A stretch of 64,000 nt of DNA, taken from assembly GCA_020845875.1 (NCBI GenBank), contig JADLEY010000009.1, positions 3,907 to 67,906 of the forward strand, written 5' to 3'. The notes beneath the pieces were generated by a model. The model had not been told where the DNA came from, did not search any database, and worked only from the letters and a program-made list of their open reading frames with translations. A program made the position numbers and the translations under genes. This DNA comes from Candidatus Nomurabacteria bacterium. GTDB taxonomy: Bacteria; Patescibacteriota; Minisyncoccia; Phycocordibacterales; UBA9973. Of this stretch, positions 1 to 64,000 are shown one piece after another. The number at the start of each line of letters is the position of its first letter. Within the stretch, counting starts at the first letter, position 1.

Positions 1-1592
1 CAGGATCTCTTAACTTCACTGGAGCATTTACCGTCAGTGGTAATGCTGGGACGGTAGGGCAGGTGCTGACTTCTGCTGGAGGGGGTGCACCAACATGGAA
101 CAATATTACTAACGTTGTTTCTTTTAATCAGGCAACTCAATCTCTTTATTCTTCCACACCTATTCTTGCAGCAAGCTCTGGGAATTCAAACGATATATTT
201 CTTGGCCCTTTTGCAGGAATCGGTGCTTCTGGTACTCACGAATCAGTTTTTATAGGGAATTCTGCCGGATATGGTGCTGCTACTGCGAATGACTCCATAT
301 TCTTTGGAGATCACGCAGGATATAATGCAACTTTAGCTTCTAATTCTCAATTCATTGGTGAAGGTGCAGGATGGGGAGCATCTGGTGCGGATAATTCTAA
401 TTTTTTTGGATATTATGCGGGATCAGGAGCAATAAATTCAAGATATTCTAACTTTTTTGGACAATCTGCAGGAAGGGATTCTAACGCCTATAACTCTAAT
501 TTTTTTGGATATTATGCAGGAAATAGTGCTACTGGAGCACAGCACTCCAATTTCTTTGGAGAATATGCTGGTAATGCTGCCACCAACGCCTCATACTCCA
601 ACCTCTTTGGATATCGTGCAGGAGCACTTTTCATTGGTAACAATATAGGTTCCAACAACATCATCATCGGCACCAATATCTCTCTTCCCAACGGAACAGC
701 GAATGCCATTAACATAGGAGGAGTACTTTTTGGCACCAACACTCAAGATAATGTTTTAATGGGAGATCCCTTCATCACTCCACAGACTTCTGGAAAAATC
801 GGCATCGCTACCATCCCTACCACCTATACCTTAGAGGTCGGAAACAGTTCTGTGGGTGGCATCATCGCCTCCTTTACCAACAGTGCAAACACTTGTACTA
901 TCGACACGTCACTCTCTTGTACTTCAGATGAAAGACTTAAAACCAACATCGAAGATCTAGACGATAATACACTCGATAAACTTCTTGACGTGAGAACAGT
1001 GAGATTCAGCTGGCTCAAAGATCCTTCTGCACCAGAACAAATAGGCTTCCTTGCTCAAGACCTCAAACAATACTTCCCAGAGATTGTCTCCAAAGGTCCC
1101 AATGACTACTACCAAGTCAACTACGCGGGTATGACCCCCATCCTCACCAAAGCAATACAAGAGCTTGATATACGGGTCTCCGACATTTCGTCGCTGACCG
1201 AAGACTCGACTTTTGCTGATACGCTTCGCGCATGGCTTGCCAATGCGGGCAATCGTGTCACGCGCATCTTTACTGGCGAAGTGTGTCTCTCTGATGAGGA
1301 GGGGAGCACCTGTCTCAATCGCGGTGAATTGATGCAGCTCAAGACACTCCTTGGAACGCAGGGTGACAATACACTCGTTGATGACGAGATAGGAGAAGAT
1401 GTCCCAGAAACGTCAGAGGAATCAATGGTGCTGTCAGGGGACACTGACGGCACAGCGGGAGAACAGGCTCCCGAAGAAGGTGTTTCAGAAAATATACCAA
1501 CCTCACAAGAAGAGCCTGCCACCGTCTCTCCTGTGTCTGCCGAAGAGGCTGCCCCAGCACCAGAAGCTTCTGTACCGGCAGATACTGTGTAG
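1..1592 (+). CDS. Repeat-rich secreted/surface protein with a C-terminal peptidase-S74-like intramolecular chaperone (autoproteolytic) domain. It is 5'-partial: the frame is open back to the window edge.
   Basis: Gly/Ala/Asn-rich ~16-aa repeats (NFFGYYAG, SNFFGEYAG). C-terminal 'CTSDERLKTNIEDL...IGFLAQDL...VNYAGMTPILTKAIQEL' matches the S-D-x-R-x-K self-cleaving chaperone domain of phage tail-spike/endosialidase proteins. It is a paralog of the 16971-19577 protein. Confidence 0.6.
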   Translation, partial: GSLNFTGAFTVSGNAGTVGQVLTSAGGGAPTWNNITNVVSFNQATQSLYSSTPILAASSGNSNDIFLGPFAGIGASGTHESVFIGNSAGYGAATANDSIFFGDHAGYNATLASNSQFIGEGAGWGASGADNSNFFGYYAGSGAINSRYSNFFGQSAGRDSNAYNSNFFGYYAGNSATGAQHSNFFGEYAGNAATNASYSNLFGYRAGALFIGNNIGSNNIIIGTNISLPNGTANAINIGGVLFGTNTQDNVLMGDPFITPQTSGKIGIATIPTTYTLEVGNSSVGGIIASFTNSANTCTIDTSLSCTSDERLKTNIEDLDDNTLDKLLDVRTVRFSWLKDPSAPEQIGFLAQDLKQYFPEIVSKGPNDYYQVNYAGMTPILTKAIQELDIRVSDISSLTEDSTFADTLRAWLANAGNRVTRIFTGEVCLSDEEGSTCLNRGELMQLKTLLGTQGDNTLVDDEIGEDVPETSEESMVLSGDTDGTAGEQAPEEGVSENIPTSQEEPATVSPVSAEEAAPAPEASVPADTV

Positions 1593-1632
1593 TCCGCCAA
1601 AAAGAATTGTGTTAGTATGAGGCTACTTTTGC

Positions 1633-1705
1633 GCCGAAGTAGCTCAGTTGGTAGAGCGACGCATTCGTAACGCGTAGGTCGCGAGTTCAATCCTCGCCTT
1701 CGGCT
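1633..1705 (+). tRNA. tRNA-Thr (anticodon CGT)
   Basis: Cloverleaf read by hand. Acceptor gccgaag/cttcggc, D-arm gctc-agttggta-gagc, anticodon stem acgca/cgcgt with loop ttCGTaa, T-arm gcgag-ttcaatc-ctcgc, discriminator t, CCA encoded. Confidence 0.8.
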
Positions 1706-1707
1706 CC

Positions 1708-2601
1708 ATGGTTTCTATGCATGATAAAGATACAATCAAAGAACGCATCACGCATCTCGAAGCAGCAATGATGGAGCCTACGTTTTGGAACGATGTGCCG
1801 CTCGCACAGGCGCAAATAAGGGAATTGCAGGAGCTCAAAGATGCACTCGAAGGGCTAGGGAAGTATGACAAATGCAATGCGGTGATTACTATCTTTGCAG
1901 GAGCAGGCGGTGACGACGCCGAAGATTTTGCTGCAATGCTGTTGCGTATGTACATGAAGTATATCGATCAACAAGGATGGCGCATCGACTTCCTCCACGA
2001 GCACACCAACGACAACGGTGGGTATCGCAATGTACTGTTTGAAGTGCAAGGCAAGAAAGCATACGGCACACTCAAAGGTGAGTCGGGTGTACATCGTCTT
2101 GTGCGCGTCTCGCCGTTTAATTCCAATGCAAAGCGCCACACATCGTTTGCAATGGTGGAAGTCATCCCAGAATTTTCAGCAGCGGATACCGAAATTGTTA
2201 TTCCTGAGAGTGAACTCGAAGTAACCTTTGCTCGCGCAGGGGGTCCTGGAGGGCAAAATGTTAACAAACGAGAGACAGCAGTGCGTATGGTACATGTCCC
2301 TACAGGACTTGCAGTACATGTCGCTACCGAACGCAGTCAGGAACACAATCGGCAGCATGCACTAGAGTTGCTTAAAGGTAAGCTCTATAAACGAAAGGAA
2401 GAAGAGCGTCGTGCTGCAGAACAGGGAATGCAGATTTCCAAGACGACAGATATTGAATGGGGTAACCAGATTCGTTCTTATGTACTCCATCCATATAAGA
2501 TGATCAAAGATCACCGTACGGGTGTTGAAACAGGAGCTGTGGATAAAGTACTAGAAGATGGAGAGATAGGCATATTTATCGAGGCGGAATCAAAACTGTA
2601 G
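1708..2601 (+). CDS. prfB: Peptide chain release factor 2. The likely start is the internal Met at ~1717, because the annotated start abuts the tRNA.
   Basis: SPF motif ([16 protein letters not shown]) and GGQ motif ([22 protein letters not shown]). It is a single uninterrupted ORF, so no +1 frameshift site is present. Confidence 0.9.
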
Positions 2602-2616
2602 TCCCGGTGTACGGAC

Positions 2617-3318
2617 GTGATATACTATGACCACGTTGTTATGATTACATTTACGAATGTCTCAAAAGTATATCCCAATGGAGCGATCGCATTGGAAGGG
2701 GTGACGCTCACAATAGAAAAAGGGGAGTTTGTTACAATGATTGGCCTCTCTGGTGCCGGAAAGACTACGCTCACCAAACTCCTTTTAGGGGAGGAACAGC
2801 CGACTGAAGGAGACGTGCTCTTTGAAGGGAGAGATGTAACGACTTTTTCTGTGAAAGAGCTCACCGATCTGCGTCGTCGCATCGGGCCTATTTTCCAGGA
2901 TTTCAGATTACTTGCACATAAGACCGCTTATGAAAACATTTCGTGTGCGATGGAGGCGGCAGGGAAGACTGACGAAGAGATTATTTCCGATGTTCCTCAT
3001 GTCCTGCAGCTCGTCGATTTGCAAGACCGTATGTACCATTTCCCTAGTCAGCTTTCAGGAGGAGAAAAGCAGCGTCTTGCGATTGCGCGTGCCATTATCA
3101 ATCAACCCGAAGTACTTCTTGCTGACGAACCAACGGGTAATCTCGATTCAGTAAATACCGAGGAGGTGCTCAATATATTGAGAAAAATTAATGATCTCGG
3201 AACCACTGTTATCCTTGCGACACATGATCCGCAGCTCATAAATGGGCTCGGGGGACGTCTCATTACTGTCGAGAAGGGGAAGATTGTCAAAGACGAACAG
3301 CATCGTCGTAAGATATAA
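2617..3318 (+). CDS. ftsE: Cell-division ABC ATPase FtsE
   Basis: Walker A GLSGAGKTT, ABC signature LSGGEKQRLAIARA, Walker B LLADEPTGNLD. Immediately followed by ftsX. Confidence 0.9.
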   Translation: MIYYDHVVMITFTNVSKVYPNGAIALEGVTLTIEKGEFVTMIGLSGAGKTTLTKLLLGEEQPTEGDVLFEGRDVTTFSVKELTDLRRRIGPIFQDFRLLAHKTAYENISCAMEAAGKTDEEIISDVPHVLQLVDLQDRMYHFPSQLSGGEKQRLAIARAIINQPEVLLADEPTGNLDSVNTEEVLNILRKINDLGTTVILATHDPQLINGLGGRLITVEKGKIVKDEQHRRKI

Positions 3319-3326
3319 TAAAGCAT

Positions 3327-4250
3327 ATGTTTTGGACTACTTTCAAACGAGTATTGGAATCAGGATGGATTAATTTCCGCAGAAACGGCCTAGTTTCTTA
3401 TGCAGCTATCCTTGTCACGACGATTACGCTTACGGTGATTACAGGACTTTTTCTTCTCAACGCCATACTACATACTACTATCGACAGTATTCAAAAGCAG
3501 GTAGATATTACTGTTTATTTTACGGTAGATGCGCAAGAAGAACGTATTCTTTCGCTCAAACAAACGCTCGAGTCGCTTCCTGAGGTCGCTGCGGTAGGGT
3601 ACATTTCTGCAGATGACGAAGTGCTCGCTTTTCGCGAGCGTCACTCAGACGACTACCTTACTCTGCAGGCGCTCGAAGAGCTCGGCAACAACCCATTTGG
3701 AGGCAATCTCCGTATTAGTGCGCACGACTCTACGCAGTATGAATCTATCGTGAATGTCCTCGAAGGCGACAGTCAGGTAGCGCGTGATAATGCAGAAATC
3801 ATTGATCGCATCAATTTTGCACAAAATAAAGTCGTCATCGATCGACTCAATCGGCTCATTGCGGACTCTCGGGATATCGGACTTATCGTCACCATTATCC
3901 TTTCGTTTATCTCAGTGATTATTATGTTTACGACAGTGCGACTGACTATCTATGTCGTCCATGAAGAAATTGGTATTATGCGTCTCGTGGGTGCTTCAAA
4001 TTCGTATATTAGACTCCCGTTCATTGTCGAAGGAATACTTTACGGTTTCTTTGCATGGACCCTTACTTTCCTTCTTTTTCTCCCTATCACCTATCTGCTC
4101 GGACGATATGCTACTGATGCGCTTGGTCTCAATCTCTACACTTACTACCTCTCACATTTCTTCTCTATTGCTGGAGTAGTGCTTCTCATCGGACTCTTTT
4201 TAGGAGCGCTCTCAAGTGCGTTTGCTGTCCGCAAGTATCTCCGTTCGTAG
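3327..4250 (+). CDS. ftsX: Cell-division permease FtsX
   Basis: N-terminal TM helix, periplasmic domain and C-terminal 3-TM FtsX-like permease region. Adjacent to ftsE. Confidence 0.85.
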   Translation: MFWTTFKRVLESGWINFRRNGLVSYAAILVTTITLTVITGLFLLNAILHTTIDSIQKQVDITVYFTVDAQEERILSLKQTLESLPEVAAVGYISADDEVLAFRERHSDDYLTLQALEELGNNPFGGNLRISAHDSTQYESIVNVLEGDSQVARDNAEIIDRINFAQNKVVIDRLNRLIADSRDIGLIVTIILSFISVIIMFTTVRLTIYVVHEEIGIMRLVGASNSYIRLPFIVEGILYGFFAWTLTFLLFLPITYLLGRYATDALGLNLYTYYLSHFFSIAGVVLLIGLFLGALSSAFAVRKYLRS

Positions 4251-4283
4251 TCGTTGATTTTTTGTTGAAAAAACGTTATTCTG

Positions 4284-4316
4284 ACACACGCTTGTAAAGG
4301 CGTGTGTTCTGTTTCG
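4284..4316 (+). terminator. Hairpin acacacgc-ttgtaaag-gcgtgtgt followed by a T-rich tract, downstream of ftsX
   Basis: Perfect 8-bp inverted repeat seen in the sequence. Confidence 0.45.
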
Positions 4317-4336
4317 AAATTGTTCGTAGATAGCGC

Positions 4337-4407
4337 TGCCAGATCGTCTAATGGTAGGACTACAGATTCTGGCTCTGTGTATCTAGGTTCGAGTCCTAGT
4401 CTGGCAG
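4337..4407 (+). tRNA. tRNA-Gln (anticodon CTG)
   Basis: Acceptor tgccaga/tctggca (U1:A72), D-arm gtc-taatggtag-gac, anticodon stem acaga/tctgt with loop ttCTGgc, T-arm ctagg-ttcgagt-cctag. CCA not encoded. Confidence 0.8.
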
Positions 4408-4481
4408 CACTGCATGGGAACAATCTTGAGACAGCAAACGAAAACCCCTTCCAAAAGCGGAAGGGGTAAGGCAAAAAGTTA

Positions 4482-5138
4482 CTATGATAGAACACTTTCC
4501 ATCATCTTGCGCAAGTTCTTCAATCCCAGGTACATCCTAGTCTGTATTGTGTTGATAGAAATGGTACTGTCAATGCATTCAGTAATTTTTCGAAAAGTAC
4601 ACCTCTTAAAAAGATGAAGGTAGATCACTTCACGTTGTTCTGCAGGGATTCTTTCTAATAATTCTGGAATAACACGCAGGCTCTCTCTACGGATGAACGT
4701 TTCTTCAGGGCCTTGTTCAATGTAGATAGGACAGATAGAGTGGGTAAGGAGATCAATATCTTCTGAGGCATAATACCAAGTGGATTTCTTTTTGAAACCC
4801 CCTCTTACATGGTCAATCGCCAGGTTGCACACAATTCTTCTTATCCATGCTCGAAATGCATGTTTGCTGTCCATATGATATTTTCCTTCTTTAATAGCAA
4901 TAATTGCCTTGATAAAGGCTTCTTGAAGAATATCCTCAGTAAGGTGTAAGTCTTGTACAATAGGGAATACCACCGAAGCTAAGTAGGGTTGGTGTCGTTT
5001 AACAATGACGTTAAATGCTTCAGAATTTCCTGCTGCAAATTGCAAAACAAGAGTGTAATCATCGAGGGAATAAAGGTTTTTGTTCATATTTATTTTTTTT
5101 AAAAGAATGAAAGAAATGTAGTGGTAACGAGCCACCAA
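4482..5138 (-). CDS. ECF-type RNA polymerase sigma factor (sigma-70 regions 2 and 4). Probable true start at the internal MNKNLY...
   Basis: Region 2.2-like RAWIRRIVCNLAIDHVR and region 4 HTH REVIYLHLF...ISINTIQTRMYLGLKNLRK. Confidence 0.7.
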   Translation of the reverse strand: MVARYHYISFILLKKINMNKNLYSLDDYTLVLQFAAGNSEAFNVIVKRHQPYLASVVFPIVQDLHLTEDILQEAFIKAIIAIKEGKYHMDSKHAFRAWIRRIVCNLAIDHVRGGFKKKSTWYYASEDIDLLTHSICPIYIEQGPEETFIRRESLRVIPELLERIPAEQREVIYLHLFKRCTFRKITECIDSTISINTIQTRMYLGLKNLRKMMESVLS

Positions 5139-5227
5139 TACTCTGTCGACGCTATAACATAAAATTTTATAAAAGTCCAGTATCTCTTTTCTTAAAGAGA
5201 AAGAAGGGGTGGTATACTAGAAAGCAT

Positions 5228-5941
5228 ATGAAGAAAACACCTGTTATTGTTACCGTCCTTACGCTTCTTATTATTGGACTTCTTTTTATTCAGTCACGCC
5301 ATGATGCTACGAAAGCAACACGACCGATTGTTGCTGTTTTTACTGATCAACAGACGCAGCAAGTAGCGACCGTTTCTTTTGACAATACTACTCAGACTGC
5401 GACGCTCGATGGTGCAGGGTATCAAGGACTCGTATTTACACAAGACATATCAGCCTCTGGTGCACGATATATAAATAATGAAAACAATCTCGTGCTCTGG
5501 AATAAAGGAAATGATATTACCCTGTACGACTCTACTGGGAAATCACTCTTCAATGGAACGAGTGCTGCTGCAGATACGACAGGTACATCAACTGTGAAAG
5601 CGCTCTCTGAATCAGTATGGGTATGGCAGAGTACTGTGCTTGCCAATGGAGATACTATTGCTCCACGAGAAGCAGGAGCATTCGCTCTTACTTTTGGCAC
5701 TGACGGGCGTATCTCAGGGACAACAGATTGTAATAGTTTCTCTGGTTCATACTCAATAGGAGAGGGACAATCGCTTGCTTTTGGTACTTTTGCTGCAACG
5801 AAAATGTTTTGTATGAATTCTCAGGAAGAGGTCTTTACTCAAGATGTCTCGAGGAGTGTCGGATACTCTTTTTCTGATGCAGACTCCCTCGTGCTTGTTC
5901 TTGGAGGAGACGCTGGGGTAATGACTTTTGCAAAGCGCTAG
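5228..5941 (+). CDS. Membrane-anchored/secreted protein with an MliC-like N-terminal half and a META/HslJ-like C-terminal half
   Basis: N-terminal TM/signal MKKTPVIVTVLTLLIIGLLF. SGARYINNENNLVLWNKG resembles the MliC lysozyme-inhibitor fold. CNSFSGSYSIGEGQSLAFGTFAATKMFC resembles DUF306/META. Confidence 0.45.
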   Translation: MKKTPVIVTVLTLLIIGLLFIQSRHDATKATRPIVAVFTDQQTQQVATVSFDNTTQTATLDGAGYQGLVFTQDISASGARYINNENNLVLWNKGNDITLYDSTGKSLFNGTSAAADTTGTSTVKALSESVWVWQSTVLANGDTIAPREAGAFALTFGTDGRISGTTDCNSFSGSYSIGEGQSLAFGTFAATKMFCMNSQEEVFTQDVSRSVGYSFSDADSLVLVLGGDAGVMTFAKR

Positions 5942-6010
5942 ACAATTGTTCTCTCTGATTGTCTATGGTATAATCACTGGGTTATTTACCAATAATAACA
6001 ATACGACACT

Positions 6011-6265
6011 ATGCCAAAAGAAAACTCCGCATTTATGAAGCCATTGACGGTAAGCGCAACGCTTGCCGCGGTGGTAGGAAATGGGCCGATGCCTCGCAGT
6101 GAAGTAGTGAAGAAACTCTGGGACTACATCAAGAAGCACGACCTTCAGGATCCAAAAAACAAGCGCAATATCAATGCCGACGAGAACCTCAAAGCGGTAT
6201 TTGATGGGAAAGCAGTGGTCAACATGTTTGAAATGACCAAGCTTGTTTCAAAGCACCTCTCATAA
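6011..6265 (+). CDS. SWIB/MDM2-domain protein
   Basis: PRSEVVKKLWDYIKKHDLQDPKNKRNINADENLKAVF is the typical SWIB core. Confidence 0.7.
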   Translation: MPKENSAFMKPLTVSATLAAVVGNGPMPRSEVVKKLWDYIKKHDLQDPKNKRNINADENLKAVFDGKAVVNMFEMTKLVSKHLS

Positions 6266-6282
6266 ATAAAAAGGCACCTCAA

Positions 6283-6312
6283 AAATCGCCCGATTTTCGG
6301 GCGATTTTTGTC
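6283..6312 (+). terminator. Rho-independent terminator after the SWIB gene
   Basis: atcgcccgattttcgggcgat hairpin followed by ttttgtctttt. Confidence 0.65.
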
Positions 6313-6354
6313 TTTTGAAAAGAGTGCTCGCAAATAGTATACTAGCGAGAGGGT

Positions 6355-7029
6355 ATGATTCCTGCAGGTCGCTACTTTCTTTTGCTCATTGGAGTCCCCA
6401 TTGCTGTGGGACTTGTCTGTGTGGTGAGTGTCTCTGTTATTTTGACATCGTCGAAGACCTACATCTATAGCACTGCTGTGGAAGTTCCCAAGACAGATGC
6501 GGCACTGATTCTGGGGGCTGGTATTCTCAGGAACGGCGATCTCTCTCCAGTACTGAAGGATAGGGCAGACAAAGCTATTGAGCTGTATAAAACAGAAAAA
6601 GTCTCTCGTATTATTGCCAGTGGGAATAGTTCCTCTGAGGAGTATAATGAGACTGAGCCGATACGTCGATATCTTATCTCAAATGGCATTCCTGATACGG
6701 CTATTCTCCTTGACGGTGCAGGGCTCGATACTTATTCGAGTATCTACCGTGCCAAGAGCGTCTTTACTGTTCAGTCAATGACGATTGTAAGTCAATCATT
6801 TCATCTCCCTAGGGCAGTTTTTATTGCGCGAGAATTGAACATGGAAGCTTTTGGAATGAATGCAGATCGAGGGAAGTATAAGCTTGTCAATTATTTCAGA
6901 GAAATGGCTGCCGATGTGAAAGCAATGGGCAATCTTTTTTCTCGACGTACGCCGACACACCTTCAAGAAGAAGTAGTTCCGAGTGTGGGATCTGATGGAA
7001 GAACGCGCTATACGATCCCTTTATGGTGA
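6355..7029 (+). CDS. SanA/YdcF (DUF218) family membrane protein
   Basis: N-terminal TM, then ELYKTEKVSRIIASGNSS...NGIPDTAILLDGAGLDTYSS, typical of DUF218. Confidence 0.65.
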   Translation: MIPAGRYFLLLIGVPIAVGLVCVVSVSVILTSSKTYIYSTAVEVPKTDAALILGAGILRNGDLSPVLKDRADKAIELYKTEKVSRIIASGNSSSEEYNETEPIRRYLISNGIPDTAILLDGAGLDTYSSIYRAKSVFTVQSMTIVSQSFHLPRAVFIARELNMEAFGMNADRGKYKLVNYFREMAADVKAMGNLFSRRTPTHLQEEVVPSVGSDGRTRYTIPLW

Positions 7030-7696
7030 TTTTCCTATGACTGCTTTTGTTGAACAATTGATTACAATGATTTTAGCGCAAGGTGCGCTGGGAGTATTTC
7101 TTGCTTCCGTGATTGAAGAGATTATTGTACCGATTCCTTCGACAATCATTCAGACAGGTGCTGCCTTTCTTTTTCTTTCAGGGCATTCATTTTCGATGCA
7201 GTCGATCGGTATTTTTCTTTTCAAAATTGTTTTGCCAACAGCGGCAGGGGCGACCATTGGGACGCTAATGCTTTATGGTCTGGCGTACTGGGGCGGGTTG
7301 CCATTTATCCAACGATGGGGAAAATACTTCTTTGTTACCGAATCAAAGATTCGCCAGGCGCATGATACTGTCCTTTCGCATCGTAGTCTCTTGTGGGGGT
7401 TTTGTATTTTACGGTTTATTCCTCTCTTGCCTAATGCGCTCATTACCGCAGGGGCAGGATTTTTACGGATCCCTTTTTGGTCGTATCTTTGGACAACCTT
7501 TATCGGTATCTTTGTTCGCGCGCTCTATCTTGGTATTACTGGCTGGCTGACAGGAGAAGCATACCAGTCACTTGATGTACAGCGCAGCTTTTTTGGTATG
7601 ATGTCGTCACTTGTTTTAGGAATTACTGTGGTGACTGTCGTTGTCACATTGATTGTTCGTGCGTATGCCAAAAAGACTTTTCGTCGACATCGCTAG
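6983..7696 (+). CDS. DedA/SNARE-associated (VTT domain) membrane protein. The start is probably the internal Met near 7037.
   Basis: Multi-TM protein with FRFIPLLPNALITAGAGFLRIPFWSYLWTTFIG, the VTT signature. Confidence 0.6.
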   Translation: MWDLMEERAIRSLYGDFPMTAFVEQLITMILAQGALGVFLASVIEEIIVPIPSTIIQTGAAFLFLSGHSFSMQSIGIFLFKIVLPTAAGATIGTLMLYGLAYWGGLPFIQRWGKYFFVTESKIRQAHDTVLSHRSLLWGFCILRFIPLLPNALITAGAGFLRIPFWSYLWTTFIGIFVRALYLGITGWLTGEAYQSLDVQRSFFGMMSSLVLGITVVTVVVTLIVRAYAKKTFRRHR

Positions 7697-8513
7697 TTTC
7701 CGCCGCTCCGTCATGCAGCATTATCGTCGTGCTGGCAGACACGATCTTCCATGGCGGCAGACGACAAACTCGTACCGAGTTCTCGTGTCTGAAATAATGC
7801 TACAACAGACGCAAGTGTCGCGAGTTGAGGAGAAATATCAGTTGTTTCTCCGACAATTTCCGACACTTGCTCGGCTCGCTGCAGCACCACTTTCATCGGT
7901 GCTCGCGGTGTGGAGTGGTCTAGGTTACAACCGTCGTGCGAAGTTTCTTCATGAAGCGGCGCGGGAAATCGTACAAAAATACCATGGGAGTATGCCTCGC
8001 ACAGTAGAAGGACTCGAGGCGCTCCCAGGAGTCGGTCCGTACACGGCGCGCGCGGTTGCTGCATTTGCTTACGAACAACCGACAGTGTTTATCGAAACAA
8101 ATATACGCACCGTATTTATTCATCACTTTTTTACGCACAAGCAGATTGTCTCTGATAAAGATATCTTTCCACTTATCGAGATTACTCTCGATAAAAAGCA
8201 TCCTGCCGCATGGTATGCAGCACTCATGGACTATGGTGTGTTTCTTAAAGAGAGAGGTTCTCGAGTGCATCGCAAAAGTTTCCAGTATAAAAAACAATCA
8301 CCTCTGCAAGGGTCACGTCGAGAAGTGCGCGGAGCAATTCTCAAAGCACTCGTTCAACGTAGTCACTCGGCTGCATCATTGATAAAAAAGACGGGATTCT
8401 CGTCAGAACGCATAACAGAAGCGCTTCAGACATTGATAAGAGATGCTATGATTATTCGTTGTCGACAAGAGCAATATCTTCTACCGGGTCAAGATCAATC
8501 GGAGCAGAAGTAG
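7653..8513 (+). CDS. MutY/EndoIII-like HhH-GPD DNA glycosylase without Fe-S cluster cysteines. Probable start at MQHYRR (~7713).
   Basis: HDLPWRQTTNSYRVLVSEIMLQQTQV and the HhH motif LEALPGVGPYTARAVAAFAY. No C-x6-C-x2-C-x5-C cluster. Confidence 0.6.
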   Translation: MFVRMPKRLFVDIASFRRSVMQHYRRAGRHDLPWRQTTNSYRVLVSEIMLQQTQVSRVEEKYQLFLRQFPTLARLAAAPLSSVLAVWSGLGYNRRAKFLHEAAREIVQKYHGSMPRTVEGLEALPGVGPYTARAVAAFAYEQPTVFIETNIRTVFIHHFFTHKQIVSDKDIFPLIEITLDKKHPAAWYAALMDYGVFLKERGSRVHRKSFQYKKQSPLQGSRREVRGAILKALVQRSHSAASLIKKTGFSSERITEALQTLIRDAMIIRCRQEQYLLPGQDQSEQK

Positions 8514-9657
8514 CAGATTCTTTGCTGTAGATAATCGTAAAAAGTGACATTCCTAGCATGATGATGCCAAGGATAAAAAAGAGTGTTGCGTACATATTCC
8601 ACCCGAGGAGAATAATTCCAAGCATTGGGCCGACAAGGTATGCCAGAGGAACCATGTTGCGGAAAAGGGCAATTGTCGGCGTATCATCGTCTTCGACTGT
8701 TTTGAAAAAATAACTTTCATTGGCGACCTCGATAATACTCGCACCGACGCGAGTGAGGAAAAGAATGAGAGCTACAGCGACCGCGCCTATTTCTCCTGTC
8801 AGTGAAAAAATGAGCGTGGCGACACCGGCAGTAAGAAATCCTCCTGCAATAAGGATACGTTCGTTAGAGAAGCGATCTGCTGCTCGCCCTGCAGGGTACT
8901 GGAGGAGGACAAATGGGATAAGCATCACCGAAAAGATACCACCAACTGCTTCCCAAGAAAATCCAAGAACACGGGTGAGATAGAGCGGTGAATAGATTAC
9001 CATCCATACATAAAAGAGCTGCAGGAAGAAGTTGATGATAATAGCATGTCGAACATTGTCACGTTTTCGCAATCGTAAAAAAAGGTGAGAAAAAGAAATC
9101 TGAGTATAGGGTGCGTCGCGATACCCGCGCTCGCCAATAGCAATTATCAAAAATGCCGACACTACTGCACAGGCGGCGAAGAAATACACAATCCCAAATC
9201 CATAGTGTCCTTCAAGTGCACCAGCGAGTACTGGCATGCCAACCCAAGCGAGATTGTTGAGTGTGAGAAAAAGTCCACGTGTATTTCCTACTTTTTTTTG
9301 TCCGGCAAGGTGCTCGATAAATACATCAAAGCTGTAGTAGACGAGTGAGTTGAGCGCGAAGTAGGGGATGAAGAGAAGAATGCTGGTCCAGTGTCCATTG
9401 GACACACCGATACCGCACAGGAGCAATGCAGAAAGTCCGAAGAGAGTGAGAATAGAACGGAAATTTCCAAAGCGGCGAATAAATACTCCCGAACGATGTA
9501 TGAGGAGTATCGACAAGAGAGATCCGAGCGCAAAGACAAAACTAACAGCCTTGGGCTGCAGAACACTTCCTAGCATGCTCGAATTGATATAGGAGACAAT
9601 TGCTATGTGAAGCGAGAAAAAGAATGCAGCGAGGAAGATAGGGCGGAGTGTTCTCAT
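8452..9657 (-). CDS. MFS-type transporter
   Basis: ~12 predicted TM helices in a 6+6 arrangement with a central loop. Confidence 0.65.
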   Translation of the reverse strand: MRTLRPIFLAAFFFSLHIAIVSYINSSMLGSVLQPKAVSFVFALGSLLSILLIHRSGVFIRRFGNFRSILTLFGLSALLLCGIGVSNGHWTSILLFIPYFALNSLVYYSFDVFIEHLAGQKKVGNTRGLFLTLNNLAWVGMPVLAGALEGHYGFGIVYFFAACAVVSAFLIIAIGERGYRDAPYTQISFSHLFLRLRKRDNVRHAIIINFFLQLFYVWMVIYSPLYLTRVLGFSWEAVGGIFSVMLIPFVLLQYPAGRAADRFSNERILIAGGFLTAGVATLIFSLTGEIGAVAVALILFLTRVGASIIEVANESYFFKTVEDDDTPTIALFRNMVPLAYLVGPMLGIILLGWNMYATLFFILGIIMLGMSLFTIIYSKESATSAPIDLDPVEDIALVDNE

Positions 9658-9685
9658 ACGACATCCTCAGTATAGCAGGAGAGTA

Positions 9686-11557
9686 CTAAATAGTGAGAAT
9701 GACAGGAATAACCAGTGGTCGTTTCGCAGTCTTCTGGAGGAGAAACTTCGCCACCGTCTCTGCGAGATCGTTTTTAAGAGCGTCACCATTGAGTGGCTGG
9801 CGCGATGCCGCCTGCTCAATGGTCCGCTTCACAAGGATACGTGTCTGACGCAGAAGTTCCTGATTTTCTTTCAGATAAACGAATCCTCGCGAGATGATAT
9901 CAGGGCTCTTTTTGAGTGAGTTGTTGCGCGTATCGAGGACTGCCATGATGATAAACATGCCATCTTCTGCCAGAAGTTGCCGGTCGCGAAGCACAACGTT
10001 TTGTTCGTCGCCGACCGAAAAGCCGTCTACAATCATCGGACTTGCCGGCGCTTTATCCTTGCGGACAGAGATTTTCTGACCATCAGCGGAGATCTCAATA
10101 ATCGAGCCGTTGTCAGGGACAACGATATGATCTTCTGGCATACCTATTTCCATCGCGAGCTCTTTGTGCAATTCGAGGTGGTAGTGGTGTCCGTGAATCG
10201 GGATAAAGAATTTCTCATTCATTTTGCGGTGGAGCCACTTGATATCCTCTTTGTTGCCGTGACCTGTCGCGTGTACGTACTCTTCTCCAGGAGTACGATA
10301 GGAAATAATCTTCACTCCCTGACGAGAGAGGCCGTCTTTCATGGACTGCACCGCGCGCTCGTTTCCTGGAATGACTGACGCAGAGAGAATGATGCGATCG
10401 CCCTTTTTGAGAGAGAGTTTTTTGTTAGTCTTTTGTGCGAGACGATTGAGACCGCCAAATTCTTCTCCCTGTGCGCCGGTAATAAGGACGAGGATCCGAC
10501 TGGGTGGATAGTTTTCTATTTCATCTACTGAGATAATAGTATCTTTCTTTGGTTTCAGGAGTCCTGCCTGTATCGCGATTTCGACGTTGGTCTTCATACT
10601 GCGTCCTTCGAGCACGATTTTCTTGCCCAGCTCTTCTGCAATCTGTACGACCCGAATGAGGCGAGTGATGTGAGAGGCAAATGCTGCCATAAAGATGCGG
10701 TTATTTTTCTCGCGGCGTAGGATGTTTTCGAGTCCCTGATGCACTTTGACTTCTGGCAATGCAAATCCTTCGTTTTCGATGTTTGTCGAGTCGGTCATCA
10801 GGAGTAGTACGTTTGCATTGTCAAACTGCTTGTACTCTGCTTCTTCGCTCGCTGTCACGATACCGTCGATCTGGTCGAGCTTGTAGTCTCCTGGATTTAC
10901 GATAAGTCCGTGAGGTGTCTCGATAATGACCCCCATGGAGTCAGGGATCGTGTGCGTCACACCCCAGAAGCGCACTTTGATAGCACCGAGTGTTACTACA
11001 TCATCCTTTTCGACGATATTGATATTCATCGCAGGGAGGTGTGGAAACTCGCTCTGCCGCTTCTTCATAAGAAGGACGGTGAGATTGCGCGAATACACTG
11101 GCGGATTGCCGATGCGCGAGAGTACGAGCGGGACGCCGCCGATGTGATCGAGGTGTCCGTGTGTGATGATAAGTGCCCGGATTTTATCTTTGCGCTCTTC
11201 GAGGTAGCGGGTATTGGGGATGACGTAATCGATACCAGGAGTTTCACCGGTGGCGAAGTGCATGCCTGCATCGATAACAATGATATCGTTTCCGATTTCG
11301 ATAGCGGTCATGTTCTTGCCGATTTCTTCGACGCCGCCGAGAGGGATAATCCGTACCACTCCTGCTTCTGGTGCAGGAATGTGCGCTGTCTTGGGGATCA
11401 TAGATTCTGCAGAGGGGGCAAGATCTGTCGGAGGACGAGTGGGACGGCGATTGCGTTCAAAAGGGCGGCGCGCTCCAAAACGCTTCTTAGGAGCGGTACG
11501 AGGTGCATGCATCTGATGCGAAGTGTTCGGTTTGTGTTGGTGGACGGGGGTATTCAT
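9686..11557 (-). CDS. rnj: Ribonuclease J (beta-CASP metallo-beta-lactamase) with a basic N-terminal extension
   Basis: HGHLDHIGG motif and beta-CASP region; overall collinear with RNase J. Confidence 0.9.
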   Translation of the reverse strand: MNTPVHQHKPNTSHQMHAPRTAPKKRFGARRPFERNRRPTRPPTDLAPSAESMIPKTAHIPAPEAGVVRIIPLGGVEEIGKNMTAIEIGNDIIVIDAGMHFATGETPGIDYVIPNTRYLEERKDKIRALIITHGHLDHIGGVPLVLSRIGNPPVYSRNLTVLLMKKRQSEFPHLPAMNINIVEKDDVVTLGAIKVRFWGVTHTIPDSMGVIIETPHGLIVNPGDYKLDQIDGIVTASEEAEYKQFDNANVLLLMTDSTNIENEGFALPEVKVHQGLENILRREKNNRIFMAAFASHITRLIRVVQIAEELGKKIVLEGRSMKTNVEIAIQAGLLKPKKDTIISVDEIENYPPSRILVLITGAQGEEFGGLNRLAQKTNKKLSLKKGDRIILSASVIPGNERAVQSMKDGLSRQGVKIISYRTPGEEYVHATGHGNKEDIKWLHRKMNEKFFIPIHGHHYHLELHKELAMEIGMPEDHIVVPDNGSIIEISADGQKISVRKDKAPASPMIVDGFSVGDEQNVVLRDRQLLAEDGMFIIMAVLDTRNNSLKKSPDIISRGFVYLKENQELLRQTRILVKRTIEQAASRQPLNGDALKNDLAETVAKFLLQKTAKRPLVIPVILTI

Positions 11558-11570
11558 GTGAGAAAAGAAA

Positions 11571-13109
11571 TTATTTTTTTATGAACCATTTCCAGATTCG
11601 ATCAGTAGCGACATGCCATGTATCGGCTGATGCAGAAACAAGTCGCACAGAGCGGAGACTGTCAGTAGTGATACCTCCAACAAATGGGCGAGCAACAATA
11701 TTCTGCATTTGCTCGTACACTGCTACAGCTTTGCTATATCCGCTCGGAAGCGACATGCTCTTTTCTGAAACAAGGACGAAGGGGAACGATCGTTCTTCGA
11801 GCTTCTCTTGGAAGGTGCCAAGGTCAAAGACCTGCACTTCACTGACAATACCTATCGTAGCGAGCTCCTGAGAGAGCTGCCGCGCTGCAGCAATAAGCTC
11901 TGGAGTGCTATTCACGGTAGCAATCGCAATCGAAAGCGGGACAGAACCTTTTTTGAGAATACCGTCATCTATCCGGTATCCTTGTCCAGCAAGCGTCTGC
12001 AAGAGTGCCTCGCGCTTTGCCGTCTGCTGTTCATCAACAGTGGCTTGCACGGAAGAAGTGTCGTAACCGTCTTCTATGGTAGCAGGTGAGGATTGTTTGT
12101 CAAACAGATACTGAGTGATGACGGTTGAAAGTCCTGATGAAAAGAGTGGCTCGTTTGAGAGGCGATAGAGTACTACAGCTCTTCCTGTAGGTATTGTGCG
12201 GACCTGAAGTGTTTTAGGTATATCCCAGCGTTCGAAAGTTTCGGCAGAAATATCTGCAGTCATATCGATTGTCTTATTTTCGAGCGCTTCTGTGAGAGCT
12301 GTCTGATTGGCATAAGTGGTAATAACAAGATGAGAAAGAAGAGGTACTTCTCCTCTAGTACGCTTATTTTTGGAAAGTCGTATGATGTTTGGCGAGCCTG
12401 TGGTTTTGTCAAAATGAATTCGAGAGACAATAAATGCTCCTGCGCCAATCGGATGAGCAGTGCGAGCGGTGTCGGTAAATGCTTCATCAGGCACGCTTTC
12501 CCATTGCGCGTGCGGTAGGATGCCAAATGATGCACGAGAGAGAAAAGTACTATCGGGTGCAGGGAGAGTAAAGATAATAGTTTGTTCATCAGGGGATGAT
12601 ACGAGGAGTTGTTGCCAATACGATGCACCAGCAGGGTTGATGGAGGCACTTCGCAGTTTTTCTAAAGTAAAAAGGATGTCGTGAGAGGTAAGAGGAGTGT
12701 GATTCTGAAAGGTGATGTTGTCTTTGAGTATGAAAGTGTAAGTGCGTTCGTCGGCAGATACTTCATAAGATTGTGCGAGGTCGGGAAGGGGGGTTCCGTC
12801 AGGAAGCTCTTTCATAAGTCCGGCAAAAACAAGTGCAGAGATACTCCGTTCGTTGTCAGTTTGGGCGAGTACAGGGTTGATAAAGCGCGGCGCTCCAATG
12901 ATACCCTGTCGGAGAGTCCCTCCACGGAAGGGAACAGTGACAAGTGTCGTTGCATTGAGGGTGATGAGGAGCACGTAGAGTGAGGCGAAGAAGAGTGTAA
13001 TAGATGCGTACAGAAGCGCTTTTGCACGCGTCAACGGACCAGAGAGAAGTGTTGGCCTGGTAGAAGAAAAAGGAGAATGGGTGAAGAAAAAAGAAAAAAA
13101 TGACGACAT
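11571..13109 (-). CDS. Membrane-anchored solute-binding protein, family 5 (oligopeptide/nickel-type SBP)-like
   Basis: N-terminal TM anchor, then a long periplasmic domain with the SBP_bac_5-like N-terminal region (PRFINPVLAQTDNERSISALVFAGLMK...). Confidence 0.45.
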   Translation of the reverse strand: MSSFFSFFFTHSPFSSTRPTLLSGPLTRAKALLYASITLFFASLYVLLITLNATTLVTVPFRGGTLRQGIIGAPRFINPVLAQTDNERSISALVFAGLMKELPDGTPLPDLAQSYEVSADERTYTFILKDNITFQNHTPLTSHDILFTLEKLRSASINPAGASYWQQLLVSSPDEQTIIFTLPAPDSTFLSRASFGILPHAQWESVPDEAFTDTARTAHPIGAGAFIVSRIHFDKTTGSPNIIRLSKNKRTRGEVPLLSHLVITTYANQTALTEALENKTIDMTADISAETFERWDIPKTLQVRTIPTGRAVVLYRLSNEPLFSSGLSTVITQYLFDKQSSPATIEDGYDTSSVQATVDEQQTAKREALLQTLAGQGYRIDDGILKKGSVPLSIAIATVNSTPELIAAARQLSQELATIGIVSEVQVFDLGTFQEKLEERSFPFVLVSEKSMSLPSGYSKAVAVYEQMQNIVARPFVGGITTDSLRSVRLVSASADTWHVATDRIWKWFIKK

Positions 13110-13144
13110 AACACAAAGAGAGTACTATGTTTCTTTCTGTTGCC

Positions 13145-13426
13145 CTATCGTCCAGCAAAGAGAACAGCAAGCGAGGCAAAAGCAAAGATGGCCGCAGCAG
13201 CAATCATGAGCACAAAAAAGAAGCGTTCGCTTCCGCGTCGTGTCTGGAAGAAAGAGGTCTCTCCGAAAGAGCTACCGCCCATGTCTCCTGTACTTCGCTG
13301 AAGGAGAACAAGGGCAATGACGAGAATTGCGGAGATAATCTGGATGCTATGCAGTGCTGCAGTCATAAATAGGAGAAACGAAGCTAGTATAGCAGTGTAC
13401 GATGCACTACACAAGCACGTAATCAA
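13145..13426 (-). CDS. secG: Preprotein translocase subunit SecG. The true start is probably the internal Met near 13366.
   Basis: Two TM helices flanking LLQRSTGDMGGSSFGETSFF, the SecG Gly-rich loop. Confidence 0.6.
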   Translation of the reverse strand: MITCLCSASYTAILASFLLFMTAALHSIQIISAILVIALVLLQRSTGDMGGSSFGETSFFQTRRGSERFFFVLMIAAAAIFAFASLAVLFAGR

Positions 13427-15395
13427 TCAAGCGTTTTGCCATGTCAGTAGCGGTCACTTTGAATGTCACAGGGCTACCAATACGAAACTCTTTGCGCGTG
13501 CGTCGACCTCTGATGGTGAGTGATTTTTCATCATATTCATAGAAATCGTTTCCGATGTCGCGTAGGCGTACCATACCCTCGCAGCGGGATTCTTTTTCTT
13601 CAACAAAAAGTCCATTGGGAGAGATACCACTGACAACACCATCAAATACTTTGCCAACACGATCGCTCATGTATTCTACCTGTTTATACTTGATAGAAGC
13701 ACGCTCGGCATCTGCTGCCTCTTTTTCGCGCTGTGACGAATGGGTAGAGATGTCCTCATAGCGATGCCAGAGTTCTTTGGGGATAATTTGATCATGGAGA
13801 TAAGAGAAGAGGAGACGATGGACGACAAGATCTGGATAACGACGGATCGGTGAGGTGAAATGGGTATAGTAACGGAAAGCAAGTCCGTAGTGGCCGATAT
13901 TTTTTGTTGAATAGATCGCCTTTGCCATCGAACGGATGATGGCCGTTTGCACGGTCTCTCTCTCAGGCTTGCCTTCGAGCGAGAGAACGAGTTCGTTGAG
14001 CTGTTTGGAAGGAATGACACCATTTTCGTCAGTCGTCACCTTGTGGCCAAGCTGACATAGGAAGCGCTGCAAATTTTCTACTCGTTCAGGGTCGGGAGCG
14101 TCGTGGACACGGAAGACAAATATTTCTTCGCCATGAGCATCGTGAGTAGCGATGTATTCTGCGACCTTACGGTTGGCGAGTAGCATTAACTCTTCGATCA
14201 TATGATGAGTCTCGCCGCGTTCCTTTATATACACGCCAGTGGGGTGACCATTTTCATCAAGACGGAATTTCACTTCTTCGGTTTCCATAGAGATAGCACC
14301 TTCTTCAAAACGTTTCTTTTCAAGCGAACGGGAAATGTCGAGTGCATATTGAAGCTCTCGAAGGAAAGGACCATCTTTTGTATCGAGAATCTGTTGCGCA
14401 TTTTCGTACGTGAAGCGCTGGTGGGAGTGAATGACCGTCTTTCCGTACCATTCATCTACAATTTGTTTGTCAGGAGAAAAGGTGAAGACTGCAGAAAAAG
14501 TGAGACGATCAACGTCTGGGTTGAGCGAGCAGAGATCATTGGATAAGACTTCAGGGAGCATAGGGATAGTACGGTCTACGAGGTACACGCTCGTCGCTCG
14601 CCGGTACGCCTCTTTGTCGATGGCACTTCCGGGAGTGACATAATGAGAAACATCCGCAATATGGACACCTATCTCGACTATATTATCTTTGAGGAATTGT
14701 ACCGAAATAGCATCATCAAAATCTTTGGCGTCCTCAGGGTCGATGGTGAAGGTGGCTATCTGTCTGAAATCGCGACGACCAGCCTTTTGTTCCTCTGATA
14801 TACCAGCCGCTTTGATGCGTGCCGCCTCGTCGAGTACTTCAGTAGAGTATTGGTCGTCGAAGCCTTTTTCAAGTGCAAGTGCTACCATTTCTGCATTGTT
14901 TTCAAATGGAGTGCCGAGCACACGTACGACTTCTCCTGTAGGCTCCTTCATTGGGTCTTGCCAGTTGGTAATAGTACAAAAGACTTTATTTCCCACTTTT
15001 GCCCCTGAAAGTTTGCTATCGGGGATAATGATGGATGTGTACATTCTGCCATCGGTTGTAGTGATACAGTGTGCGCCACGCTCAAAGGTAAGCGTCCCGG
15101 CGTAGCCAATTTTTGAACGGCGAGTGATATCAGTGACTTTGCCACGCGGATTTTCTCCAGCAGGAGTACTCGTGATTTCTCCCTTCACTATGTCGTGATG
15201 AAAGGCGCGGTTGAGTGCCTCGCGCGGAACTTCGACGGTGATATCAAAATCACGGAGTTTGATATAGCCGATACCTTTGGGGGAGATACTAATTACTCCT
15301 TCAAACGAAGCGCCGGCAGCAAGCGGTGTCATAATGGCGAATATTATAACACAGATTGACTTATAATAAAAATGCGATATAATAGGATAAACCAT
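13407..15395 (-). CDS. rnr: Ribonuclease R / RNase II family 3'-5' exoribonuclease
   Basis: RNB catalytic domain (…DDAISV…, HYGLAFRYYTHFTSPIRRYPDLVVHR) plus a C-terminal S1 domain. Confidence 0.9.
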   Translation of the reverse strand: MVYPIISHFYYKSICVIIFAIMTPLAAGASFEGVISISPKGIGYIKLRDFDITVEVPREALNRAFHHDIVKGEITSTPAGENPRGKVTDITRRSKIGYAGTLTFERGAHCITTTDGRMYTSIIIPDSKLSGAKVGNKVFCTITNWQDPMKEPTGEVVRVLGTPFENNAEMVALALEKGFDDQYSTEVLDEAARIKAAGISEEQKAGRRDFRQIATFTIDPEDAKDFDDAISVQFLKDNIVEIGVHIADVSHYVTPGSAIDKEAYRRATSVYLVDRTIPMLPEVLSNDLCSLNPDVDRLTFSAVFTFSPDKQIVDEWYGKTVIHSHQRFTYENAQQILDTKDGPFLRELQYALDISRSLEKKRFEEGAISMETEEVKFRLDENGHPTGVYIKERGETHHMIEELMLLANRKVAEYIATHDAHGEEIFVFRVHDAPDPERVENLQRFLCQLGHKVTTDENGVIPSKQLNELVLSLEGKPERETVQTAIIRSMAKAIYSTKNIGHYGLAFRYYTHFTSPIRRYPDLVVHRLLFSYLHDQIIPKELWHRYEDISTHSSQREKEAADAERASIKYKQVEYMSDRVGKVFDGVVSGISPNGLFVEEKESRCEGMVRLRDIGNDFYEYDEKSLTIRGRRTRKEFRIGSPVTFKVTATDMAKRLIDYVLV

Positions 15396-15622
15396 AAAAT
15401 CATATATTAATGAACATTCCCTACTGGATTGATTGCTGCTTTGTTTGTAGCCTCACTTTCTTTATTCTTTCAATTATTGCCTTTTTGCAGCCGACCTTCC
15501 CTCACCCGTATGTACTCTTTTGTGTCGCATCGGGACTTCTCCTTGTTGGAGCGCTCCTTGCTCTCAAAGAATCACGAACCCAAAGCGTCCGTTGACGCTT
15601 TTTTTATTTCTGCTATTATCTG

Positions 15623-15934
15623 TTGCACATGTTGTCTATCAGACTCCAGCGAATAGGACGGAAAAACGAGGTCGCATTTCGCGTCGTCTTGACTGATTCT
15701 AAAAACGCAGCAAAAAGTGGTAAATTCAAGGAAGTACTCGGCTTTTACACTCTCAAGGAAGACAAAATAGAGTTCAAGAAAGAGCGTATCTCGCACTGGC
15801 TCAGCGTCGGAGCACAGCCATCTGATACTGTCTACAATATGCTCGTCTCTGCGGGGATCATCGAAGGAAAGAAGCGCAACGTTCTCTCCAAAAAGTTGCC
15901 GACTGTGAAGCGCAAAGAAATCAAGAAGAAATAA
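15623..15934 (+). CDS. rpsP: 30S ribosomal protein S16
   Basis: MLSIRLQRIGRKNEVAFRVVLTD. Confidence 0.9.
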   Translation: MHMLSIRLQRIGRKNEVAFRVVLTDSKNAAKSGKFKEVLGFYTLKEDKIEFKKERISHWLSVGAQPSDTVYNMLVSAGIIEGKKRNVLSKKLPTVKRKEIKKK

Positions 15935-15976
15935 CAAATAGCTCCGCATGGAGCTATTTGTTATACTGTATTCATT

Positions 15977-16282
15977 ATGACAGACAAAGAATTTCTAGAA
16001 ATGCTGATAAAAGCGCTCGTCGACAATCCACAAGATGTAGCAATCGACCGCAAGGTAGATGAGATGGGAGTACTCCTTACACTCTCAGTTGCGCCTTCTG
16101 ATATGGGTAAGATTATCGGACGCTCTGGCAACACTGCCAAGGCCATTCGTACACTCCTTCGTGTGGTAGGGATGAAGCACAACGCCCGCGTCAATCTCAA
16201 AATCAACGAACCCGAAGGCGGTCTCTCCACTATCCACGCTGCTGATCTCGATGATGCAATGGCAGATCTAAAGGGACTCTAA
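15977..16282 (+). CDS. KH-domain RNA-binding protein (YlqC/UPF0109 family)
   Basis: GKIIGRSGNTAKAIRTLL KH motif; conserved rpsP-KH-trmD gene order. Confidence 0.8.
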   Translation: MTDKEFLEMLIKALVDNPQDVAIDRKVDEMGVLLTLSVAPSDMGKIIGRSGNTAKAIRTLLRVVGMKHNARVNLKINEPEGGLSTIHAADLDDAMADLKGL

Positions 16283-16286
16283 CACG

Positions 16287-16970
16287 ATGCGATTTCATTT
16301 TCTCACCATTTTTCCGGAGATCGTCGAGAGCTATCTCTCTGAGGCAATGCTGGCACGAGCCAGTGACAAGAGGCTCGCAAAGTTTGTTGTGCGCAATATT
16401 CGCGACTATACCAAGGACAAACACAAAAAGACCGACGACCGTCCGTATGGTGGTGGTCCAGGGATGGTGATGACGGCGCAACCGATACTTACCGCGTACG
16501 ATTCACTCAAACTCAATTTGCAGAAAAGGAAACGGCAAAAGGTAGTAATGCTCTCGCCAAGCGGTATACTTTTTACCAATGCTCTCGCCAAGCAATTCGC
16601 CAAGAGGTATGATGACGTGGTGTTTATCTGTGGCAGATACGAAGGGGTAGATGACCGCGTACGCAAGATTCTGAAGACATCAGAATACAGCATTGGAAGC
16701 TTCGTTCTCACTGGTGGAGAGTTGCCCGCGCTCGTTATGACCGATGCAATCGTGCGGCAGATTCCAGGAGTACTTGGTAAAAGTGAAAGTCTTGAAGAAA
16801 CGCGCACAGCAAGTCCACATGTCTATACTCGACCAGAAGTACTCGTCTACAAAAAGAAAAAGTACAACGTTCCTGAGATACTCATTGGCGGTAATCACAA
16901 ACAGATAGAGCTTTGGCGCGCTTCGCAACAAAAGAAATCAGAGAAAAAGCCACAATCTGTTGAAAACTAA
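16287..16970 (+). CDS. trmD: tRNA (guanine37-N1)-methyltransferase
   Basis: MRFHFLTIFPEIV…CGRYEGVDDRV…TGGELPA, the SPOUT TrmD fold. Confidence 0.9.
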   Translation: MRFHFLTIFPEIVESYLSEAMLARASDKRLAKFVVRNIRDYTKDKHKKTDDRPYGGGPGMVMTAQPILTAYDSLKLNLQKRKRQKVVMLSPSGILFTNALAKQFAKRYDDVVFICGRYEGVDDRVRKILKTSEYSIGSFVLTGGELPALVMTDAIVRQIPGVLGKSESLEETRTASPHVYTRPEVLVYKKKKYNVPEILIGGNHKQIELWRASQQKKSEKKPQSVEN

Positions 16971-19577
16971 TTGTATAATTTTTTACTAACCTCTATAATG
17001 TCTGTTATGAGAAGAAAGACTCATTCATTCATATACATTCCTCTTTCGGTAGTTATCGGATTGTTTCTTGCTTATAGCATCTCTGCTTATGCCGACAACC
17101 CACCTTCTCCTTTCACTCCAGCAGACAACATCCAAGACCCCACATGTCTTCCTAGCGATTCCAATTGCTATGTCTATACTCCTAACGCATCATGGGGAAC
17201 ACTCACCGGTACTCTCACTGACCAAACTGATCTTAGTAATCTTTTAGATGACAAACAGGCTGCTCTTGTCTCAGGAACAAATATCAAGACCATCAACGGC
17301 ACATCTCTTCTCGGTAGTGGAGATATTAGTATTGTAAGTTCACCGATTAGTGTAAATGCCTATGGGACATTGTACTCTGAAGCAACTGGTGCAGGTCAAG
17401 GAAGTGAATATTCTAATGCAAATAATGTTATCCTCGGAAAAAATGCTGGTGTTGGAGCAACCTATGCTGAGGGTTCAGTTTTTTTAGGTGAATCTGCAGG
17501 ACAGAATGTTTCTTCTATATCATGGTCTTTACCTTCTGTGATGATTGGTAGATATGCAGGGTCCAATGGAGTATCAACTCCTGGATCAGTCTTTTTAGGA
17601 ACAGAAGCAGGTCAAAGCGCCACAAATGCCGGAAGGGCACAGTTCATTGGAACTTCTGCTGGTGCTGGAGCAACCAATGCTTCAGCCTCCAATTTCTTTG
17701 GTTATTATGCTGGCTTTTTAGCAGTAAATGCTCAATATTCTACTTTTATTGGAAGATACTCTGGCTCTTACGCCAGTAATGCCTCCCAATCTATACTTAT
17801 TGGAGAACGTGTAGGAAACAATGCTGGGAGTTACTTTGATGCTCTCGGCGCTGGTATCGGAAGCAATAATATCATTATTGGTACCAATATTTCACTTCCA
17901 GATAGTACAGCAAACGCAATAAATATTGGCGGCGTTCTTTTCGGTACAGGAACAAATGCTGATGTAGGAACATTTAATCCTTTTACTCCTCCTATTAAAA
18001 CCACAATGAGTGCTGGGAAAATTGGTATCGGTGTCCTTCCTGCATCACTAACCGCTACTCTTAACACCACGGGCACTACTTCACAAGCTCCTTTTCGTAT
18101 TGTTTCTACTACTGCTCCAACCTCACCAAACAACGGTGATTTATGGATAGCTTCAGATCATCTTTATACAAGACTAGGAGGTGTGAGTTATCAATTAGAC
18201 GGTGGAGGAATCTCTTTACAGCACAATTATTCTCCCAATTCAAGTCAGACAGTGCTCAATCTTATCGCAGGAGCAGGTATTACGCTTACTGAGTATGGAT
18301 TTGGTAATTTAGAAATCAGCAATAGTTCTATTGCTGTGAGTTCTACAACTGATGGGTTATATTCTTCTGGAGTAGGGACGATCGATCCAAACACGGCAGG
18401 TGTAATAAGTTTGGGTTTCGCTAGTACGGGTAATTATTCTACCATGGGTCAAAACTCCATTTATATGGGTTATTTCGTTTGGAATGGAGCCGCTTCTTTT
18501 AGCGGTGAATCGGATGTATACATCGGAGAGAGGGCAGGAACTGTTCTAGATGGGGGGATGGTTTTCAGTGGTGGTGGAAACGTTGTCATCGGGAGAAACG
18601 CTGGTTCTGATTCTGATATAAATGCAGGATTACTTGGAGGGCTGAACTACTCTACGGACTCTATATTTATCGGTAACGGCGCAGGATCGTATGCTGGAGG
18701 AACTGCTTCTATTGCTATAGGAAAAGATACGCACAATGATGGTACTACCAACTCCATCGCCCTCGGCCAGGGAGCTACCAACACTGCTTCCAACCAAATG
18801 ATGATCGGCTCTTCCTCATACCCCATCAACGACCTCGTCATCAATGGAAGCGGATTTACCACCTGTACGGTGAACACAGGGACAGGGGCAGGTATCAGCT
18901 GTTCGTCAGATGAACGACTCAAAACAAACATCGAAGACCTCTCTTCAGTATTAGACACTCTCTCTCAGGTACGTACCATCACCTACAATTGGAACATTGC
19001 CCCAGAAGGAACAAAAAACATTGGTTTCCTTGCTCAAGACTTACAACAGCATTTCCCACAGCTTGTCTCCACCGACCACAATGGTTACCTCTCCGTTAAC
19101 TACGCTGGCATGACTCCTATCCTTACAAAGGCAATACAGGAGATAAATCTCAAGGTCGCGCCACTTCCTACATTCGAAGATGCCACTCTTGCTGTTCGTA
19201 TTTCAGATTTCTTGAAGGGTATTGCAGAAGGTATTGCTCGCATTGGCAGAGTAGAGACAGATACTGTGCAGACCGGTACGCTTTGTATCGGTAGTACTTG
19301 TCTTACAGAATCCCAGATCAAGGATATTCTCAATGCAGCAGGAACACAATCAAGTCCTGTTACACCAGAATCAGAGGAAATACCCAGTGATGTAGATGTA
19401 GATGTTGAGACGCCGTCACAACCAGAATCGACATCAGAACCAGAAGAGGTACCCAGTGATGTAGATGTAGATGTTGAGACGCCTTCAGAGGAGTTTGAGG
19501 AGATTGAGCAGGCGCCGTCAGGAAGCACTGACGGCGCAGTCCTGGAGACTACTATTGAGGATCAGCCTCCTGTCTAA
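16971..19577 (+). CDS. Large secreted repeat protein with a C-terminal peptidase-S74-like intramolecular chaperone domain, paralogous to the 1-1592 protein
   Basis: Signal/TM at the N-terminus. NFFGYYAG-type Gly/Asn repeats. 'CSSDERLKTNIEDL...IGFLAQDLQQHFPQLV...VNYAGMTPILTKAIQEI' C-terminal domain. A C-terminal tandem acidic repeat (EEIPSDVDVDVETPS ×2). Confidence 0.65.
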   Translation: MYNFLLTSIMSVMRRKTHSFIYIPLSVVIGLFLAYSISAYADNPPSPFTPADNIQDPTCLPSDSNCYVYTPNASWGTLTGTLTDQTDLSNLLDDKQAALVSGTNIKTINGTSLLGSGDISIVSSPISVNAYGTLYSEATGAGQGSEYSNANNVILGKNAGVGATYAEGSVFLGESAGQNVSSISWSLPSVMIGRYAGSNGVSTPGSVFLGTEAGQSATNAGRAQFIGTSAGAGATNASASNFFGYYAGFLAVNAQYSTFIGRYSGSYASNASQSILIGERVGNNAGSYFDALGAGIGSNNIIIGTNISLPDSTANAINIGGVLFGTGTNADVGTFNPFTPPIKTTMSAGKIGIGVLPASLTATLNTTGTTSQAPFRIVSTTAPTSPNNGDLWIASDHLYTRLGGVSYQLDGGGISLQHNYSPNSSQTVLNLIAGAGITLTEYGFGNLEISNSSIAVSSTTDGLYSSGVGTIDPNTAGVISLGFASTGNYSTMGQNSIYMGYFVWNGAASFSGESDVYIGERAGTVLDGGMVFSGGGNVVIGRNAGSDSDINAGLLGGLNYSTDSIFIGNGAGSYAGGTASIAIGKDTHNDGTTNSIALGQGATNTASNQMMIGSSSYPINDLVINGSGFTTCTVNTGTGAGISCSSDERLKTNIEDLSSVLDTLSQVRTITYNWNIAPEGTKNIGFLAQDLQQHFPQLVSTDHNGYLSVNYAGMTPILTKAIQEINLKVAPLPTFEDATLAVRISDFLKGIAEGIARIGRVETDTVQTGTLCIGSTCLTESQIKDILNAAGTQSSPVTPESEEIPSDVDVDVETPSQPESTSEPEEVPSDVDVDVETPSEEFEEIEQAPSGSTDGAVLETTIEDQPPV

Positions 19578-19624
19578 ATTTCCAACAAGAGTCCCAGCTG
19601 ACAACGTCTCAAACGGCGAGCCTG

Positions 19625-19653
19625 TTGACTCTATTTATTAGAGAGGTTATACT
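19625..19653 (+). promoter_or_regulatory. Sigma-70-like promoter TTGACT-N17-TATACT upstream of rpoB
   Basis: Hexamers and spacing seen directly. Confidence 0.5.
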
Positions 19654-19732
19654 GCTAGTCCCTACAGTTCAACGGCAGAGTTGCGGCAAGAGAGACAGCA
19701 AATTGAGGGAGCATTTATAAGTCGAGGCAATT

Positions 19733-22700
19733 TTGCGCACAGCGAAGTGCCTTTTTTCTGTTTGTATTATCATACCCATGGCGAAGACCAAAGACCATTC
19801 GGCGACTACAGCGCGTCCGAAAAAGTATTTTTCTAAGTACAAGAAACCACTGGTAGAATTTCCTAATCTTATCCAGCACCAGCTCGACTCATTTAACTGG
19901 TTTATCGAAAAAGGACTCAAGGAGGCATTCAAGGAGTTTACCCCTATCTACGATTATTCAGGCAAGAAATTTCAACTCGATTTCGTCTCGTTCCATCTCA
20001 CACAACCCAAAATCGACGAACACTACGCCAAAGAAAACAAGCTTTCTCTCGAAGTGCAGCTCAAGGCGCGCGTGAAGCTCACCAACAAGCAAAACGGCTC
20101 TGAAAAGGAGCAGGAGATTTTCATGACGGATATCCCGGTCATGACGAGTCACGGCACCTTCATCATCAACGGTGTGGAGCGCTCTATCATCCCGCAGCTC
20201 TCCCGTTCATCGGGTGTCTTTTTCACCGAACTTGATATCAAAGGCAAGCGCTACTTTGGAGCAAAGATTATCCCCAACCGCGGGGTATGGATCGAGATAG
20301 CGTCAGAAGCAGACGGTACGGTACAGGTGCGCATCGACAAGAAGCGCAAGTTCCCTGTGACGACGCTTCTGCGGGCGCTCGGCCTCACTAGTGATGAGGA
20401 CATCAAAAAGCACTTCAAGGGCGAGCAGCTCGAAAAGGCAATCGCGCACTGCATCGAAAAGGACCCGTCCAAGACGCAGGATGATGCCTTTGTCGAAATC
20501 TACCGCAAGCTCCGCGATGGCGACCTCGCGACCGCAGAAAACGCACGCGAATTTGTCCAAAACCTTTTCGGTGAAGAGCGCTACGACCTCTCTGCGGTCG
20601 GCCGCTTCCGCTTCAACCGCCGCTTCTCGCTCGATATGAGCGACAAAGAGATGGAGCGCAAGACGCTCTCTGCTGCCGACATTGCTATTATCGTCGCGCA
20701 GGTACTCACGCTCAACCACACTCCCGGCTCGCGCGGAGATGATATCGACGACCTCTCCAGTCGCCGCGTGCGTTTTGTTGGAGAAATGCTTCAGCAAAAG
20801 GTGTACGTCGGACTCACTCAAATCAAACGCAATGTGCAGGATCGCATGTCTACTATCGACGCTGCAGGAGCACTCCCAATACAGGTGGTCAACCAGCGTC
20901 CGTTGCAGGCACGCATCAAGGAATTCTTTACGACCAACCAGCTCTCTCAGTTTATGAACCAAGAAAATCTTCTTGCCGAGCTTGAAGAACTCCGCACGCT
21001 CTCTGCGCTTGGTCCAGGAGGATTGTCCCGCGAACGCGCAACACTCGAAGTGCGCGACGTGCACCCAAGTCATTACGGTCGTGTCTGCCCGATTCATACA
21101 CCAGAAGGTCCAAACATTGGACTCATCTTGCGCATGTCTATCTACGCGCGCATCAATGATTTTGGTATCATCGAGACGCCATACATGAAGGTGGCAAATG
21201 GCAAACTCACTGGAGAAATCGTTTATCTCAATGCTGCAGAAGAAGCGCAGAAAGTCATTGCGCACGCAAGCACTGCGTATGATAAGGATGGGAATCTGCC
21301 AGCGCAGGTAGAGGCACGTATCAAGACCAGTCCTGGTATTGTTCCGAAAAAGGAAGTTGAGCTTATTGATGTGGCTCCTAACCAGGCGTTTTCACTTGCG
21401 ACTTCGATGGTACCGTTTCTTGAGCACAACGACGCAAACCGTGCGCTCATGGGAAGTAACATGCAAAAGCAAGCAGTACCAGTCATTCGTCCAGAAGCTC
21501 CGCTCGTGGCGACCGGTATCGAAGAGGTAGCAGCACCGTATTCAGGGCGCCTCATTCTCGCCGACGAAGCAGGAGAAGTAACCTATGTTGATGCGGCAAA
21601 GATTAAGGTAAAGGGAGACAAAAGCGGCAAGGAGCATACCTATCCTCTTGTTACTTTCCAGCGCACCAACCAATTCAATTCATTCCACCAACGGCCAGTC
21701 GTATCAGTCGGACAAAAAGTGAAGAAAGGAGAACTTCTCGGAGACACTTCGACTACCGACAATGGACAAATCGCACTGGGACAAAACATGCGCGTTGCAT
21801 TTATGTCCTGGAGCGGGGCAAACTTCGAAGACGCGATCATTCTCTCAGAGCGCCTTATCAAAGATTCCAAGTTTACCTCCATTTATATTGCAGAATTCAC
21901 TTGTGTTGTGCGCGACACCAAGCTTGGTGCGGAGGTGACTACTCGTGATATCCCTAATGTTGGTGAAGCACGGCTCAAAGATCTTGATGAAGACGGTATC
22001 ATCCGCGTCGGCGCTGAGGTGAAAGAGGGCGACATCCTTGTGGGCAAGATTACGCCAAAGGGTGAGACGGAGCTCACCCCAGAAGAGCGCCTCCTGCGTT
22101 CTATCTTTGCTGAAAAGGCACGTGATGTAAAAGATACTTCACTCAAGATGGATCATGGCAAGCGCGGTCGCATCATTCGCGTCAAGGTGTTTTCTCGTGA
22201 CCAGGGACACAATCTCGAAAGTGGCGTTATCAAGAAGGTTGTGGTCGAAGTGGCACAGCTGCGCAACATCTCCGTCGGAGACAAGCTAGCGGGACGTCAT
22301 GGAAATAAAGGTGTCATTTCAGTGGTGCTTCCCGAAGAAGATATGCCGTACATGGCAGATGGCACGGCAGTAGATGTGGTACTTACGCCGCTTGGTGTTC
22401 CAAGTCGTATGAATCTCGGACAAATTTTGGAGCTCCATCTTGGACTCGCTGCAAACGAGCTAGGTTACCAAGCAATTGTGCCGCCGTTTAGTGGTGCAAC
22501 CGATGCTGAGATCAAGGAAGAGCTTGCAAAGGCAGGCTTCCCAGAGACTGGTCGTGTACCGCTCTTTGATGGGCGCACAGGAGAGAAGTTCGAACAAGAC
22601 ATTGCAGTGGGGTACATGTATATCTTGAAACTGCACCACATGGTAGAGGACAAGATCCACATGCGCTCAATTGGTCCCTACAGTCTTATCACCCAGCAGC

Positions 22701-22990
22701 CGTTGGGAGGAAAGGCTCAAGGTGGGGGTCAGCGCTTCGGAGAAATGGAGGTGTGGGCGCTCGAAGGATACGGTGCATCGCACATCCTTCGCGAAATGCT
22801 CACGATTAAGTCTGACGATATTCTCGGACGTGCAGCAACCTTTGATTCTATTATCAAGAGCGAACCGATTCGCGATCCAAATATTCCGGCATCGTTTTCG
22901 GTCATGTTGAATTATCTCCGTGGATTGGCGCTCGATGTAGACTTGCAGCGCACAGAGGTCGAAGCTGCCGCAGAGCAAATTGAAGCATAA
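19733..22990 (+). CDS. rpoB: RNA polymerase beta subunit. Probable start at MAKTKDH (~19778).
   Basis: Full-length collinear RpoB, including the GDKLAGRHGNKG motif. Confidence 0.95.
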   Translation: MRTAKCLFSVCIIIPMAKTKDHSATTARPKKYFSKYKKPLVEFPNLIQHQLDSFNWFIEKGLKEAFKEFTPIYDYSGKKFQLDFVSFHLTQPKIDEHYAKENKLSLEVQLKARVKLTNKQNGSEKEQEIFMTDIPVMTSHGTFIINGVERSIIPQLSRSSGVFFTELDIKGKRYFGAKIIPNRGVWIEIASEADGTVQVRIDKKRKFPVTTLLRALGLTSDEDIKKHFKGEQLEKAIAHCIEKDPSKTQDDAFVEIYRKLRDGDLATAENAREFVQNLFGEERYDLSAVGRFRFNRRFSLDMSDKEMERKTLSAADIAIIVAQVLTLNHTPGSRGDDIDDLSSRRVRFVGEMLQQKVYVGLTQIKRNVQDRMSTIDAAGALPIQVVNQRPLQARIKEFFTTNQLSQFMNQENLLAELEELRTLSALGPGGLSRERATLEVRDVHPSHYGRVCPIHTPEGPNIGLILRMSIYARINDFGIIETPYMKVANGKLTGEIVYLNAAEEAQKVIAHASTAYDKDGNLPAQVEARIKTSPGIVPKKEVELIDVAPNQAFSLATSMVPFLEHNDANRALMGSNMQKQAVPVIRPEAPLVATGIEEVAAPYSGRLILADEAGEVTYVDAAKIKVKGDKSGKEHTYPLVTFQRTNQFNSFHQRPVVSVGQKVKKGELLGDTSTTDNGQIALGQNMRVAFMSWSGANFEDAIILSERLIKDSKFTSIYIAEFTCVVRDTKLGAEVTTRDIPNVGEARLKDLDEDGIIRVGAEVKEGDILVGKITPKGETELTPEERLLRSIFAEKARDVKDTSLKMDHGKRGRIIRVKVFSRDQGHNLESGVIKKVVVEVAQLRNISVGDKLAGRHGNKGVISVVLPEEDMPYMADGTAVDVVLTPLGVPSRMNLGQILELHLGLAANELGYQAIVPPFSGATDAEIKEELAKAGFPETGRVPLFDGRTGEKFEQDIAVGYMYILKLHHMVEDKIHMRSIGPYSLITQQPLGGKAQGGGQRFGEMEVWALEGYGASHILREMLTIKSDDILGRAATFDSIIKSEPIRDPNIPASFSVMLNYLRGLALDVDLQRTEVEAAAEQIEA

Positions 22991-23026
22991 ACATCTCTCA
23001 CTACTCATCATTCATTATCTATTCTT

Positions 23027-26000
23027 ATGAAAACACTCGACACTACCAATTTTGATTCCATCACACTCAAACTCGCAAGCCCCGATCGCATTCGCGAGTG
23101 GAGCTATGGAGAAGTCACCAAGCCGGAAACTATCAACTACCGTACCGGCCGCTCTGAGCGCGGCGGTCTCTTTGACGAGCGCATCTTCGGTCCTGAAAAA
23201 GACTACGAATGCTACTGTGGGAAATACAAGCGCATTCGCTACGCAGGCATCACCTGTGAAAAGTGTGGCGTAGAAGTCACCAAAGCAATCGTTCGTCGTG
23301 AGCGCATGGGACATATCGAGCTCGCGTCTCCTGTCGCACACATCTGGTTCCTCCGTAGCGTACCGAGCCGCATGTCGACTCTTCTCGGTATTTCTCTTAC
23401 TGATCTCGAGAAGGTAGTGTACTTCGCTGGGTATATCATTACTGCAGTGCACGAAGAAGAAAAGACTCGCATTATTGCTGAGCTTGATGTGGAGTTTAAA
23501 AACAAACTCAAAAATGCTGCTGATGAAGATACTCGCGAAAAACTCCGCACACTTCTGTCCAATACCAAAAAAGAAATTGCAGAGATTCACATCGGAAAAG
23601 TATTGACTGAAATTGCATATCATCACTATTCGCTTAAATATGGAAGCGCATTTGAAGCAAATATCGGCGCAGAAGCAATCTACAGCCTCTTCAAGAATAT
23701 GAATCTTGAAGCACTCAAAGATGCTACAGAAAAAGCACTTGAAAAAGCAGGTGCCGCAGATCGCGAAAAGCTCCAAAAACGCCTATCGCTTATCCGTTCG
23801 ATGCTCTACGCAAATATTCGTCCAGAATGGATGCTCCTGACAGCTGTTCCTGTGATTCCTCCGGGACTGCGTCCGATGGTGGCGCTCGAAGGCGGTCGTC
23901 ATGCAACATCAGATGTCAACGACCTCTATCGTCGCGTCATAAACCGCAATAATCGTCTCAAGAAGCTCAAAGAAATTGGCGCCCCTGATGTGATTCTTCG
24001 CAATGAGAAGCGTATTCTACAGGAAGCAGTCGATGCACTCATCGACAACTCTGCAGCAGGGCAAGACGCTCCAGCGATGTCTTCGGCACAGCGCCGCGCA
24101 CTCAAGAGTCTCTCTGACAGCCTTAAGAGTAAACAGGGTCTCTTCCGTCAAAACCTCCTTGGTAAACGTGTCGACTACTCTGGTCGTTCCGTGATTGTTG
24201 TCGGTCCAAACCTCCGTCTCAATCAGTGTGGGCTTCCCAAGCATATGGCTCTCGAACTCTTTCGTCCGTTTGTTATCTCAAAGGTCATCGAGCGTGAGCT
24301 CGCGTACAACATCCGTGGTGCAAATAAACTCATCGAAGACGGCATCCCAGAAGTCTGGGCAATTCTCGAAGAAGTGATCAAAGGCAAGTATGTGCTTCTC
24401 AACCGCGCACCAACACTTCACCGACTCGGTATTCAGGGATTCATGCCAGTCCTCATTGAAGGAAATGCGATTCAGGTACACCCACTCGTCTGCCCTGCGT
24501 TTAATGCTGACTTCGACGGTGACCAGATGGGAGTCTATGTTCCGCTCTCTGATACGGCACAGGCAGAAGCGGCAACACTCATCTCTGCTGATAAAAATAT
24601 CTTGAAGCCTCAAAATGGTGATCCGATTGTTTCATCAAAAATGTTGGATATCGTCCTCGGTTGCTACTGGATGACTTCACAGATTGAAGGAGAAAAAGGA
24701 GAGGGAATGTATTTTGCAAGTCCCAACGAAGCGATCACTGCGACTGACTTCGGTGCAGTATCTTATCGCGCAAAGATTTCTGTATTGGGTACTGAGAGTG
24801 AAAAGTATGCATACTTCGAAAAGAAGCCGTTTGAAACAACTGTTGGACGACTCCTTTTCAATGCGATCATGCCAAGCGATTTTCCGTATATCAACGAAGA
24901 AATCACTTCGAAAAAGATGGTAGTCATTGTAGATAACCTCATTGTGAAGTATGGCGTTGATCGTGTTGCGCCGATCCTCGATCGCATGAAATCGTTTGGG
25001 TATAAGTACGCGACTATTTCTGGAACAACGTGGGGTATCGACAACGTGATTGTTCCGAAAGAGAAAAAAGAAATCGTACAGAAATATCGCGCACAGGAAG
25101 CAGAAGTCAAAGAACAGTTCCAAGACGGTCTTCTCTCAGAAGAAGAGCGCTATCAGAAAGTCATCACTATTTGGGAAAAAGCAAAGAGTGAAATTGAAAA
25201 GATTCTTCCAGAAAGTCTCGAAAAGCACGGCTCTGTGCACGATATGATTGTATCGGGCGCTCGAGGATCTATCTCAAATGTGACGCAGATGGTAGGAATG
25301 AAAGGACTCATCCAAAACACTACTGGTCGCACTATCGACTTCCCAATTATTCCATCGTTCAAGGAAGGACTCTCTCCGATCGAATACTTCATCACCACTC
25401 ACGGTTCGCGTAAGGGTCTCGCCGACACAGCGCTCAACACTGCTCGCGCCGGCTATCTCACTCGTCGTCTCGTCGATGTGGCACAGGATTTGGTGGTGAC
25501 CGAAGATGATTGTGGTACCAAAGCAATGAAAATCATGACTCGGGAAAATATTTCTGGTCTTGAGATCCCGCTTGCAAAAAATATTCGCGGTCGTGTCCTC
25601 GCAAAAGAAATAACTGATGAAAAAGGAGTGCTTCTCTTTAAAAAGGGCCATCTCGTTAGTAAGGAGGATGCTGCGCTTATCGAGAAAAGTGGGGTGACCG
25701 AAGTCGCGGTACGTACTCCAATGACCTGTAAGACGATCTACGGTATCTGTCGCATGTGTTACGGTCTTGACCTCGGACGCAATCGTCTCGTTGAGCGTGG
25801 AGAGTCTGTCGGTATCGTTGCAGCCCAAGCTATCGGTGAGCCGGGTACTCAGCTCACACTTCGTACCTTCCACGCCGGTGGCGTGGCAGGTGTGGATATC
25901 ACCCAAGGTCTTCCTCGTGTCGAAGAAATCTTTGAATGTCGTGAGGTGAAAAATCCTGCAGTGGTAGCAAAGTATTCCGGTACTGTTGCTGAAATTAAAA

Positions 26001-26647
26001 ATGACAATGGCGAACGCGCGATTGTTGTACTCTCAGAAAAATCAGAAACCAAGAAAGACAGTATGGAATATGCTCTTCCAGTGCGTCGTATCCCTATCGT
26101 CAAAGTAGGCGAAGTGGTCGTCAAAGGACAGCTCCTCACTGACGGTTCGGCAAACATCAAAGATGTCTACGAATACGGCGGACGCGAAATGGCAGAAGAC
26201 TACATCATCAAGGAAATCAACAAGGTGTACGAATTGCAGGGCGCCTCTATCGCTCGCAAGCACCTCGAAATCATCATCCGTCAGATGTTCTCTCGCCGCA
26301 AAATCAAGGAAGCAGGCGACAGCTCATTCTCTCCAGGGGATGTGGTAGAAGTCACCGAGCTCCTCGAAGAAAATAACCGCATGAAAGAGATGGGGCTTCG
26401 CGAGGCAAAGGCAGATCTCATCATTCTCGGTATTACCCAAACAGCACTCCATGCAAAGAGCTGGATTTCTGCAGCGTCATTCCAAAACACCAATCGCGTG
26501 CTCATCCAAAACGCAGTGAAGGGCGGTGTGGATACACTCCGTGGATTGAAGGAAAATGTTACTGTCGGACGTCTTATCCCCGCAGGTACCGGCTTCCGCG
26601 ATCGCAAGGCGCTCAAAGTTAACGACATCAAGCGCGACGACGAATAG
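23027..26647 (+). CDS. rpoC: RNA polymerase beta' subunit
   Basis: Zn-binding CYCGKYKRIRYAGITCEKCG and the catalytic NADFDGDQM motif. Confidence 0.95.
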   Translation: MKTLDTTNFDSITLKLASPDRIREWSYGEVTKPETINYRTGRSERGGLFDERIFGPEKDYECYCGKYKRIRYAGITCEKCGVEVTKAIVRRERMGHIELASPVAHIWFLRSVPSRMSTLLGISLTDLEKVVYFAGYIITAVHEEEKTRIIAELDVEFKNKLKNAADEDTREKLRTLLSNTKKEIAEIHIGKVLTEIAYHHYSLKYGSAFEANIGAEAIYSLFKNMNLEALKDATEKALEKAGAADREKLQKRLSLIRSMLYANIRPEWMLLTAVPVIPPGLRPMVALEGGRHATSDVNDLYRRVINRNNRLKKLKEIGAPDVILRNEKRILQEAVDALIDNSAAGQDAPAMSSAQRRALKSLSDSLKSKQGLFRQNLLGKRVDYSGRSVIVVGPNLRLNQCGLPKHMALELFRPFVISKVIERELAYNIRGANKLIEDGIPEVWAILEEVIKGKYVLLNRAPTLHRLGIQGFMPVLIEGNAIQVHPLVCPAFNADFDGDQMGVYVPLSDTAQAEAATLISADKNILKPQNGDPIVSSKMLDIVLGCYWMTSQIEGEKGEGMYFASPNEAITATDFGAVSYRAKISVLGTESEKYAYFEKKPFETTVGRLLFNAIMPSDFPYINEEITSKKMVVIVDNLIVKYGVDRVAPILDRMKSFGYKYATISGTTWGIDNVIVPKEKKEIVQKYRAQEAEVKEQFQDGLLSEEERYQKVITIWEKAKSEIEKILPESLEKHGSVHDMIVSGARGSISNVTQMVGMKGLIQNTTGRTIDFPIIPSFKEGLSPIEYFITTHGSRKGLADTALNTARAGYLTRRLVDVAQDLVVTEDDCGTKAMKIMTRENISGLEIPLAKNIRGRVLAKEITDEKGVLLFKKGHLVSKEDAALIEKSGVTEVAVRTPMTCKTIYGICRMCYGLDLGRNRLVERGESVGIVAAQAIGEPGTQLTLRTFHAGGVAGVDITQGLPRVEEIFECREVKNPAVVAKYSGTVAEIKNDNGERAIVVLSEKSETKKDSMEYALPVRRIPIVKVGEVVVKGQLLTDGSANIKDVYEYGGREMAEDYIIKEINKVYELQGASIARKHLEIIIRQMFSRRKIKEAGDSSFSPGDVVEVTELLEENNRMKEMGLREAKADLIILGITQTALHAKSWISAASFQNTNRVLIQNAVKGGVDTLRGLKENVTVGRLIPAGTGFRDRKALKVNDIKRDDE

Positions 26648-26679
26648 TCGCACCTACTTTCGATAACCCTAAAAATCCC

Positions 26680-26700
26680 CTGGGAACAGGGGATTTTTAG
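26680..26700 (+). terminator. Rho-independent terminator after rpoC
   Basis: aaaaatcccctgggaacaggggattttt. Confidence 0.7.
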
Positions 26701-26705
26701 GTGCT

Positions 26706-26735
26706 TGACAAGAATATGAATATTTGCTATACTCT
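26706..26735 (+). promoter_or_regulatory. Sigma-70-like promoter TTGACA-N17-TATACT
   Basis: Consensus hexamers 200 bp upstream of dnaG. Confidence 0.55.
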
Positions 26736-26952
26736 TCTCAAGTTCATCAATATTTCCTCGTGTTTCAGAAAGAGAACCGCAAAAGGCAATATTGTACATT
26801 GAATTACGCTGATTGAGCTTTTACTCAATCGAACGGCCTTGGCGGAGCAATAATTCGCGAGAATCTTTCAACCTTAACCCCCATACCTTTTGTATGGGGG
26901 TTTCTCTTCTTTTTGACTTCCGGCGGGCAATTCTCTACTATCTAGCTTACTG

Positions 26953-28677
26953 ATGAACTCCATTGTTGACCAAATCAAAGAGCGGCTGCCTATCACAGAT
27001 GTGCTGGGCTCCTACATCACACTTATTCCAGGAGGGAAACAGTACAAAGCCCGCTGCCCTTTCCACAATGAGCGCACACCGTCCTTTTCGGTCTCTCCCG
27101 ACCGCGGCTTTTACTACTGCTTCGGCTGCGGCGCCAAGGGCGACATCTTCACTTTTGTGCAGGAGTTTGAAGGACTCGATTTCAACGGCGCGCTCAAGGT
27201 ACTCGCACAGCGCGCGGGGGTAGAGCTAACCCGCCGCGACCAAAGGAGGGAAGAGACGAGTGAACTCTATGAATGCCTTGAGGCAGCGGCTACGCGCTAC
27301 CAGCTCCAGCTCGGCCGCAATAGCGAAGCGCTTGCGTATCTAGAAAAGCGCGGACTTTCCAGGGAGACCATTGAGCAGTTTCGCCTCGGCTATGCACCTG
27401 ATGAGTGGCGATTTGTCGCCGACGCCTGCAAAGATGAAAAAGAGCGCCGCATTGCTGAGCGTGCAGGGCTTATCAAACGACCGGAAGGAGGAGATAAAGA
27501 GAAGCGTCCGTACGACCGCTTCCGTGGGAGAATTATGTTCCCACTCGCGGACGCAAGCGGACGAGTGGTCGGATTTTCAGGGCGTATCTTTCCAGAAGCT
27601 CCAGAAGGGCCGAAATATCTCAATAGTCCCGAAACAGAAGTTTTTCATAAGTCAAAAGTGCTCTACGGCTTCGACAAGGCAAAGGGGGCTATCAAAAAAG
27701 CAGGATTTTCTATTCTCGTTGAGGGGCAGATGGACTTGCTGCTCTCGCATCAGTCGGGGTTCAAAAATACGGTTGCTACTTCTGGGACTGCTATCTCTGA
27801 ACCAGTGGTAGGGGAAGCAACCAATATGACCGTACTCTCGCGGCTCTCGCCCAATATCCTCTTTGCGTTCGATGGCGATGAGGCGGGGCAAAAGGCACTC
27901 ACGCGCGCAGCACTCGTTGCACTCTCGCTTAGTATGAATCCGCGCGTCGTGTCGCTCCCCGAGGGGGTAGATCCTGCAGAGTATCTGCTGACTGAAGGAG
28001 GAGAGAAATGGAAGGCGCAGCTCGCACATAATACGCATTTCATTCTCTATCAGGCACAGGCGATACGCCACAAAGGGCTCTCGCCGCACCTTTTTGTACA
28101 AGCGCTTCGTGCAGAGGTCTTCCCATTTATTTCGCGTATTCCGTCTCCCATAGAGCAGCAGCTCCATGTAGAGACAGTCGCAAAAGAGCTCTCACTGGAG
28201 CGCTCCGATCTTATCAAAGAGCTAGAGCTCTTTGTCGCGCAGCAACCAGCACTCACGATGCAAAGTGAGGCACCACAAGAGCATCAGACAGACTCCGTGG
28301 CGCTCTCGCCGAGCGAGCGGTATGCGGCATTTGCGCTACGCTTCCCCGAAGCGGTTGCAGAGCAGGGGGCAGAGGAGAGCGATATATTTTCTTTCGATAC
28401 TTTTACTGAATCACCGCGCACACTCGCCGACGAACGTAGAGACCTTGCACTCGCGCTGATTGAGCAGGACTATAGTGTGCTCAACGCGGCACAGGAGCAA
28501 CTACTCGCTGCGCGTGAATTGCGAAAAAAAGCGTATGAGGCATTTCTGTTGAGAGTGCACAGCGCGCTCTCTCGTGCACTGCGAGAGGCAGAGCGCGCAG
28601 AAGACGAAAAAGAGACAGCGCGCCTTTTGGGGGCGCTGGCACAGCTCCATACTGTCCGTGCTGCTGCCGAGGCGTGA
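26953..28677 (+). CDS. dnaG: DNA primase
   Basis: Zn-ribbon CPFHNERTPSFSV…CFGCG, followed by a TOPRIM domain. Confidence 0.9.
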   Translation: MNSIVDQIKERLPITDVLGSYITLIPGGKQYKARCPFHNERTPSFSVSPDRGFYYCFGCGAKGDIFTFVQEFEGLDFNGALKVLAQRAGVELTRRDQRREETSELYECLEAAATRYQLQLGRNSEALAYLEKRGLSRETIEQFRLGYAPDEWRFVADACKDEKERRIAERAGLIKRPEGGDKEKRPYDRFRGRIMFPLADASGRVVGFSGRIFPEAPEGPKYLNSPETEVFHKSKVLYGFDKAKGAIKKAGFSILVEGQMDLLLSHQSGFKNTVATSGTAISEPVVGEATNMTVLSRLSPNILFAFDGDEAGQKALTRAALVALSLSMNPRVVSLPEGVDPAEYLLTEGGEKWKAQLAHNTHFILYQAQAIRHKGLSPHLFVQALRAEVFPFISRIPSPIEQQLHVETVAKELSLERSDLIKELELFVAQQPALTMQSEAPQEHQTDSVALSPSERYAAFALRFPEAVAEQGAEESDIFSFDTFTESPRTLADERRDLALALIEQDYSVLNAAQEQLLAARELRKKAYEAFLLRVHSALSRALREAERAEDEKETARLLGALAQLHTVRAAAEA

Positions 28678-28714
28678 TTGACTTTTACCGTCATTTCGTC
28701 CATTATCATACCCA

Positions 28715-30046
28715 TTGGCTATGCCAAAGAAGACACAGAATTCAAAAAAGAAGAAGGAACTGAAGAAGCGCCCTAGTGCGCCAAAGAAGAAGGGAGCAAA
28801 GAAAACTGTTGCCCCGAAGAAAAAGCCAGCTGCAAAGAAGCGCAGCACTCCAGTAAAGAAGAAGTCCGTTGCCAAGAAGGCGCCGGCAAAAGCTTCAAAA
28901 AAACCAAAAACAAAACCCAAGCCGATTACGATCAAGCCGGCAGGCTCTTCGTCGCGCCGCGAGGCAAACATGGAGAAGCGTCTCAAGGATCTTGAGGTCA
29001 AGTCCGAAGAGTTGATCGCAAAGGGCAAGAAGCGTGGCTTCATCACCTACGATGAAATATTGAAGGCGTTTCCTGATATCGAGAACAACATCATGTTCCT
29101 CGATGAGCTGTATGAGCGTATGTCAGTCGCTGAGATTGATGTGCTCGAGGGCGGCAACCTTCTTGATATAGATCATAGTGCTGATCTGTCCAAGTACACG
29201 CGCGATAGCCACAGCTACAGCTCTGTACAGATGTATCTCAAGGATATTGGTCAGTACCCGCTCATCAATGCCGCACAAGAAAAGGAGCTCGCTCGCCGTA
29301 TCGTCGCAGGAGATGACGAAGCAAAAAATCTCCTCGCTCGTTCCAATCTGCGCCTTGTGGTCTCGATCGCCAAGAAGTATGCCAATCGCACCGCAGATCT
29401 GACGCTCCTCGACCTTATCCAAGAGGGGAACATCGGACTCTTCAAAGCGGTGGAAAAGTTTGACCACACCAAAGGCTTCAAGTTTTCCACCTACGCGACA
29501 TGGTGGATTCGTCAGTCCATCACCCGTGCACTTGCCGATCAGAGCCGCACTATCCGTATCCCTGTGCATATGGTGGAGACCATCTCCAAGTACAAGCAGG
29601 TGATGCGTCGCTTAGCGCAAGATCTCGGACGCGACCCGCTTGCCGAAGAAATCGCCAACGAAATGGGTATTGAAGTAGAAAAGGTGCATGTCATTGAGCA
29701 GATCAACCAAGAGACGCGCTCACTCGAGCAGCCGATTGGCGATGACGACGACAAATCAACTTTTGGCGAGTTTATTCCTGATGAAAAGATTCTCCGTCCC
29801 GACCAAGAGGCGAGCCGCCGCATGCTTACCGACGCTATCAGGAGCGTACTCGACGAGCTCTCTCCGAAGGAGAAGCGTATCCTCGAGATGCGCTACGGCC
29901 TCATTGATGGCGTGCAGCACACGCTCGAAGAAGTGGGCAAGGAATTTGGCGTGACGCGCGAGCGTATCCGTCAGATCGAAGCCAAGGTGCACGAGAAGCT
30001 TCGCCAGAGCGACCGCATCCAGCGCCTCCGCAATTATTTTGATTAA
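28715..30046 (+). CDS. rpoD: Primary sigma factor (sigma-70) with a Lys/Ala/Pro-rich histone-H1-like N-terminal tail
   Basis: Regions 1.2, 2, 3 and 4 (…IAKKYANRTADLTLLDLIQEGNIGLFKAVEKFD…, …EEVGKEFGVTRERIRQIEAK…). KKxxAxKK repeats over the first ~90 aa. Confidence 0.9.
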   Translation: MAMPKKTQNSKKKKELKKRPSAPKKKGAKKTVAPKKKPAAKKRSTPVKKKSVAKKAPAKASKKPKTKPKPITIKPAGSSSRREANMEKRLKDLEVKSEELIAKGKKRGFITYDEILKAFPDIENNIMFLDELYERMSVAEIDVLEGGNLLDIDHSADLSKYTRDSHSYSSVQMYLKDIGQYPLINAAQEKELARRIVAGDDEAKNLLARSNLRLVVSIAKKYANRTADLTLLDLIQEGNIGLFKAVEKFDHTKGFKFSTYATWWIRQSITRALADQSRTIRIPVHMVETISKYKQVMRRLAQDLGRDPLAEEIANEMGIEVEKVHVIEQINQETRSLEQPIGDDDDKSTFGEFIPDEKILRPDQEASRRMLTDAIRSVLDELSPKEKRILEMRYGLIDGVQHTLEEVGKEFGVTRERIRQIEAKVHEKLRQSDRIQRLRNYFD

Positions 30047-30103
30047 CATTAAAGCAGTAAAAAATCCCTCATCTGAGGGATTTTTTACATCGCGAGTTTT
30101 CGT

Positions 30104-30865
30104 TTATAGAAGCGAATCAATCACTTGCTTCAGATAGGCAGCGTCTACTGCTCCGGGGATGACTATTTGCTCGCCGGTCTTTTGGTTGACGGCGATACTG
30201 AAGGGAGTACCTTTTGCGCCGATAGCCTGTGCTTCGTCTGCACCCTTCTGGACACGGTCGTCGGTGCTTGCACGAGCAACGCAGGTCTTCATAGATGCTG
30301 TGTTTATGCCTTGCTGGCCGGCAAAGGTAAAGAGGGCTTCGTTGCTCTTCTCATTGGGGCTAAGGGTGACCCCCATGATTTGGTCGAGGTATGGCCAAAA
30401 GGCACTGTTGCCACCGAGCTCGTATGCGCAAGCGAGGGTGAGTGCCTCAGCGCGTGCGTTGGGGTGGAGAGAGTCGAGCGGGAAGTAGCGGTATGCCCAG
30501 GCGACCTTGTCGCCATAATTTGTCATTGTGGTCTGCATTGTCTCATGGAAACGCGCACAAAATGGACAGTCGCTGTCTGAGTATTCAATCACTAGCACAT
30601 CAGCGCTCGGGTTGCCTCTCACAGGGTCTTCTGCACGAAGTTTCGCAACATCAGCTGGGACGCTAGTCGTCTCTTGCCCTTGCGGCGTGGCAGCAGAAGG
30701 AGCTGCAGCAGGAGAATTGCCCTTTGGTCCGAAGGCCACGAGAATTGCCACACCGATAATTGCTGCTGCCGTTACGATGGCTGCAGGCAGTCCGATACTG
30801 GACTTTTTTTCGGAAGAACGCGTCTCTCCCGCTGGCGTTTCAGGGGTCTGTGTTGTGTATTGCAT
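30104..30865 (-). CDS. Membrane-anchored DsbA-family thiol:disulfide oxidoreductase
   Basis: N-terminal TM, thioredoxin-fold CPFC active site (DSDCPFCARFH). Confidence 0.65.
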   Translation of the reverse strand: MQYTTQTPETPAGETRSSEKKSSIGLPAAIVTAAAIIGVAILVAFGPKGNSPAAAPSAATPQGQETTSVPADVAKLRAEDPVRGNPSADVLVIEYSDSDCPFCARFHETMQTTMTNYGDKVAWAYRYFPLDSLHPNARAEALTLACAYELGGNSAFWPYLDQIMGVTLSPNEKSNEALFTFAGQQGINTASMKTCVARASTDDRVQKGADEAQAIGAKGTPFSIAVNQKTGEQIVIPGAVDAAYLKQVIDSLL

Positions 30866-30939
30866 AGCAGAAAGTATACACCCTTCGCCAAGAGGGAAGG
30901 GCTTTCGTAAGAGAGTTTTTTGTGGTATGATGAGCGCCT

Positions 30940-32172
30940 ATGTCGGTTGCGGCGATTATTACCTACACGATTGTCTTTTTGGCCGTCTATGTACAGGTCT
31001 TTTTTTTGGTGACACTGCTTGAGCGAAGGAAGGAGCTTGCTGCCGCTCATCGCAAAGGATATTCACTTTCTACATATCCGTCGGTGGCGATTATCATGCC
31101 ATGTTGGAACGAAGAGAAGACGGTGCACGGTACCGTGGAGTCGCTCCTTGCACTCGATTATCCAAAAGACAAGCTCGAAATCATCATTGTCGACGATGGT
31201 TCGACTGACGGCACCTGGAAAGAAATTCAGCAGTATCAGGGACATTCGCAGATCAAGATTTTTCACAAAGAAAACGGCGGTAAGCACACCGCGGTCAATT
31301 TTGGTATTGCGCAAACGAGTACAGACTTTATCGGTTGTCTTGATGCAGACTCGTTTGTCGCCCCCGATGCCCTCGCGCGTATCATTTCTGTCTTTCAGGA
31401 GAAGCCCGATACGATGGCGGTTGCGCCTGCGGTGATCATTCATCGTCCTACCAATCTTATGCAAAAGGTGCAAAAAGTCGAATACAACATGGGGCTCTAT
31501 CTTAAGAAAATGCAGGCGCTGCTTGGCGCAATCCATGTGACCCCAGGACCATTTTCTATCTTCCGTCGTACTGTATTTGAGAAACTCGGGGGATTTCGCA
31601 AGGCGCACAATACTGAAGATATGGAGATCGCCTACCGCATGCAGGAAGCGCATATGAAGATAGAGCATTGTCACACGGCACAGGTGTATACGGTTGCTCC
31701 CGATACAGTGAAGAAACTCTACAAGCAGCGCACTCGCTGGATTTACGGCTTTATCCAAAATTCTCTAGACTACAAGCATTTGATTTTTCGCAAAGAATAC
31801 GGACACTTTGCACTCTTCACTATTCCTGCGGGCATCATCTCTATCTGTGCGGCGGTGTATCTCTTTTTTGCAGCTCTGTATAACCTTGTCGGATGGATTG
31901 CCGAGAAAATAGTGCAATGGCGCGCGGTCGGAATCAGTGCGCCTCGCGTGTCGCTTGACTGGTTTTATATCAACACGGGTACTATCGTCTTTGTGACAAC
32001 TATCTTGTACGCACTCCTTATCATGGCTATGGTTCTCGGCAGCCGACTTGCCAAACAAAAGTTTTCTTGGCATATTGTCTCGTACATGGTTGTCTACAGC
32101 ATCATTGCACCGTTTTGGCTGCTAAAGGCGATATGGAATAGTCTACGGGCGAAACAGCCAAACTGGAGATAA
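30940..32172 (+). CDS. Family-2 glycosyltransferase, membrane-integrated (processive GT2-like)
   Basis: IIVDDGSTDGT and DAD motifs; QxxRW-like KQRTRWIYG; C-terminal TM helices. Confidence 0.75.
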   Translation: MSVAAIITYTIVFLAVYVQVFFLVTLLERRKELAAAHRKGYSLSTYPSVAIIMPCWNEEKTVHGTVESLLALDYPKDKLEIIIVDDGSTDGTWKEIQQYQGHSQIKIFHKENGGKHTAVNFGIAQTSTDFIGCLDADSFVAPDALARIISVFQEKPDTMAVAPAVIIHRPTNLMQKVQKVEYNMGLYLKKMQALLGAIHVTPGPFSIFRRTVFEKLGGFRKAHNTEDMEIAYRMQEAHMKIEHCHTAQVYTVAPDTVKKLYKQRTRWIYGFIQNSLDYKHLIFRKEYGHFALFTIPAGIISICAAVYLFFAALYNLVGWIAEKIVQWRAVGISAPRVSLDWFYINTGTIVFVTTILYALLIMAMVLGSRLAKQKFSWHIVSYMVVYSIIAPFWLLKAIWNSLRAKQPNWR

Positions 32173-32181
32173 TACACACGT

Positions 32182-32871
32182 ATGCGACAATGGGGGAAAT
32201 ATCTGATAGTGCTTTTGCTAACTTGCGGAATCTTCGCTATTTCGTGGTATGTGAGCTCGTATTTTAGCGGCAAAAAAATCGCCGAAATCCGCGATATCCA
32301 AAACAAGATTGCCGTCGATATCCTCTCGTCAGAGACACAGTATTCGCTTCTCGAAGAACTCTCCTGCAGCGACATCAATAGCTCGATTATTTCTGATGAG
32401 CTGCTCACGCTTGCAGATCGCATCACCTACAGCGAACAAAATCTCTCCGAGCAGGACGATGTGCTTCTCCTTAAAAAGCAGTACACCATGCTGCAGGTCA
32501 AAGACTTTCTCCTCAAAAAGCGCATCAGCGAACGTTGCAAGACACCGTTTACTGCTATTCTTTACTTCTACGGTACCAAGCAAAATTGCGCCGACTGCGA
32601 ACGGCAGGGCTATGTGCTCGATGCTGCACGGGCAAAGTATCCTGAGCTGCGTATCTATTCATACGACTACAATCTCGACCTCTCGACGATTCGCGCGCTT
32701 CGCTCTATCTACAAAGTAGACGAGCCGCTGCCAGTACTTGTTATCAACAGTAAAACGCAGAGCGGATTTAAGACCCTCGAAGAGATAGAAGCTCTCCTGC
32801 CAAAAGACTTCATCAAACGCTCACAGGCCCAGGCACAAGCTGCCGCAGAGGCAAAGGAAGAAAAGAAATAA
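32182..32871 (+). CDS. Hypothetical membrane-anchored protein
   Basis: N-terminal TM, C-x2-C (CADCERQG), Ala/Gln/Lys-rich C-terminus. Confidence 0.35.
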   Translation: MRQWGKYLIVLLLTCGIFAISWYVSSYFSGKKIAEIRDIQNKIAVDILSSETQYSLLEELSCSDINSSIISDELLTLADRITYSEQNLSEQDDVLLLKKQYTMLQVKDFLLKKRISERCKTPFTAILYFYGTKQNCADCERQGYVLDAARAKYPELRIYSYDYNLDLSTIRALRSIYKVDEPLPVLVINSKTQSGFKTLEEIEALLPKDFIKRSQAQAQAAAEAKEEKK

Positions 32872-33446
32872 AACTGGAGTATCTTTATGACACTGCTAGA
32901 ACTTACTTTATCAAAAATTCGTGAGAATATCCAATCTCGCACATCCGTGCGCTAAAGCGCCTCTGTGCGAAGCACAGAGCTTTTCCAAAGGAAAAGAACG
33001 GAATGTGCGAATACAAATGCGGACTCGGTTTTGCGAAGCAATTTTGCGGGAGGAGGATTCGCAAAACCGAGACTAATTTTTTGAAAAGTTTTTTGGGCTG
33101 GGCTTCCGCCCCGCAGGAGGGTGCGGGAGGAATGCGGGGCGGGATTTCGGAATTTTTGGCGGGCGGGCATTAAGAATTCAAGATACATCTATTGAAATTT
33201 TGGCAAAGCCAAAATACGAAGTTAGTTTGTGTTTACCCCACCCACCCGTGCGTACACAAGATTGCTCCCTACTATGGATAAAAAAGACAAAAAATGCTAA
33301 AATATTCTCCCTCCTTGGCGAAAAACAGGTGCGCGCAAGCGCGCCCGCATTTCCGAATTCCCCCGCAGAATCAGGGCAAACACAGTGGGACGCGCTTCGC
33401 GCGTCCCACCATTTAGCATCTTCCGAACCATTTTGTTCGTTTAGGG

Positions 33447-33520
33447 AGCCAGAAGTCGGGCTCGAACCGACGACCACCCGTTTACAAAACGGGAGCTCTA
33501 CCAACTGAGCTATTCTGGCA
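33447..33520 (-). tRNA. tRNA-Thr (anticodon TGT)
   Basis: On the minus strand: acceptor gccagaa/ttctggc, D-arm agctcagttggtagagc, anticodon loop ttTGTaa on stem cccgt/acggg, T-arm ggtcg-ttcgagcc-cgact. Confidence 0.8.
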
Positions 33521-33546
33521 TTGGCTACATAGTAGCCGATATTGAA

Positions 33547-33948
33547 CTAAATTTCCACCCCTGTAGTTTCTGAAGTTTTCTTTCTTCGTACCACGCGTTT
33601 TTTTTCTTCGCGCTCTGAAATCGAACGGAGGAAGTATGACGAGGGACCGTGTGAAAATCCTGCAAGCTCGTCTTTTTTGGTAAATGCTTCCTTGGCGTCA
33701 GGGAAGATGGTAAAGAATGCGCGACCCGCTTTTTGCTGTACCCATGATGCCGCTTTTTGCGTCTGTATCTGTGCTTGGTACCAGCCGCGGCGTGCGAGTC
33801 GAGCGCCTTGTTCTGCCGAACGCTGCGCGTCGGCAAGTGTCAGTGGTGTCTCAGGCACCCCTTGATCCTTTTTCCACCACAGGTACATATATGCTACCCA
33901 TGAAAGGAGAGCGAAGGTGATGAGTGCGATGACAAGGAAGGTAATCAT
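33547..33948 (-). CDS. Hypothetical small membrane protein
   Basis: N-terminal TM helix (MITFLVIALITFALLSWVAYMYLWW) followed by a basic/charged tail. Confidence 0.3.
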   Translation of the reverse strand: MITFLVIALITFALLSWVAYMYLWWKKDQGVPETPLTLADAQRSAEQGARLARRGWYQAQIQTQKAASWVQQKAGRAFFTIFPDAKEAFTKKDELAGFSHGPSSYFLRSISEREEKKRVVRRKKTSETTGVEI

Positions 33949-33966
33949 GAGGGGGACAGAAGGGGA

Positions 33967-34752
33967 TTAGAGAGAGTAGGTGGCAAACTTTGTGATACTT
34001 GCTCCTGCCTCCTTGGCAAGGGCACCAATGGTCTTGTCGGGGCTCTTGAAGAATGGTTGGTCGAGTAGTGTTTGCTCCTTGAAGTAGCTCGCGATCTTGC
34101 CACCGAGGATTTTTGCTTTCATATCTTCTGGTTTGTCACTCTCATCTACTTCTTTTTTGAAGACTTCCATTGCAGTTGCCTTTGCAGTATCGTCGATATC
34201 ATCTGCAGAGAGAAACTGCGGCTTCATCGCAGCAACATGCATCGCAATATCCTTTGCGAGCTCCGGTGTGCCGCCAGCGAGTGCGACGACTGCTCCAGAC
34301 TTGCCGGTGTGATGCGTGTATGCGCCTACGGTGTCGCCAGTGATTTCTTCGATAATGCCGAGCTGGATGTTTTCACCGATTTTGAGGACGACGTCATTGA
34401 TGAGCGCCGGAGCCTGTTCGCGCGCTGCGTCAGCGCCGTCTTTCCATGCGATATCAAGAAGGGTATTTGCAAGTGTTACAAAATCAGCGTTTTTTGCGAC
34501 AAAGTCTGTCTCGCAGTTGAGGATGAGAGTGAGCGCGCGGCCGCCTTCTGCTTTGGTGAGGACGATGCCGTCAGCAGCAGTACGATCAGACTTCTTCTCA
34601 GCGACTTCTGCGCCCTTCTTGCGAAGGATAATCAGCGCCTTTTCCATGTCGCCGCTGGTCTCCTCAAGCGCCTTGCGGCACTGCATCACAGAGATGCCGG
34701 TCTTGTCTCGCAATTCTTTTACTTGTTCGGTAGTGATAGTCATATATAACAT
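33967..34752 (-). CDS. tsf: Elongation factor Ts
   Basis: N-terminal UBA-like TTEQVKELRDKTGISVMQCRKALEE; conserved rpsB-tsf gene order. Confidence 0.9.
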   Translation of the reverse strand: MLYMTITTEQVKELRDKTGISVMQCRKALEETSGDMEKALIILRKKGAEVAEKKSDRTAADGIVLTKAEGGRALTLILNCETDFVAKNADFVTLANTLLDIAWKDGADAAREQAPALINDVVLKIGENIQLGIIEEITGDTVGAYTHHTGKSGAVVALAGGTPELAKDIAMHVAAMKPQFLSADDIDDTAKATAMEVFKKEVDESDKPEDMKAKILGGKIASYFKEQTLLDQPFFKSPDKTIGALAKEAGASITKFATYSL

Positions 34753-34897
34753 CGCCTCAAGTTAGTGCCTCTCGGAAACCACGAGATTTTCCTGCTGAAA
34801 AATCTCTCCGTTCGTCGCCAGACGCTCCTACCGAGGGTTTCCTCGTGGCACTAGTTTTTGGCAGCTCTTAGTTTTTAATAGGTACTATGTTCAAAAT

Positions 34898-35566
34898 TTA
34901 TTTCCACGCGGTCTGCAGTATAGCAAGGATTGCGCCAATGCTGGAAGCCGAACCGTCATTGCCGACGATGGGGTAAGTGATGCCGCGAATAGAGCAATCG
35001 GTATTGCCGAGCGCGATGACGGGGATACCCATCTTGCGCGCCTCTTTGACGGCGATGTGCTCCTTTTTGGAGTCGATGACGACAAGGGCATCAGGCATCT
35101 TGGTCATACCTTCGACGCCGCTGAAGTACTTGGAGAGGCGTTCCATTTCGCGAGCAATAAGAAGTTGCTCTTTTTTGGTGTACTTAGTGAGCTCGCCGGA
35201 TGCGCGCTTCTCCTTGAGGTCGGTGAGCTTGCTGATACGCTTCTTGATTTCGGGGAAATTGGTGAGGATACCGCCGATCCAGCGCTCGGTCACAAACGGC
35301 TGGTGGAGTGTTGCGGTGAGGCTCTCGATTGCTGCGCGCGCCTCAGGCTTCACGCCGACAAAGAGCACCGTCTTGCCGCTGGCCGCGAGGCCGGTCAGGA
35401 AGGTCGTTGCCGCCTCGATTTGCTGCATCGTCTTGTCGATATCGATAATGTCCACTCCGCCCTTGGTGCCGTAGACAAAAGGGGAAGTAGATGGGTGTCG
35501 GCGGGTGCGGCTGTAGCCGTAGTGCACGCCAGAGGCCATAAGTGCCTCGTATGAGATGGTTGCCAT
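34898..35566 (-). CDS. rpsB: 30S ribosomal protein S2
   Basis: MATISYEALMASGVHYGYSRTRRHP…. Confidence 0.9.
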   Translation of the reverse strand: MATISYEALMASGVHYGYSRTRRHPSTSPFVYGTKGGVDIIDIDKTMQQIEAATTFLTGLAASGKTVLFVGVKPEARAAIESLTATLHQPFVTERWIGGILTNFPEIKKRISKLTDLKEKRASGELTKYTKKEQLLIAREMERLSKYFSGVEGMTKMPDALVVIDSKKEHIAVKEARKMGIPVIALGNTDCSIRGITYPIVGNDGSASSIGAILAILQTAWK

Positions 35567-35746
35567 AACTTTTCTGTGCGAGAGTGGAGCTTTAATCCAC
35601 CCTTACTTATCTGAATAATCGTCCGAAAGGACACCAAAACAATAGCATTTACAGGCACTTTTGGCAAGGAACGATACTTGACAAGTATGTATATACATGA
35701 TATACTGACTCAGTAAAAAGTTCATTCACACTAAAACTAAATAATA

Positions 35747-36124
35747 ATGAAAAAAGTATTTCTTTTTGCGACTTTGTTTGCTTCTACCACTCTTATCTCC
35801 TGCAACTTGTCCTCATCCGGTACTACTACCTGTATTGTGGGTATGTATGGAGCAGAAAACAACTTTGGTATTTCTCAGGACGGTACCATTCATCAAGCTA
35901 TGACGCCAGTTGAAGTAAGAGTGAGAAAGGGGCAGATGCCTGAGTTGTACGAAGGTGAAGATATATGGCTCTACCGTTACAAAAACAGCGGCAGCGAATA
36001 TTCAACATGGATTGTTTCCTTAAATAACCCATTCAAGAAAGATACGGTTGTGATAGAAGAAGTTGTGCCACAATACGACGCGCGAATCGGGGAGTGGAGA
36101 AGGGCAAAGTTGCTAAAGTTATAA
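35747..36124 (+). CDS. Hypothetical lipoprotein
   Basis: Signal peptide with a lipobox (TLISC). Confidence 0.45.
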   Translation: MKKVFLFATLFASTTLISCNLSSSGTTTCIVGMYGAENNFGISQDGTIHQAMTPVEVRVRKGQMPELYEGEDIWLYRYKNSGSEYSTWIVSLNNPFKKDTVVIEEVVPQYDARIGEWRRAKLLKL

Positions 36125-36136
36125 AACAAAACAGTT

Positions 36137-37450
36137 ATGGAACAAAGTTGGCAAAATGGCCGACTTTTTTTATTACCCAAAATGTGCGATTATACAAGGA
36201 CTATGAGGCAGTCGCAGCTGTTTACCAAAACGCGCAAGGAGGCCCCCTCGGACGAGGTGGCAAAAAACGCGCAGCTCCTGATACGGGCAGGGTATGTATA
36301 TAAAGTGATGGCCGGAGTGTATGCATACACGCCACTCGGACTTCGCGTCCTTGAAAACATCAAACAGATTGTTCGAGAGGAGATGAATGCTATCGGTGGG
36401 CAAGAGCTGATTATGAGCTCGCTTCAGAAAAAGAGTACATGGGAAATGACGGGCCGTTGGGACGATGAAGTAGTAGATGTATGGTTCAAATCACAGCTCA
36501 AGGATGGTACCGAGGTCGGGTTCGGATGGTCGCACGAAGAGGCGATTATTGAGATGCTCCAGCAATATCTGGTGAGCTACAAAGATTTGCCGATCAATGT
36601 GTACCAATTCCAGACGAAGCTCCGCAACGAACTTCGCGCCAAAAGTGGTATTTTGCGCGGGCGCGAGTTTGTGATGAAGGATATGTACTCGTGCAGTCTT
36701 GATGCCACACAGCATGATGCGTTCTATAATGCAACAATTGAAGCCTATAAAAAAATATACAGTCGTCTGGGAATCGGCAACGATACCTATGTGACGTTTG
36801 CCAGTGGTGGTGCGTTTACGAAGTTTAGTCACGAATTCCAGACAATTTGTGATGCAGGAGAAGATGTAGTTTATCTGCACAGAGAAAAAAATATTGCAGT
36901 AAATGAAGAGGTGCTCAATGACGAGCATCTTGAGAGTCTTGGCATCAAACGCGAAGAGCTCGAAAAGGTGACTACTGCAGAGGTGGGCAACATTTTCAAC
37001 TTTGGTACACACAAAAGCGAGCAGATGGACTTTTCGTTTACCAACGAGCATGGCGAAAAGCAATTTGTACACCTCGGCTCATACGGCGTCGGCATCACCC
37101 GCGCTATGGGAGTCATCGTAGAAAAATTTGCCGACGACAAAGGCATCGTGTGGCCGGCAAGCGTGGCGCCGTTTGCGGTGCACCTCTTGTCGCTCGGTGA
37201 GGAGGCAAAGACGGAAGCTGATGCGCTCTATACTGAGCTTAATTCGCGCGGAGTGGAGGTACTCTTTGATGACCGCGCGGAAGTGAGTGCAGGAGAGAAG
37301 TTTGCAGATGCAGACCTTCTCGGTATGCCGCTGCGTGTCGTGGTGTCCAAGCGCAGCCTCGAAGCGGGCGGATACGAAGTCAAAGGTCGGGCAGAAAGTG
37401 AATCGAAGGTAGTCTCAAAAGAAGAGCTCCTTTCTTCTCTGCATGCTTAA
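36137..37450 (+). CDS. proS: Prolyl-tRNA synthetase (class II). Start probably at MRQSQLF (~36203).
   Basis: Class II motifs (…FRDE-like REFVMKDMYS…, GGAFTKFSHEF…); the anticodon-binding C-terminal domain is present. Confidence 0.9.
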   Translation: MEQSWQNGRLFLLPKMCDYTRTMRQSQLFTKTRKEAPSDEVAKNAQLLIRAGYVYKVMAGVYAYTPLGLRVLENIKQIVREEMNAIGGQELIMSSLQKKSTWEMTGRWDDEVVDVWFKSQLKDGTEVGFGWSHEEAIIEMLQQYLVSYKDLPINVYQFQTKLRNELRAKSGILRGREFVMKDMYSCSLDATQHDAFYNATIEAYKKIYSRLGIGNDTYVTFASGGAFTKFSHEFQTICDAGEDVVYLHREKNIAVNEEVLNDEHLESLGIKREELEKVTTAEVGNIFNFGTHKSEQMDFSFTNEHGEKQFVHLGSYGVGITRAMGVIVEKFADDKGIVWPASVAPFAVHLLSLGEEAKTEADALYTELNSRGVEVLFDDRAEVSAGEKFADADLLGMPLRVVVSKRSLEAGGYEVKGRAESESKVVSKEELLSSLHA

Positions 37451-38486
37451 GATGCTGCACCGCCGCTTTTCCAATGACATCGGTATCGATCTCGGTACTG
37501 CCAACACGCTCGTCTATCTCAAAGGGCACGGCATCATTATCAACGAACCGAGTATTGTCGCCGTCAACCAAAAGACGGGGCAGATCGTCGCTATCGGAAG
37601 CGAGGCGAAGGAGATGTGGGGCAAGACGCCGGAGCACATCACCATCATCCGCCCATTGATCGAGGGCGTGGTGTCTGACTATGAGATTACCGAAGAGATG
37701 CTCGCATACTTCATCAGGAAGGCGGAAAAACTTTCGAAGAAGTTTTTCCGCCCGCGCGTCGTCATCGGCGTTCCGAGCGGCATTACTAATGTCGAGATGC
37801 GCGCCGTCTATGATGCGGCGATAGATGCCGGTGCGCGTGAGGTGTATCTGGTCGAGGAGGCAATGGCGGCGGCTATCGGTGTGCGGTTGCCAGTACTTTC
37901 GTCGCAGGCGTCGTTTATTGTGGATATCGGTGGCGGGACGACCGATATCGCACTCATCGCGCTCGGCGGCATCGTCCGCTCGCTCAACGTGCGCATCGCA
38001 GGAGATCACTTCAATGCGCGCGTTGCAGAATATATGCGTGATGAATTCAAGCTTCTTGTGGGAGAGCAGACTGCAGAGCAGGTCAAGCTCTCGCTAGGCA
38101 GTGCAGTTGAGAGCGAATACATGGAGATAGAAGTGCGTGGGCGTGATCTGACGACAGGGCTCCCGCGGGCACTCATTACTACCGATGGTGATATCCGCGA
38201 AGCGCTCGGCCGTCCGCTGGCACTCTTGCTCGCAGGGATAAAAGAAGTATTGGAGACGGCGCCTCCGGAGATGGTAGCCGACGTACTCAGCAGTGGTGTC
38301 GTACTCACTGGCGGCGGCGCACTCTTGCGAGGGCTTGCTATCTTGCTGCAAGAGGAAATACGCCTGCCGGTATTTATTGCCGAAGACCCGCTCTCGGCGG
38401 TCGCGCGCGGCACTGGCTGCATCCTTGAATCCTTTGATCAATATCAGCAAGTACTGCTCTCGCTTGACGACTATGCCGTATCGTAA
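37443..38486 (+). CDS. mreB: Rod-shape actin homolog MreB
   Basis: DIGIDLGTANTLVY phosphate-1 motif; full-length MreB. Confidence 0.9.
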   Translation: MLKMLHRRFSNDIGIDLGTANTLVYLKGHGIIINEPSIVAVNQKTGQIVAIGSEAKEMWGKTPEHITIIRPLIEGVVSDYEITEEMLAYFIRKAEKLSKKFFRPRVVIGVPSGITNVEMRAVYDAAIDAGAREVYLVEEAMAAAIGVRLPVLSSQASFIVDIGGGTTDIALIALGGIVRSLNVRIAGDHFNARVAEYMRDEFKLLVGEQTAEQVKLSLGSAVESEYMEIEVRGRDLTTGLPRALITTDGDIREALGRPLALLLAGIKEVLETAPPEMVADVLSSGVVLTGGGALLRGLAILLQEEIRLPVFIAEDPLSAVARGTGCILESFDQYQQVLLSLDDYAVS

Positions 38487-39219
38487 TAAACGTCCATCAG
38501 TATCTTTCTTTTCTTTTGTCCTGCGTGCAACGGGTGTTATCCTTGCGGTGCTGGCACTTTTTTTTATACTTCAAAAAGTGGTAGGCAAAGTGCCGCTCCC
38601 TTCGCTTCACTCAGACGATGTACGCTCAGCGCTTTCATCTAAACGCGTACTCATCGCGCACATAGATGAACTCGAAAACACCCTCGCTGGTATGAAGGCA
38701 CTCTCCGACCAGCAATCACTTCTGCAGGAAGAAAACGATGCGCTCAAAGCGGAGCTTGGCCGCGGCCAAGCTCCGCATGGCACTCTCGCTCGTGTCCTCA
38801 CTATGCCGAGCCGAAGTTTCTATGACACTCTGCTCATAGATGCCGGTGAGGCAGAAGGCATCACCGAAGGGCAGAGCGTGTTTGCTTTTGATGCCGTCGC
38901 CATCGGCACCATTTCGTCAGTAGAGACGCATCGTGCCACCGTGCAGCTTTTTAGTGCTCCAGGGAGAGAGACGACTGGCAATGCAGAAGGCAGTGATGTA
39001 GCCATCACACTCATCGGACGCGGCGGCGGAGAATACGAGGTGCGCATGCCGCGCGATTTACCGTTTGCGATTGGCGAGAGCGTCTCGCTCCAGTCGGTAC
39101 ATATGGCGACGCTGGCAACCATTGAAAAGATCATCACTGACCCGCGTGATCCCTTTCAGCGCCTCTTGGCAAAAGTACCAGTCAATCTCAATGCGCTTAA
39201 GTTTGTGGTAGTACGATAG
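38473..39219 (+). CDS. mreC: Rod-shape protein MreC (internal Met start; the ORF-track start at 38293 overlaps mreB)
   Basis: TM anchor, coiled coil (LENTLAGMKALSDQQSLLQEENDALKAEL), then the MreC beta-domain. Confidence 0.7.
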   Translation: MPYRNKRPSVSFFSFVLRATGVILAVLALFFILQKVVGKVPLPSLHSDDVRSALSSKRVLIAHIDELENTLAGMKALSDQQSLLQEENDALKAELGRGQAPHGTLARVLTMPSRSFYDTLLIDAGEAEGITEGQSVFAFDAVAIGTISSVETHRATVQLFSAPGRETTGNAEGSDVAITLIGRGGGEYEVRMPRDLPFAIGESVSLQSVHMATLATIEKIITDPRDPFQRLLAKVPVNLNALKFVVVR

Positions 39220-39220
39220 T

Positions 39221-40399
39221 ATGAAATTTACGATTGAGAAAAAGCTAGACGGCACGCTTGCTCGGGCGGGGGAGATAGAGACGGTGAACGGCATCATCAA
39301 GACGCCGGCGTTTGTGACAGTCGGGACCAAGGCGACAGTCAAGACGCTCACCGCAGAACAGGTACGAGGTCTCGGTGCGCAGGTGGTACTCGCTAACACC
39401 TATCATCTGTATCTCCAGCCAGGAGAAGATATTGTGGCGCAGGCAGGAGGCTTCGGGAAGTTTATGGATTGGCATGGCCCTACGATGACCGACAGCGGCG
39501 GATTCCAGGCGTTTTCGCTCGGGGCTGCATTTGGTGCAAATGTGAGTAAGGTGGCAACAGGTGACGAGGTAGAAGATATATCTGCATATGAAGGGCAGCT
39601 TGCGCACGTCACTGACGAAGGGGTGACATTCAAAAGTCATATCGACGGCTCAAAACATCTCTTCACGCCAGAACGCAGCATGGAGATACAGTGGAAGCTC
39701 GGCGCGGACATGATATTTGCATTTGACGAATGTACCTCGCCGACAGCACCATATGAATATCAGCAGAAGTCACTCGCACGCACATACGAATGGGCGAAGC
39801 GAAGTCTTGATGCGCATGGGAAGCTTGATACTGAGAAGAAGCAAGCACTCTTTGGGGTGATCCAAGGTGGACGATTCAAAGACCTGCGCGAGCAGGCAGC
39901 ACGCGATCTCGGAGTGCTCAATTTCGATGGCTTCGGCATCGGCGGATCATTTACCAAAGCAGACATTGGTACTGCGGTGGGATGGGTAAATGCAGTATTG
40001 CCAGAGGACAAGCCGCGACATCTCCTCGGTATCGGCGAGCCGGCAGACCTCTTTGCAGCAGTAGAGGCTGGGTGCGATCTCTTTGACTGTATCGCGCCCA
40101 CACGCATGGGCAGGCACGGCACACTGCATACTGCAGATGGCAAAATAAATATAAAAAATGCGCGGTTTGTCCAAGACTTTACACCCATAGAGGAGGGTTG
40201 TACCTGTTACACTTGTATGCGCCATACTCGCGCCTACCTCGCACACCTCTTTCGCGCAGACGAGATGACCGCGGGTACACTCGCTTCAATCCACAATCTC
40301 CACTTCATCTTGCGATTGGTCGAAAAAATCCGCAGGAGCATCCTCGATGATACTTTCCACGACTACAAACAGGCATTTCTTGCTCGGTATAAGGCGTAG
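39221..40399 (+). CDS. tgt: Queuine tRNA-ribosyltransferase
   Basis: Catalytic Asp region, Zn site CTCYTCMRHTRAYLAHL, (beta/alpha)8 fold. Confidence 0.9.
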   Translation: MKFTIEKKLDGTLARAGEIETVNGIIKTPAFVTVGTKATVKTLTAEQVRGLGAQVVLANTYHLYLQPGEDIVAQAGGFGKFMDWHGPTMTDSGGFQAFSLGAAFGANVSKVATGDEVEDISAYEGQLAHVTDEGVTFKSHIDGSKHLFTPERSMEIQWKLGADMIFAFDECTSPTAPYEYQQKSLARTYEWAKRSLDAHGKLDTEKKQALFGVIQGGRFKDLREQAARDLGVLNFDGFGIGGSFTKADIGTAVGWVNAVLPEDKPRHLLGIGEPADLFAAVEAGCDLFDCIAPTRMGRHGTLHTADGKINIKNARFVQDFTPIEEGCTCYTCMRHTRAYLAHLFRADEMTAGTLASIHNLHFILRLVEKIRRSILDDTFHDYKQAFLARYKA

Positions 40400-40499
40400 T
40401 ATACTAGGAAGAGTATGCGATTGAGCAAGACACTCATCTTTTTTCTCATCTTTACACTCGTCGGCGCGCTCTTGGCGTACCGGATTATTGTAAGGAATT

Positions 40500-42605
40500 A
40501 TGAATCATGGACAGCTGTACGTTATGACCCTTTCGAAGACAAAAAATAATTCTGTATTTACTCTCTCCGACCACTTCGTGCCGGCGGGCGATCAGCCAAA
40601 GGCAATAGAAGGATTGGTGAAAGGCCTAAAGAAAGGGATGCCGATGCAGACGCTTCTGGGCGCCACAGGCACGGGCAAGACCTTCACTATGGCGAATGTC
40701 CTCGCGCAGATGGGCAAGCCCACGCTCGTCATTGCGCACAACAAGACGCTTGCGGCGCAGCTTGCGAGCGAATTTAGAGCATTTTTTCCTGATGCTGCGG
40801 TGCACTACTTCGTTTCGTACTACGACTATTACCAGCCAGAAGCATATCTGCCGACGACCGATACGTATATCGAAAAAGATGCCTCTATCAACAAAGAGAT
40901 AGATAGATTGCGCCATGCCACTACCCAGTCGCTTCTGACACGCAAAGATGTGATTATCGTCGCATCAGTCTCGTGTATTTATGGATTGGGAAGCCCTGCC
41001 GAATATGAAAAGACCAATTTTAAAATAGAAAAAGACATGGCACTCTCGCGTACGCAGGCGATGGAAAAGCTCGTATCAATACACTTCTCTCGTACCAACG
41101 CCGACCTTACTCCCGGTACGTTTCGTGCGCTCGGTAATCGCCTCGATGTCATGCCAGTCAATGATACGGTGATGTATCAAATAGACTTTTCGGGAAATGC
41201 AGTGCAGGGCATTACCAAGATAGACCCTGTCTCATCGCGCATCATTCGTGAAGAAGATTCTATTTTTATTTTCCCTGCGAAGCACTTCATCACCAACAAA
41301 GACGAAAAGGAACGCGCAGTGCGCGATATTGCAGAAGAATTGAAAGGACAGCTTGCGAAGTTTGAAAAAGAAGGCAAGTTGTTGGAAGCAGAGCGCCTCA
41401 AGCGCCGTACCAACTACGACCTCGCGATGATTAAAGAAATGGGCTACACCGCAGGGATAGAAAATTATTCTCGTCATATGAGCGGCAAATCTGCAGGTGA
41501 ACCACCAGATACGCTCTTGTCGTACTTTCCAAAAGACTTCCTCCTCTTCATAGACGAATCTCATGTCACTGTCCCGCAGCTCTCTGCAATGTATTCCGGA
41601 GATGCTGCGCGTAAAGAGACGCTGGTGGAGTTTGGATTTCGTCTGCCGAGTGCAAAGGATAATCGACCGCTGAAGTTTGAAGAGTTCACGAAGCGTATTG
41701 GACAGACGGTGTTTGTCTCTGCAACTCCAGGAAAGTACGAGCGCGAACACAGCGAGCAGACGGTGGAACAGATTATTAGGCCGACAGGACTGGTGGATCC
41801 GATGGTGGAAGTACGACCGATACTAGAGAACAAGGAGTATACAGGGCAGGTGCATGACTTTATTGCAGAAGTAGAGAAAGAAATTGCCAGTGGCGGGCGA
41901 GTGCTCGCAACCACGCTCACCAAAAAAATGGCAGAAGACCTTGCGGCATACCTCAAAGACAAAAAGATAAAGGCGGAGTACCTGCACAGTGATGTGAAGA
42001 CGATTGAACGCATCAAAATCATCACCGACCTGCGTAAAGGGAAGTTTGATGTGCTGGTCGGCGTCAATCTCCTGCGCGAAGGTCTCGACATGCCAGAGGT
42101 CTCGCTCATCGGCATTCTCGATGCGGACAAAGAAGGCTTCTTGCGCAGCGATGTGTCGCTGGTGCAGACTATTGGGCGTGCGGCGCGAAATGTAAATGGC
42201 CGCGTCATTCTCTATGCCGACAGCATCACCGGCTCCATGGAGCGCGCCATCGGCGAGACCAGCCGCCGCCGCGACATACAACTTGCGTACAATCGTGAGC
42301 ACGGCATTACGCCCAAGACCATTGAAAAGAAAATCCACGACATCACAGAGAGCATGGAGAGCGAACACGACAAAGCGGTGAGCGCCGAGCTCTCGCTCGA
42401 TATGGAGCTTTTTGCTGCGGTAGCCGAAATGGAAAAGAAGGGTAAAAAGGGCGGACGCCTTACCAAAAATCCCATCCAAAAACTCATCAAAATGAAAGAG
42501 GATGAGATGAAAGAGGCAGTCAGAGTGCTCGATTTCGAGACAGCGGCCATCCTCCGCGACGAAATCAAAGCCCTTCACAACAAACTAGAAACGAAGATAG
42601 AATAG
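40500..42605 (+). CDS. uvrB: Excinuclease ABC subunit B
   Basis: Helicase motifs (GATGTGKT, DESH), beta-hairpin region, C-terminal UVR domain (RVLDFETAAILRDEIKAL). Confidence 0.95.
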   Translation: MNHGQLYVMTLSKTKNNSVFTLSDHFVPAGDQPKAIEGLVKGLKKGMPMQTLLGATGTGKTFTMANVLAQMGKPTLVIAHNKTLAAQLASEFRAFFPDAAVHYFVSYYDYYQPEAYLPTTDTYIEKDASINKEIDRLRHATTQSLLTRKDVIIVASVSCIYGLGSPAEYEKTNFKIEKDMALSRTQAMEKLVSIHFSRTNADLTPGTFRALGNRLDVMPVNDTVMYQIDFSGNAVQGITKIDPVSSRIIREEDSIFIFPAKHFITNKDEKERAVRDIAEELKGQLAKFEKEGKLLEAERLKRRTNYDLAMIKEMGYTAGIENYSRHMSGKSAGEPPDTLLSYFPKDFLLFIDESHVTVPQLSAMYSGDAARKETLVEFGFRLPSAKDNRPLKFEEFTKRIGQTVFVSATPGKYEREHSEQTVEQIIRPTGLVDPMVEVRPILENKEYTGQVHDFIAEVEKEIASGGRVLATTLTKKMAEDLAAYLKDKKIKAEYLHSDVKTIERIKIITDLRKGKFDVLVGVNLLREGLDMPEVSLIGILDADKEGFLRSDVSLVQTIGRAARNVNGRVILYADSITGSMERAIGETSRRRDIQLAYNREHGITPKTIEKKIHDITESMESEHDKAVSAELSLDMELFAAVAEMEKKGKKGGRLTKNPIQKLIKMKEDEMKEAVRVLDFETAAILRDEIKALHNKLETKIE

Positions 42606-42610
42606 TAGGT

Positions 42611-43042
42611 ATGCAGCTCAACATCAAAAAACTTCACCCAGATGCGACGCTCCCGACTAAAGGGCATCCGGGCGATGCGGGGATAGATTTTTATACGTTG
42701 GAAGAGGTGGTGTTTGCACCGAGGGCGCAGATGCGTGTACCGACCGGTATCGCCCTCGAGATTCCCGACGGGCATGTTGGGCTCGTGTGGGACAAGTCGA
42801 GTATCTCGTTCAACAACCATCTCAAAATAATGGGTGGGGTGATAGACGCAGGATTTCGAGGAGAGTTTGTCGCTTCTCTTGTGAATATGTCGGAGGACAC
42901 GCAGGTGCTCAAAAAAGGACAGAAGTTTACCCAAATGCTTATCCAGAAGTTTGAAGATTGCGATATCGTGGAGGTAGATGCGCTTTCCGATACCGTTCGC
43001 GGAGCAGGGCGAGAGGGGAGCACGGGGCACGGACTCGCATAG
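42611..43042 (+). CDS. dut: dUTP diphosphatase
   Basis: PTKGHPGDAGIDFY and GVIDAGFRGE motifs. Confidence 0.9.
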   Translation: MQLNIKKLHPDATLPTKGHPGDAGIDFYTLEEVVFAPRAQMRVPTGIALEIPDGHVGLVWDKSSISFNNHLKIMGGVIDAGFRGEFVASLVNMSEDTQVLKKGQKFTQMLIQKFEDCDIVEVDALSDTVRGAGREGSTGHGLA

Positions 43043-43059
43043 TCTGCTATACTGTGGCT

Positions 43060-43458
43060 ATGAAAAAAGGATACCACGCAAACATTGAGCAGCTGACCAA
43101 AGAAAATACCACCTTCCGCAAGGTGCTGTACACTGGCGCGCATCTGCAGCTCGTCTTGATGACGCTCCAGTCGGCAGAAGAGATAGGGCTTGAAGTGCAC
43201 GAGGAGAACGATCAGTTTTTCCGCTTCGAATCGGGACTTGGTACTGTGCTCGTCGGTGAGACGGAGTACATGGTGGGCGATGGTGATACAGTCATCGTAC
43301 CTGCGGGTACCCAGCACAACGTCATGAATACGGGAAGTGAACCACTCAAACTCTACACGATCTACTCACCGGCACATCACAAAGACGGCATTGTGCGTGC
43401 TACCAAGGCAGAAGCTGAGGCGAGTGAAGAAGAGTTTGATGGTGCGACCACTGAATAA
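43060..43458 (+). CDS. Cupin-domain protein
   Basis: Two-His/Glu beta-barrel motif region (HEENDQFFRFESG…VPAGTQHNVMN). Confidence 0.55.
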   Translation: MKKGYHANIEQLTKENTTFRKVLYTGAHLQLVLMTLQSAEEIGLEVHEENDQFFRFESGLGTVLVGETEYMVGDGDTVIVPAGTQHNVMNTGSEPLKLYTIYSPAHHKDGIVRATKAEAEASEEEFDGATTE

Positions 43459-43464
43459 CTCGCG

Positions 43465-43680
43465 ATGTTTATAAAGGTACGGGTGTTTCCGGAAAGCAGT
43501 GAGGACAAGATAAAACAGCAGTCAGATGACGTGTTTGATGTCCGCGTGCGTGCCGCAGCCCAAAATGGTCATGCCAACCGCGAAGTGATACATCTGCTCT
43601 CCAAACATTTCAACGCTGGCGTGAAGCTTGTCTCAGGCGGTACCCGAAGTCACAAGATTTTTGAAGTGACGGGGAAGTAG
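43465..43680 (+). CDS. DUF167/YggU-family small protein
   Basis: VRVFPESSEDKI…VRVRAAAQNGHANREVIHLLSKHFNAGVKLVSGGTRSHKIFEV is the typical YggU core. Confidence 0.55.
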   Translation: MFIKVRVFPESSEDKIKQQSDDVFDVRVRAAAQNGHANREVIHLLSKHFNAGVKLVSGGTRSHKIFEVTGK

Positions 43681-43947
43681 GCTTGACTTTCGGTACCCTC
43701 GATAGGATAATCGAGATGTATGATGGAAAAAATGAATTTCACGGGACCTTCTATTATAGAGGATATGGCGGTGGCACGGGTAATTGAGTCAATGGAAAAA
43801 ACAAACGATGTTGCCGGGCTTGAGGCGATGAAAGTAGGTGAAGAAGAAGGATCAAAGACACTCACTCGTATCAACGCTGCCATCGAGCGTCTCAAACAGA
43901 AAGAAGAACCAAATCAATAATTATCAAAACCGTACCAAAATGCGGTT

Positions 43948-44388
43948 TTACTTTTTCACCGGATGCAGATGCGCCGCAATCCCAATAGCAGCGGCGATGA
44001 GCGCGAGGTTTTTGATGATGTATTGGCCCTCAAGGGTGGGTACCCACGCCCTCTGCCAGGTCGCTTCTTTGAGGTAGATGAGCGGGAGGAAGGTCGTGAC
44101 CATATGGAAAAGGAGGAGCGGGAGGACTATGCGTTCTGCGCCGGGGATAAGAAAGAGGATGCCGATGAGCATTTCAAACAATGCGAAAAGGAGGTAGAAG
44201 GTATCAAACGACATCCAATTGATGGTCTGGTCAAACAGTGAGTGTACCAGTGCACCTGCAGGAGAGAGGCCGAGGGCTTTCAAGAGGCCAAACCAGAAGA
44301 AAACAACGAAGAGCGCAATGCGCGCTGCTGGTACACTGATACGGCGGAAAAAATGGATAAGATGGATGTCGAGGGTGCGTAGTGACAT
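43948..44388 (-). CDS. DoxX-family membrane protein
   Basis: 4-TM DoxX-like topology. Confidence 0.5.
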   Translation of the reverse strand: MSLRTLDIHLIHFFRRISVPAARIALFVVFFWFGLLKALGLSPAGALVHSLFDQTINWMSFDTFYLLFALFEMLIGILFLIPGAERIVLPLLLFHMVTTFLPLIYLKEATWQRAWVPTLEGQYIIKNLALIAAAIGIAAHLHPVKK

Positions 44389-44474
44389 AGTAGGAGTATA
44401 TCACTCTCGACTACTTAGGAGACAAAATCCCGCATCGAAGCGGGATTTTGCTATAGGAGAAAGTCTGACGTGAT

Positions 44475-44702
44475 TTACATTGTTGTTGCTTTCTGTTGGG
44501 GTGCATTGCACTCCTTGCAGCGCTTATGGTGTCCAAAAATTTCGCACAGCGCCGAAAGACCGACAAGGATGTAAATAATGCGCGAAATAGTTGCGCCCAT
44601 CCCACCGAAGAGTTGGCCAATATCCCAGCCAAAAAGTCCAACTAATAGCCAATTCAATCCTCCAATAACCAAAAGCACAAACGCGAGCTTATGTAATTTC
44701 AT
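44475..44702 (-). CDS. DUF378-family small membrane protein
   Basis: GGLNWLLVGLFGWDIGQLFGG signature. Confidence 0.55.
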   Translation of the reverse strand: MKLHKLAFVLLVIGGLNWLLVGLFGWDIGQLFGGMGATISRIIYILVGLSALCEIFGHHKRCKECNAPQQKATTM

Positions 44703-44842
44703 AATAATGTATATTACTTGATAATACGCGTACCACTCTAGTATAACCCTTTTTACTTCTGTCCATATGAGAAGCTGTGGAGAATGAGGGATAGTATGCT
44801 ACAATCGCCCTATGCACCCCCTCGCGCACTTGCGGAGGGGAT

Positions 44843-47479
44843 TTGGAGGTTTATATGGCAGTCAAAAAAACACTAGCAGAACAGGGGGAGATTGTAGTAA
44901 AAGGTGCGCGCACCCACAATCTCAAAAACATCTCCGTCACGATGCCCAGGGGCAAGATGATTGCCATCACGGGCCTGTCGGGGAGCGGGAAGAGCTCGCT
45001 CGCATTTGATACCATTTTTGCCGAAGGGCAGCGACGGTATGTGGAGAGCTTGTCGAGCTATGCACGGCAGTTTTTGAACCAGATGCCTAAGCCCGATGTT
45101 GATGAGATTACAGGGCTCTCTCCTGCAATTTCGATTGACCAAAAATCCCGCTCCAACAACCCGCGCTCCACGGTGGCGACTATTACAGAGATATATGACT
45201 ACCTCCGTGTCTTGTATGCGCGCGTGGGGAGAGCATACTGTCCGGTGTGTGGGACACATATCACCAAGCTCTCGCAGGAGGAGATAAACAATTTTATCCT
45301 CGCCAAAATCAAGGAACTTTCAAAGACAACGAATAAGAAGGTGATGAACGTAGAGTTCAACGATACGCGCATACAGGTGTATGCACCGATTGTTCGCGGA
45401 CGAAAAGGGGAATACTACCAGCTCCTCTATGATCTGCTCGGCAAGGGCTTTGCAACAGTGCGTGTAGATGGCATGACACACAGCCTACGCGAAAAGATAG
45501 AGCTCAAGAAAAATGACAAACATACGATAGAAGTCTTGGTCGATGAGCTCGCCGTGCATGAGTTCAAAGATAATCCGCGCGATGCGGAGCTGCGCCTCGC
45601 GGAGGCGGTGGAGCGGGCGCTTCTGGAGGCGGATGGACTGGTGCAGATTGTGTTCGGTGCCTCCGCAGACTTCGACATGCAGACGGACGTGGCGAGCGAA
45701 TTTCTCCTTTCGTCAAAGTTTGCCTGCCCGAACGACGGCTTTTCATTTCCAGAAATAGAACCGAGACTGTTTTCATTCAACAGCCCATATGGCGCGTGCC
45801 CGGAATGCAACGGCATCGGCACGAAGTTTTTTGGCGGCACCGAGCCGTGTGAAGTCTGCGGCGGCAAACGGCTGCGCACCGAGGCATTGCATGTGTATTT
45901 AGAAGATACCAAAAGCAAGACGAACATCGTCGACCTCACCTCTTTTTCGGTAGAGCAGACGTTTGATTTCTTCGATTCGCTCAAGCTTTCGGCAAAAGAC
46001 AGGGAAGTGGCAAAGGCGGTGCTGAAGGAAATAGAAGACCGCCTCACCTTCCTCCTCAATGTGGGACTGGAATACCTCGCGCTCTCTCGTACGACAAACA
46101 CGCTTTCGGGCGGCGAAGCACAGCGCATCCGCCTCGCCTCACAGCTCGGCAGTCGCCTTGTGGGGGCGATGTATGTGCTCGACGAGCCGACCATCGGGCT
46201 TCACCAGCGTGACAACGAGCGGCTTATCAAGACGCTCGAAGACTTACGTGATATTGGTAATACGATTGTAGTGGTGGAGCACGATGAAGATACGATTCTC
46301 GCATCGGACTATATGGTAGAAATCGGGCCAGGTGCCGGCATCCACGGCGGGAATGTCATCGTAGCAGATGATTTACAGAAGCTCTTGAATGCAAAAACAA
46401 ATCCAAGCAAATCACGCACGCTCGCATACCTGCGTCGTGATGAAGAAATCGCCATACCGGACAAGCGCCGCGACGACGACAAGGGCGCACTCAAAGTGGT
46501 CGGTGCAAAGCTGCACAATATCGATAATCAAAATATTGAGGTGCCGTTGGGTCGTATGGTGGCTATTACTGGCGTAAGTGGTTCGGGCAAGAGCACCTTC
46601 CTTTATGATATTTTGCACAAAAATCTGCAGGGCCGGTTTGAACGCAAACACCGCACAGCGCAGGTTCATAACGCCGCATCGTTTTCCGGTACCGAATATC
46701 TTTCGCGCGCAATCATGATTGACCAGTCGCCGATTGGTCGCACCCCACGAAGCAACATCGCCACCTATACCGGTGCGTTTACGCACATTCGTGATTTGTT
46801 TGCTGCGACAGAGGAGGCGCGCCTGCGCGGGTGGAAGATCAATCGTTTCTCATTCAATGTGAAAGGGGGGCGGTGTGAGGCATGTGAGGGAAATGGAGAG
46901 ATCGCGGTGGAGATGCACTTCCTCCCCACTGTGTATGTCACCTGTGATGTGTGTGGTGGCAAGCGATTTGATAAAGAGACGCTGACGGTGAAATACAAGC
47001 GCAAGAGCATCTACGATGTCCTTCAGCTCTCTGTCGAAGAAGCGCTGGAGTTCTTTGGTGATATTCCTGCAATATACGACCGATTGAAGACACTCAATGA
47101 TGTGGGGCTTGGCTATGTGAAGCTGGGACAGAGCGCCACCACGCTCTCTGGTGGAGAGGCGCAGCGTGTGAAGATTGCGAGTGAGCTGTACCGCCCGTGG
47201 ATGGAAAAGACAATCTATCTTCTTGATGAGCCAACGGTAGGGTTGCACTATGACGATGTAAAAAATCTTATCGCTGTATTAAATCGGCTCGTAGCGAAAG
47301 GGAATACCGTAGTGGTGATTGAGCACAATCTCGACCTCATCAAGTGCGCTGATTATCTGATTGACTTCGGTCCCGAAGGAGGAGCGCACGGCGGAAAAAT
47401 CATCGCAAAAGGCACGCCGGAAGAAGTAGCGAACAATCCCAAGTCGCACACAGGGAAGTATCTGAAGAAAATTTTGTAA
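44843..47479 (+). CDS. uvrA: Excinuclease ABC subunit A. Probable start at MAVKK (~44855).
   Basis: Two ABC ATPase modules ([20 protein letters not shown]), Zn-finger CxxC pairs, two LSGGEAQR signatures. Confidence 0.95.
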
Positions 47480-47480
47480 T

Positions 47481-48137
47481 ATGACTCCGCGCGAGCTGGA
47501 ACAAAGAAAAGAAATTTGGAAAAAGATCGCGCCGGTATTGCTCAAACAGTATCGCCGCGATGAGACGTTTTTGACGTGGGCAAATCCGTGGCAGCTGACG
47601 GTCGCGGTCACGCTCTCGGCACAGACGACGGATGATATGGTGAACAAGGTCACGCCGGCACTTTTTAAGAAATATCCGACTCCCGCGAAGCTCGCCGCTG
47701 CGCCAGTGGGTGATATTGAGAAACTGATAAGCAGGCTCGGATTTTTCCGCAGTAAAGCGAAGTATATAAAGGCAGCCGCGAAAATCGTCGCTGACGATTT
47801 TCGCGGCGTGATTCCGCACGATCCAATCGAGCTCCAAAAACTTCAGGGCATCGGTCGTAAAGGTGCAGTGGCGGTGATTTCAAACGCGTATCCCAAGTAT
47901 GCCAACATCGGCATTCCAGTGGACACGCATGTTATCCGATTCGCGAAGCGTTTCGGTCTCTCTAGACAAACTGATCCGTCAAAAATAGAACAAGACCTTC
48001 TACAAATCATTCCTAAAAAAGACTGGAAACGCGCCGGCTACGCCATCAAAGAATACGGTCGCAAAGAGGGCAAAGCTCGCGCCTACAATCCCGCCCTTGA
48101 TCCGCTCATGCAGGCAATAAAAAATTGTGTTAGATAA
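47481..48137 (+). CDS. nth: Endonuclease III-like HhH-GPD glycosylase (no Fe-S cysteines)
   Basis: LTVAVTLSAQTTD…HhH LQKLQGIGRKGAVAV…VDTHVIR. The stop codon sits inside a hairpin that terminates the convergent gene. Confidence 0.7.
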   Translation: MTPRELEQRKEIWKKIAPVLLKQYRRDETFLTWANPWQLTVAVTLSAQTTDDMVNKVTPALFKKYPTPAKLAAAPVGDIEKLISRLGFFRSKAKYIKAAAKIVADDFRGVIPHDPIELQKLQGIGRKGAVAVISNAYPKYANIGIPVDTHVIRFAKRFGLSRQTDPSKIEQDLLQIIPKKDWKRAGYAIKEYGRKEGKARAYNPALDPLMQAIKNCVR

Positions 48138-48147
48138 AATCTAACAC
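48117..48147 (-). terminator. Hairpin tgtgttagat-aaa-atctaacaca with a T-tract on the minus strand; terminator for the 78-aa minus-strand gene. It overlaps the nth stop.
   Basis: Perfect 10-bp inverted repeat preceded on the + strand by aaaaaa. Confidence 0.55.
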
Positions 48148-48160
48148 AATCAGTTAATTG

Positions 48161-48397
48161 CTACTTTCTCAAAAAGGAAGGCACATCTGGCACATCTTGT
48201 AATATTTTATATGCTTCTTCAAAAATAGTTTGATGTTCTTTGTCAAAGTTTCTTGAAGCAGTATATTGCTCCCGGATTTGTTCCCATGTTAGATCTTCGT
48301 AAACCTTGTATGAGCGGTATGCGTACCCAGAGTCAATATATTTTTTCTTTGAGATGCTATCAGCAATCTTCATTGCTATTGCGTATGCATTTTCCAT
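48161..48397 (-). CDS. Hypothetical 78-aa soluble protein, first small-gene module of the CRISPR island
   Basis: ORF bracketed by its own promoter (copy 1 of TTGACGAATCATA-N17-TATCAT) and terminator. No recognisable family. Confidence 0.4.
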   Translation of the reverse strand: MENAYAIAMKIADSISKKKYIDSGYAYRSYKVYEDLTWEQIREQYTASRNFDKEHQTIFEEAYKILQDVPDVPSFLRK

Positions 48398-48415
48398 AAT
48401 TTTAAGTCTTGCGTT

Positions 48416-48447
48416 ATGATAGCATGTATCTTATGATTCGTCAAGAG
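48416..48447 (-). promoter_or_regulatory. Promoter-core copy 1 (minus strand TTGACG-N17-TATCAT); the + strand carries the uvrC-start remnant ATGATTCGTCAAGAGAAATAA
   Basis: + strand 48431-48447 ttatgattcgtcaagag; −10 reverse complement at 48416-48421; −35 reverse complement at 48439-48444. Confidence 0.55.
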
Positions 48448-48451
48448 AAAT

Positions 48452-48485
48452 AAAAACTGCGTTAGGTCTTGCCTAACGCAGTTTT
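48452..48485 (-). terminator. Bidirectional hairpin terminator H1 (ctgcgttagg-tcttg-cctaacgcag) flanked by A5/T4
   Basis: 10-bp perfect stem. On the minus strand it is followed by ttttatttctc, and it ends the 49-aa TM-protein gene. Confidence 0.65.
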
Positions 48486-48555
48486 GCTTTGCTCTTTCTG
48501 TATCTGTATTTTTCAGCCAAATCGTATAAAGATTGGCACAACAACATAACAAGCG

Positions 48556-48705
48556 TCACGAGCAGCCAAAAATATATCCTGATAGGATTGCTAACAGCGG
48601 ATTTACAGAGATAGCCGCGATAGCACAAATGACGCAAGTGATTGGCCAAATACAGAATAGGTAACCCGCAAAGACGAATACTTTTACAAAGTTATACCAT
48701 TTCAT
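48556..48705 (-). CDS. Hypothetical 49-aa Cys-rich two-TM micro-protein (not in the ORF track because it is under 60 aa)
   Basis: Hand-translated MKWYNFVKVFVFAGYLFCIWPITCVICAIAAISVNPLLAILSGYIFGCS. Bracketed by promoter copy 2 and terminator H1. Confidence 0.35.
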   Translation of the reverse strand: MKWYNFVKVFVFAGYLFCIWPITCVICAIAAISVNPLLAILSGYIFGCS

Positions 48706-48722
48706 TTTTTAAGTTTTGTGAT

Positions 48723-48754
48723 ACTATACTGCCTATATTATGATTCGTCAAGAT
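48723..48754 (-). promoter_or_regulatory. Promoter-core copy 2 (minus strand TTGACG-N17-TATAGT)
   Basis: + strand 48738-48754 ttatgattcgtcaagat; −10 reverse complement 48723-48728. Confidence 0.5.
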
Positions 48755-48800
48755 TTAAAAAAACTCTTACCTTACGTCCTCTTGCAAATCAAAAACCTGA

Positions 48801-48836
48801 TATACTCAAACTATGCTATCGCGCAAAATGAGTATA
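48801..48836. repeat. 36-bp palindrome copy U (TATACTCA-aactatGCTATCGCgcaaaa-TGAGTATA) overlapping the start codon(s) of the wHTH::Cas2-like gene
   Basis: Perfect 8-bp outer inverted arms. A second direct copy is at 49338-49373. Confidence 0.6.
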
Positions 48837-49334
48837 GAAGAGAAAATTATGAGATTTCTGTACGACAGAAAGTATTTGCACGCTCTCGCATTTAGTACCC
48901 TGCTACAAGAACCTTCTTTTTCTTCATACAAACCACAATCCATACGAAACGCGCTCACTAAGCTTTCGAAACAAGAACTAGTGCGCACCGGTGCCGACGG
49001 TATCATGCTCCACACAAAGGGGAGAGCGTATATAGAACAGAGGATGGCGCGGCTTCAACTATTTGATTCGCCGTTTACCAAGAATGCCCCGAAAAATCTG
49101 CTCGTGCTTTTTGATATCCCCGAAGATTGCAAGGCTGAGCGGGAGTGGTTTCGCCGGCAGCTCCGCGAGTTTGGCTACGACATGGTGCAAAAGAGTGTAT
49201 GGCTCGGACCGTCGCCATTGCCGAAAGAATTTGTGGAATATGTAAAAACTATCGGATTGCGCGATTGCATCAAAACATTTCGCCTCGCCCGCAATCAGCA
49301 GAGTGAACTGAAAAACAGCAAGATGAAAAAATAA
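48813..49334 (+). CDS. Winged-helix (PaaX/MarR-like) N-terminal domain fused to a Cas2/VapD-like ferredoxin-fold C-terminal domain; candidate adaptation/regulatory component
   Basis: C-terminal 'NLLVLFDIPEDCKAEREWFRRQLREFGYDMVQKSVWLGP…IKTFRL' has the Cas2 beta1(…YDV/FDI…)-alpha1-beta2(…RVQ.SVF…) pattern. The N-terminal ~90 aa look like a wHTH. The gene lies in the cas neighbourhood and is flanked by palindromes. Confidence 0.5.
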   Translation: MLSRKMSIEEKIMRFLYDRKYLHALAFSTLLQEPSFSSYKPQSIRNALTKLSKQELVRTGADGIMLHTKGRAYIEQRMARLQLFDSPFTKNAPKNLLVLFDIPEDCKAEREWFRRQLREFGYDMVQKSVWLGPSPLPKEFVEYVKTIGLRDCIKTFRLARNQQSELKNSKMKK

Positions 49335-49337
49335 CTA

Positions 49338-49373
49338 TATACTCATTCTGTGCTATCGCACAATTTGAGTATA
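49338..49373. repeat. 36-bp palindrome copy D (TATACTCA-ttctGTGCTATCGCACaatt-TGAGTATA) immediately after the wHTH::Cas2-like stop
   Basis: Same outer arms and GCTATCGC core as copy U. Confidence 0.6.
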
Positions 49374-49406
49374 TGCATGTTTCTGGTGTGTGAGAATTAT
49401 TGAGTA

Positions 49407-49439
49407 ATAAAAAACTGCGCTGGGTTGTGCCTAGTGCAG
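49407..49439 (-). terminator. Hairpin terminator H2 (degenerate copy of H1) ending the 77-aa minus-strand gene
   Basis: ctgcgctggg-ttgtg-cctagtgcag with aaaaaa/tttttt flanks; shares the aaaactgcg…cgcagt frame with H1. Confidence 0.5.
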
Positions 49440-49451
49440 TAGTAGTTTCAT

Positions 49452-55123: not shown

Positions 55124-56128
55124 ATGGAAGACAAAAAATTGACACCCGCATTTTTCTTTCTCTCTATTGGAGTAGTAGCGTCGCTCATCGTTAGTGTGAC
55201 CGCTTTTCTTCGACTCGTTTTTGCGACGCTCGACAAAGTATTCCCCGATGTCCTCTCTGGCATGTATCAGTACGGATACTCTTCGAGTAGCTTCGAACAG
55301 ATGCGTGTCTCGACCGCGATGCTCATAATCGTGGTGCCGGTATTTTTTATACTCTCTCGTCAATGGATGCGTTTGCAGCGGGCAGGACTCTCTCACTGGG
55401 ATTCCGTCCTTCGCAAATGGGTCATCTTGCTCATCCTCTTTGTTGCAAGCGTTGTTGCTGTTGTAGATTTGGTGGTGTTGGTGAGCTACTTTGTTTCGGG
55501 AGAAATCACTGTCCGATTTGTACTGAAGGTACTCGCGACACTCATCGCGGTGGGCATTCCAGGCTGGTACTATGCGCAACTGCTTAGTACAGATAATACT
55601 CGCTGTAAACAGATCGAAAAGTGGGCAGGAATTAAGAGTAGTGTCTTGGTACTCGCTGCGATTGTGTGGGCATTTACGGTGATGGGCTCTCCCTTTGCGC
55701 AGCGTGCGCTTCGTCTCGATCAGCGTCGTATTGAAGATCTCCAGTCAATTCAGTGGCAGATTGTGAACTACTGGCAGCAGCGAGAGAGGCTTCCCGAATC
55801 GTTTGGTGATATGGCTGATCCTCTCTCTGGCGTATCGCTTGCACGTGATCCAGAATTTCAAAAAGGGAAGGAGTATGAATACAAAAAGACTGGTGATATG
55901 TCATTTGAGCTCTGCGCGACATTTGCAGAGCCGCTACCTGAAGGATGGGTAGAGTATGGCAACAAGGGCGGTTATGGGGGCGAAGTGATGCCGATGCGTG
56001 ATAGTGCGGTATCCAGCGCACCTTACTACGGCAATGCAGATAGCTGGGATCATAAGGCAGGTCGTACCTGCTTTGCCCGCACTATTGATCCCGAACTCTA
56101 CCCTCCATACCCAAAACCAGAGCGATAG
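55124..56128 (+). CDS. Hypothetical integral membrane protein with an extracytoplasmic C-terminal domain
   Basis: ~5 TM helices, then a soluble domain. Confidence 0.4.
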   Translation: MEDKKLTPAFFFLSIGVVASLIVSVTAFLRLVFATLDKVFPDVLSGMYQYGYSSSSFEQMRVSTAMLIIVVPVFFILSRQWMRLQRAGLSHWDSVLRKWVILLILFVASVVAVVDLVVLVSYFVSGEITVRFVLKVLATLIAVGIPGWYYAQLLSTDNTRCKQIEKWAGIKSSVLVLAAIVWAFTVMGSPFAQRALRLDQRRIEDLQSIQWQIVNYWQQRERLPESFGDMADPLSGVSLARDPEFQKGKEYEYKKTGDMSFELCATFAEPLPEGWVEYGNKGGYGGEVMPMRDSAVSSAPYYGNADSWDHKAGRTCFARTIDPELYPPYPKPER

Positions 56129-56307
56129 AAGAAGTTAAATCATACAATGTGTTGCATTGTATGACTTTTCTTTTTAAATGGTACACTGATTTCGAAATTC
56201 CTTATTTATGTATGCCGCATCATTTTTCACGTATTGGTGGAATAGTTCAAAACGATAAACTATCAGCCCCTTTTCAAGGGGGCTTTTTTATGGAAAAATC
56301 GTAGGAC

Positions 56308-58602
56308 ATGGAAGGATATAATCATCGCGAGATTGAAGAGAAATGGCAGGAGAAATGGGCGCTTGACGGCATATACAAAGTGCCTGATACAGAAGCTGGA
56401 AAAAATAATTTCTACCAGCTCGTTGAGTTTAGTTATCCCTCTGGTAATCTGCACACTGGACACTGGTACGCCTTTGCAGTACCGGATATCTTCGCGCGAT
56501 ACAAACGCATGCAGGGTTTAAATGTGTTGTACCCGATGGGCTTTGATGCATTTGGCTTGCCGGCAGAAAATGCAGCAATAAAAAATGGCGGAGACCCAGC
56601 AGAGTGGACAGAGAGACAGATGGAAGCAATGCGCACCCAGCTGCGCAGTATGGGAGCGAGTTTTGATTGGTCGCGTGAAGTCGTCACATGTGCGCCGGAA
56701 TACTACAAATGGACACAGTGGATGTTCAACCAATTTTTGAAAAACGATTTGGTATATCGTGATATTACGATGGTAAACTGGTGTCCGAAAGATCAGACTA
56801 TCTTAGCAAACGAGCAAGTGGTAGACGGCAAGTGCGAGCGGTGTGGGACAGAAGTAGTCCAAAGCGAACAGCAGCAATGGATGCTTCGCATCACAAAATA
56901 CGCAGACCGCCTTGTTGATGATTTGGATAAACTCGATTGGCCAGAGGAAATAAAATCTGCACAGCGAAATTGGATAGGGAGAAGCGAGGGAAGTGAGATT
57001 ACCTTTAAACTTTCAACCGACGATACTGTTTCGGTATTTACTACTCGTGCTGACACCCTATTTGGGGTCACCTATATTGTGTTTGCTCCTGAGCATCCGC
57101 TCCTTGAGATACTTCCTATAGAAAATAGAGATGAAGTGAATGCATATGTTGTTGCGACCAAGAAGAAGCAAGAACTCGAACGTCAGCAGTCCAAAGAGAA
57201 GACAGGTGTGCAGTTGAAAGGTATTACAGCTATTAATCCAGCAAATGGTGAAGAAGTGCCGGTCTGGATTGCCGACTATGTGCTGTCTGGGTATGGCACA
57301 GGCGCAGTGATGGGTGTACCACAACATGACGAGCGAGATAGGGAATTTGCGGAGAAAATGGGACTTGCGATTGTTGATAGACCTCTTGTAGATAAAAAAG
57401 AAATTACAGAAAAAGTTGGCGGGAAATTGGTGAAGACATATCGTCTGCGCGATTGGGGAATTAGCCGGCAGCGGTATTGGGGCTGTCCGATACCGATTGT
57501 GTATGACCCAGAGGGCAAAGCGCACGCGGTGCCTGACGAACATTTGCCATGGCTTCTCCCGACTGACGTCGACCACACTCCAGACGGCACCGCGCCGCTT
57601 GCCAGAAGCAAGGAGCTTTTGGAGCGAACAGAGAAAATTTTTGGTGCGGGTTGGAGACCAGAAGTAGAGACGATGGATACATTTGTGGATTCGTCATGGT
57701 ATTTCTATCGCTATCTTGATAATAAAAACGAGGCAACATTCGCATCTCCAGAAAAGATGGACACATGGATGCCGGTGGATTTGTATATGGGTGGGGCAGA
57801 GCATACGACTATGCACTTGTTGTATTCGCGATTTTGGACCAAAGCATTGCATGACCTTGGGCTTGTAAAAGACAGTGAAGCATACAAAGTACGACGTAAC
57901 AGAGGTCTTATTCTCGGTCCTGACGGTAATAAGATGAGTAAATCGAAAGGGAATGTCATCAATCCGGATGAGTATGTCGAGAGGCTCGGCGCAGATACGG
58001 TGCGCATGTATCTTGCATTCATGGGGCCGTATGGTGTGACAGTGAATTATCCGTGGGACCCGAATGGCGTCGTCGGGGTGCGCCGCTTCTTGGAACGCGT
58101 GTGGAAACTGAAGGCGAAAATAGATGTCGAAAAGAAAGTCTGCAAAACGGATCCGCTCGTACATAAGACGATAAAAGGTGTCGGTGAGGATATCGATGAG
58201 TTCAAGTTCAACACCGCAATTGCAAAAATGATGATACTGCTCAATGCGCTTGAAAAGGAAGAGAAGATAGTACTTGGTTCGTACAAAGCACTACTGAAAC
58301 TCCTTTCTCCGTTTGCTCCGCATATAGCTGAAGAGCTTTGGCATGAACTCGACGAAACAGAGAGTATCCATTTGGCATCGTGGCCCACATACAATACGGA
58401 TTTCCTTATCGAAGAAACTGTGACACTTGCGGTACAAGTTAATGGCAAGGTGCGTGGAGAGATTACTATCGCTCCCGATATCGCGAAGGAAGACATCGAG
58501 GCTGCAGCGCTTGCACTTCCGCGGGTCATTGCCATTGTTGCAGGAGGGCAGCCAAAAAAGATCATCGTTGTTCCAAAAAAAGTAGTCAATATTGTCTTCT
58601 AG
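56308..58602 (+). CDS. leuS: Leucyl-tRNA synthetase
   Basis: HTGHWYAF (HIGH) and KMSKSKGN motifs. Confidence 0.95.
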   Translation: MEGYNHREIEEKWQEKWALDGIYKVPDTEAGKNNFYQLVEFSYPSGNLHTGHWYAFAVPDIFARYKRMQGLNVLYPMGFDAFGLPAENAAIKNGGDPAEWTERQMEAMRTQLRSMGASFDWSREVVTCAPEYYKWTQWMFNQFLKNDLVYRDITMVNWCPKDQTILANEQVVDGKCERCGTEVVQSEQQQWMLRITKYADRLVDDLDKLDWPEEIKSAQRNWIGRSEGSEITFKLSTDDTVSVFTTRADTLFGVTYIVFAPEHPLLEILPIENRDEVNAYVVATKKKQELERQQSKEKTGVQLKGITAINPANGEEVPVWIADYVLSGYGTGAVMGVPQHDERDREFAEKMGLAIVDRPLVDKKEITEKVGGKLVKTYRLRDWGISRQRYWGCPIPIVYDPEGKAHAVPDEHLPWLLPTDVDHTPDGTAPLARSKELLERTEKIFGAGWRPEVETMDTFVDSSWYFYRYLDNKNEATFASPEKMDTWMPVDLYMGGAEHTTMHLLYSRFWTKALHDLGLVKDSEAYKVRRNRGLILGPDGNKMSKSKGNVINPDEYVERLGADTVRMYLAFMGPYGVTVNYPWDPNGVVGVRRFLERVWKLKAKIDVEKKVCKTDPLVHKTIKGVGEDIDEFKFNTAIAKMMILLNALEKEEKIVLGSYKALLKLLSPFAPHIAEELWHELDETESIHLASWPTYNTDFLIEETVTLAVQVNGKVRGEITIAPDIAKEDIEAAALALPRVIAIVAGGQPKKIIVVPKKVVNIVF

Positions 58603-58620
58603 AAATACACAGCCCTTTGG

Positions 58621-61005
58621 TTGTGCGATTTTCAAAAACAGGAGTATACTGAAGGGCGTATGTATCACAGTATTTCTGCGCGTCTAAACGCGATTTCGTT
58701 TACTCTTATTACCTTCCTTTGTGCACTTCTTCCACTGTTCATCTTACCTGCCTCTCTTGGGGGTGTAGGGGCAGTAAAGGGGGTGGTTCTCTATACAGGA
58801 GTACTATTGTCGTTTTCTTTGTGGATTGTCTCGCAGTTTATCAACGGCAATCTCAAGTTACTCAAAAATTGGATTTTTGTCTTTTTGGGAGGCGTGGCCG
58901 TTTTTTCATTGGTGAGCGCTATCGCTTCTGGAAATACTACACTTGCACTGTGGGGAAGAGGATTTTCACTCGACTCTTTTTCTTCTATTGCGATTTTGAG
59001 TTTGTTTGCATTTCTCGTTGCCGTCTTTTCTTCCGAACAGCACTACCTCATTAGACTCTTTCTTGCTGCATTTATCGGTTCGGTATTGACGGTACTGACA
59101 CAGGTTCTCCTCTTTGCTTTCAAAGGAACGCCGTTGGTCTTGTCTCATTTTTCTCATGTAGCATCTCAAGGTACGCTTGTTGGTTCGTGGGTTGATTTTT
59201 CTCATTTTGTCACCTTCACCTTTGTGTTATCGGTTCTTATGTTCGAAGTGCTCATGCCTCGTGGATTTTTCCGCTGGCTTTCACTCTTTTCTGCAGTACT
59301 TGCGCTTGCAGTACTTGCGTTTCTCAATTTTAAGGTAGCATGGATCATTACTGTTGTTTCTGCACTCATTGTGTTTGTCTATAAGATTTCGGTCGAACGC
59401 TCTATTTTCAGACTTTTCTCCAAGAAAGAAGATCGAGACGAATCTTTTTCGGTGGATGATGGCGCTCGTGCGCCGCGCTTCCCATTTCTCTCCTTTGCAA
59501 GTCTCCTTGTCGGACTATTCTTTCTTCTTTCAAGTGCGACTGGAGCTCGTCTTGCACAAATGGCACAGCTCAACTTTGCTGATATCCGTCCTTCTTTTGC
59601 TTCTACCATGCATGTTGCTCGTGCGACACTTTCTCACAATCCTATATTTGGGGCGGGAGCAGGACGGTTTGCAGATCAGTGGAACCTTTATCACACCACG
59701 GATGTAAATCGCACACTTTTTTGGAATACCTCCTTTGATATGGGATTTAGTTGGCTGACAACAATCATTACGACGAATGGTGTCGTTGTTAGTCTTCTCT
59801 TTCTATTGGTGCTTATTACTGCAATTATCCACGGTTTCAAACTCTTCAACTACCAATATCCCGATCAATTCAGCCGCTTTATTGCAGTCACCGCACTCAT
59901 TGTTTTGATTGCGTTTACTGTGTTGATCGCACTCTCTTCTCCTGGAATGGTCTTGGTCGCGTATGGTTTTATGTACCTTGGATTTTTGATGGGAGTGTCA
60001 GCGCTTGTCGGTAAAACGAAGTATGCGACGTTTGATTATCTCAATGACCCGCGTTCATCATTTTTTGCTATCCTTGTATTGGTACTCGCTGCAATGGTGG
60101 GATTCTCTTCTATTTACTTCACCATCAATCGATTTACTGGAATTGTTTCGTATCAAAAGGCGATTGCTGCAACCGATTTTGCGAGCGCAGAAGGATTTAT
60201 CAACAAGGCCATCGCGCGTTCGGACAACGATCTCTTCTGGCGCATGCGCGCAGCATTGTATGCAAAGCAGTTTACCGCTGAGGCAGCAAAGACAACTCCT
60301 GATAAAGCTCAGATGCAGATTTATTTTACTCAAGTGGAGCAGAGTGCTCAGTCAGCAGTAGCGTGGAGTCGTGCAAGTGCAGGGAATTGGCTCGCGCTCA
60401 GTCAGATCTATCGTCTCGTTGCTTCGGGGAATAGTGATGAAGCATATAACAATGCAAAGACAGCAGCAGAAGAGGCGCAAAAGCGTAATCCAAACAACCC
60501 TGCATTTATTCTCAATCAGGCACAGGTAGCGCTCTCGCACCAAGATGTCACTGGGGCAAATACGTTTATCGACAAAGCGCTCGCTCTCAAGGCAGATTAT
60601 CTCGATGCCTTCTTGCTCCGTGCTCAAATCAAAGGTGCGCAAGGTGACAATCAAGGCGTACGCACCGAATTGCAAAAGTATATTGCAGTAGCACCATTTG
60701 ACCCTCAGGGATATGTTCTCTTTGGTAACGCAGAGCTGGAAATGAAAAATTATCAATCAGCACTCGATGCTTTTGCACGAGCACGCTCGCTTGCTACAGA
60801 TCCTTCAATTGATGTTGCGTATATCAATACACTCCTTCTCTTGGGACGCAAAAGTGATGCAGTGACAGAATTGCAATTACTCAAGGAGAAGTACCCTCAG
60901 ATTACTGGTATTGATGAGCTCGTCGAACGTACCAAAAATGGTACATCTGGAGCGGCAACATCAGAAGGCACTACTCCTGTTGCTGAAGAAAACAAGGAAG
61001 AATAG
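58621..61005 (+). CDS. O-antigen-ligase/Wzy_C-like polytopic membrane protein with C-terminal TPR repeats
   Basis: ≥10 TM helices, then ~250 aa of TPR-like helical repeats. Confidence 0.45.
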   Translation: MCDFQKQEYTEGRMYHSISARLNAISFTLITFLCALLPLFILPASLGGVGAVKGVVLYTGVLLSFSLWIVSQFINGNLKLLKNWIFVFLGGVAVFSLVSAIASGNTTLALWGRGFSLDSFSSIAILSLFAFLVAVFSSEQHYLIRLFLAAFIGSVLTVLTQVLLFAFKGTPLVLSHFSHVASQGTLVGSWVDFSHFVTFTFVLSVLMFEVLMPRGFFRWLSLFSAVLALAVLAFLNFKVAWIITVVSALIVFVYKISVERSIFRLFSKKEDRDESFSVDDGARAPRFPFLSFASLLVGLFFLLSSATGARLAQMAQLNFADIRPSFASTMHVARATLSHNPIFGAGAGRFADQWNLYHTTDVNRTLFWNTSFDMGFSWLTTIITTNGVVVSLLFLLVLITAIIHGFKLFNYQYPDQFSRFIAVTALIVLIAFTVLIALSSPGMVLVAYGFMYLGFLMGVSALVGKTKYATFDYLNDPRSSFFAILVLVLAAMVGFSSIYFTINRFTGIVSYQKAIAATDFASAEGFINKAIARSDNDLFWRMRAALYAKQFTAEAAKTTPDKAQMQIYFTQVEQSAQSAVAWSRASAGNWLALSQIYRLVASGNSDEAYNNAKTAAEEAQKRNPNNPAFILNQAQVALSHQDVTGANTFIDKALALKADYLDAFLLRAQIKGAQGDNQGVRTELQKYIAVAPFDPQGYVLFGNAELEMKNYQSALDAFARARSLATDPSIDVAYINTLLLLGRKSDAVTELQLLKEKYPQITGIDELVERTKNGTSGAATSEGTTPVAEENKEE

Positions 61006-61031
61006 GAGTTCTGAAAGGAAGGGAAAGCGCG

Positions 61032-62732
61032 ATGGTCTCACGATTACTTAAGTTGTTTAGCAGGGATGTAGTGTCGATGAATCAGGCGGCGCTGGTCCTT
61101 GCGGTATTCTCGGTGTTGTCGCAGGTCTTTGGGTTGGTACGCGACCGGCTTTTGGCTAGCACGATCGGTCCAGGGGCGGTCCTTGATGTATACTATGCTG
61201 CGTTTCGTATTCCTGATTTCCTTTACAATTCGTTTGGGGTACTCTTTTCTGTCACTGTTCTCATCCCTTTTATTGCTCGTTTTGCTCAGGAAGAGAAAGA
61301 AGGGAAGGATGGAAGGTTGCGGTACTTTCTCGATAATGTCACTACTGTCTATATCTGGGGAATGGGAGCACTTTGTGTGGGAGTAGCGCTTCTTATGCCA
61401 TGGCTCACGCATCTGACAGCCCCAGGATTTTCTGCAGAGCAGCAGCATACCCTGGTCGTTTTCTCTCGGTTGATGCTCATCTCTCCCTTCCTCTTCGGTC
61501 TTTCAAGCCTTCTTTCTTCATTTGCGCAGGTGAAAAAGAAATTTTTTGCTTATGCAATTGCTCCATTATTTTATAACGCCGGTATTTTGACAGGTGTACT
61601 ACTCTTTCTTCCACATTGGGGGATGCTTGGCGTTGTGATGGGGGTCATCCTTGGGGCAGGATTGTATTTTGTTGTACAACTTCCGCCGCTTATCGTCCTG
61701 CAGAAGATTCCGCGACTCGTATCGCAGGTCGATTGGCGTCTTATCAAAGAAGTAATAGCGCTCTCACTTCCACGAACACTTGGTTCATCGCTCACCAATA
61801 TCACCTTTATCCTTATTGCTGCGATCGCTTCACTCTTGGCGACAGGGTCTATTTCTGTCTTTCAACTCGCCTACAATATAGAAAATAGCCCACTTCTCAT
61901 CTTTGGTATTTCTTATGCTGTCGCTGCATTTCCTGCTATGGCGAGATCATTTTCAGAAGGGAGAAACGACGAAGTACTCCGCGTGCTTTATCGTACGACA
62001 AGAAATATCTTTTTCTTCACTGTCCCTATTGCGTTTTTGATGATTGTGTTACGAGCACATGTGGTACGGGTACTTCTCGGGGCAGGCGCCTTTTCGTGGA
62101 ACGATACGCGTCTGGTTGCTGCATCGGTTGCGCTCTTTTGCCTTTCGGTGACAGCCCAGAGCATGGTGCTGCTTTTGGTGCGTGGATTTTTTGCTACTGG
62201 AGATACGTGGACACCATTGAAGATCAATCTCTGGGCAGTTGCAGGGACTGGGGCTGCCGCTCTGGGACTTGTCTATGGATATCATCATGTCGTTGCGCTC
62301 CGCTATTTCCTCGATAGTCTCTTGCGTCTTGACGGTGTTGAAGGGGGCAGTGTGGTATTGCTCGCACTCGCATTTTCTATCGGGCAGACATGGAATGCCC
62401 TCGCGCTTTGGAAGAAGCTGCATACACGTATAGTGGTAGTACAACCGCAGGCCGCAACTCTTGCGCGCACGCTTTCACATATGATCGCTGCAGGGATTAT
62501 TGCTGCGGGCGCAGGATACTGTACGCTGCTAGGTATCGGGACGAGTGTGGATCAAACTAGATTTTGGGGTATTTTCTCTCAGGCAGCAGTAGCAACAGTT
62601 GTTGGTTTTGGCGTCTACGGTGGCATACTTTGGCTACTGGGCAACGAAGACATCCGTCTCTTTCTCGGCACACTCAAGAGTAGATTCTGGAAAGAGAAGC
62701 CACCATTGGTGCAGGGGCAGCAGGAGCTGTAA
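61032..62732 (+). CDS. murJ: Lipid II flippase MurJ/MviN
   Basis: 14-TM MOP-superfamily topology and N-terminal signature (…LGLVRDRLLASTIGPGAVLDVYYAAFRIPDFLYN…). Confidence 0.85.
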   Translation: MVSRLLKLFSRDVVSMNQAALVLAVFSVLSQVFGLVRDRLLASTIGPGAVLDVYYAAFRIPDFLYNSFGVLFSVTVLIPFIARFAQEEKEGKDGRLRYFLDNVTTVYIWGMGALCVGVALLMPWLTHLTAPGFSAEQQHTLVVFSRLMLISPFLFGLSSLLSSFAQVKKKFFAYAIAPLFYNAGILTGVLLFLPHWGMLGVVMGVILGAGLYFVVQLPPLIVLQKIPRLVSQVDWRLIKEVIALSLPRTLGSSLTNITFILIAAIASLLATGSISVFQLAYNIENSPLLIFGISYAVAAFPAMARSFSEGRNDEVLRVLYRTTRNIFFFTVPIAFLMIVLRAHVVRVLLGAGAFSWNDTRLVAASVALFCLSVTAQSMVLLLVRGFFATGDTWTPLKINLWAVAGTGAAALGLVYGYHHVVALRYFLDSLLRLDGVEGGSVVLLALAFSIGQTWNALALWKKLHTRIVVVQPQAATLARTLSHMIAAGIIAAGAGYCTLLGIGTSVDQTRFWGIFSQAAVATVVGFGVYGGILWLLGNEDIRLFLGTLKSRFWKEKPPLVQGQQEL

Positions 62733-62887
62733 GGAGAATTGACATAGTTATATATAGATGCTATAAAGAGAAATAATCATTTTGTTCATCAAAAATTTTA
62801 TAGATATGAGAAATACTTTTCCAATGAAGGCAACGTTTCTTCTTATAGCCCTGTCGGGTGCAACTATTTCTTCGATAGTCATCGATA

Positions 62888-63238
62888 ATGATTATTTCCG
62901 GAATACAAATATTAATATCAGATGGATGGCTATTGTTTCTATTGTTGTTCGCTTTACTTATTGGGGCAATACAAATGTATAAATGGGAAGTAAGGATGGG
63001 CACCCCTCTTACCATTAAAGATATTGTGCCTTTAAAGACATTTCACTTACGGTACGTAGGACTGGCAGATGAAAATCATATTTATCTCGTCACCTATGCA
63101 GAGAAGAAATATTTCTATCAATCTTCCAGTGATAAACGCCTTAAAGACGGCACCTTCTACAAAAACGAAGAAGGGAATCTCGTCTTTGTTGACGAAAATA
63201 AAATCTTTTTTGAAGAAAATTGGGTACTTGTTGGCTAG
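62888..63238 (+). CDS. Hypothetical membrane-anchored protein in an AT-rich segment
   Basis: ORF only; N-terminal TM. Confidence 0.3.
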   Translation: MIISGIQILISDGWLLFLLLFALLIGAIQMYKWEVRMGTPLTIKDIVPLKTFHLRYVGLADENHIYLVTYAEKKYFYQSSSDKRLKDGTFYKNEEGNLVFVDENKIFFEENWVLVG

Positions 63239-63309
63239 GAAAATGCACTCTCTTTTCGCCCCCCTGCTACATGCAAGGGTGTTTGTTTTATGATATATTC
63301 CCACAAGGT

Positions 63310-64000
63310 ATGGACGCCAAACTCATTCGCAACTTTTCTATCATTGCCCATATTGACCACGGCAAAAGCACGCTTTCTGACCGTATGCTGGAGGTGACAG
63401 GCACTATCGAGGCACGTAAGATGCGCGATCAGGTGCTCGATAGTATGGAGTTGGAAAAAGAGCGTGGTATCACTATCAAGATGACGCCGGTACGAATGCA
63501 GTATCGCGGCTACCAGCTCAATCTTATCGATACTCCGGGACATATTGACTTCTCCTACGAAGTCTCTCGCGCACTCAAAGCAGTTGAGGGGTCGCTTCTC
63601 CTTGTAGATGCGACTCAGGGTGTACAGGCGCAGACGCTCACGACACTCACTATGGCGCGTGAATCGGGACTCGTCATCATTCCCGTCATCACCAAGATAG
63701 ATGCGCATCATGCGCGCGTAGACGAGACGAAGCTAGAGCTGTGTGAGCTGCTTGATTGTGATGAACGGGATATTCTTGCTGTTTCGGGGAAGACCGGAGA
63801 AGGAGTAGAAACACTCCTTGCGCACATCATCGAGAAAGTACCTCCACCAAAAGAAGTGTCAGAAAAAGCGCCGCAGGCACTGGTCTTTGACTTTTCATAC
63901 TCCAATCACAAGGGTGTTATTGTATATGTACGACTCTTTTCTGGGTCCCTAGAAAAGGGAGATACCCTCGCTTTTTCGGCTTCTGGAAAACAATTTCAGG
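63310..64000 (+). CDS. lepA: Elongation factor 4 (LepA), 3'-partial
   Basis: IRNFSIIAHIDHGKSTLSDR G1 motif; DTPGH; continues beyond the window. Confidence 0.9.
   Translation, partial: MDAKLIRNFSIIAHIDHGKSTLSDRMLEVTGTIEARKMRDQVLDSMELEKERGITIKMTPVRMQYRGYQLNLIDTPGHIDFSYEVSRALKAVEGSLLLVDATQGVQAQTLTTLTMARESGLVIIPVITKIDAHHARVDETKLELCELLDCDERDILAVSGKTGEGVETLLAHIIEKVPPPKEVSEKAPQALVFDFSYSNHKGVIVYVRLFSGSLEKGDTLAFSASGKQFQ

Follow-up and report, generated by a model that had tools for sequence, protein, structure and literature searches.

Two genes of a Candidatus Nomurabacteria bacterium (Patescibacteria/CPR) encode fibre proteins with a Peptidase_S74 intramolecular chaperone domain; both genes are almost certainly chromosomal genes of the cell and not parts of a virion. 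The proteins are probably exported and matured by their S74 domain, and their most likely role is the recognition of, or attachment to, another cell.

Two paralogous fibre genes among housekeeping genes

The analysed stretch of DNA, henceforth called the window, comprises 64 kb and contains the two fibre genes:

1..1592, + strand, fibre gene 1 (paralog 1), 5' end cut by the window edge
17007..19577, + strand, fibre gene 2, 856 aa from the ATG at 17007, the likely real start

Fibre gene 2 lies in an intact open reading frame at 16971-19577 (+) with a mechanical start at TTG 16971 and an alternative ATG at 16998. Residues are numbered according to the 856-aa protein, whose Ser634 corresponds to Ser646 in 868-aa numbering and to Ser637 in 859-aa numbering. 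This protein is identical to NCBI protein P0001 ([quoted passage not shown]), and a search of NCBIfam assigned no family to it. The full length of the protein of fibre gene 1 was estimated at ~616 aa from the copy of a relative (P0035), which supplied the missing 87 N-terminal residues; at these sizes, the proteins are not "giant", as they had been called in an earlier note on this DNA. Their description as paralogs was borne out by protein comparison, the S74 domain together with the tail being 38% identical and the repeat module 41%. Fibre gene 1 has the canonical family architecture, without the insertion of fibre gene 2. The two paralogs lie within 17 kb of each other, other CPR genomes also carry two or more, and the family comprised 420 cluster representatives at E <= 1e-30.

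The genes might instead be phage tail fibre genes, whether as the remnant of a prophage, as a moron, or through contamination of the assembly, and would then not be functional genes of the cell. The NCBI name points in this direction, as do PHROG tail-fibre families matching the C-terminal part and hundreds of viral proteins matching by fold via the chaperone domain. However, the PHROG matches stop ~138 residues before the C-terminus, and no phage record had more than 35% coverage of the protein or more than 40% identity. Annotation of the open reading frames (ORFs) identified every large ORF in the 64 kb other than the fibre genes as housekeeping, as the earlier note had read it, with prfB, ftsEX, RNase J, RNase R, khpA, and trmD upstream of fibre gene 2 and rpoB, rpoC, dnaG, rpoD, tsf, rpsB, mreBC, tgt, uvrABC, ddl, leuS, and murJ downstream. 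When the wider context was checked for a prophage, no phage genes, integrase, or att-like context were found within the window, the order trmD/fibre/rpoB was identical in a second, independent assembly, and the distant homologs P0005 and P0025 were located among other housekeeping genes on Paceibacterota contigs of 0.6-0.8 Mb. The chromosomal housekeeping neighbours in two assemblies uphold the view that the fibres are host-encoded. Both ORFs are moreover intact, the N-terminus and the S74 domain are under strong purifying selection (strain comparison), and a signal peptide and disulfide-type cysteine pairs (see below) would not be expected in fibres that assemble in the cytoplasm. That these are phage tail fibre genes is highly improbable on this evidence.

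Architecture of the fibre proteins

Along fibre gene 2 and its paralog, the following features were delineated:

17007..17093, + strand, putative Sec-type signal peptide MRRKTHSFIYIPLSVVIGLFLAYSISAYA, predicted cut after A-Y-A (hydrophobicity heuristic)
17094..17177, + strand, family-conserved N-terminal motif PP..(Y/F).P..(T/N)..DP.C.P....C.V (consensus of alignments A1 and A2)
17193..17330, + strand, phage-fibre-like motif WGTLTGTLTDQTDL...GTNIKTINGTSLLGSGDISI (PHROG matches from residue 93; short-fragment matches)
17415..17867, + strand, repeat module 1, ~8 units of 17 residues (beta-solenoid model, pLDDT above 90)
17862..17954, + strand, highly conserved module SNNIIIGTNISLP...AINIGGVLFGTGT that terminates the solenoid (near-invariant columns in A1 and A2)
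18039..18782, + strand, lineage-specific insertion, aa 345-592 (occupancy profile, paralog comparison)
18177..18341, + strand, hypervariable 55-codon cassette, aa 391-445 (strain comparison)
18864..18902, + strand, conserved cysteine pair C620/C632, forming a loop directly before the predicted cleavage site (G-T-C-x-I-N...C-S-S-D)
18906..19154, + strand, Peptidase_S74 intramolecular chaperone domain of the 856-aa protein (Pfam, fold, and profile matches)
19182..19343, + strand, post-chaperone module of helix, beta-hairpin with C760-x4-C765-x-T, and helix (family-wide conservation)
19344..19574, + strand, disordered acidic, proline-rich tail (sequence, model)
180..647, + strand, repeat module of paralog 1, at least 9 units of 17 residues (pLDDT 88-97)
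924..1181, + strand, Peptidase_S74 domain of paralog 1 (Ser308 codon 924-926, Lys313 codon 939-941)
1209..1589, + strand, post-chaperone module of paralog 1 (helix, C428...C437 hairpin, helix) and disordered acidic tail

The C-terminal domain is a Peptidase_S74 intramolecular chaperone by sequence, catalytic residues, and fold. PF13884 (Peptidase_S74; gathering score 22 bits) matched the 856-aa protein with 54.9 bits (E 1.1e-14) and the paralog with 61 bits (E 1.4e-16), profile positions 1-57 of 58 being covered. A family profile retrieved the PDB chains 8jov (E 4.6e-16), 6f45 (1.4e-14), 7dc3 (3.4e-9), and 3gud (9.4e-6), and the model of the domain, with a pLDDT of ~90 in two independent models, had its best Foldseek matches in 7dc3, 3gud, and 3gw6. 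Both proteins carry the catalytic motif S-D-x-x-x-K at the start of the domain, one within C-S-S-D-E-R-L-K and the other within C-T-S-D-E-R-L-K (catalytic codons of the 856-aa protein: Ser634 at 18906-18908, Lys639 at 18921-18923), and S-D-E-R-L-K aligned to the processing site at the "SDERHK" N-terminus of 3gud as well as to the MyRF site. In a six-frame scan of the 64-kb window, exactly two such S-D-E-R-L-K motifs were found, at nt 18906 and nt 924. The S, D, K, G, A, and Q of the domain were invariant in 70 and in 40 homologs. The chaperone identity and the shared motif had both been proposed in the earlier note and were confirmed by these searches. Both fibre proteins are expected to trimerise and to cleave themselves.

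Contrary to what had been assumed, the S74 domain is not the C-terminal end of the proteins; ~140 more residues follow, forming a helix, a Cys hairpin (C-x4-C in the 856-aa protein, C-x8-C in paralog 1), a second helix, and a disordered acidic tail. The conserved post-chaperone module is without counterpart in characterised S74 proteins. The tail of the 856-aa protein contains an internal duplication (E-[IV]-P-S-D-V-D-V-D-V-E-T-P-S, present twice) and neither a transmembrane segment nor an LPxTG motif.

The shaft is built from repeats with a period of 17 residues (S-N-F-x-G-x-x-A-G-x-x-A-T-N-A-x-x). Instead of the "dozens" suggested earlier, each protein has some 8-14 units (the 856-aa protein carries ~8 clear and ~6 degenerate ones, the partial paralog a minimum of 9), and up to 32 were counted in some homologs. 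Structure prediction of the repeat region as a monomer, for which a beta-helix had been anticipated, gave a single-chain beta-solenoid with pLDDT above 90 for repeat module 1; in both proteins, model confidence was low for the N-terminal region and for the residues immediately preceding S74. The insertion of fibre gene 2 (aa 345-592), from which ~90% of the family members are free, contains a beta-hairpin motif of the fibre type (SPNNGDLWIASDHLYTRLGG) as well as a variable core and a second, degenerate repeat module. A Pfam search of the part preceding S74 returned no match at E <= 1. A solenoid of this kind could also carry a polysaccharide-degrading site, in which case the proteins would be secreted tailspike-like enzymes by which the small cell gains access to, or feeds on, a host envelope or biofilm matrix. 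We regard this as improbable.

At the N-terminus, the signal peptide was called by a hydrophobicity heuristic and not by SignalP. A hydrophobic N-terminal segment was also present in 47 of the 113 top homologs starting with Met, and 40 of these 47 carry S74 as well. All six cysteines of the 856-aa protein fall into three closely spaced, family-conserved pairs, i.e., C47/C54 within the N-terminal motif, C620/C632 before the cleavage site, and the pair of the post-chaperone hairpin; a DsbA-like thioredoxin gene is located within the window at 30104-30865. Because of the putative signal peptide and the three conserved cysteine pairs, these sequences indicate that the proteins are probably exported, unlike virion fibres, and the chains would pass through Sec and form disulfides. 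Surface retention of the mature fibre is assumed, since a motif scan of the mature part detected neither LPxTG nor lipobox and no recognisable wall or membrane anchor. The N-terminal 135 aa used as a query returned only short fragments with a common fibre motif.

Variation between strains and possible role

Variation was assessed from one strain pair (the window versus strain Ga0082021_1009103) and one fragment. Within the repeats, omega was 0.70 in fibre gene 2 and 0.80 in paralog 1, compared to 0.10 in paralog 1 outside the repeats and 0.03-0.10 in equally diverged housekeeping tracts of the same strain pair, and dN was 0 in the S74 domain and tail. The block aa 401-440 of the cassette was 18% identical between the window and this otherwise near-identical strain, the core cassette being unalignable, and a third, more distant relative has the window-type cassette. 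When the invariant C-terminal 256 aa were used as a query against metagenome contigs, only three distant fragments were retrieved. The two genomes are mosaic, with dS of 0.21 in the fibre tract, 0.25 in the prfB-ftsX tract, and 0.26 in the rpoC tract. Because the high dS is matched in prfB-ftsX and rpoC, these equally diverged tracts rule out the fibre gene as a unique divergence hotspot, and only the raised dN/dS, together with the cassette swap, is specific to the fibres. Relaxed constraint would explain the raised dN/dS in the repeats equally well as diversifying selection. The variable shaft and cassette fit exposure to a changing partner. Hypermutation of the DGR type was rejected, as the substitution spectrum was dominated by all four transitions and not adenine-specific, and no reverse transcriptase was present among the ORFs of the window.

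By analogy with known systems, the fibres may act in adhesion, and a host-attachment device is plausible. To our knowledge, no host is known for Nomurabacteria. In the mechanism we propose, each fibre protein would be made with a Sec signal peptide and cross the membrane unfolded. Outside the cell, the C-terminal Peptidase_S74 chaperone would gather three chains and template the folding of the preceding region, after which the invariant Ser/Lys of S-D-E-R-L-K would cut the chain directly before Ser634 (856-aa protein) and thereby remove a 223-residue fragment in which the chaperone is joined to the Cys-hairpin module and the acidic tail. The mature fibre of ~600 residues would comprise a disulfide-containing conserved N-terminal end and a beta-solenoid shaft of 17-residue repeats, with an extra variable module in the larger paralog, and would stay on or near the cell surface.

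Exported, S74-matured fibres could also serve purposes other than host attachment, as a structural or protective coat or as a receptor used by the cell's own phages, and the strain variation would then reflect phage escape or weak constraint on a repetitive shaft. A high omega that is confined to the solenoid repeats is equally typical of phage-receptor or antigen variation, as is a swapped cassette, and a Pfam search identified no binding domain at the mature tip. The same repeats occur in homologs that lack a signal peptide and have phage-type N-termini (Mtd_N, PTL_trimer), which suggests that phages in these communities use related modules; two homologs without a signal peptide, P0016 and P0037, have ORFans and one phage-type glycosyltransferase match as neighbours and may lie on phage contigs. 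Against this reading, cell-cell recognition is the role of the best characterised S74 fibres encoded by cells (PMC10769870), S74 cleavage in phage proteins leaves a binding surface exposed at the C-terminus thus created, and the maintenance of a two-copy family in a genome far smaller than 1 Mb points to an active role. A coat or phage receptor is therefore rather unlikely, and recognition of, or attachment to, another cell is preferred.

Studies of cultured Patescibacteria suggest that type IV pili and a small number of adhesins serve in host contact (PMC10633639, PMC11665869, PMC12206443). The fibre family provides concrete candidates for how Patescibacteria find and hold their hosts, being predicted to be exported, carrying an S74 domain as in phage receptor-binding proteins, occurring in at least two copies in genomes under 1 Mb, and having a shaft that varies between strains. 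Should their role be ordinary, they would still illustrate cleanly the reuse of a phage folding device by cells. A bolder proposal, which is possible though doubtful, is that S74-matured solenoid fibres with a signal peptide are a main host-recognition system of Paceibacteria/Nomurabacteria-type CPR, with shafts and cassettes reshuffled through recombination between strains, and possibly with their phages, so as to track host surfaces, and with the post-chaperone Cys-hairpin and acidic tail as a new functional module. Such a module might, for example, keep the chaperone, or the trimer as it forms, on the cell surface until the cut is made.

Comparison with known systems

Among chaperone-bearing phage fibres, the K1F endosialidase endoNF (3gw6), the GA-1 neck appendage (3gud), S16 gp37 (6f45), and the tail fibre 8jov were compared. 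The Nomurabacteria proteins share with them the chaperone/protease domain by sequence and fold, the aligned catalytic S-D-x-R-x-K, and the motifs GTNIKTINGxSLLGSG and GDLW...LY hairpin. Unlike phage fibres, they have no phage genome around them, a Sec-like signal peptide (by heuristic), conserved cysteine pairs, and a Cys-hairpin module with an acidic tail after the chaperone, whereas phage profiles end within ~25 positions of the matched region. MyRF (7dc3 ICA) is a eukaryotic membrane-bound transcription factor in which cleavage releases the N-terminal part; there the domain is followed by a transmembrane anchor, whereas no transmembrane segment follows it in the Nomurabacteria fibres.

YadA-type autotransporters differ in having a C-terminal beta-barrel anchor, in place of which S74 and a disordered tail are found here (no YadA_anchor Pfam match), so that trimerisation would come from the S74 domain. 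The repeat period is 17 residues compared to about 14 in the YadA head, and PF05658 (YadA-like head) did not match the 856-aa protein even at E = 1; homolog P0031 reached 24.9 bits at a cut-off of 25 bits, and one viral protein among the structural neighbours bears the annotation YadA-like head.

As a precedent, the S74 fibres of Bdellovibrio bacteriovorus among the MAT ("mosaic adhesive trimer") proteins come closest. Bd3182, a member of the S74 subgroup, is encoded on the chromosome, carries a signal peptide, cleaves itself at S782 within an SDxxxK motif, and is located on the cell surface, and its fibre family is implicated in prey handling; in MAT fibres, the signal peptide is followed by a conserved, beta-rich N-domain of ~130 aa (PMC10769870). 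The corresponding region of the window proteins has a conserved motif of its own (DP.C.P....C.V) and was modelled with low confidence. The Nomurabacteria genes are likewise chromosomal with several paralogs per genome, and encode proteins in which an N-terminal signal peptide (by heuristic) is followed by a long, beta-rich shaft and, towards the C-terminus, an S74 domain with SDxxxK; the organism's way of life, like that of Bdellovibrio, is based on contact with other bacteria. For Bd3182, self-cleavage, the trimer structure, and the surface location were shown, whereas they are predicted for the fibres described here. The MAT capping loop V-G-[GN]-pi-x-x-P-x-x-x-L near the S74 domain in its strict form occurred in 0 of 68 S74-bearing homologs and is absent from both window proteins, loose variants being IGSSSYPINDL and IGIATIPTTYTL. 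Further differences are the single-chain solenoid shaft of 17-residue repeats, the ~140 extra residues after the chaperone, and the cell itself, a monoderm CPR bacterium. Because the Bdellovibrio MAT proteins are an experimentally characterised precedent (PMC10769870), the idea of such fibres is less novel than the earlier note implied. The published list of MAT-like proteins in other lineages has no CPR entry (PMC10769870), and no paper on such S74 fibres in Patescibacteria was found in the literature; the fibre type demonstrated in Bdellovibrio is hereby extended to another lineage, the CPR/Nomurabacteria.

Fibre proteins and their S74 chaperone domain

The two fibre genes are located as follows:

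16971-19577 (+): larger fibre gene, intact; the gene-caller start at ATG 17007 yields 856 aa
1-1592 (+): paralog 1, running off the window start; paralogous to the 856-aa protein by sequence identity

A six-frame scan of the 64 kb returned the motif S-D-x-x-x-K...G-x-x-A-Q exactly twice, i.e., in these two genes. The 856-aa protein is identical to the NCBI entry 'tail fiber domain-containing protein [Candidatus Nomurabacteria bacterium]' on an 81-kb contig. For paralog 1, a full length of about 616 aa was taken from P0035, its copy in a near-identical strain (JGI contig Ga0082021_1009103), which adds the missing 87 residues including the signal peptide. That the two proteins are paralogs with an S74-type (Peptidase_S74 intramolecular chaperone/protease) domain, as proposed in the earlier note, was confirmed by an identity of 38% across the last 230 residues and of 41% across the repeat module, and by matches of both to Pfam PF13884 (cut-off 22 bits) at 54.9 bits (E 1.1e-14; 856-aa protein) and 61 bits (E 1.4e-16; paralog 1). 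Additionally, a profile of 70 homologs matched four chains of solved structure (E 4.6e-16 to 9.4e-6): the tail fibre 8jov, gp37 of phage S16 (6f45), the ICA domain of MyRF (7dc3), and the neck appendage chaperone of phage GA-1 (3gud). In the profile alignment, S-D-E-R-L-K was placed at the processing site of the solved chains, of which 3gud starts with 'SDERHK', the new N-terminus after cleavage; two alignments, with 70 and with 40 homologs, showed no variation in the Ser, Asp, and Lys of the motif or in the downstream G..AQ. Because sequence, catalytic residues, and fold agree, the C-terminal domain is a bona fide intramolecular chaperone/protease domain, for which cleavage itself is predicted.

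Consensus architecture of the family, drawn from homolog alignments
Element 1: signal peptide, N-terminal
Element 2: short motif PP..Y.PG.TLDP.C.P....C.V
Element 3: 17-residue repeats S-N-F-x-G-x-x-A-G-x-x-A-T-N-A-x-x, 2-32 copies across the family
Element 4: nearly invariant module NNIIIGTNISLP...INIGGVLFGTGT
Element 5: GKIGIG...P..YTL.VGN
Element 6: Cys-loop G-T-C-x-I-N...C-S-S-D, directly before S74
Element 7: S74 domain
Element 8: helix, C-x4-C-x-T hairpin, helix; Cys spacing varies (C-x8-C in paralog 1)
Element 9: disordered acidic, proline-rich tail, C-terminal

Paralog 1 conforms to this plan, and in the 856-aa protein 250 further residues are inserted (aa 345-592), as in only about 10% of family members; they comprise a hairpin motif of the fibre type, a core that varies, and a second, degenerate repeat module. 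At 856 and about 616 aa, the proteins are smaller than the 'giant' ones described before; instead of 'dozens' of repeats, about 8 clear and 6 degenerate units were counted in the 856-aa protein and 9 or more in partial paralog 1, with a period of strictly 17 residues in both, and the S74 domain is not the protein end, as about 140 residues come after it. This post-chaperone module belongs to a large family (420 representatives at E <= 1e-30 in an exhaustive search of 1.84 billion representatives); among the top 150, the best-matching stretch mostly comprised query residues ~565-830 and was located at the C-terminus of the matched protein. Relatives in species-representative genomes, retrieved with one peptide pattern and hence not a census, were mostly Patescibacteria (Paceibacteria, Nomurabacteria, Minisyncoccia, and MAGs labelled Saccharibacteria), the remainder being some Bacteroidota and a few others.

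The N-terminus of the 856-aa protein (MRRKTHSFIYIPLSVVIGLFLAYSISAYA/DN) shows the n-, h-, and c-regions of a Sec signal peptide. An N-terminal Sec-like segment together with S74 was present in 40 of the 120 best homologs, 31 of which had the DP.C.P motif, too. All six cysteines fall into three tight pairs (C47/C54, C620/C632, C760/C765), each conserved in the family consensus; judged from sequence, this pairing would be expected for extracytoplasmic disulfides, unlike in fibres assembled in the cytoplasm. A DsbA-like gene lies within the window. Neither LPxTG, lipobox, nor C-terminal transmembrane segment was found in the 856-aa protein.

Genomic setting

Every sizeable ORF in the window was surveyed, and the fibre genes were found among the following genes:

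Upstream: prfB, ftsE, ftsX, ECF-type sigma factor, RNase J, solute-binding protein, RNase R, khpA, trmD
Downstream, part 1: rpoB, rpoC, dnaG, rpoD
Downstream, part 2: tsf, rpsB, class II tRNA synthetase, mreBC, tgt, uvrB, uvrA, uvrC, ddl, leuS, murJ

No integrase, terminase, portal, capsid, or tail gene was detected among these ORFs. In a different assembly, the 129-kb JGI contig, the larger fibre gene is likewise situated between trmD and rpoB, and the counterpart of paralog 1 at the matching place before prfB. Distant homologs have other housekeeping neighbours: one, on a contig of 804 kb, adjoins hpf and fmt, and the other has tuf and ribosomal protein genes in its vicinity, on a Paceibacterota contig of 614 kb that additionally codes for a Lipase_GDSL-S74 protein. 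Matches in phage records are mostly confined to the chaperone. The rival reading of the fibre genes as a phage remnant is opposed by the lack of phage genes in the 64 kb and of any phage record resembling the whole protein (among 50,697 records, none covered more than 35% of the 856-aa protein and none exceeded 40% identity). A prophage explanation is effectively excluded. The earlier interpretation thus holds up on the two points by which it was to be judged, the match of the C-terminal domain to S74 profiles (by Pfam, PDB-chain profile, and fold) and a housekeeping context without prophage, on which the second assembly agrees.

The region upstream of the fibre start codon (16961-16999) overlaps the trmD stop and contains an extended -10-like TGTATAAT at 16972-16979 and a second TATAAT at 16994-16999, just upstream of the start; no Shine-Dalgarno-like sequence was evident directly upstream of the start codon. 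The interval from the fibre gene to rpoB showed no terminator-like site, but a promoter-like TTGACT-17-TATACT is present at 19625-19653.

Several homologs (P0016 on contig L047, P0023/P0028, P0037 on contig L048) keep the 17-residue repeats, have no signal peptide, and start with phage-type N-termini (Mtd_N; 'MAFRTKLDFSNNRQ'; PTL_trimer). Their contigs are rich in ORFans, and one of these homologs has a neighbouring gene of 3,943 aa without Pfam match; they possibly represent phages of CPR bacteria sharing shaft modules. The Lipase_GDSL + Peptidase_S74 protein of the Paceibacterota genome with homolog P0025 (L003) has 1,496 aa; in CPR genomes, S74 is therefore joined to enzymes and not only to fibres. 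Beside the fibre gene, L003 codes for 1,395-aa and 733-aa proteins without Pfam domain and for PG_binding_1/Flg_new proteins (L003 18449-19498 and L003 3651-7838).

Elsewhere in the window, a compact CRISPR-Cas-like locus of low GC (0.41) was observed at 48813-52154:

48813-49334: cas2-like gene with PaaX_M domain
49796-51124: TnpB-family RNA-guided nuclease, 442 aa (NCBIfam NF040570, E 9e-22, below its cut-off; no Pfam match)
51173-51904: short Cas1, 243 aa, matching only the C-terminal two-thirds of the model
after Cas1: small array with the 39-nt repeat GTACCCAACCACCCAATCTCTTTAATGGAGGTTTTGGGT in three copies, preceded by a degenerate one, spacers 31-33 nt

The locus resembles a miniature type V (Cas12f/Cas14-like) system, here in a CPR bacterium. 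In the region 1633-2601, a gene with PCRF + RF-1 domains encodes a release factor of only 297 aa; its Pfam match begins at PCRF model position 68, and the first base of its ORF is the last one of a tRNA-Thr gene (1633-1708). At 294 aa, the copy in the relative is just as short, and the gene product is either an N-terminally shortened release factor or reflects an unusual start or frameshift arrangement.

Strain-level variation

Between the window and the JGI contig, which constitute one strain pair, seven neighbouring genes (4,871 codons) had a dS of 0.008 and an omega of 0.065. The larger fibre gene differed at 282 of 2,576 aligned nucleotide positions, all within 17043-19022. It is not a unique divergence hotspot, as equally diverged tracts exist in rpoC (23614-24127; dS 0.26, omega 0.03; 30 differences in 0.5 kb, almost all synonymous) and in prfB-ftsE-ftsX-sigma (window ~1600-5600; dS ~0.25, omega 0.105); either recombination has made the two genomes mosaic, or strains are mixed in the assemblies. 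The fibre-specific feature is protein-level change at comparable dS: omega was 0.70 in repeat module 1 of the 856-aa protein, 0.80 in the paralog 1 repeats, and 0.10-0.13 in the N-terminal and pre-S74 parts of both fibres, with dN = 0 in the S74 domain and tail. A core of 55 codons (aa 391-445) was essentially unalignable between the strains, and P0241, a third, more distant fragment, has the window-type cassette; therefore, at least two cassette types circulate. A DGR as source of the variation was excluded, the substitution spectrum being without adenine bias. The pattern fits a strictly conserved folding device combined with a shaft that is exposed at the surface and either under diversifying selection or weakly constrained, two options that one strain pair does not separate.

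The relative's copy of paralog 1 (L043 6001-7864) is interrupted within the S74 domain: its reading frame breaks off after V-N-Y-A-G-M-T-P, with a separate ORF of 90 aa downstream, indicating either a pseudogene or a sequencing error.

Proposed maturation, role, and known fibres

In the proposed model, the fibre would be exported by Sec, and outside the membrane the S74 domain would template trimerisation and folding. Self-cleavage before Ser634 (Ser646 in the numbering of the earlier note) would then release a 223-residue fragment, leaving a fibre of ~600 residues whose new C-terminal end and variable shaft would point outward. The post-export steps are drawn from established knowledge of the S74 family: trimerisation precedes Ser/Lys-dependent cleavage in endosialidase, T5 and GA-1 fibres, MyRF, and Bdellovibrio Bd3182 (PMC10769870). 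We regard the structural and maturation part of this model as highly probable. Recognition of another cell is the most likely role, and attachment is put forward tentatively; rival readings are a non-adhesive coat or phage-receptor role and a tailspike-like enzyme.

No paper on S74, endosialidase, tail-fibre, or MAT-type ('mosaic adhesive trimer') fibres in Patescibacteria/CPR was found by full-text search, and two key Patescibacteria papers do not mention such fibres; database annotation is already generic, and the fibres are apparently undescribed for Patescibacteria. They involve no new principle; for an uncultured group, they provide a concrete candidate for host recognition that can be tested.

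The closest precedent, the Bdellovibrio MAT family, comprises 21 fibres that are chromosomally encoded and carry signal peptides. In 13 of them, S74 with SDxxxK forms the end of the protein, and S782 cleavage and surface or prey localisation have been demonstrated for the family (PMC10769870). MAT-like proteins are tabulated for other predators and symbionts, including Micavibrio, Uabimicrobium, and an Omnitrophica bacterium, and for no CPR lineage (PMC10769870). In contrast to MAT, the CPR fibre family lacks the strict capping-loop motif, builds its shaft from another repeat type, and has its own N-terminal motif and a conserved post-chaperone module. The window proteins are a new lineage-specific case of cell-encoded fibres matured by a phage S74 chaperone.

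Follow-up and report, generated by a model that had tools for sequence, protein, structure and literature searches.

A strain-variable spacer at a Patescibacteria tRNA-Thr gene holds a candidate structured element and a probable remnant of a serine-recombinase island

What fills an unusually long gap between two genes in a tightly packed genome? In the 64,000-nucleotide stretch of Candidatus Nomurabacteria DNA analyzed here (the window; contig JADLEY010000009.1), a spacer of 573 bp (32872-33444) separates the ORF for a 229-aa protein (32182-32871, + strand) from a convergently oriented tRNA-Thr(TGT) gene. A sequence-only reading had singled out this region as unusually long, hairpin-dense and GC-rich, and had proposed uncharacterized structured RNA or an array of regulator-binding sites. 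The length is as described, the spacer being the longest gap in the window (the second longest is 415 bp), and so is the density of hairpins: all of the repeats named in that reading exist, and on either strand the spacer folds better than any of 100 dinucleotide-shuffled versions (z = -5.70 for + and -6.07 for -). The description as GC-rich does not hold, with a local GC content of 0.43-0.56 against a window mean of 0.48.

Several of the repeats had been misplaced, by 1-7 nt. The 14-bp perfect inverted repeat, given as 33025-33072, pairs 33024-33037 with 33058-33071, and T runs do follow it, at 33077-33082 and 33090-33095. The repeat CCGCCCCGCA / TGCGGGGCGG, given as 33099-33135, lies at 33106-33115 / 33133-33142, and the 11-bp palindrome GTGGGACGCGC-TTC-GCGCGTCCCAC at 33385-33395 / 33399-33409 has a loop of 3 nt, not 2; GCGCGC-AA-GCGCGC was correctly located at 33331-33344. 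Recurrence of the hexamers TGCGAA (32966, 33006 and 33032) and TTCGCA (33058) is real, at four copies versus 0.28 expected from the window rate, although the positions had been listed as 32959, 33005, 33036 and 33055.

Known RNA families do not account for the spacer. As the reading by eye had it, RNase P, tmRNA and SRP RNA are not found: in Rfam 15 the spacer has no match at gathering score, and at E<=10 it returns chance-level matches alone (E 1.7-9.6), far under gathering scores. The covariance search that had been suggested, run on 32700-33700, gives the tRNA as the only scoring feature; non-tRNA matches have E values of 0.26-9.6, far under gathering, with RNase P, tmRNA, SRP, 6S, ROOL, GOLLD, HEARO and riboswitches among the families. 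Pfam gave zero matches for the ORFs at 32952-33188 (-), 33003-33173 (+), 33178-33504 (-) and 33200-33508 (+). A 22-codon ORF at 32888, with GGAG upstream, was rejected as coding, its ATG being lost in a 93%-identical relative (L010).

A strain-variable segment at the tRNA-Thr gene

The nature of the spacer becomes clearer by comparison with a second strain, L001, found together with the source contig (L002, JGI 3300006092) among contigs encoding the identical 229-aa protein. In blastn, L001 is 100% identical to the window up to 32879 and resumes at 33445 with 98.8% identity; the 565 bp between (32880-33444) are missing. The tetranucleotide GGAG is present at both junctions of the window segment, and in L001 the two flanks are joined directly, as in the attB row of Table 1. 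Terminal inverted repeats were not found, and the two ends of the segment are unrelated to each other. The encoded tRNA-Thr 3' end reads ..GGCU-CCC in the window versus ..GGCU-CCA in the empty site of L001. In a third sample (L003), the contig stops exactly at 32879, as expected where two alleles coexist. Of the more distant relatives, L007 has an empty junction at the homologous site, L008 a gene for an MFS transporter, L019 one for an HNH endonuclease, L020 a different small ORF and L018 unrelated non-coding DNA. The L001 allele could alternatively have arisen by a 4-bp microhomology deletion.

This comparison bears on a simple reading of the gap, in which it is space for convergent transcription termination, with intrinsic terminators for the + strand operon and the - strand tRNA and filler between them. 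A terminator scan does flag 33344-33331 on the - strand, the palindrome at 33385-33409 is followed by UGUGUUUG on the same strand, and T runs come after the long and second hairpins on the + strand. However, terminator-like sites are no more numerous than in shuffles, and L001 copes although its stop codon is just 3 nt away from the end of the tRNA. Nor would termination account for a four-way junction that at least 120 contigs conserve, or for the recombinase-coding remnant described below, and we regard it as very improbable.

Two classes of mobile element were considered and rejected. An element of the MITE or IS200/IS605 type would not fit, since there are no terminal inverted repeats, similar subterminal hairpins or target duplication, and there is one copy in 64 kb; inspection of paired element copies in another contig (L138) likewise revealed no target duplication. 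A tyrosine-integrase tRNA island was set aside because an integrase of that type did not turn up and the repeat is just 4 bp long.

A family of structured elements

The left part of the spacer, 32880 to about 33170 (to about 33270 with the adjoining module X), is one copy of a widespread element. An exact 23-mer from its central hairpin is found in at least 120 metagenome contigs, with many matches at contig ends; the element breaks many assemblies. Data sets from Hainich groundwater are rich in copies. Within the window there is exactly one copy (covariance model R1, 169.6 bits, E 6e-47). In the relative L010, 32874-33023 has a counterpart of 86% identity, located in other surroundings at 5809-5960, which differs from the window by a compensatory change from CTTTTCC/GGAAAAG to CTTTTGC/GCAAAAG. 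The matches share an architecture of a leader of about 55 nt, a four-way junction, an A-rich linker, a long hairpin, T runs, a second hairpin and a GGCGGGCGGGC tail (Table 1).

Table 1. Features of the variable segment and its flanks, with junction sequences. Positions are those of the window unless a contig is named.
Feature	Position	Strand	Description
Left junction core GGAG, attL-type	32876..32879		host flank joined to element start; repeated at 33445-33448
Strain-variable segment, 565 bp	32880..33444		in window, missing from L001 (blastn)
Leader	32880..32936	+	outer ~30 nt GGAG-TATCTTTATGACACTGCTA-GAACT, resembling reverse complement of tRNA 3' end (CCA end, T-loop GAACC)
Four-way junction	32937..33010	+	outer stem 32937-32948 / 32998-33010; hairpins 32949-32960, 32961-32979, 32980-32996
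Long hairpin, 14-bp stem	33024..33071	+	conserved ~20-nt purine-rich loop ..UUUUGCGGGAGGAGGAUU
Second hairpin	33104..33144	+	stem TTCCGCCCCGC / GCGGGGCGGGA, conserved loop AGGAGGGUGCGGGAGGAAU
Module X	33170..33270	+	common to about 10-13 other copies
Large serine recombinase (LSR) gene remnant, last ~70 codons	33272..33472	+	..KIFSLLGEKQVRASAPAFPNSPAESGQTQWDALRASHHLASSEPFCSFREPEVGLEPT; antisense into tRNA-Thr
tRNA-Thr(TGT), integration target (putative attB B' half)	33445..33519	-	ARAGORN + Rfam; junction sequences
attB	L001		AAAACTGGAG joined to CCAGAAG
attL	window		AAAACTGGAG joined to TATCTTT
attR	window		GTTTAGGGAG joined to CCAGAAG
attP-like junction	L078		GTTTAGGGAG joined to TATCTTT
Predicted circle/attP junction word			GTTCGTTTAGGGAGTATCTTTATGAC
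Empty attB junction word			AAATAAAACTGGAGCCAGAAGTCGG

The invariant 23-mer core lies in the hairpin at 32961-32979. Across copies, the loop of the second hairpin has the consensus AGGAGGG(G)U(C/G)(U/C)GGG(G)AGGAAU. The G-rich tail (33159-33169) is the end of the family-wide conserved core, and blastn coverage across copies falls after about 33165. Module X, beyond it, has a hairpin (33197-33204 / 33208-33215) and a stem (33227-33232 / 33254-33259) around the C-rich loop CCCCACCCACCC, and its copies differ by compensatory variants, ATTTTGGC/GCCAAAAT versus ATCTCGGC/GCCGAGAT and TTGTGT/ACACAA versus TTGTGC/GCACAA. In many copies of the element the last feature is a TGnTAAAAT promoter, followed after 6-9 nt by an ATG, and this inward promoter could drive cargo. 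The element was rejected as the 5' leader of the next gene on the orientation of the first gene after it, which is the same in 31 of 70 cases and opposite in 39.

Blastn against phage and plasmid collections gave no match to the element, nor did exact-word scans of viral contigs with three words, including the 23-mer. Rfam finds nothing but tRNAs on the copies in L023, L087 and L138, and we found no description of the element or its islands in the literature; the group I introns known from tRNA genes of Patescibacteria are unrelated. Because the family has no Rfam match, we consider it, on sequence grounds, a genuine candidate for an uncharacterized structured element. The proposal of the sequence-only reading thus survives for the left 290-390 nt or so, which belong to a covarying family; the region itself is a strain-variable indel and not a stable host locus.

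A transposon with a structured RNA of its own was also considered, since L010, L011 and L014 carry, directly after the homologous 229-aa gene, an insertion of about 1.8 kb encoding a Transposase_20 (IS110 family) protein. The window element would then be an IS110-family derivative devoid of its transposase, with the hairpins as bridge (seek) RNA. However, the L010 insertion and the window element have no sequence in common, the sole element match in L010 being the one elsewhere in that contig; the window is without a DEDD transposase; and the partner of the element across loci is a serine recombinase. The chance that this reading is right seems to us negligible.

Covariation supports the folded structure. 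Covariance model R1 was built on 29 copies, and pairing was tested on 89 distinct copies, recruited by the exact 23-mer, in an alignment fitted to the model. Paired cells amount to 94.4% in this alignment, versus 34-57% with slid partners, and changes on both sides are seen in 35 of the 45 modelled pairs; none of 500 shuffles reaches the observed values. Within the four-way junction, double changes occur in all 12 pairs of the outer stem and in six of the seven pairs of the third hairpin, while the central hairpin looks invariant by construction because of the 23-mer used for recruitment. The long hairpin has compensatory changes in 13 of its 14 stem pairs, with the loop kept. A scan for hairpins gave 54 candidate stem-loops, among which 44 different 5' arms are represented; most of the candidates are the second hairpin, in which again the loop is kept and the arms vary. 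As to the conservation of structure in relatives, which had been named as a check, compensatory pairs are thus found across the 89 copies, and the segment itself is absent from the near-identical strain L001.

As for the strand, counts of G.T against A.C mismatches come to 56:75 for the model as a whole, to 29:18 when only better-aligned helices are taken, and to 29:7 for the second hairpin, there mostly in outer pairs. Taken with the purine- and A-rich loops and the T runs 3' of hairpins, this asymmetry weakly favors the window + strand, and the structured core may be an RNA from that strand. We put the prospect that it acts as RNA at about even. No support was found for a helix that would close the structure by pairing the A-rich leader to the T run 3' of the long hairpin, the copies pairing with themselves no better than with one another (mean 7.17 versus 6.97 nt).

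The principal alternative for the core is a function at the level of DNA, as operators, cruciforms or folded single strands that would serve as accessory sites for the recombinase or a partner, or as structures for DNA uptake or transfer; it would dispense with a functional RNA. What makes it a rival to be taken seriously is that the stems form perfect palindromes, with loops of 3-4 nt, and that the element has three GCGAAGC motifs; d(GCGAAGC) is an unusually stable DNA mini-hairpin. Almost no nucleotides are unpaired at the junction, the central 19-bp palindrome is conserved in sequence beyond pairing, G.T and A.C mismatches over the whole model are about equal, as expected if no strand is favored, and the element stands directly beside the putative att site. 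On the other hand, the outer stem, third hairpin and long hairpin vary in sequence yet keep their pairing, a pattern more characteristic of a single folded strand than of operators bound by protein, and the conserved loops are strand-asymmetric, being purine-rich. Moreover, serine integrases are not known to require accessory DNA of this kind. On balance, we judge a DNA-level function unlikely.

The recombinase remnant and the putative att sites

The right part of the spacer has a different origin. Clustering of neighbor genes across loci gave no single conserved partner family and missed the recombinase, which was later found by tblastn. With the intact recombinases of L035, L118, L096 and L111 as queries, the window matches at 44-54% identity over 60-77 aa, the best match having 54% identity over 70 aa (E 4e-14). 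The intact relatives encode LSRs of 512-531 aa that match the serine integrases of A118 and SPbeta and have the Pfam set Resolvase, Recombinase and Zn_ribbon_recom (seen in L118, L111 and L061). In the window, only the C-terminal 70 or so residues are kept; the N-terminal resolvase domain is absent, Pfam is blank for the ORF 33200-33508, and tblastn finds neither the rest of the gene nor an intact LSR within the 64 kb. Because the intact domain set is missing, 33272-33472 is a pseudogene remnant and not a gene, and any recent mobility would need an LSR supplied in trans.

Since this interval matches LSR C-termini, two of the four hairpins proposed as non-coding RNA in fact sit inside recombinase coding sequence: 33331-33344 are the codons for VRASAP and 33385-33409 those for WDALRAS. 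On the other strand they are at most terminators for the tRNA. The last 70 or so LSR codons are antisense to the tRNA "trailer" and continue into the T-arm (..VGLEPT). A tRNA-like or tmRNA-like gene on the - strand, ending in CCA, was rejected on this account, the shared "trailer" being recombinase coding sequence; in addition, the 7-bp 5'/3' pairing of acceptor type that the window has between 33186-33180 and 32885-32879 is not conserved, and no T-arm can be drawn.

The association of element and recombinase recurs elsewhere. LSR homologues stand beside the element in 28 among the approximately 120 loci listed (tblastn), and many copies have no recombinase on the same contig. Where there is one, the recombinase-proximal end of the element is always the leader end, in one of two arrangements. 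In the first, recombinase, TGGTG and element follow one another co-directionally (L109, L132, L134, L111). In the second, which is the commonest, the two are divergent, the element being turned toward the start of the LSR gene, and an additional LSR C-terminus is interposed in inverted orientation (L035, L061, L096, L118 and others). At its opposite end the recombinase gene adjoins a tRNA gene for Ser, Leu, Val or Arg. Inside one genome, the identical LSR-end sequence is found next to both tRNAs and elements, and the genes for the 512-531-aa proteins lie between such convergent ends. In L134 the LSR end ..GTTTCGTA is followed by TGGTG and the element, and in L091 ..GTTTCGTT is followed by TGGTG and tRNA-Ser.

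Other genomes have several element copies, often as inverted pairs around accessory genes. In the syntenic relative L078/L139, the order is tRNA-Thr, LSR remnants, element, three cargo genes, inverted element and the homologue of the 229-aa gene. Cargo between other inverted pairs includes a DpnII restriction-modification system, an ABC transporter, a P-type ATPase, a PEP-utilizing enzyme and a set of C39 peptidase, nucleotidyltransferase and GrpB genes.

These loci weigh on the original idea of one or more independent host sRNA genes, acting in trans, for which the link to the recombinase would be incidental. Much about the element would suit an sRNA: its hairpins and four-way junction covary strongly, the + strand has loops rich in A or in purines as well as tetraloops of the UGAA/CUUG type, T runs come 3' of the long hairpin, the leader has a possible -35/-10, and many copies are on contigs that lack the recombinase. 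A host gene, however, would hardly be missing from the near-identical strain L001, nor present in multiple copies in other genomes, frequently as inverted pairs flanking accessory genes. At its outer end the element always meets either a recombinase gene, the remnant of one, or an insertion junction, and no neighboring host gene is conserved. We therefore find a host sRNA quite unlikely, and the spacer should not be annotated as a host sRNA gene.

If the segment was inserted by the recombinase, the junctions should be related by a single crossover. The four sites drawn from L001, L078 and the window (Table 1) fit one crossover in GGAG, and a second lineage shares TGGTG (L134, L091); we infer a crossover within GGAG, or within TGGTG in other lineages. 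The leader contains TGGNG followed by GAAC(C/T), as in the reverse complement of a tRNA end, and it takes the place at the recombinase 3' end that a tRNA has in other loci. In all of the five lineages compared (L035, L061, L096, L118 and the window/L078 pair), the distance from a GGTTC/AGTTC motif to the junction is 30 nt in the element versus 26 nt in the tRNA. In A118-type structures, the zinc-ribbon contact of a serine integrase is shifted outward in attP relative to attB. Because the motif is likewise 4 nt further out in the element, the tRNA 3' end would be the attB half-site and the first 30 or so nt of the element the attP P' half-site, a mimic of the tRNA end, with the GGTTC/AGTTC motif as the putative zinc-ribbon contact. 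The work of Rutherford et al. in 2013 behind PDB 4KIS reportedly describes an offset of about 5 bp between attP and attB for A118-type integrase sites. The host-side (B) arm of attB has no recognizable recombinase half-site, and a simple attP model does not predict the commonest, divergent arrangement with its inverted LSR C-terminus.

A probable small integrative island and its known counterparts

As an overall explanation, we think it likely that 32880-33444 is what is left of a decayed, small LSR-type integrative island at the 3' end of tRNA-Thr(TGT); taken by itself, the identification as an LSR-island remnant is highly likely. The intact island would have read tRNA, LSR gene with its 3' end antisense into the tRNA, element copy 1 pointing into the cargo, cargo, element copy 2 in inverted orientation, and host DNA. 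The survivors in the window would be the last 70 or so LSR codons by the tRNA and the distal element copy by the 229-aa gene, and the LSR body, the proximal element copy and the cargo would have been lost. We read the window as keeping only the distal element and the recombinase tail because L078/L139 and the inverted pairs show a fuller island.

Once excised and circular, the island would have its structured core just 3' of the LSR gene, on the other side of attP; upon integration, core and gene would be parted. That arrangement makes control in cis of the kind known from lambda sib plausible, although we rate a sib-like regulator or stabilizer of the recombinase transcript as rather unlikely. 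More broadly, the element might represent a new class of large structured RNA that is a working part of tRNA-targeting serine-integrase islands in Patescibacteria, whether as a cis regulator responsive to integration state, as an RNA partner of the recombinase, or as a tRNA-end mimic that forms attP and creates new landing sites; this we offer only tentatively, as a doubtful possibility.

Patescibacteria (the candidate phyla radiation) have tiny genomes and poorly known routes of gene exchange, and this locus points to very small serine-integrase islands that would use the CCA ends of many different tRNA genes as landing sites and carry accessory genes between two element copies. If the model is true, the element is a practical marker of island boundaries in metagenomes, the tRNA-mimicking attP is a clear example of a serine integrase using a universally conserved target, and the structured core is a new candidate for RNA-level control of integration and excision.

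Among known systems, the ROOL and GOLLD non-coding RNAs resemble the element in having several hundred conserved nucleotides and multiple helices, and in occurring near tRNA genes and in mobile contexts. Unlike them, the element matches no Rfam model and is a candidate RNA known from sequence; its stems are almost perfect, with few conserved unpaired nucleotides, and it is found in Patescibacteria-type contigs. The likeness to lambda sib is that in L109, L132, L134 and L111 the element is directly downstream of the recombinase ORF, across the putative crossover. This likeness is one of position only: the element is far larger than sib, which is processed by RNase III, and many element copies are divergent from, or distant from, any recombinase.

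Islander-type tyrosine-integrase islands are likewise strain-variable, adjoin a tRNA gene and carry cargo such as restriction-modification systems and transporters. Here, however, the recombinase is a serine and not a tyrosine recombinase. No displaced tRNA fragment forms a direct repeat, only 4 bp being shared, and the crossover would lie at or after the CC of the CCA end, which leaves the tRNA body untouched.

The closest counterparts are serine-integrase elements such as Listeria phage A118, SPbeta SprA, phiC31, Bxb1 and the TnpX/TndX transposons, and the island type is a variant of these. As in those elements, the relatives encode proteins with Resolvase, Recombinase and Zn-ribbon domains, the recombinase gene is at the element edge by the junction, what the junctions have in common is a few bases (GGAG or TGGTG) and no long repeats, and the attP-side motif is 4 bp further from the center than the attB-side motif, resembling the A118-type offset. 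What sets the present islands apart is the target, the extreme 3' end (CCA) of several tRNAs (Thr, Arg, Leu, Val, Ser), with an attP half-site that mimics the tRNA end. Running antisense, the recombinase ORF has its end within the tRNA, and the recombinase C-terminus often recurs as an inverted duplicate. Finally, next to attP stands a covarying element of about 300 nt, a second copy of which lies beyond the cargo.

Inverted recombinase ends and palindromes

In four of the compared contigs (L035, L061, L096 and L118), the large serine recombinase gene is bounded on both sides by inverted copies, at least 160 bp long, of its own 3' end, one adjoining the tRNA and the other adjoining the element. 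A simple attP/attB model, in which the element leader and the tRNA 3' end would serve as half-sites, leaves these copies unexplained. Because the gene in contig L111 is reversed relative to those four, the arrangement suggests that the recombinase segment is invertible. A 41-nt perfect palindrome (AAACGAACTAAATGGCTTTTTCAAAGCCATTTAGTTCGTTT) is found in contigs L092 and L026 where tRNA and element converge; it is composed of the last recombinase codons in two inverted copies, and may be a footprint of recombinase loss. The C-terminal recombinase remnant of the window also contains two perfect palindromes, encoding VRASAP and WDALRAS. Both motifs are kept at the protein level, being present in the L035, L061 and L111 recombinases as well, and read on the opposite strand the palindromes resemble terminators of the neighbouring tRNA.

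Coordinates of the features discussed
Feature	Sequence	Position	Detail
Recombinase gene with inverted 3'-end copies	L035	4967-6871	
	L061	2003-3946	
	L096	87-2035	
	L118	4389-6319	
Recombinase gene, reversed	L111	2001-3724	
41-nt palindrome	L092	~770-810	
	L026	~3068-3108	
Coding palindromes	window	33331-33344	VRASAP
	window	33385-33409	WDALRAS
TGnTAAAAT box	L138	~350-385	
	L100, L101, L035, L051		
Box counterpart	window	33295-33303	TGCTAAAAT
DUF805b match	L087	1454-1489 (+)	38.9 bits
	L087	747-781 (-)	34.4 bits
IS110-family insertion	L010	3691-5505	Transposase_20 protein, 56-aa ORF
Site between 229-aa homologue and tRNA-Thr	L008		MFS transporter gene
	L018		unrelated non-coding DNA, 465 nt
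	L019		HNH endonuclease gene
	L020		142-aa ORF
229-aa gene	window	32182-32871	
22-codon ORF	window	32888-32956 (+)	MTLLELTLSKIRENIQSRTSVR
Other comparatively long inter-ORF gaps	window	26648-26952	305 bp
	window	38487-38819	333 bp
	window	48398-48812	415 bp

The tRNA-Thr flank and its neighbours

The tRNA-Thr flank is an insertion hot spot, with different content in each of four relatives (L008, L018, L019 and L020). In L010, a relative at 93% identity, an IS110-family insertion of ~1.8 kb lies immediately 3' of the stop codon of the 229-aa gene homologue; it is also present in L011 and L014, the site is empty in L016 and L017, and the insertion has no sequence relationship to the window element. 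The element covariance model found no match in the three other comparatively long gaps of the window.

The 229-aa protein has no Pfam domain and more than 1,100 homologues (P0001-P0120 among them), a few of which JGI names glutaredoxin; it contains a CxxC-like motif (KQNCADCE). Organism labels for the protein and its homologues differ by source (Nomurabacteria, Paceibacterota or Saccharibacteria).

A 22-codon ORF with GGAG 8 nt upstream is probably not a gene, since the homologous L010 sequence has ATA in place of its ATG.

A promoter-like element end and the cargo

Many element copies end, downstream of the GGCGGGCGGGC tail, in a conserved extended -10 box (TGnTAAAAT), whose window counterpart falls within the recombinase remnant. 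The ATG of the next gene follows the box by 6-9 nt in many copies, a spacing that suggests leaderless cargo mRNAs. In contig L087, the Rfam model of the DUF805b RNA motif hits the cargo between two inverted elements twice, once on each strand (gathering score, 35.6).

Follow-up and report, generated by a model that had tools for sequence, protein, structure and literature searches.

We interpret, with moderate confidence, the short reading frame MIRQEK* in the nth–uvrC interval as part of a reused bidirectional promoter unit that was left at the joints of stepwise cassette addition in the 64,000-nucleotide stretch of DNA analysed here (the window). The frame would make up the right-hand side of a unit called U1, and U1 would belong to a set of four paralogous copies of the uvrC promoter unit, U. 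The rightward promoter of U would serve uvrC, and its leftward promoter would use uvrC codons 3 and 4 as its −35 box. Each leftward unit would have its own U on its right, namely r78, r49, r77 and possibly the CRISPR leader or array. Thus, the uvrC codons in U1 would survive because they are promoter DNA for r78, and the rightward U1 transcript would be a by-product, stopped at once by the bidirectional terminator T1. Modules would have entered one after another at a point just within the uvrC 5′ end, and a duplicate U would have stayed behind each time; recombination or gene conversion between copies would later have reshuffled and homogenised the unit.

The earlier note had described MIRQEK* (ATG ATT CGT CAA GAG AAA TAA) as a vestigial uvrC start. 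It is present at 48433–48453; the end had been placed correctly, and the start, given as 48431, lay 2 nt too early. uvrC proper has the first bases claimed for it, ATGATTCGTCAAGATTTG, at 52356. The flanks and the upstream palindrome also match as claimed: 48410–48446 and 52333–52369 (37 nt) are 78% identical, including the palindromic −10 region. The core ATGATTCGTCAAGA occurs at exactly four positions in the 64-kb window (48433, 48740, 49719 and 52356, the last being uvrC) and nowhere else in it. The 15-mer TATGATTCGTCAAGA likewise has four exact copies in the window, all on the + strand (48432, 48739, 49718 and 52355), where by our own arithmetic about 1e-4 copies of a given exact 15-mer would be expected by chance (128,000 positions/4^15). 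The core is a four-member family, not a pair, far beyond chance.

Anchored on the ATG, homology among the copies runs from about −40 to +14 or +28, roughly from one −35 box to the other, and by this comparison the copies appear to be paralogues of a unit U covering about −40 to +14/+28 of uvrC. U is about 55 nt long as a promoter unit, and the uvrC repeat is about 65–70 nt long by homology. The sequence comparison supports the earlier suggestion that the copies derive from the uvrC promoter and 5′ end. Copy number varied among loci, with four in the window, three in L059 and L101, and two in L093, L099, L096 and L097, and extra copies were found only where extra modules sit upstream of uvrC. 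In the window the interval runs nth-T0-r78-U1-T1-r49-U2-PaaX/Cas2-like-T2-r77-U3-Cas12-like-Cas1-array-conserved region-U4-uvrC (Table 1).

Table 1. Features of the nth–uvrC interval in window coordinates; promoter elements and start sites are predicted, and arrows mark elements read leftward.
Feature	Coordinates	Strand	Remarks
nth	47481-48137		
T0, bidirectional hairpin terminator	48123..48151		after nth and after r78; 68% similar to T1
r78, 78-aa divergent ORF	48161..48397	-	no family match; predicted driver, U1 leftward promoter
U1	48391..48446		holds MIRQEK*
U1 rightward promoter	48391-48396; 48415-48420		-35-like TTTCCA; -10 TATGAT
U1 leftward promoter	48444->48439; 48421->48416		-35 TTGACG (reverse complement of codons CGT CAA); -10 TATCAT
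U1 predicted start sites	48427 (+), 48409 (-)		18 bp apart
Mini-ORF MIRQEK*	48433..48453	+	core ATGATTCGTCAAGA fused after +14 to GAAATAA and T1
T1, bidirectional intrinsic terminator	48453..48485		stem 14-15 bp; 81% identical to T2
r49, 49-aa hydrophobic divergent ORF	48556..48705	-	downstream of U2 leftward promoter
U2	48698..48753		core ATG 48740
U2 leftward promoter	48751->48746; 48728->48723		TTGACG, 17-nt spacer, TATAGT
U2 rightward promoter	48722-48727		TGA-TACTAT
Palindrome ATATACTCA..TGAGTATA	48800..48836		second copy 49337-49374
wHTH + PaaX_M/Cas2-like protein, 173 aa	48813..49334	+	
T2, terminator-like hairpin	49410..49440		T1 paralogue
r77, 77-aa acidic divergent ORF	49452..49685	-	downstream of U3 leftward promoter
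U3	49679..49732		core ATG 49719 (MIRQD*)
U3 rightward promoter	49679-49707		TTTCCA-17-TGT TATAAT
U3 leftward promoter	49730->49725; 49708->49703		TTGACG, 16-nt spacer, TATTAT
Cas12-like gene's own promoter, predicted	49750..49777	+	TTGACA-16-TATAAT, 12/12 consensus
Mini TnpB/Cas12f-like effector, 440 aa	49802..51124	+	
Short Cas1, 243 aa	51173..51904	+	matches only the C-terminal catalytic half of Cas1 profiles
CRISPR array	51916..52154		one half repeat, three 39-nt repeats, three spacers
Conserved region beside array, ~160 nt	52155..52312		candidate leader or tracrRNA
U4, native uvrC promoter	52333..52369		rightward TGC-TATGAT 52338-52343, then ATG 52356
U4 leftward promoter	52367->52362; 52344->52339		TTGACG, 17-nt spacer, TATCAT; faces conserved region and array
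uvrC, 399 aa	52356..53555	+	GIY-YIG, UVR and RNase H-like domains

The window genome belongs to the Paceibacteria/Nomurabacteria. In about 25 related Patescibacteria species (UvrC 60–74% identical), uvrC begins with ATGATTCGTCAAGA, normally as a single copy in the 20 kb around the gene, and an extended −10 is located 11–12 nt upstream of the uvrC ATG. Arg3 was encoded by CGT in 29 of 30 species, compared with a top-codon share of at most 0.57 at 16 other conserved arginine columns and a CGT share of 27% among all arginine codons, and Gln4 was encoded by CAA in all 30. The CGTCAA hexamer is under synonymous, nucleotide-level constraint in native uvrC, with a second constraint on it, such as the translation start region, being possible. 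The core itself is an old sequence native to uvrC.

U can be read as a bidirectional sigma-70 promoter of the symmetric kind, with its activity predicted from consensus matches; the window also encodes an RpoD that has region 4. Read on the minus strand, the core is TCTTGACGAATCAT, and the near-consensus leftward −35 TTGACG is the reverse complement of uvrC codons 3–4 (CGT CAA), followed after 16–17 nt by TATCAT, TATAGT or TATTAT. In a blind consensus scan, the four cores were exactly the places where minus-strand TTGACG-16/17-TATNAT promoters were reported (48444->48416, 48751->48723, 49730->49703 and 52367->52339). Each scored 10/12, and only the Cas12-like gene's own promoter scored higher. 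The rightward/leftward −10 pairs of U1 to U4 are TATGAT/TATCAT, TACTAT/TATAGT, TATAAT/TATTAT and TATGAT/TATCAT, with a 1-nt offset. All four window copies have overlapping opposite-strand −10s with reciprocal −11A/−7T, and the hexamer positions predict divergent transcription start sites (TSSs) 18 bp apart in each, a separation that is the commonest configuration of bacterial bidirectional promoters (PMC10268837). The predicted rightward start would give uvrC a leader of 5–6 nt. The rightward −35-like box (TTTTCA/TTTCCA) shares bases with the divergent gene's start codon, and U is therefore bounded by its two −35 boxes. Around U1, a rightward RNA of about 60 nt and, from the other side, the leftward transcript of r49 are both predicted to end at T1.

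Across species, at least five of the six −35 positions matched in 33 of 34 native and 10 of 12 paralogous copies (11 of 12 if, on our own reading, a 1-nt register shift in L081 is allowed), and a correctly spaced leftward −10 was found in 25 of 34 native and 10 of 12 paralogous copies. The divergent ATG lies 17–18 nt past the leftward −10 in most copies, and the divergent ORF starts 34–36 nt from the uvrC ATG in 16 of about 24 species, these ORFs being mostly unrelated. No leftward ORF lies beside U4, whose left side has just the conserved region and the array. Of five species with no recognisable leftward −10, four keep the native hexamer intact.

The window copies differ in their spacers, and they keep both hexamers and the distance to the divergent ATG. 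The decayed copies of L097 and L081 have lost the uvrC ATG and improved the −35 to consensus TTGACA, so that only the −35 and −10 are kept or improved. Copies whose conserved part lies on the leftward −35 and −10 are, judged by their sequence, not inert scars. The ATGATT part of the core is leftward-promoter spacer, which is normally unconstrained, yet it is exact in the window copies. Expression of the PaaX/Cas2-like and Cas12-like genes would not need U, since both have predicted promoters of their own; from the sequence, the palindrome at 48800..48836 contains the −10 of the former (TATACT, 6 nt before the ATG at 48813).

The gene order uvrA-nth-uvrC-ddl is conserved. Empty sites, which the earlier note had proposed looking for, exist: in L002, L015, L021, L046, L060 and L061, nth is directly followed by uvrC and there is one core. 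L059 carries a syntenic island with three exact cores, in the order nth, r83, core, PaaX/Cas2-like, core, Cas12-like, Cas1, two repeats, core-uvrC. In the UvrC tree the window pairs with L001, and L059 with L002 and L005. Because these partners are without the island and its bearers are not sisters, the island is patchily distributed.

The left neighbours give the order of addition. The leftmost reverse gene of L059 shares 54% identity with the immediate upstream neighbour of uvrC in L004, which has no island, and the equivalent gene of L093 is 40–48% identical to those of L007 and L023. With these left neighbours orthologous, the leftmost unit is the ancestral junction. The modules would therefore have been added to its right, inside the uvrC 5′ end, with the new copy restoring uvrC. 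The earlier idea that the gene start had been regenerated thus gains support from the ancestral left neighbours in L059 and L093. For the window's r78 no ortholog equivalent to these two neighbours was found, and r78, r49 and r77 gave zero tblastn matches against 80 uvrC loci. Being without homologues or family matches, some of the three may not be real genes. Homology among the small reverse ORFs was considered and rejected, as most are unrelated and only two orthologous groups were seen. Tandem duplication of whole terminator-gene-U cassettes was rejected as well, as the interiors are unrelated and only T and U are common.

The PaaX/Cas2-like module is separable from the CRISPR module. Its protein belongs to a large Patescibacteria family (at least 200 clusters), and the gene was just upstream of uvrC in six of seven further species looked up, the contig of the seventh (L103/L104) ending before uvrC. 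In those six species the Cas12-like gene, cas1 and the array were all absent between the PaaX/Cas2-like gene and uvrC. A copy of the core lies roughly 70–100 nt upstream of the PaaX/Cas2-like ATG. This copy is exact in L101, has one mismatch in L093 and L099 and three in L096 and in L097 (L097 being the same record as L024), and is absent from L102 and L103. U2 is the ortholog of this copy. Exact or decayed, the PaaX/Cas2-like-proximal copy was present in six further species, four of them demonstrably without a CRISPR module near uvrC. Several copies upstream of uvrC in relatives without the island are what the earlier note had said would speak against its explanation of the repeats by an insertion, and by that measure the copies in CRISPR-free species decouple the repeats from a single island. 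The idea that extra cores are never exact outside CRISPR-bearing islands was rejected, as the L101 copy is exact. The junction of the core with GAAATAA and a terminator also occurs in L101, there on the other side of the PaaX/Cas2-like gene, which points to a promoter–terminator joint that is conserved as punctuation and has been shifted when U copies recombined.

The island carries the CRISPR system as cargo, and the repeat is not accounted for by its presence. The effector matched PADLOC Cas12_x1 (CAS-V-F, E=7e-30), NCBIfam guided_TnpB (E=9e-22, below its cut-off) and TnpB structures in the PDB, and Cas1 matched TIGR00287 above its cut-off. A TnpB/Cas12 RuvC-fold effector with an array and cas1 makes this a type V CRISPR-Cas system. 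The effector lacks the zinc finger/TNB and has no CxxC motifs. In its family the RuvC-II Glu is replaced by I or K in many members, and the RuvC-III Asp position is E or G. With these catalytic residues unconserved and the zinc finger missing, the mini type V effector is probably nuclease-dead. Nuclease-dead forms have been described for other Cas12/TnpB branches (PMC10691335). Only six close relatives of the Cas12-like protein were found among 5.8 billion protein clusters; a profile search of the same set added no further members, and protein-pattern scans of metagenomes and viruses yielded no further Cas12-like loci.

The array-adjacent region is shared, in conserved form, by the window, L059 and L081; among these three sequences its hairpins show changes on both sides. 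Rfam gave only sub-threshold chance matches on it, and a metagenome DNA-pattern scan for the conserved post-array motif gave zero matches. The spacers and the fixed post-repeat sequence had no other match in the 64-kb window. The array of strain L085 has one additional spacer, which is internal and therefore uninformative on the leader end. L081 carries a Cas12-like module (59% identical) at another site, unrelated to uvrC. There the 3′ end of a metallophosphoesterase gene is repeated directly on either side of the module (87 nt, copies 92% identical), and ARAGORN called no tRNA next to this repeat. Inside the module's right end lies a decayed uvrC unit with its predicted leftward promoter intact. 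The arrangement suggests that U travels with the module and that long repeats are either made or used when it inserts.

Exactness of the copies seems to have more than one source. L059 copy B (3192) has the exact 28-nt core, without a leftward −10 or leftward gene, so function alone is insufficient to account for exactness and gene conversion is needed. In L101, U237 and U1498 are identical over 48 nt, including the spacer, and gene conversion therefore contributes there also.

Four other explanations of the repeats were weighed against the promoter-unit proposal. Classical att scars are an unlikely one, in which recombinase-driven insertion, once or repeatedly, into the uvrC 5′ core brought a replacement promoter and start; the repeats would be attL/attR plus hybrid att sites of tandem insertions, kept exact by recombinase regeneration. 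Single-core empty sites, the confinement of extra copies to loci with extra modules upstream of uvrC, and a patchy distribution in which the two island-bearing species are not sisters would all fit, as would the L081 module bounded by its 87-nt direct repeat of a gene 3′ end and the exactness of L059 copy B without any promoter role. The simpler form put forward in the earlier note, attL/attR from one insertion, agrees with the empty sites and the regenerated start, but not with four copies that each sit at a module joint. No integrase, recombinase or transposase was found among the island ORFs (Pfam), in gene calls within 6 kb on either side or in 30 further window ORFs, so the recombinase that the note had suggested seeking did not emerge from the island, its flanks or the scanned ORFs of the 64-kb window. 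Moreover, the copy proximal to the PaaX/Cas2-like gene is variably decayed in four species and absent in two, the homology exceeds the core and reaches a promoter-sized unit, and promoter hexamers fall on the conserved positions. With the L081 site having no relation to uvrC, a single att specificity is not seen. Long target-site duplication is less probable still. Here, staggered breaks 65–90 bp apart would have been filled in by a transposition-like or Cas1/casposase-like process, the repeats being by-products, some later co-opted as promoters. The lengths are similar (about 65–70 nt for the uvrC unit, 87 nt and 92% identity for the L081 repeat, which is not a promoter), and the module encodes Cas1, an integrase. 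However, known Cas1 and casposase integrations duplicate about 14–50 bp, Cas1 is truncated in the window and vestigial in L081, and some species that lack cas1 have the PaaX/Cas2-like module together with a U copy. Terminal inverted repeats were not noticed: among transposon hallmarks, the module had no transposase, an inverted-repeat search gave no terminal pair at the module ends, and the repeats measured about 65–87 nt.

We give equally little credence to the view that the copies have no function and are relics whose identity is maintained by nothing but gene conversion or unequal crossing-over with the nearby, strongly constrained uvrC start. The 48-nt identity of the two L101 units extends through an unconstrained spacer, L059 copies A and B are 96% identical over 28 nt, and copy B is without promoter features, all of which relics would account for. 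They would not account for window copies that differ in spacers while keeping both hexamers and a fixed distance to the divergent ATG, for decayed copies (L097, L081) that retain or improve only the −35 and −10, or for a unit that persists far from uvrC in L081. Least probable is that the core is a regulatory target common to uvrC and the island genes, bound either by the wHTH PaaX/Cas2-like protein as an operator or by a dead Cas12-like RNP in the manner of TldR or Cas12m. That the effector family looks catalytically dead, that the wHTH protein is a conserved uvrC neighbour and that the core overlaps predicted promoters are all compatible with such a role. Against it, the window holds no further core match with up to three mismatches on either strand, and so no guide-like copy, and no spacer matches the window. 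The core is kept in about 25 species without a Cas12-like or PaaX/Cas2-like gene within 10 kb on either side of uvrC, and the wHTH gene has distinct palindromes of its own. A guide/target relationship within the window was rejected, there being no core-like match, no repeat-like sequence before the cores and no spacer match.

The promoter-unit proposal can be extended, tentatively and with considerable doubt about the whole, to a reading of the nth–uvrC interval as a recombinase-independent cassette array in which U and a bidirectional terminator act as portable punctuation. Under this doubtful extension, each −35 would be written into the first codons of the opposing gene; U would also promote the leader/tracrRNA or pre-crRNA of a mobile nuclease-dead module; and that module would carry U when moving (L081), with target duplications of 65–90 nt. 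As U would hard-wire an ATG and a leftward promoter, any DNA placed there would be expressed. If true, this would account for unrelated ORFan genes replacing one another at a constant 34-nt offset.

An apparent dead gene start may thus be working promoter DNA, and the picture of a single integrated island is corrected. If the first codons of uvrC double as a neighbour's −35, this would explain the extreme synonymous conservation of codons 3–4 across 30 species. Compact copying of promoter and terminator suggests how very small genomes may add expressed genes without disturbing uvrC. A rare, apparently nuclease-dead mini type V CRISPR-Cas system is also placed in a defined regulatory context.

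Symmetric bidirectional promoters and gene 5′-end insertion with start regeneration are already known kinds, and the U system is a variant of these. Like integron cassette arrays, the interval has tandem small unrelated genes in the same orientation by a fixed site, bounded by U and hairpin T. Unlike integrons, no intI was found, each cassette has its own predicted promoter in place of a common Pc, and T is an ordinary A-run/hairpin/T-run terminator that scores as a bidirectional intrinsic terminator. SXT/R391 ICEs insert in the prfC 5′ end and supply a new promoter and start. The island resembles such elements in its regenerated start, its border direct repeats and the empty sites in relatives. 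It differs in that no integrase was found, that there are four repeats instead of two, which coincide with promoter elements, and that its modules are tiny (0.3–2.6 kb), with a related module at an unrelated site beside a different repeat. The effector is like nuclease-inactive type V/TnpB proteins (Cas12m, Cas12k, TldR, dCas12f; PMC10691335, PMC10705468) in being small, TnpB/Cas12f-like and without conserved RuvC-II/III. Unlike those relatives, it keeps cas1 and a spacer array and its zinc finger is wholly missing, and unlike TldR/Cas12m repressors, no promoter or core target for it was found in the window.

The closest comparison is with symmetric bidirectional promoters. According to the account of Warman et al. 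2021 in PMC10268837, these have overlapping opposite-strand −10s with reciprocal −11A/−7T, and mRNAs are made both ways from divergent starts, most commonly 18 bp apart. U shares, by prediction, the overlapping −10s, the reciprocal −11A/−7T and the 18-bp start spacing. Unlike those promoters, U has its predicted −35s inside the first codons of the opposing genes, so that coding and promoter sequence are interlocked, and the unit of about 55 nt, known here from sequence, is copied four times as punctuation between cassettes.

The Cas12-like effector of the window belongs to a rare lineage, with six close members among 5.8 billion clusters; the 268 distant representatives are approximately 400–450 aa in length. 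Because the zinc finger is missing from the lineage, and because the RuvC-II Glu and RuvC-III Asp are variable across it rather than conserved, these proteins are probably nuclease-dead. Despite this probable nuclease death, cas1 and a strain-variable spacer array are retained with the effector.

Positions of the features analysed in the window and in other genomes
Feature	Window	Other loci or relatives
Cas12-like effector	49802-51124	close members P0001-P0006; distant relatives P0009-P0026
Short Cas1, 243 aa	51173-51904	L059 4725-5473; L092 4741-5460
CRISPR array	51916-52154	L085 8128-8425
Conserved region adjoining array, ~160-170 nt	52155-52312	L059 5578-5740; L081 9800-9975
Direct repeat, 87 nt, 92% identical		L081 7818-7904 and 10046-10132
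tRNA-like sequence		L081 7455-7710
Bidirectional terminator hairpin T	48453-48485; 49410-49440; 48123-48151	L101 ~900 and ~1225
Palindrome pair around wHTH PaaX/Cas2-like gene	48800-48836 and 49337-49374	
Small divergent ORFs		~34 nt upstream of uvrC, relatives L001-L033
uvrB, uvrA, nth, uvrC	40500-53555	
Second HhH-GPD glycosylase gene	7653-8513	
Peptidase_S74 protein, 509 aa	63-1592	

The window Cas1 matched Cas1 profiles in its C-terminal half only. In the species of locus L059, cas1 was split by frameshifts in the NCBI assembly and intact in a Logan contig. The array of the near-identical strain, L085, has one extra spacer, and because this spacer occupies an internal position, array content varies between strains through internal gain or loss. 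The region adjoining the array was kept in three divergent loci (window, L059 and L081), its hairpins carrying changes on both sides, and it had no match in Rfam. The predicted leftward promoter of U4, the native uvrC copy of the promoter unit U, is directed into this region, which is a candidate leader or tracrRNA.

At locus L081, a module comprising a Cas12-like gene and a CRISPR array lies at a site not adjacent to uvrC, bracketed by a direct repeat that is the duplicated 3′ end of a metallophosphoesterase gene. Its cas1 is reduced to a vestigial start, and a decayed uvrC promoter unit is carried at its right end. Immediately to the left of the repeat is a tRNA-like sequence split by approximately 180 nt, with acceptor and T-arm discernible by eye; ARAGORN called no tRNA in it, and it may represent an intron-containing tRNA gene.

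Cassette ends carry the recurring hairpin T (AAAAA-GCGYTAGG..CCTARCGC-TTTT), with 68–81% identity within and between species, and T travels together with U. The wHTH PaaX/Cas2-like gene is flanked on each side by one copy of a palindrome (ATATACTCA..GCTATCGC..TGAGTATAT), as it is in L059, L024 and L101. The first copy holds the gene's own −10, which suggests autoregulation. As this predicted −10 lies only 6 nt ahead of the ATG, the mRNA would be leaderless.

Elsewhere in the window, uvrB, uvrA, nth and uvrC are grouped inside 13 kb, and there is a second HhH-GPD glycosylase gene. At the left edge, alongside housekeeping genes, is the gene for a protein containing Peptidase_S74, an endosialidase chaperone domain characteristic of tail fibres in phages.

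The PaaX/Cas2-like gene is a conserved neighbour upstream of uvrC, including in several species without CRISPR. In relatives, small divergent ORFs start at a fixed 34–36 nt from the uvrC ATG; they encode 49–124 aa, are membrane-like, acidic or of other types, and mostly show no kinship between species. The site upstream of uvrC resembles a hotspot at which genes turn over, or at which new genes arise from a hard-wired start codon.

Follow-up and report, generated by a model that had tools for sequence, protein, structure and literature searches.

A 64,000-nucleotide stretch of DNA from Candidatus Nomurabacteria bacterium (GCA_020845875.1 JADLEY010000009.1:3907-67906), which we analysed as a whole and call the window, contains a gene whose product resembles Cas2 in its C-terminal half, appears to carry a DNA-binding domain in its N-terminal half, and is encoded beside cas genes. 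The locus thus raises the question of whether this gene supplies a Cas2 to the adjacent CRISPR system or encodes a regulator that merely lies next to it. An earlier note on this DNA had pointed to the adjoining cas genes and left several readings standing: a Cas2 surrogate, an autoregulator, or a PaaX-family regulator co-opted into the island. The cas genes are indeed there. The island lies between nth (47481-48137) and uvrC (about 52356-53555), with uvrA also nearby, and consists, in order, of a 78-aa minus-strand ORF, the gene in question, a 77-aa minus-strand ORF, a Cas12f-like gene, cas1, and a short array, with no cas2 or cas4 in the island.

48813-49334, plus strand: ORF of 173 aa with a winged helix-turn-helix and a Cas2-like (PaaX_M) domain, here called mini-PaaX
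49750-49777: strong promoter-like site TTGACA-16-TATAAT, the Cas12f-like gene's own
49796-51124, plus strand: Cas12f-like / TnpB-family effector, 442 aa (PADLOC Cas12_x1, E 7e-30)
51173-51904, plus strand: Cas1 without its N-terminal domain, 243 aa, matching positions 116-327 of TIGR00287
51916-52154: short CRISPR array, 4 repeats at a spacing of ~71 nt

The 442-aa protein also scored 77.8 bits against the NCBIfam guided_TnpB model, below the cutoff. As the Cas1 lacks its N-terminal domain, adaptation by this system is probably defunct.

The ORF at 48813-49334 was confirmed as real. In public gene calls it begins at the second ATG (48828), which gives a protein of 168 aa (P0001, 100% identical). 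The upstream ATG at 48813 is a plausible start, because P0004 and similar close relatives have no Met at position 6 and would need it. Numbered from this upstream ATG, the protein divides into two domains.

48834-49046, plus strand: winged helix-turn-helix domain, residues 8-78
49098-49328, plus strand: Cas2-like ferredoxin-fold domain (PaaX_M), the presumed dimerisation module, residues 96-172

Searches against sequence families placed the C-terminal domain closest to PaaX. The best family match was Pfam's PaaX_M (PF20803), described there as 'PaaX protein central Cas2-like domain', which covered residues 97-164 at E 7.5e-13 and 48.8 bits (cutoff 24). This bit score is twice that of the Cas2 models: Pfam's Cas2 family (PF09827) fell just short at 23.6 bits (cutoff 23.8), and NCBIfam's cas2 model (TIGR01573) exceeded its cutoff of 24.5 with 26.9 bits, over residues 96-131 only, equivalent to model positions 3-39 of 96. 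The PADLOC Cas2 models matched the protein at E 1e-7. Residues D101, R110, W112, R114, Q126, W130, G132, P135-L136-P137, F140, Y143, and K154 of this domain are invariant. Pfam found no PaaX_C match, and the chain stops at residue 173, immediately behind the Cas2-like domain; neither Pfam nor NCBIfam found a transposase or recombinase domain.

Searches of the PDB by sequence, with a single sequence or a profile, returned just marginal Cas2 and winged-helix matches (E 0.03-0.8), so a comparison of structures was needed. We modelled the full-length protein with AlphaFold2 from 40 homologues (pLDDT 86.7). In the model, the N-terminal domain is a winged helix of the MarR/PadR type, with helices at residues 8-19, 26-32, and 41-53, a wing at 57-66, and a further helix at 68-78; the recognition helix corresponds to about residues 41-53 (PQSIRNALTKLSK). 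The C-terminal domain, residues 96-172, has the order beta-alpha-beta-beta-alpha-beta(-alpha), with beta1 at 96-100 (LLVLF), alpha1 at 107-119, beta2 at 123-126, beta3 at 129-132, alpha2 at 138-146, and beta4 at 153-157. Modelled alone (residues 88-173, pLDDT 83) and compared with the PDB by Foldseek, this domain matched Cas2 in all of its top ~20 hits, including 3exc, 8ia4, 2ivy, 4qr0, 5zyf, and 5xvn, followed by VapD (6zn8, 3ui3), with a probability of 1.0, a TM score of ~0.55, and E values of 2e-3 to 2e-2. Of these, 2ivy is SSO1404, 3exc is SSO8090, and 4qr0 is the Cas2 of S. pyogenes. The three best matches of the full-length model were PaaX of E. coli W (8a39) and the PaaX-like structures 3l09 and 3kfw, the latter being Rv0674, in alignments of ~165 columns that covered both domains. 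The earlier note had anticipated much of this: its N-terminal DNA-binding winged helix and its Cas2/VapD-like C-terminal half both appear in the model, its placing of beta1, alpha1, and beta2 agrees with the predicted secondary structure, and the check by AlphaFold that it proposed returned the Cas2/VapD ferredoxin-like fold.

PaaX, a repressor that responds to phenylacetyl-CoA in E. coli and Pseudomonas, is covered by the Pfam families PF07848, PF20803, and PF08223 and by the equivalog model TIGR02277. In PaaX, as in our protein, a winged helix is followed by a Cas2-like central domain. However, PaaX has ~300 residues, whereas the protein studied here ends at 173 and lacks the C-terminal helical ligand-binding domain; it also scored only 23.7 bits against TIGR02277 (cutoff 264.55) and has no paa genes nearby. 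Judged by family matches and predicted structure, the gene product is a two-domain 'mini-PaaX', with the architecture of PaaX minus the third, ligand domain, and it belongs with the PaaX-like regulators (winged helix plus PaaX_M) rather than with PaaX proper. That the middle domain of PaaX resembles Cas2 has been recognised before, as the name of the Pfam family tells, and the suggestion that the fusion is new as an accessory of type V loci does not hold, as both this name and the matches to 8a39, 3l09, and 3kfw identify the architecture as that of PaaX. Our search of the accessible literature turned up nothing linking PaaX to Cas2 or to Patescibacteria.

To place the gene in its family, we collected homologues and their loci. 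The searches gave over 200 homologues with lengths of 157-170 aa, and 1,268 family representatives at E<=1e-10 (clusters at 50% identity). Species-representative genomes hold 395 loci, of which 80 were fetched; all 80 come from Patescibacteria, mostly labelled Paceibacterota or Nomurabacteria, so that the family, over the loci examined, is restricted to this group, which PaaX is not. Two paralogues occur in 12 of 68 genomes among these loci. In relatives, the gene's neighbours include genes for a UvrD-like helicase(-nuclease), RecR, DnaB, RecJ, aminoacyl-tRNA synthetases, and PGK; synteny beside such housekeeping genes is stable, and the gene looks vertically inherited.

We then asked how often these loci contain CRISPR components. 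Only one of the 80 genomic loci, that of the closest relative by UvrC identity (L008), has cas1 and cas12-like genes, and a k-mer array detector that does detect the window's array found none within 10 kb on either side of the gene at the 79 other loci. The orthologue with 69% identity (L005/L006) lies in the order uvrB-uvrA-nth-[gene]-small ORF-uvrC without cas genes, and in two further relatives (L009, L014) no cas genes separate the gene from the uvrC that follows, nth lying before the gene in L014. We conclude that mini-PaaX is not CRISPR-associated and is not part of the adjacent type V-F-like module: the gene is resident at this site, where the cas module has been inserted between it and uvrC. 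The idea of a co-opted PaaX-family regulator was therefore right about the PaaX-like nature of the protein and wrong about the co-option, for it is the cas module that was inserted beside a resident gene.

These data also bear on the possibility that the protein stands in for Cas2, its Cas2-like domain forming an adaptation complex with the truncated Cas1 and its winged helix directing this complex to the leader or to palindromes. Such a role would suit an island with cas1 and without cas2 or cas4, a domain with the Cas2 fold in which the Asp closing beta1 is retained, the score above the TIGR01573 cutoff together with the PADLOC matches, and the cas genes next to the gene in L008. However, the orthologues in L005, L009, and L014 precede uvrC without any cas genes, the 79 other loci have no array, some genomes carry two paralogues, and the Cas1 that would be the partner probably no longer supports adaptation. 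The Cas2 models align to the beta1-alpha1 region only, at half the score of PaaX_M, and the winged helix is an addition that Cas2 does not have. Within the window itself, a palindrome, a hairpin, the convergent 77-aa ORF, and the independent promoter-like site stand between the gene and the cas genes. Cas2 surrogacy for the type V-F-like system, one of the roles suggested in the earlier note, which named a lack of co-occurrence with CRISPR loci in relatives as a refutation, is thus not supported, given the syntenic relatives and the 79 of 80 loci without cas genes, and we regard it as extremely unlikely.

The name Cas2 is nevertheless widespread in this family. Public records and sets of defence-system HMMs label family members 'CRISPR-associated endonuclease Cas2', among them two distant homologues (P0106, P0028) whose Pfam-annotated neighbourhoods contain no cas genes. 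The evidence indicates that the name is a misannotation when applied to mini-PaaX proteins. It would lead to false Cas2 calls in Patescibacteria and make degenerate loci like that of the window look competent for adaptation. This misannotation and the operator architecture described below are what deserve the attention of specialists; the original claim of a Cas2 fusion is ordinary or misattributed.

If the gene encodes a regulator, its binding sites may lie close by. Two 36-bp palindromes flank it in the window, and with them lie a possible promoter and a possible terminator.

48716-48744, plus strand: candidate promoter TTGTGA-17-TATGAT, weak, ~55 nt upstream of O1
48801-48836: O1, palindrome of 36 bp and putative operator, TATACTCA-AACTAT-GCTATCGC-GCAAAA-TGAGTATA
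49338-49373: O2, palindrome of 36 bp and putative operator, TATACTCA-TTCTGT-GCTATCGC-ACAATT-TGAGTATA
49410-49440: imperfect GC-containing hairpin (copy 3 of repeat D5), possible terminator of the mini-PaaX gene

O1 spans the two possible start codons, at 48813 and 48828, and O2, with the same arms and the same centre, begins 3 nt past the stop codon. Both follow the general form TATACTCA-N20-TGAGTATA around the centre GCTATCGC. They are the sole matches in the 64 kb to TACTCA-N17-23-TGAGTA (0.03 expected), as well as to the complete pattern when up to 3 mismatches are allowed (0.00 expected), and the centre motif occurs in a palindromic context only in these two sites. Their spacing is 537 bp in the window and ~498-507 bp in relatives; by inspection, the spacings seen (498, 500, 507, and 537 bp) have no obvious common phase. 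The promoter-like site lies inside copy 2 of repeat D2, which duplicates the promoter/5' end of uvrC, and consensus scans for promoters in the window and at two other loci (L078, L073) gave no excess over shuffles, these regions being AT-rich. The hairpin lies past O2 and before the convergent 77-aa ORF and was not called by the terminator scan; its sister copy of D5 at 48453-48485 scores as a bidirectional terminator.

Paired palindromes are a feature of the family. A clear palindrome of 30-48 bp with the centre GC(T/G)AT(A/C)GC lies near the start of the gene at no fewer than 59 of 82 homologous loci; it either covers the start codon or is found at about -55 to -18. At 38 loci its arms recur in a second copy, -14 to +97 nt from the end of the protein match, which approximates the stop codon; by our own estimate, the chance of finding such a copy is ~7e-4 per locus (allowing five spacings, 180 positions, and up to 4 mismatches over the 20 positions of the arms). 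The closest relative, L008, carries both copies. Whereas the centre is common to the family, the outer arms vary by class, and these classes track the recognition helix of the protein encoded between them.

Arms TATACTCAAA: recognition helix KKQSINN (KPQSIRN in the window)
Arms TATAATCA: recognition helix HPQS(V/I)RN
Arms TTGTTAxA: recognition helix SLRGTMS
Arms ATACTTATAA: recognition helix LSGSLSY
Arms GTGACACA: recognition helix R(T/S)(L/V)R(S/T)TIDRL, such as RTLRSTIDRL
Arms AGTGACAA: recognition helix NSIN(T/V)A
Arms GACTCACCA: recognition helix KTSFANAIS
Arms CTTCCAT: recognition helix KESVRNNFYY

Paralogues in the same genome, such as L023/L036 and L024/L026, differ from each other in both arms and helices, which is the signature of cognate protein-operator pairs. 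With a palindrome over the start codon, an equivalent in most homologues, and arms that co-vary with the recognition helix, the comparison of sequences bears out the autoregulator that had been offered as one reading of the gene. More than ten arm classes, each paired with a recognition-helix variant and with two known sites per gene, amount to a ready-made code, which could possibly be reused as orthogonal repressor-operator pairs. To our knowledge, the control of transcription in Patescibacteria is almost unexplored, and we know of no earlier description of this two-domain Patescibacteria family, of paired self-flanking operators with an invariant centre, or of such a code between arms and recognition helices.

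Do these palindromes act as DNA or as RNA? A transcript starting at the promoter-like site in the D2 copy would include both O1 and O2, so the palindromes could instead form hairpins at the 5' end and in the 3' UTR of the mini-PaaX mRNA, where the Cas2-like domain, which has an RNase-type fold, would bind or cut them. Perfect palindromes of 20-23 bp at two loci (L082, L086) would form very stable hairpins, and among departures from symmetry O2 has a mild excess of G-T over A-C mismatches (34:19), compatible with some role at the RNA level. In the window, however, self-complementarity does not extend beyond the outer 8 bp and a few bases further in, so that an RNA hairpin formed there would be poor, and Rfam has no family that matches the element. 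The arms co-vary with the recognition helix of a winged helix, a DNA-reading element. Moreover, the asymmetric centre is found in both orientations relative to the gene, and at O1 the G-T and A-C mismatches are balanced (37:38), without strand asymmetry; from these two observations we take the palindromes to act as DNA. Regulation at the RNA level is, in our judgement, very unlikely.

The preferred reading is that mini-PaaX is a sequence-specific DNA-binding autoregulator that binds O1 and O2 and has no part in CRISPR function, which we consider probable. The comparison with PaaX suggests how it might work. PaaX of E. coli has a three-part structure with a dimerisation motif as its middle domain, binds the operator TGATTC(N27)GAATCA, and represses its own promoter (PMC9493321). 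From this homology we infer that mini-PaaX, which has no ligand-binding C-terminal domain, would likewise dimerise through its Cas2-fold domain, with its two winged helices ~28 bp apart. The dimer would sit on the 36-bp composite palindrome, each winged helix reading one of the outer arms of 8-10 bp, in the window TATACTCA and TGAGTATA, whose centres are ~28 bp apart. The variable N-terminal domain goes with variable arms and the near-invariant C-terminal domain with an invariant centre, which suggests that the Cas2-like dimer lies over the family-invariant GC(T/G)AT(A/C)GC and possibly contacts it. Repressors of the MarR/PadR type, by contrast, dimerise through helical extensions of the winged helix and bind compact palindromes of ~16-20 bp, whereas mini-PaaX presumably dimerises through a separate domain.

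The position of O1 over the start codon implies autorepression, and binding there would make the protein a repressor of its own gene. Long-spaced palindromes at the own promoter or start are thus a likeness between PaaX (TGATTC-N27-GAATCA) and, putatively, mini-PaaX (TATACTCA-N20-TGAGTATA). The mini-PaaX sites differ in their invariant 8-bp centre and in bracketing the gene as a pair; we know of neither having been described for PaaX. As for O2, we considered whether it serves as operator for a target gene downstream, but the gene that follows runs convergently in 19 loci and in the same direction in 17. O2 is therefore not a conventional operator of this kind, and the idea was rejected. Most likely, O2 would cooperate with O1 by looping over the ~537 bp between them, or would act as a roadblock or insulator.

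The C-terminal domain is near-invariant, with 14 invariant residues that include the Asp equivalent to the metal ligand of Cas2. Such conservation exceeds the needs of a mere dimerisation module, and an enzymatic or nucleic-acid-contacting role may be possible, to judge from the alignment. We weighed the alternative of a nuclease or toxin that controls itself, in which the domain of Cas2/VapD fold works as an endoribonuclease or DNase and the winged helix serves just to repress its own gene, as in a toxin-antitoxin system made of a single chain. VapD is the toxin of the VapXD toxin-antitoxin system and shares its fold superfamily with the mini-PaaX C-terminal domain; VapD toxins (6zn8, 3ui3) are among the structural matches, and the paired operators hint at tight autoregulation. 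But the VapD matches are weaker than those of Cas2, mini-PaaX is fused to a DNA-binding domain, and no VapX-like partner or other conserved antitoxin-like gene appears among its neighbours. Stable, vertical-looking synteny beside housekeeping genes also speaks against a toxin, sites upstream of other genes (see below) fit a transcription factor better, and the homologous domain of PaaX is a dimerisation motif (PMC9493321). We hold this alternative to be highly improbable.

The strictly conserved Cas2-fold domain and the invariant centre together pose the question of whether a Cas2-like fold can contact DNA sequence-specifically. A bolder version of our reading would answer it: mini-PaaX proteins would form a hitherto undescribed system of mutually orthogonal DNA-binding proteins, each gene always bracketed by two composite palindromes of its own of 34-48 bp, and the Cas2 fold, beyond dimerising, would read the centre directly or act on it as a nuclease or cruciform-binding module. 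We think this unlikely. If true, the system would represent a surviving link between nucleases of the Cas2/VapD kind and repressors of the PaaX type, and reading or processing of the centre would account for the conserved nucleotide sequence of the sites, even where they lie within the coding sequence of miaA.

That site in miaA emerged from a scan of metagenomes for the window's arm class.

The pattern scanned for was ATACTCA-N6-GCKATMGC-N6-TGAGTAT, and at least 120 stretches matched. Among the matches listed, at least 52 sites are the O1 or O2 of family genes, and at least ~51 are orphan sites, internal and with no family gene within 900 bp. The orphan sites belong to contigs of other organisms; the genome studied here was scanned over the 64 kb of the window only, where no target genes of orphan sites were found.

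At least 26 of the orphan sites among the matches listed lie inside the miaA coding sequence, all at the same codon position. They represent 24 distinct miaA sequences whose proteins are 47-78% identical to a reference copy, and the shared position points to inheritance rather than insertion. Even the positions left unspecified (N) in the pattern are nearly invariant across these 24 sequences, with an identity of 0.98 compared with 0.82 and 0.74 in the flanks; ascertainment bias affects pattern-specified positions only. At least 14 other orphan sites among those listed lie just upstream of a gene for a Cys-rich protein of ~565 aa without a Pfam match, and still others precede ruvC (two loci), the methionine aminopeptidase gene map (two loci), a pheA-like prephenate dehydratase gene, and murD.

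Dispersed sites invite comparison with RAYTs, the REP-associated tyrosine transposases, which have an HUH/Y1 domain and are flanked by REP palindromes present in hundreds of copies per genome. Mini-PaaX genes likewise lie between two cognate palindromes of ~36 bp, the second found at 38 loci, with one class of palindrome for each class of protein. One could therefore imagine a mobile or recombination cassette whose protein, with its nuclease-type fold, recognises, processes, and spreads the flanking palindromes; paralogues with distinct arms in some genomes, and extra copies at unrelated loci, one kind even inside a coding gene, would be its products. Unlike RAYTs, however, mini-PaaX has no HUH/Y1 transposase domain or other recombinase domain, and its palindromes are few. 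The window has two sites in 64 kb, and in 426 kb around 37 ascertained sites we found no further independent site, the extra matches with up to 4 mismatches being O1/O2 partners only. A REP-like repeat family was rejected on this copy number. Given also the conserved synteny of the gene and the inherited position of the miaA site, a mobile cassette seems to us most doubtful.

Low density of sites is instead what a transcription factor controlling few genes would show. In other genomes, the same arm class occurs before unrelated housekeeping genes and inside miaA, which suggests that the protein probably controls a small regulon beyond itself, and mini-PaaX is most likely an autoregulating, sequence-specific repressor of this kind, the direction of regulation being what the position of O1 would imply.

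Some of the neighbours and sites have a flavour of DNA repair: uvrA, nth, and uvrC in the window, the UvrD-like helicase-nuclease, recR/dnaB, and recJ in relatives, and the two orphan sites before ruvC prompted the idea of an SOS-like regulon, with neighbour counts that are inflated by synteny among related genomes. As a general claim this idea was rejected, since other neighbours are aminoacyl-tRNA synthetase and PGK genes, and other orphan sites lie at map, the pheA-like prephenate dehydratase gene, murD, the Cys-rich gene, and miaA.

The end of the uvrC promoter together with the first codons of the gene (MIRQD) occurs in four copies in the window, all of which share an invariant 15-mer, TATGATTCGTCAAGA.

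Copies of the uvrC 5' end in the window
48410-48446, first copy
48717-48753, second copy
49696-49732, third copy
52333-52369, fourth copy

These copies delimit discrete modules: a hairpin with a 49-aa ORF, the mini-PaaX unit with orf77, and the cas12f-like-cas1-array segment. The same promoter end and MIRQD codons are present in three copies (at 2486, 3191, and 5779) in L008, the closest relative and the only one of 80 genomic loci with cas genes, and in a single copy in each of the syntenic relatives without cas genes, L005, L009, and L014. The uvrC 5' end therefore looks like a site of repeated insertion in which the target, or an att-like sequence, was duplicated. An integrase was not seen.

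Each duplicated copy also carries a minus-strand sigma-70-like promoter (TTGACG-16/17-TATCAT/TATAGT/TATTAT), and these promoters face small minus-strand ORFs. No family match was found for orf78, the 49-aa ORF, or orf77.

Minus-strand promoters and small ORFs
48444-48416, minus strand, sigma-70-like promoter
48751-48723, minus strand, sigma-70-like promoter
49730-49703, minus strand, sigma-70-like promoter
48161-48397, minus strand, orf78
48556-48705, minus strand, 49-aa hydrophobic ORF
49452-49685, minus strand, orf77

Another repeat family, D5, is a hairpin of approximately 31 nt with three copies in the window, two of which have a terminator-like score, one of these on both strands.

D5 hairpin copies
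48120-48150, after nth
48452-48482, after a copy of D2, the duplicated uvrC promoter/5' end
49410-49440, after the mini-PaaX gene

The adaptation module beside the mini-PaaX gene looks degenerate. Cas1 (51173-51904, 243 aa) lacks the N-terminal domain and matches positions 116-327 of TIGR00287; because only 48 nt separate cas1 from the upstream gene, the adjacent DNA does not encode the missing domain. A 442-aa Cas12f/Cas12_x1-like protein (49796-51124), scoring below the NCBIfam TnpB cutoff, is the effector, and the CRISPR array (51916-52154) has only four repeats, the first of them divergent. Four Logan contigs identical to the window (L001-L004) carry the identical protein, and all four end just after cas1, at the array, which is thus absent from them; these ends are consistent with assembly breaks at the CRISPR repeats.

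Operator-class sites also lie away from family genes in the metagenome loci, which were retrieved with a pattern (ATACTCA-N6-GCKATMGC-N6-TGAGTAT) whose specified, non-N positions the search itself fixes. The coding sequence of miaA (tRNA isopentenyltransferase) contains a 34-bp operator-class palindrome, ATACTCAAAATCAGCGATAGCATTATTTGAGTAT, at an identical codon position in 24 distinct sequences among the matches listed, with almost no synonymous variation within it and freely varying flanks (L090, L094, L097, L103, L110, L145, L150-L153, L155, L161, L164, L170, L172, L179, L187, L190, L193, L194, L208, and others). On at least 14 metagenome contigs, a putative ATACTCA-class operator lies directly upstream of the start of a gene for a Cys-rich protein of ~565 aa, with many CxxC motifs and sometimes in tandem pairs, for which a Pfam match was not found (loci L102, L107, L116, L139, L148, L149, L180, L191, L195, L201, L204, and L205).

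Across loci L008-L087, mini-PaaX paralogue groups unusually often adjoin DNA-metabolism genes, for example a UvrD/PD-(D/E)XK helicase-nuclease upstream (14 loci), recR (10), dnaB (10), recJ (8), and also uvrA, nth, and uvrC, with counts inflated by the shared synteny of related genomes. Genes for aaRS and PGK are also among the neighbours.
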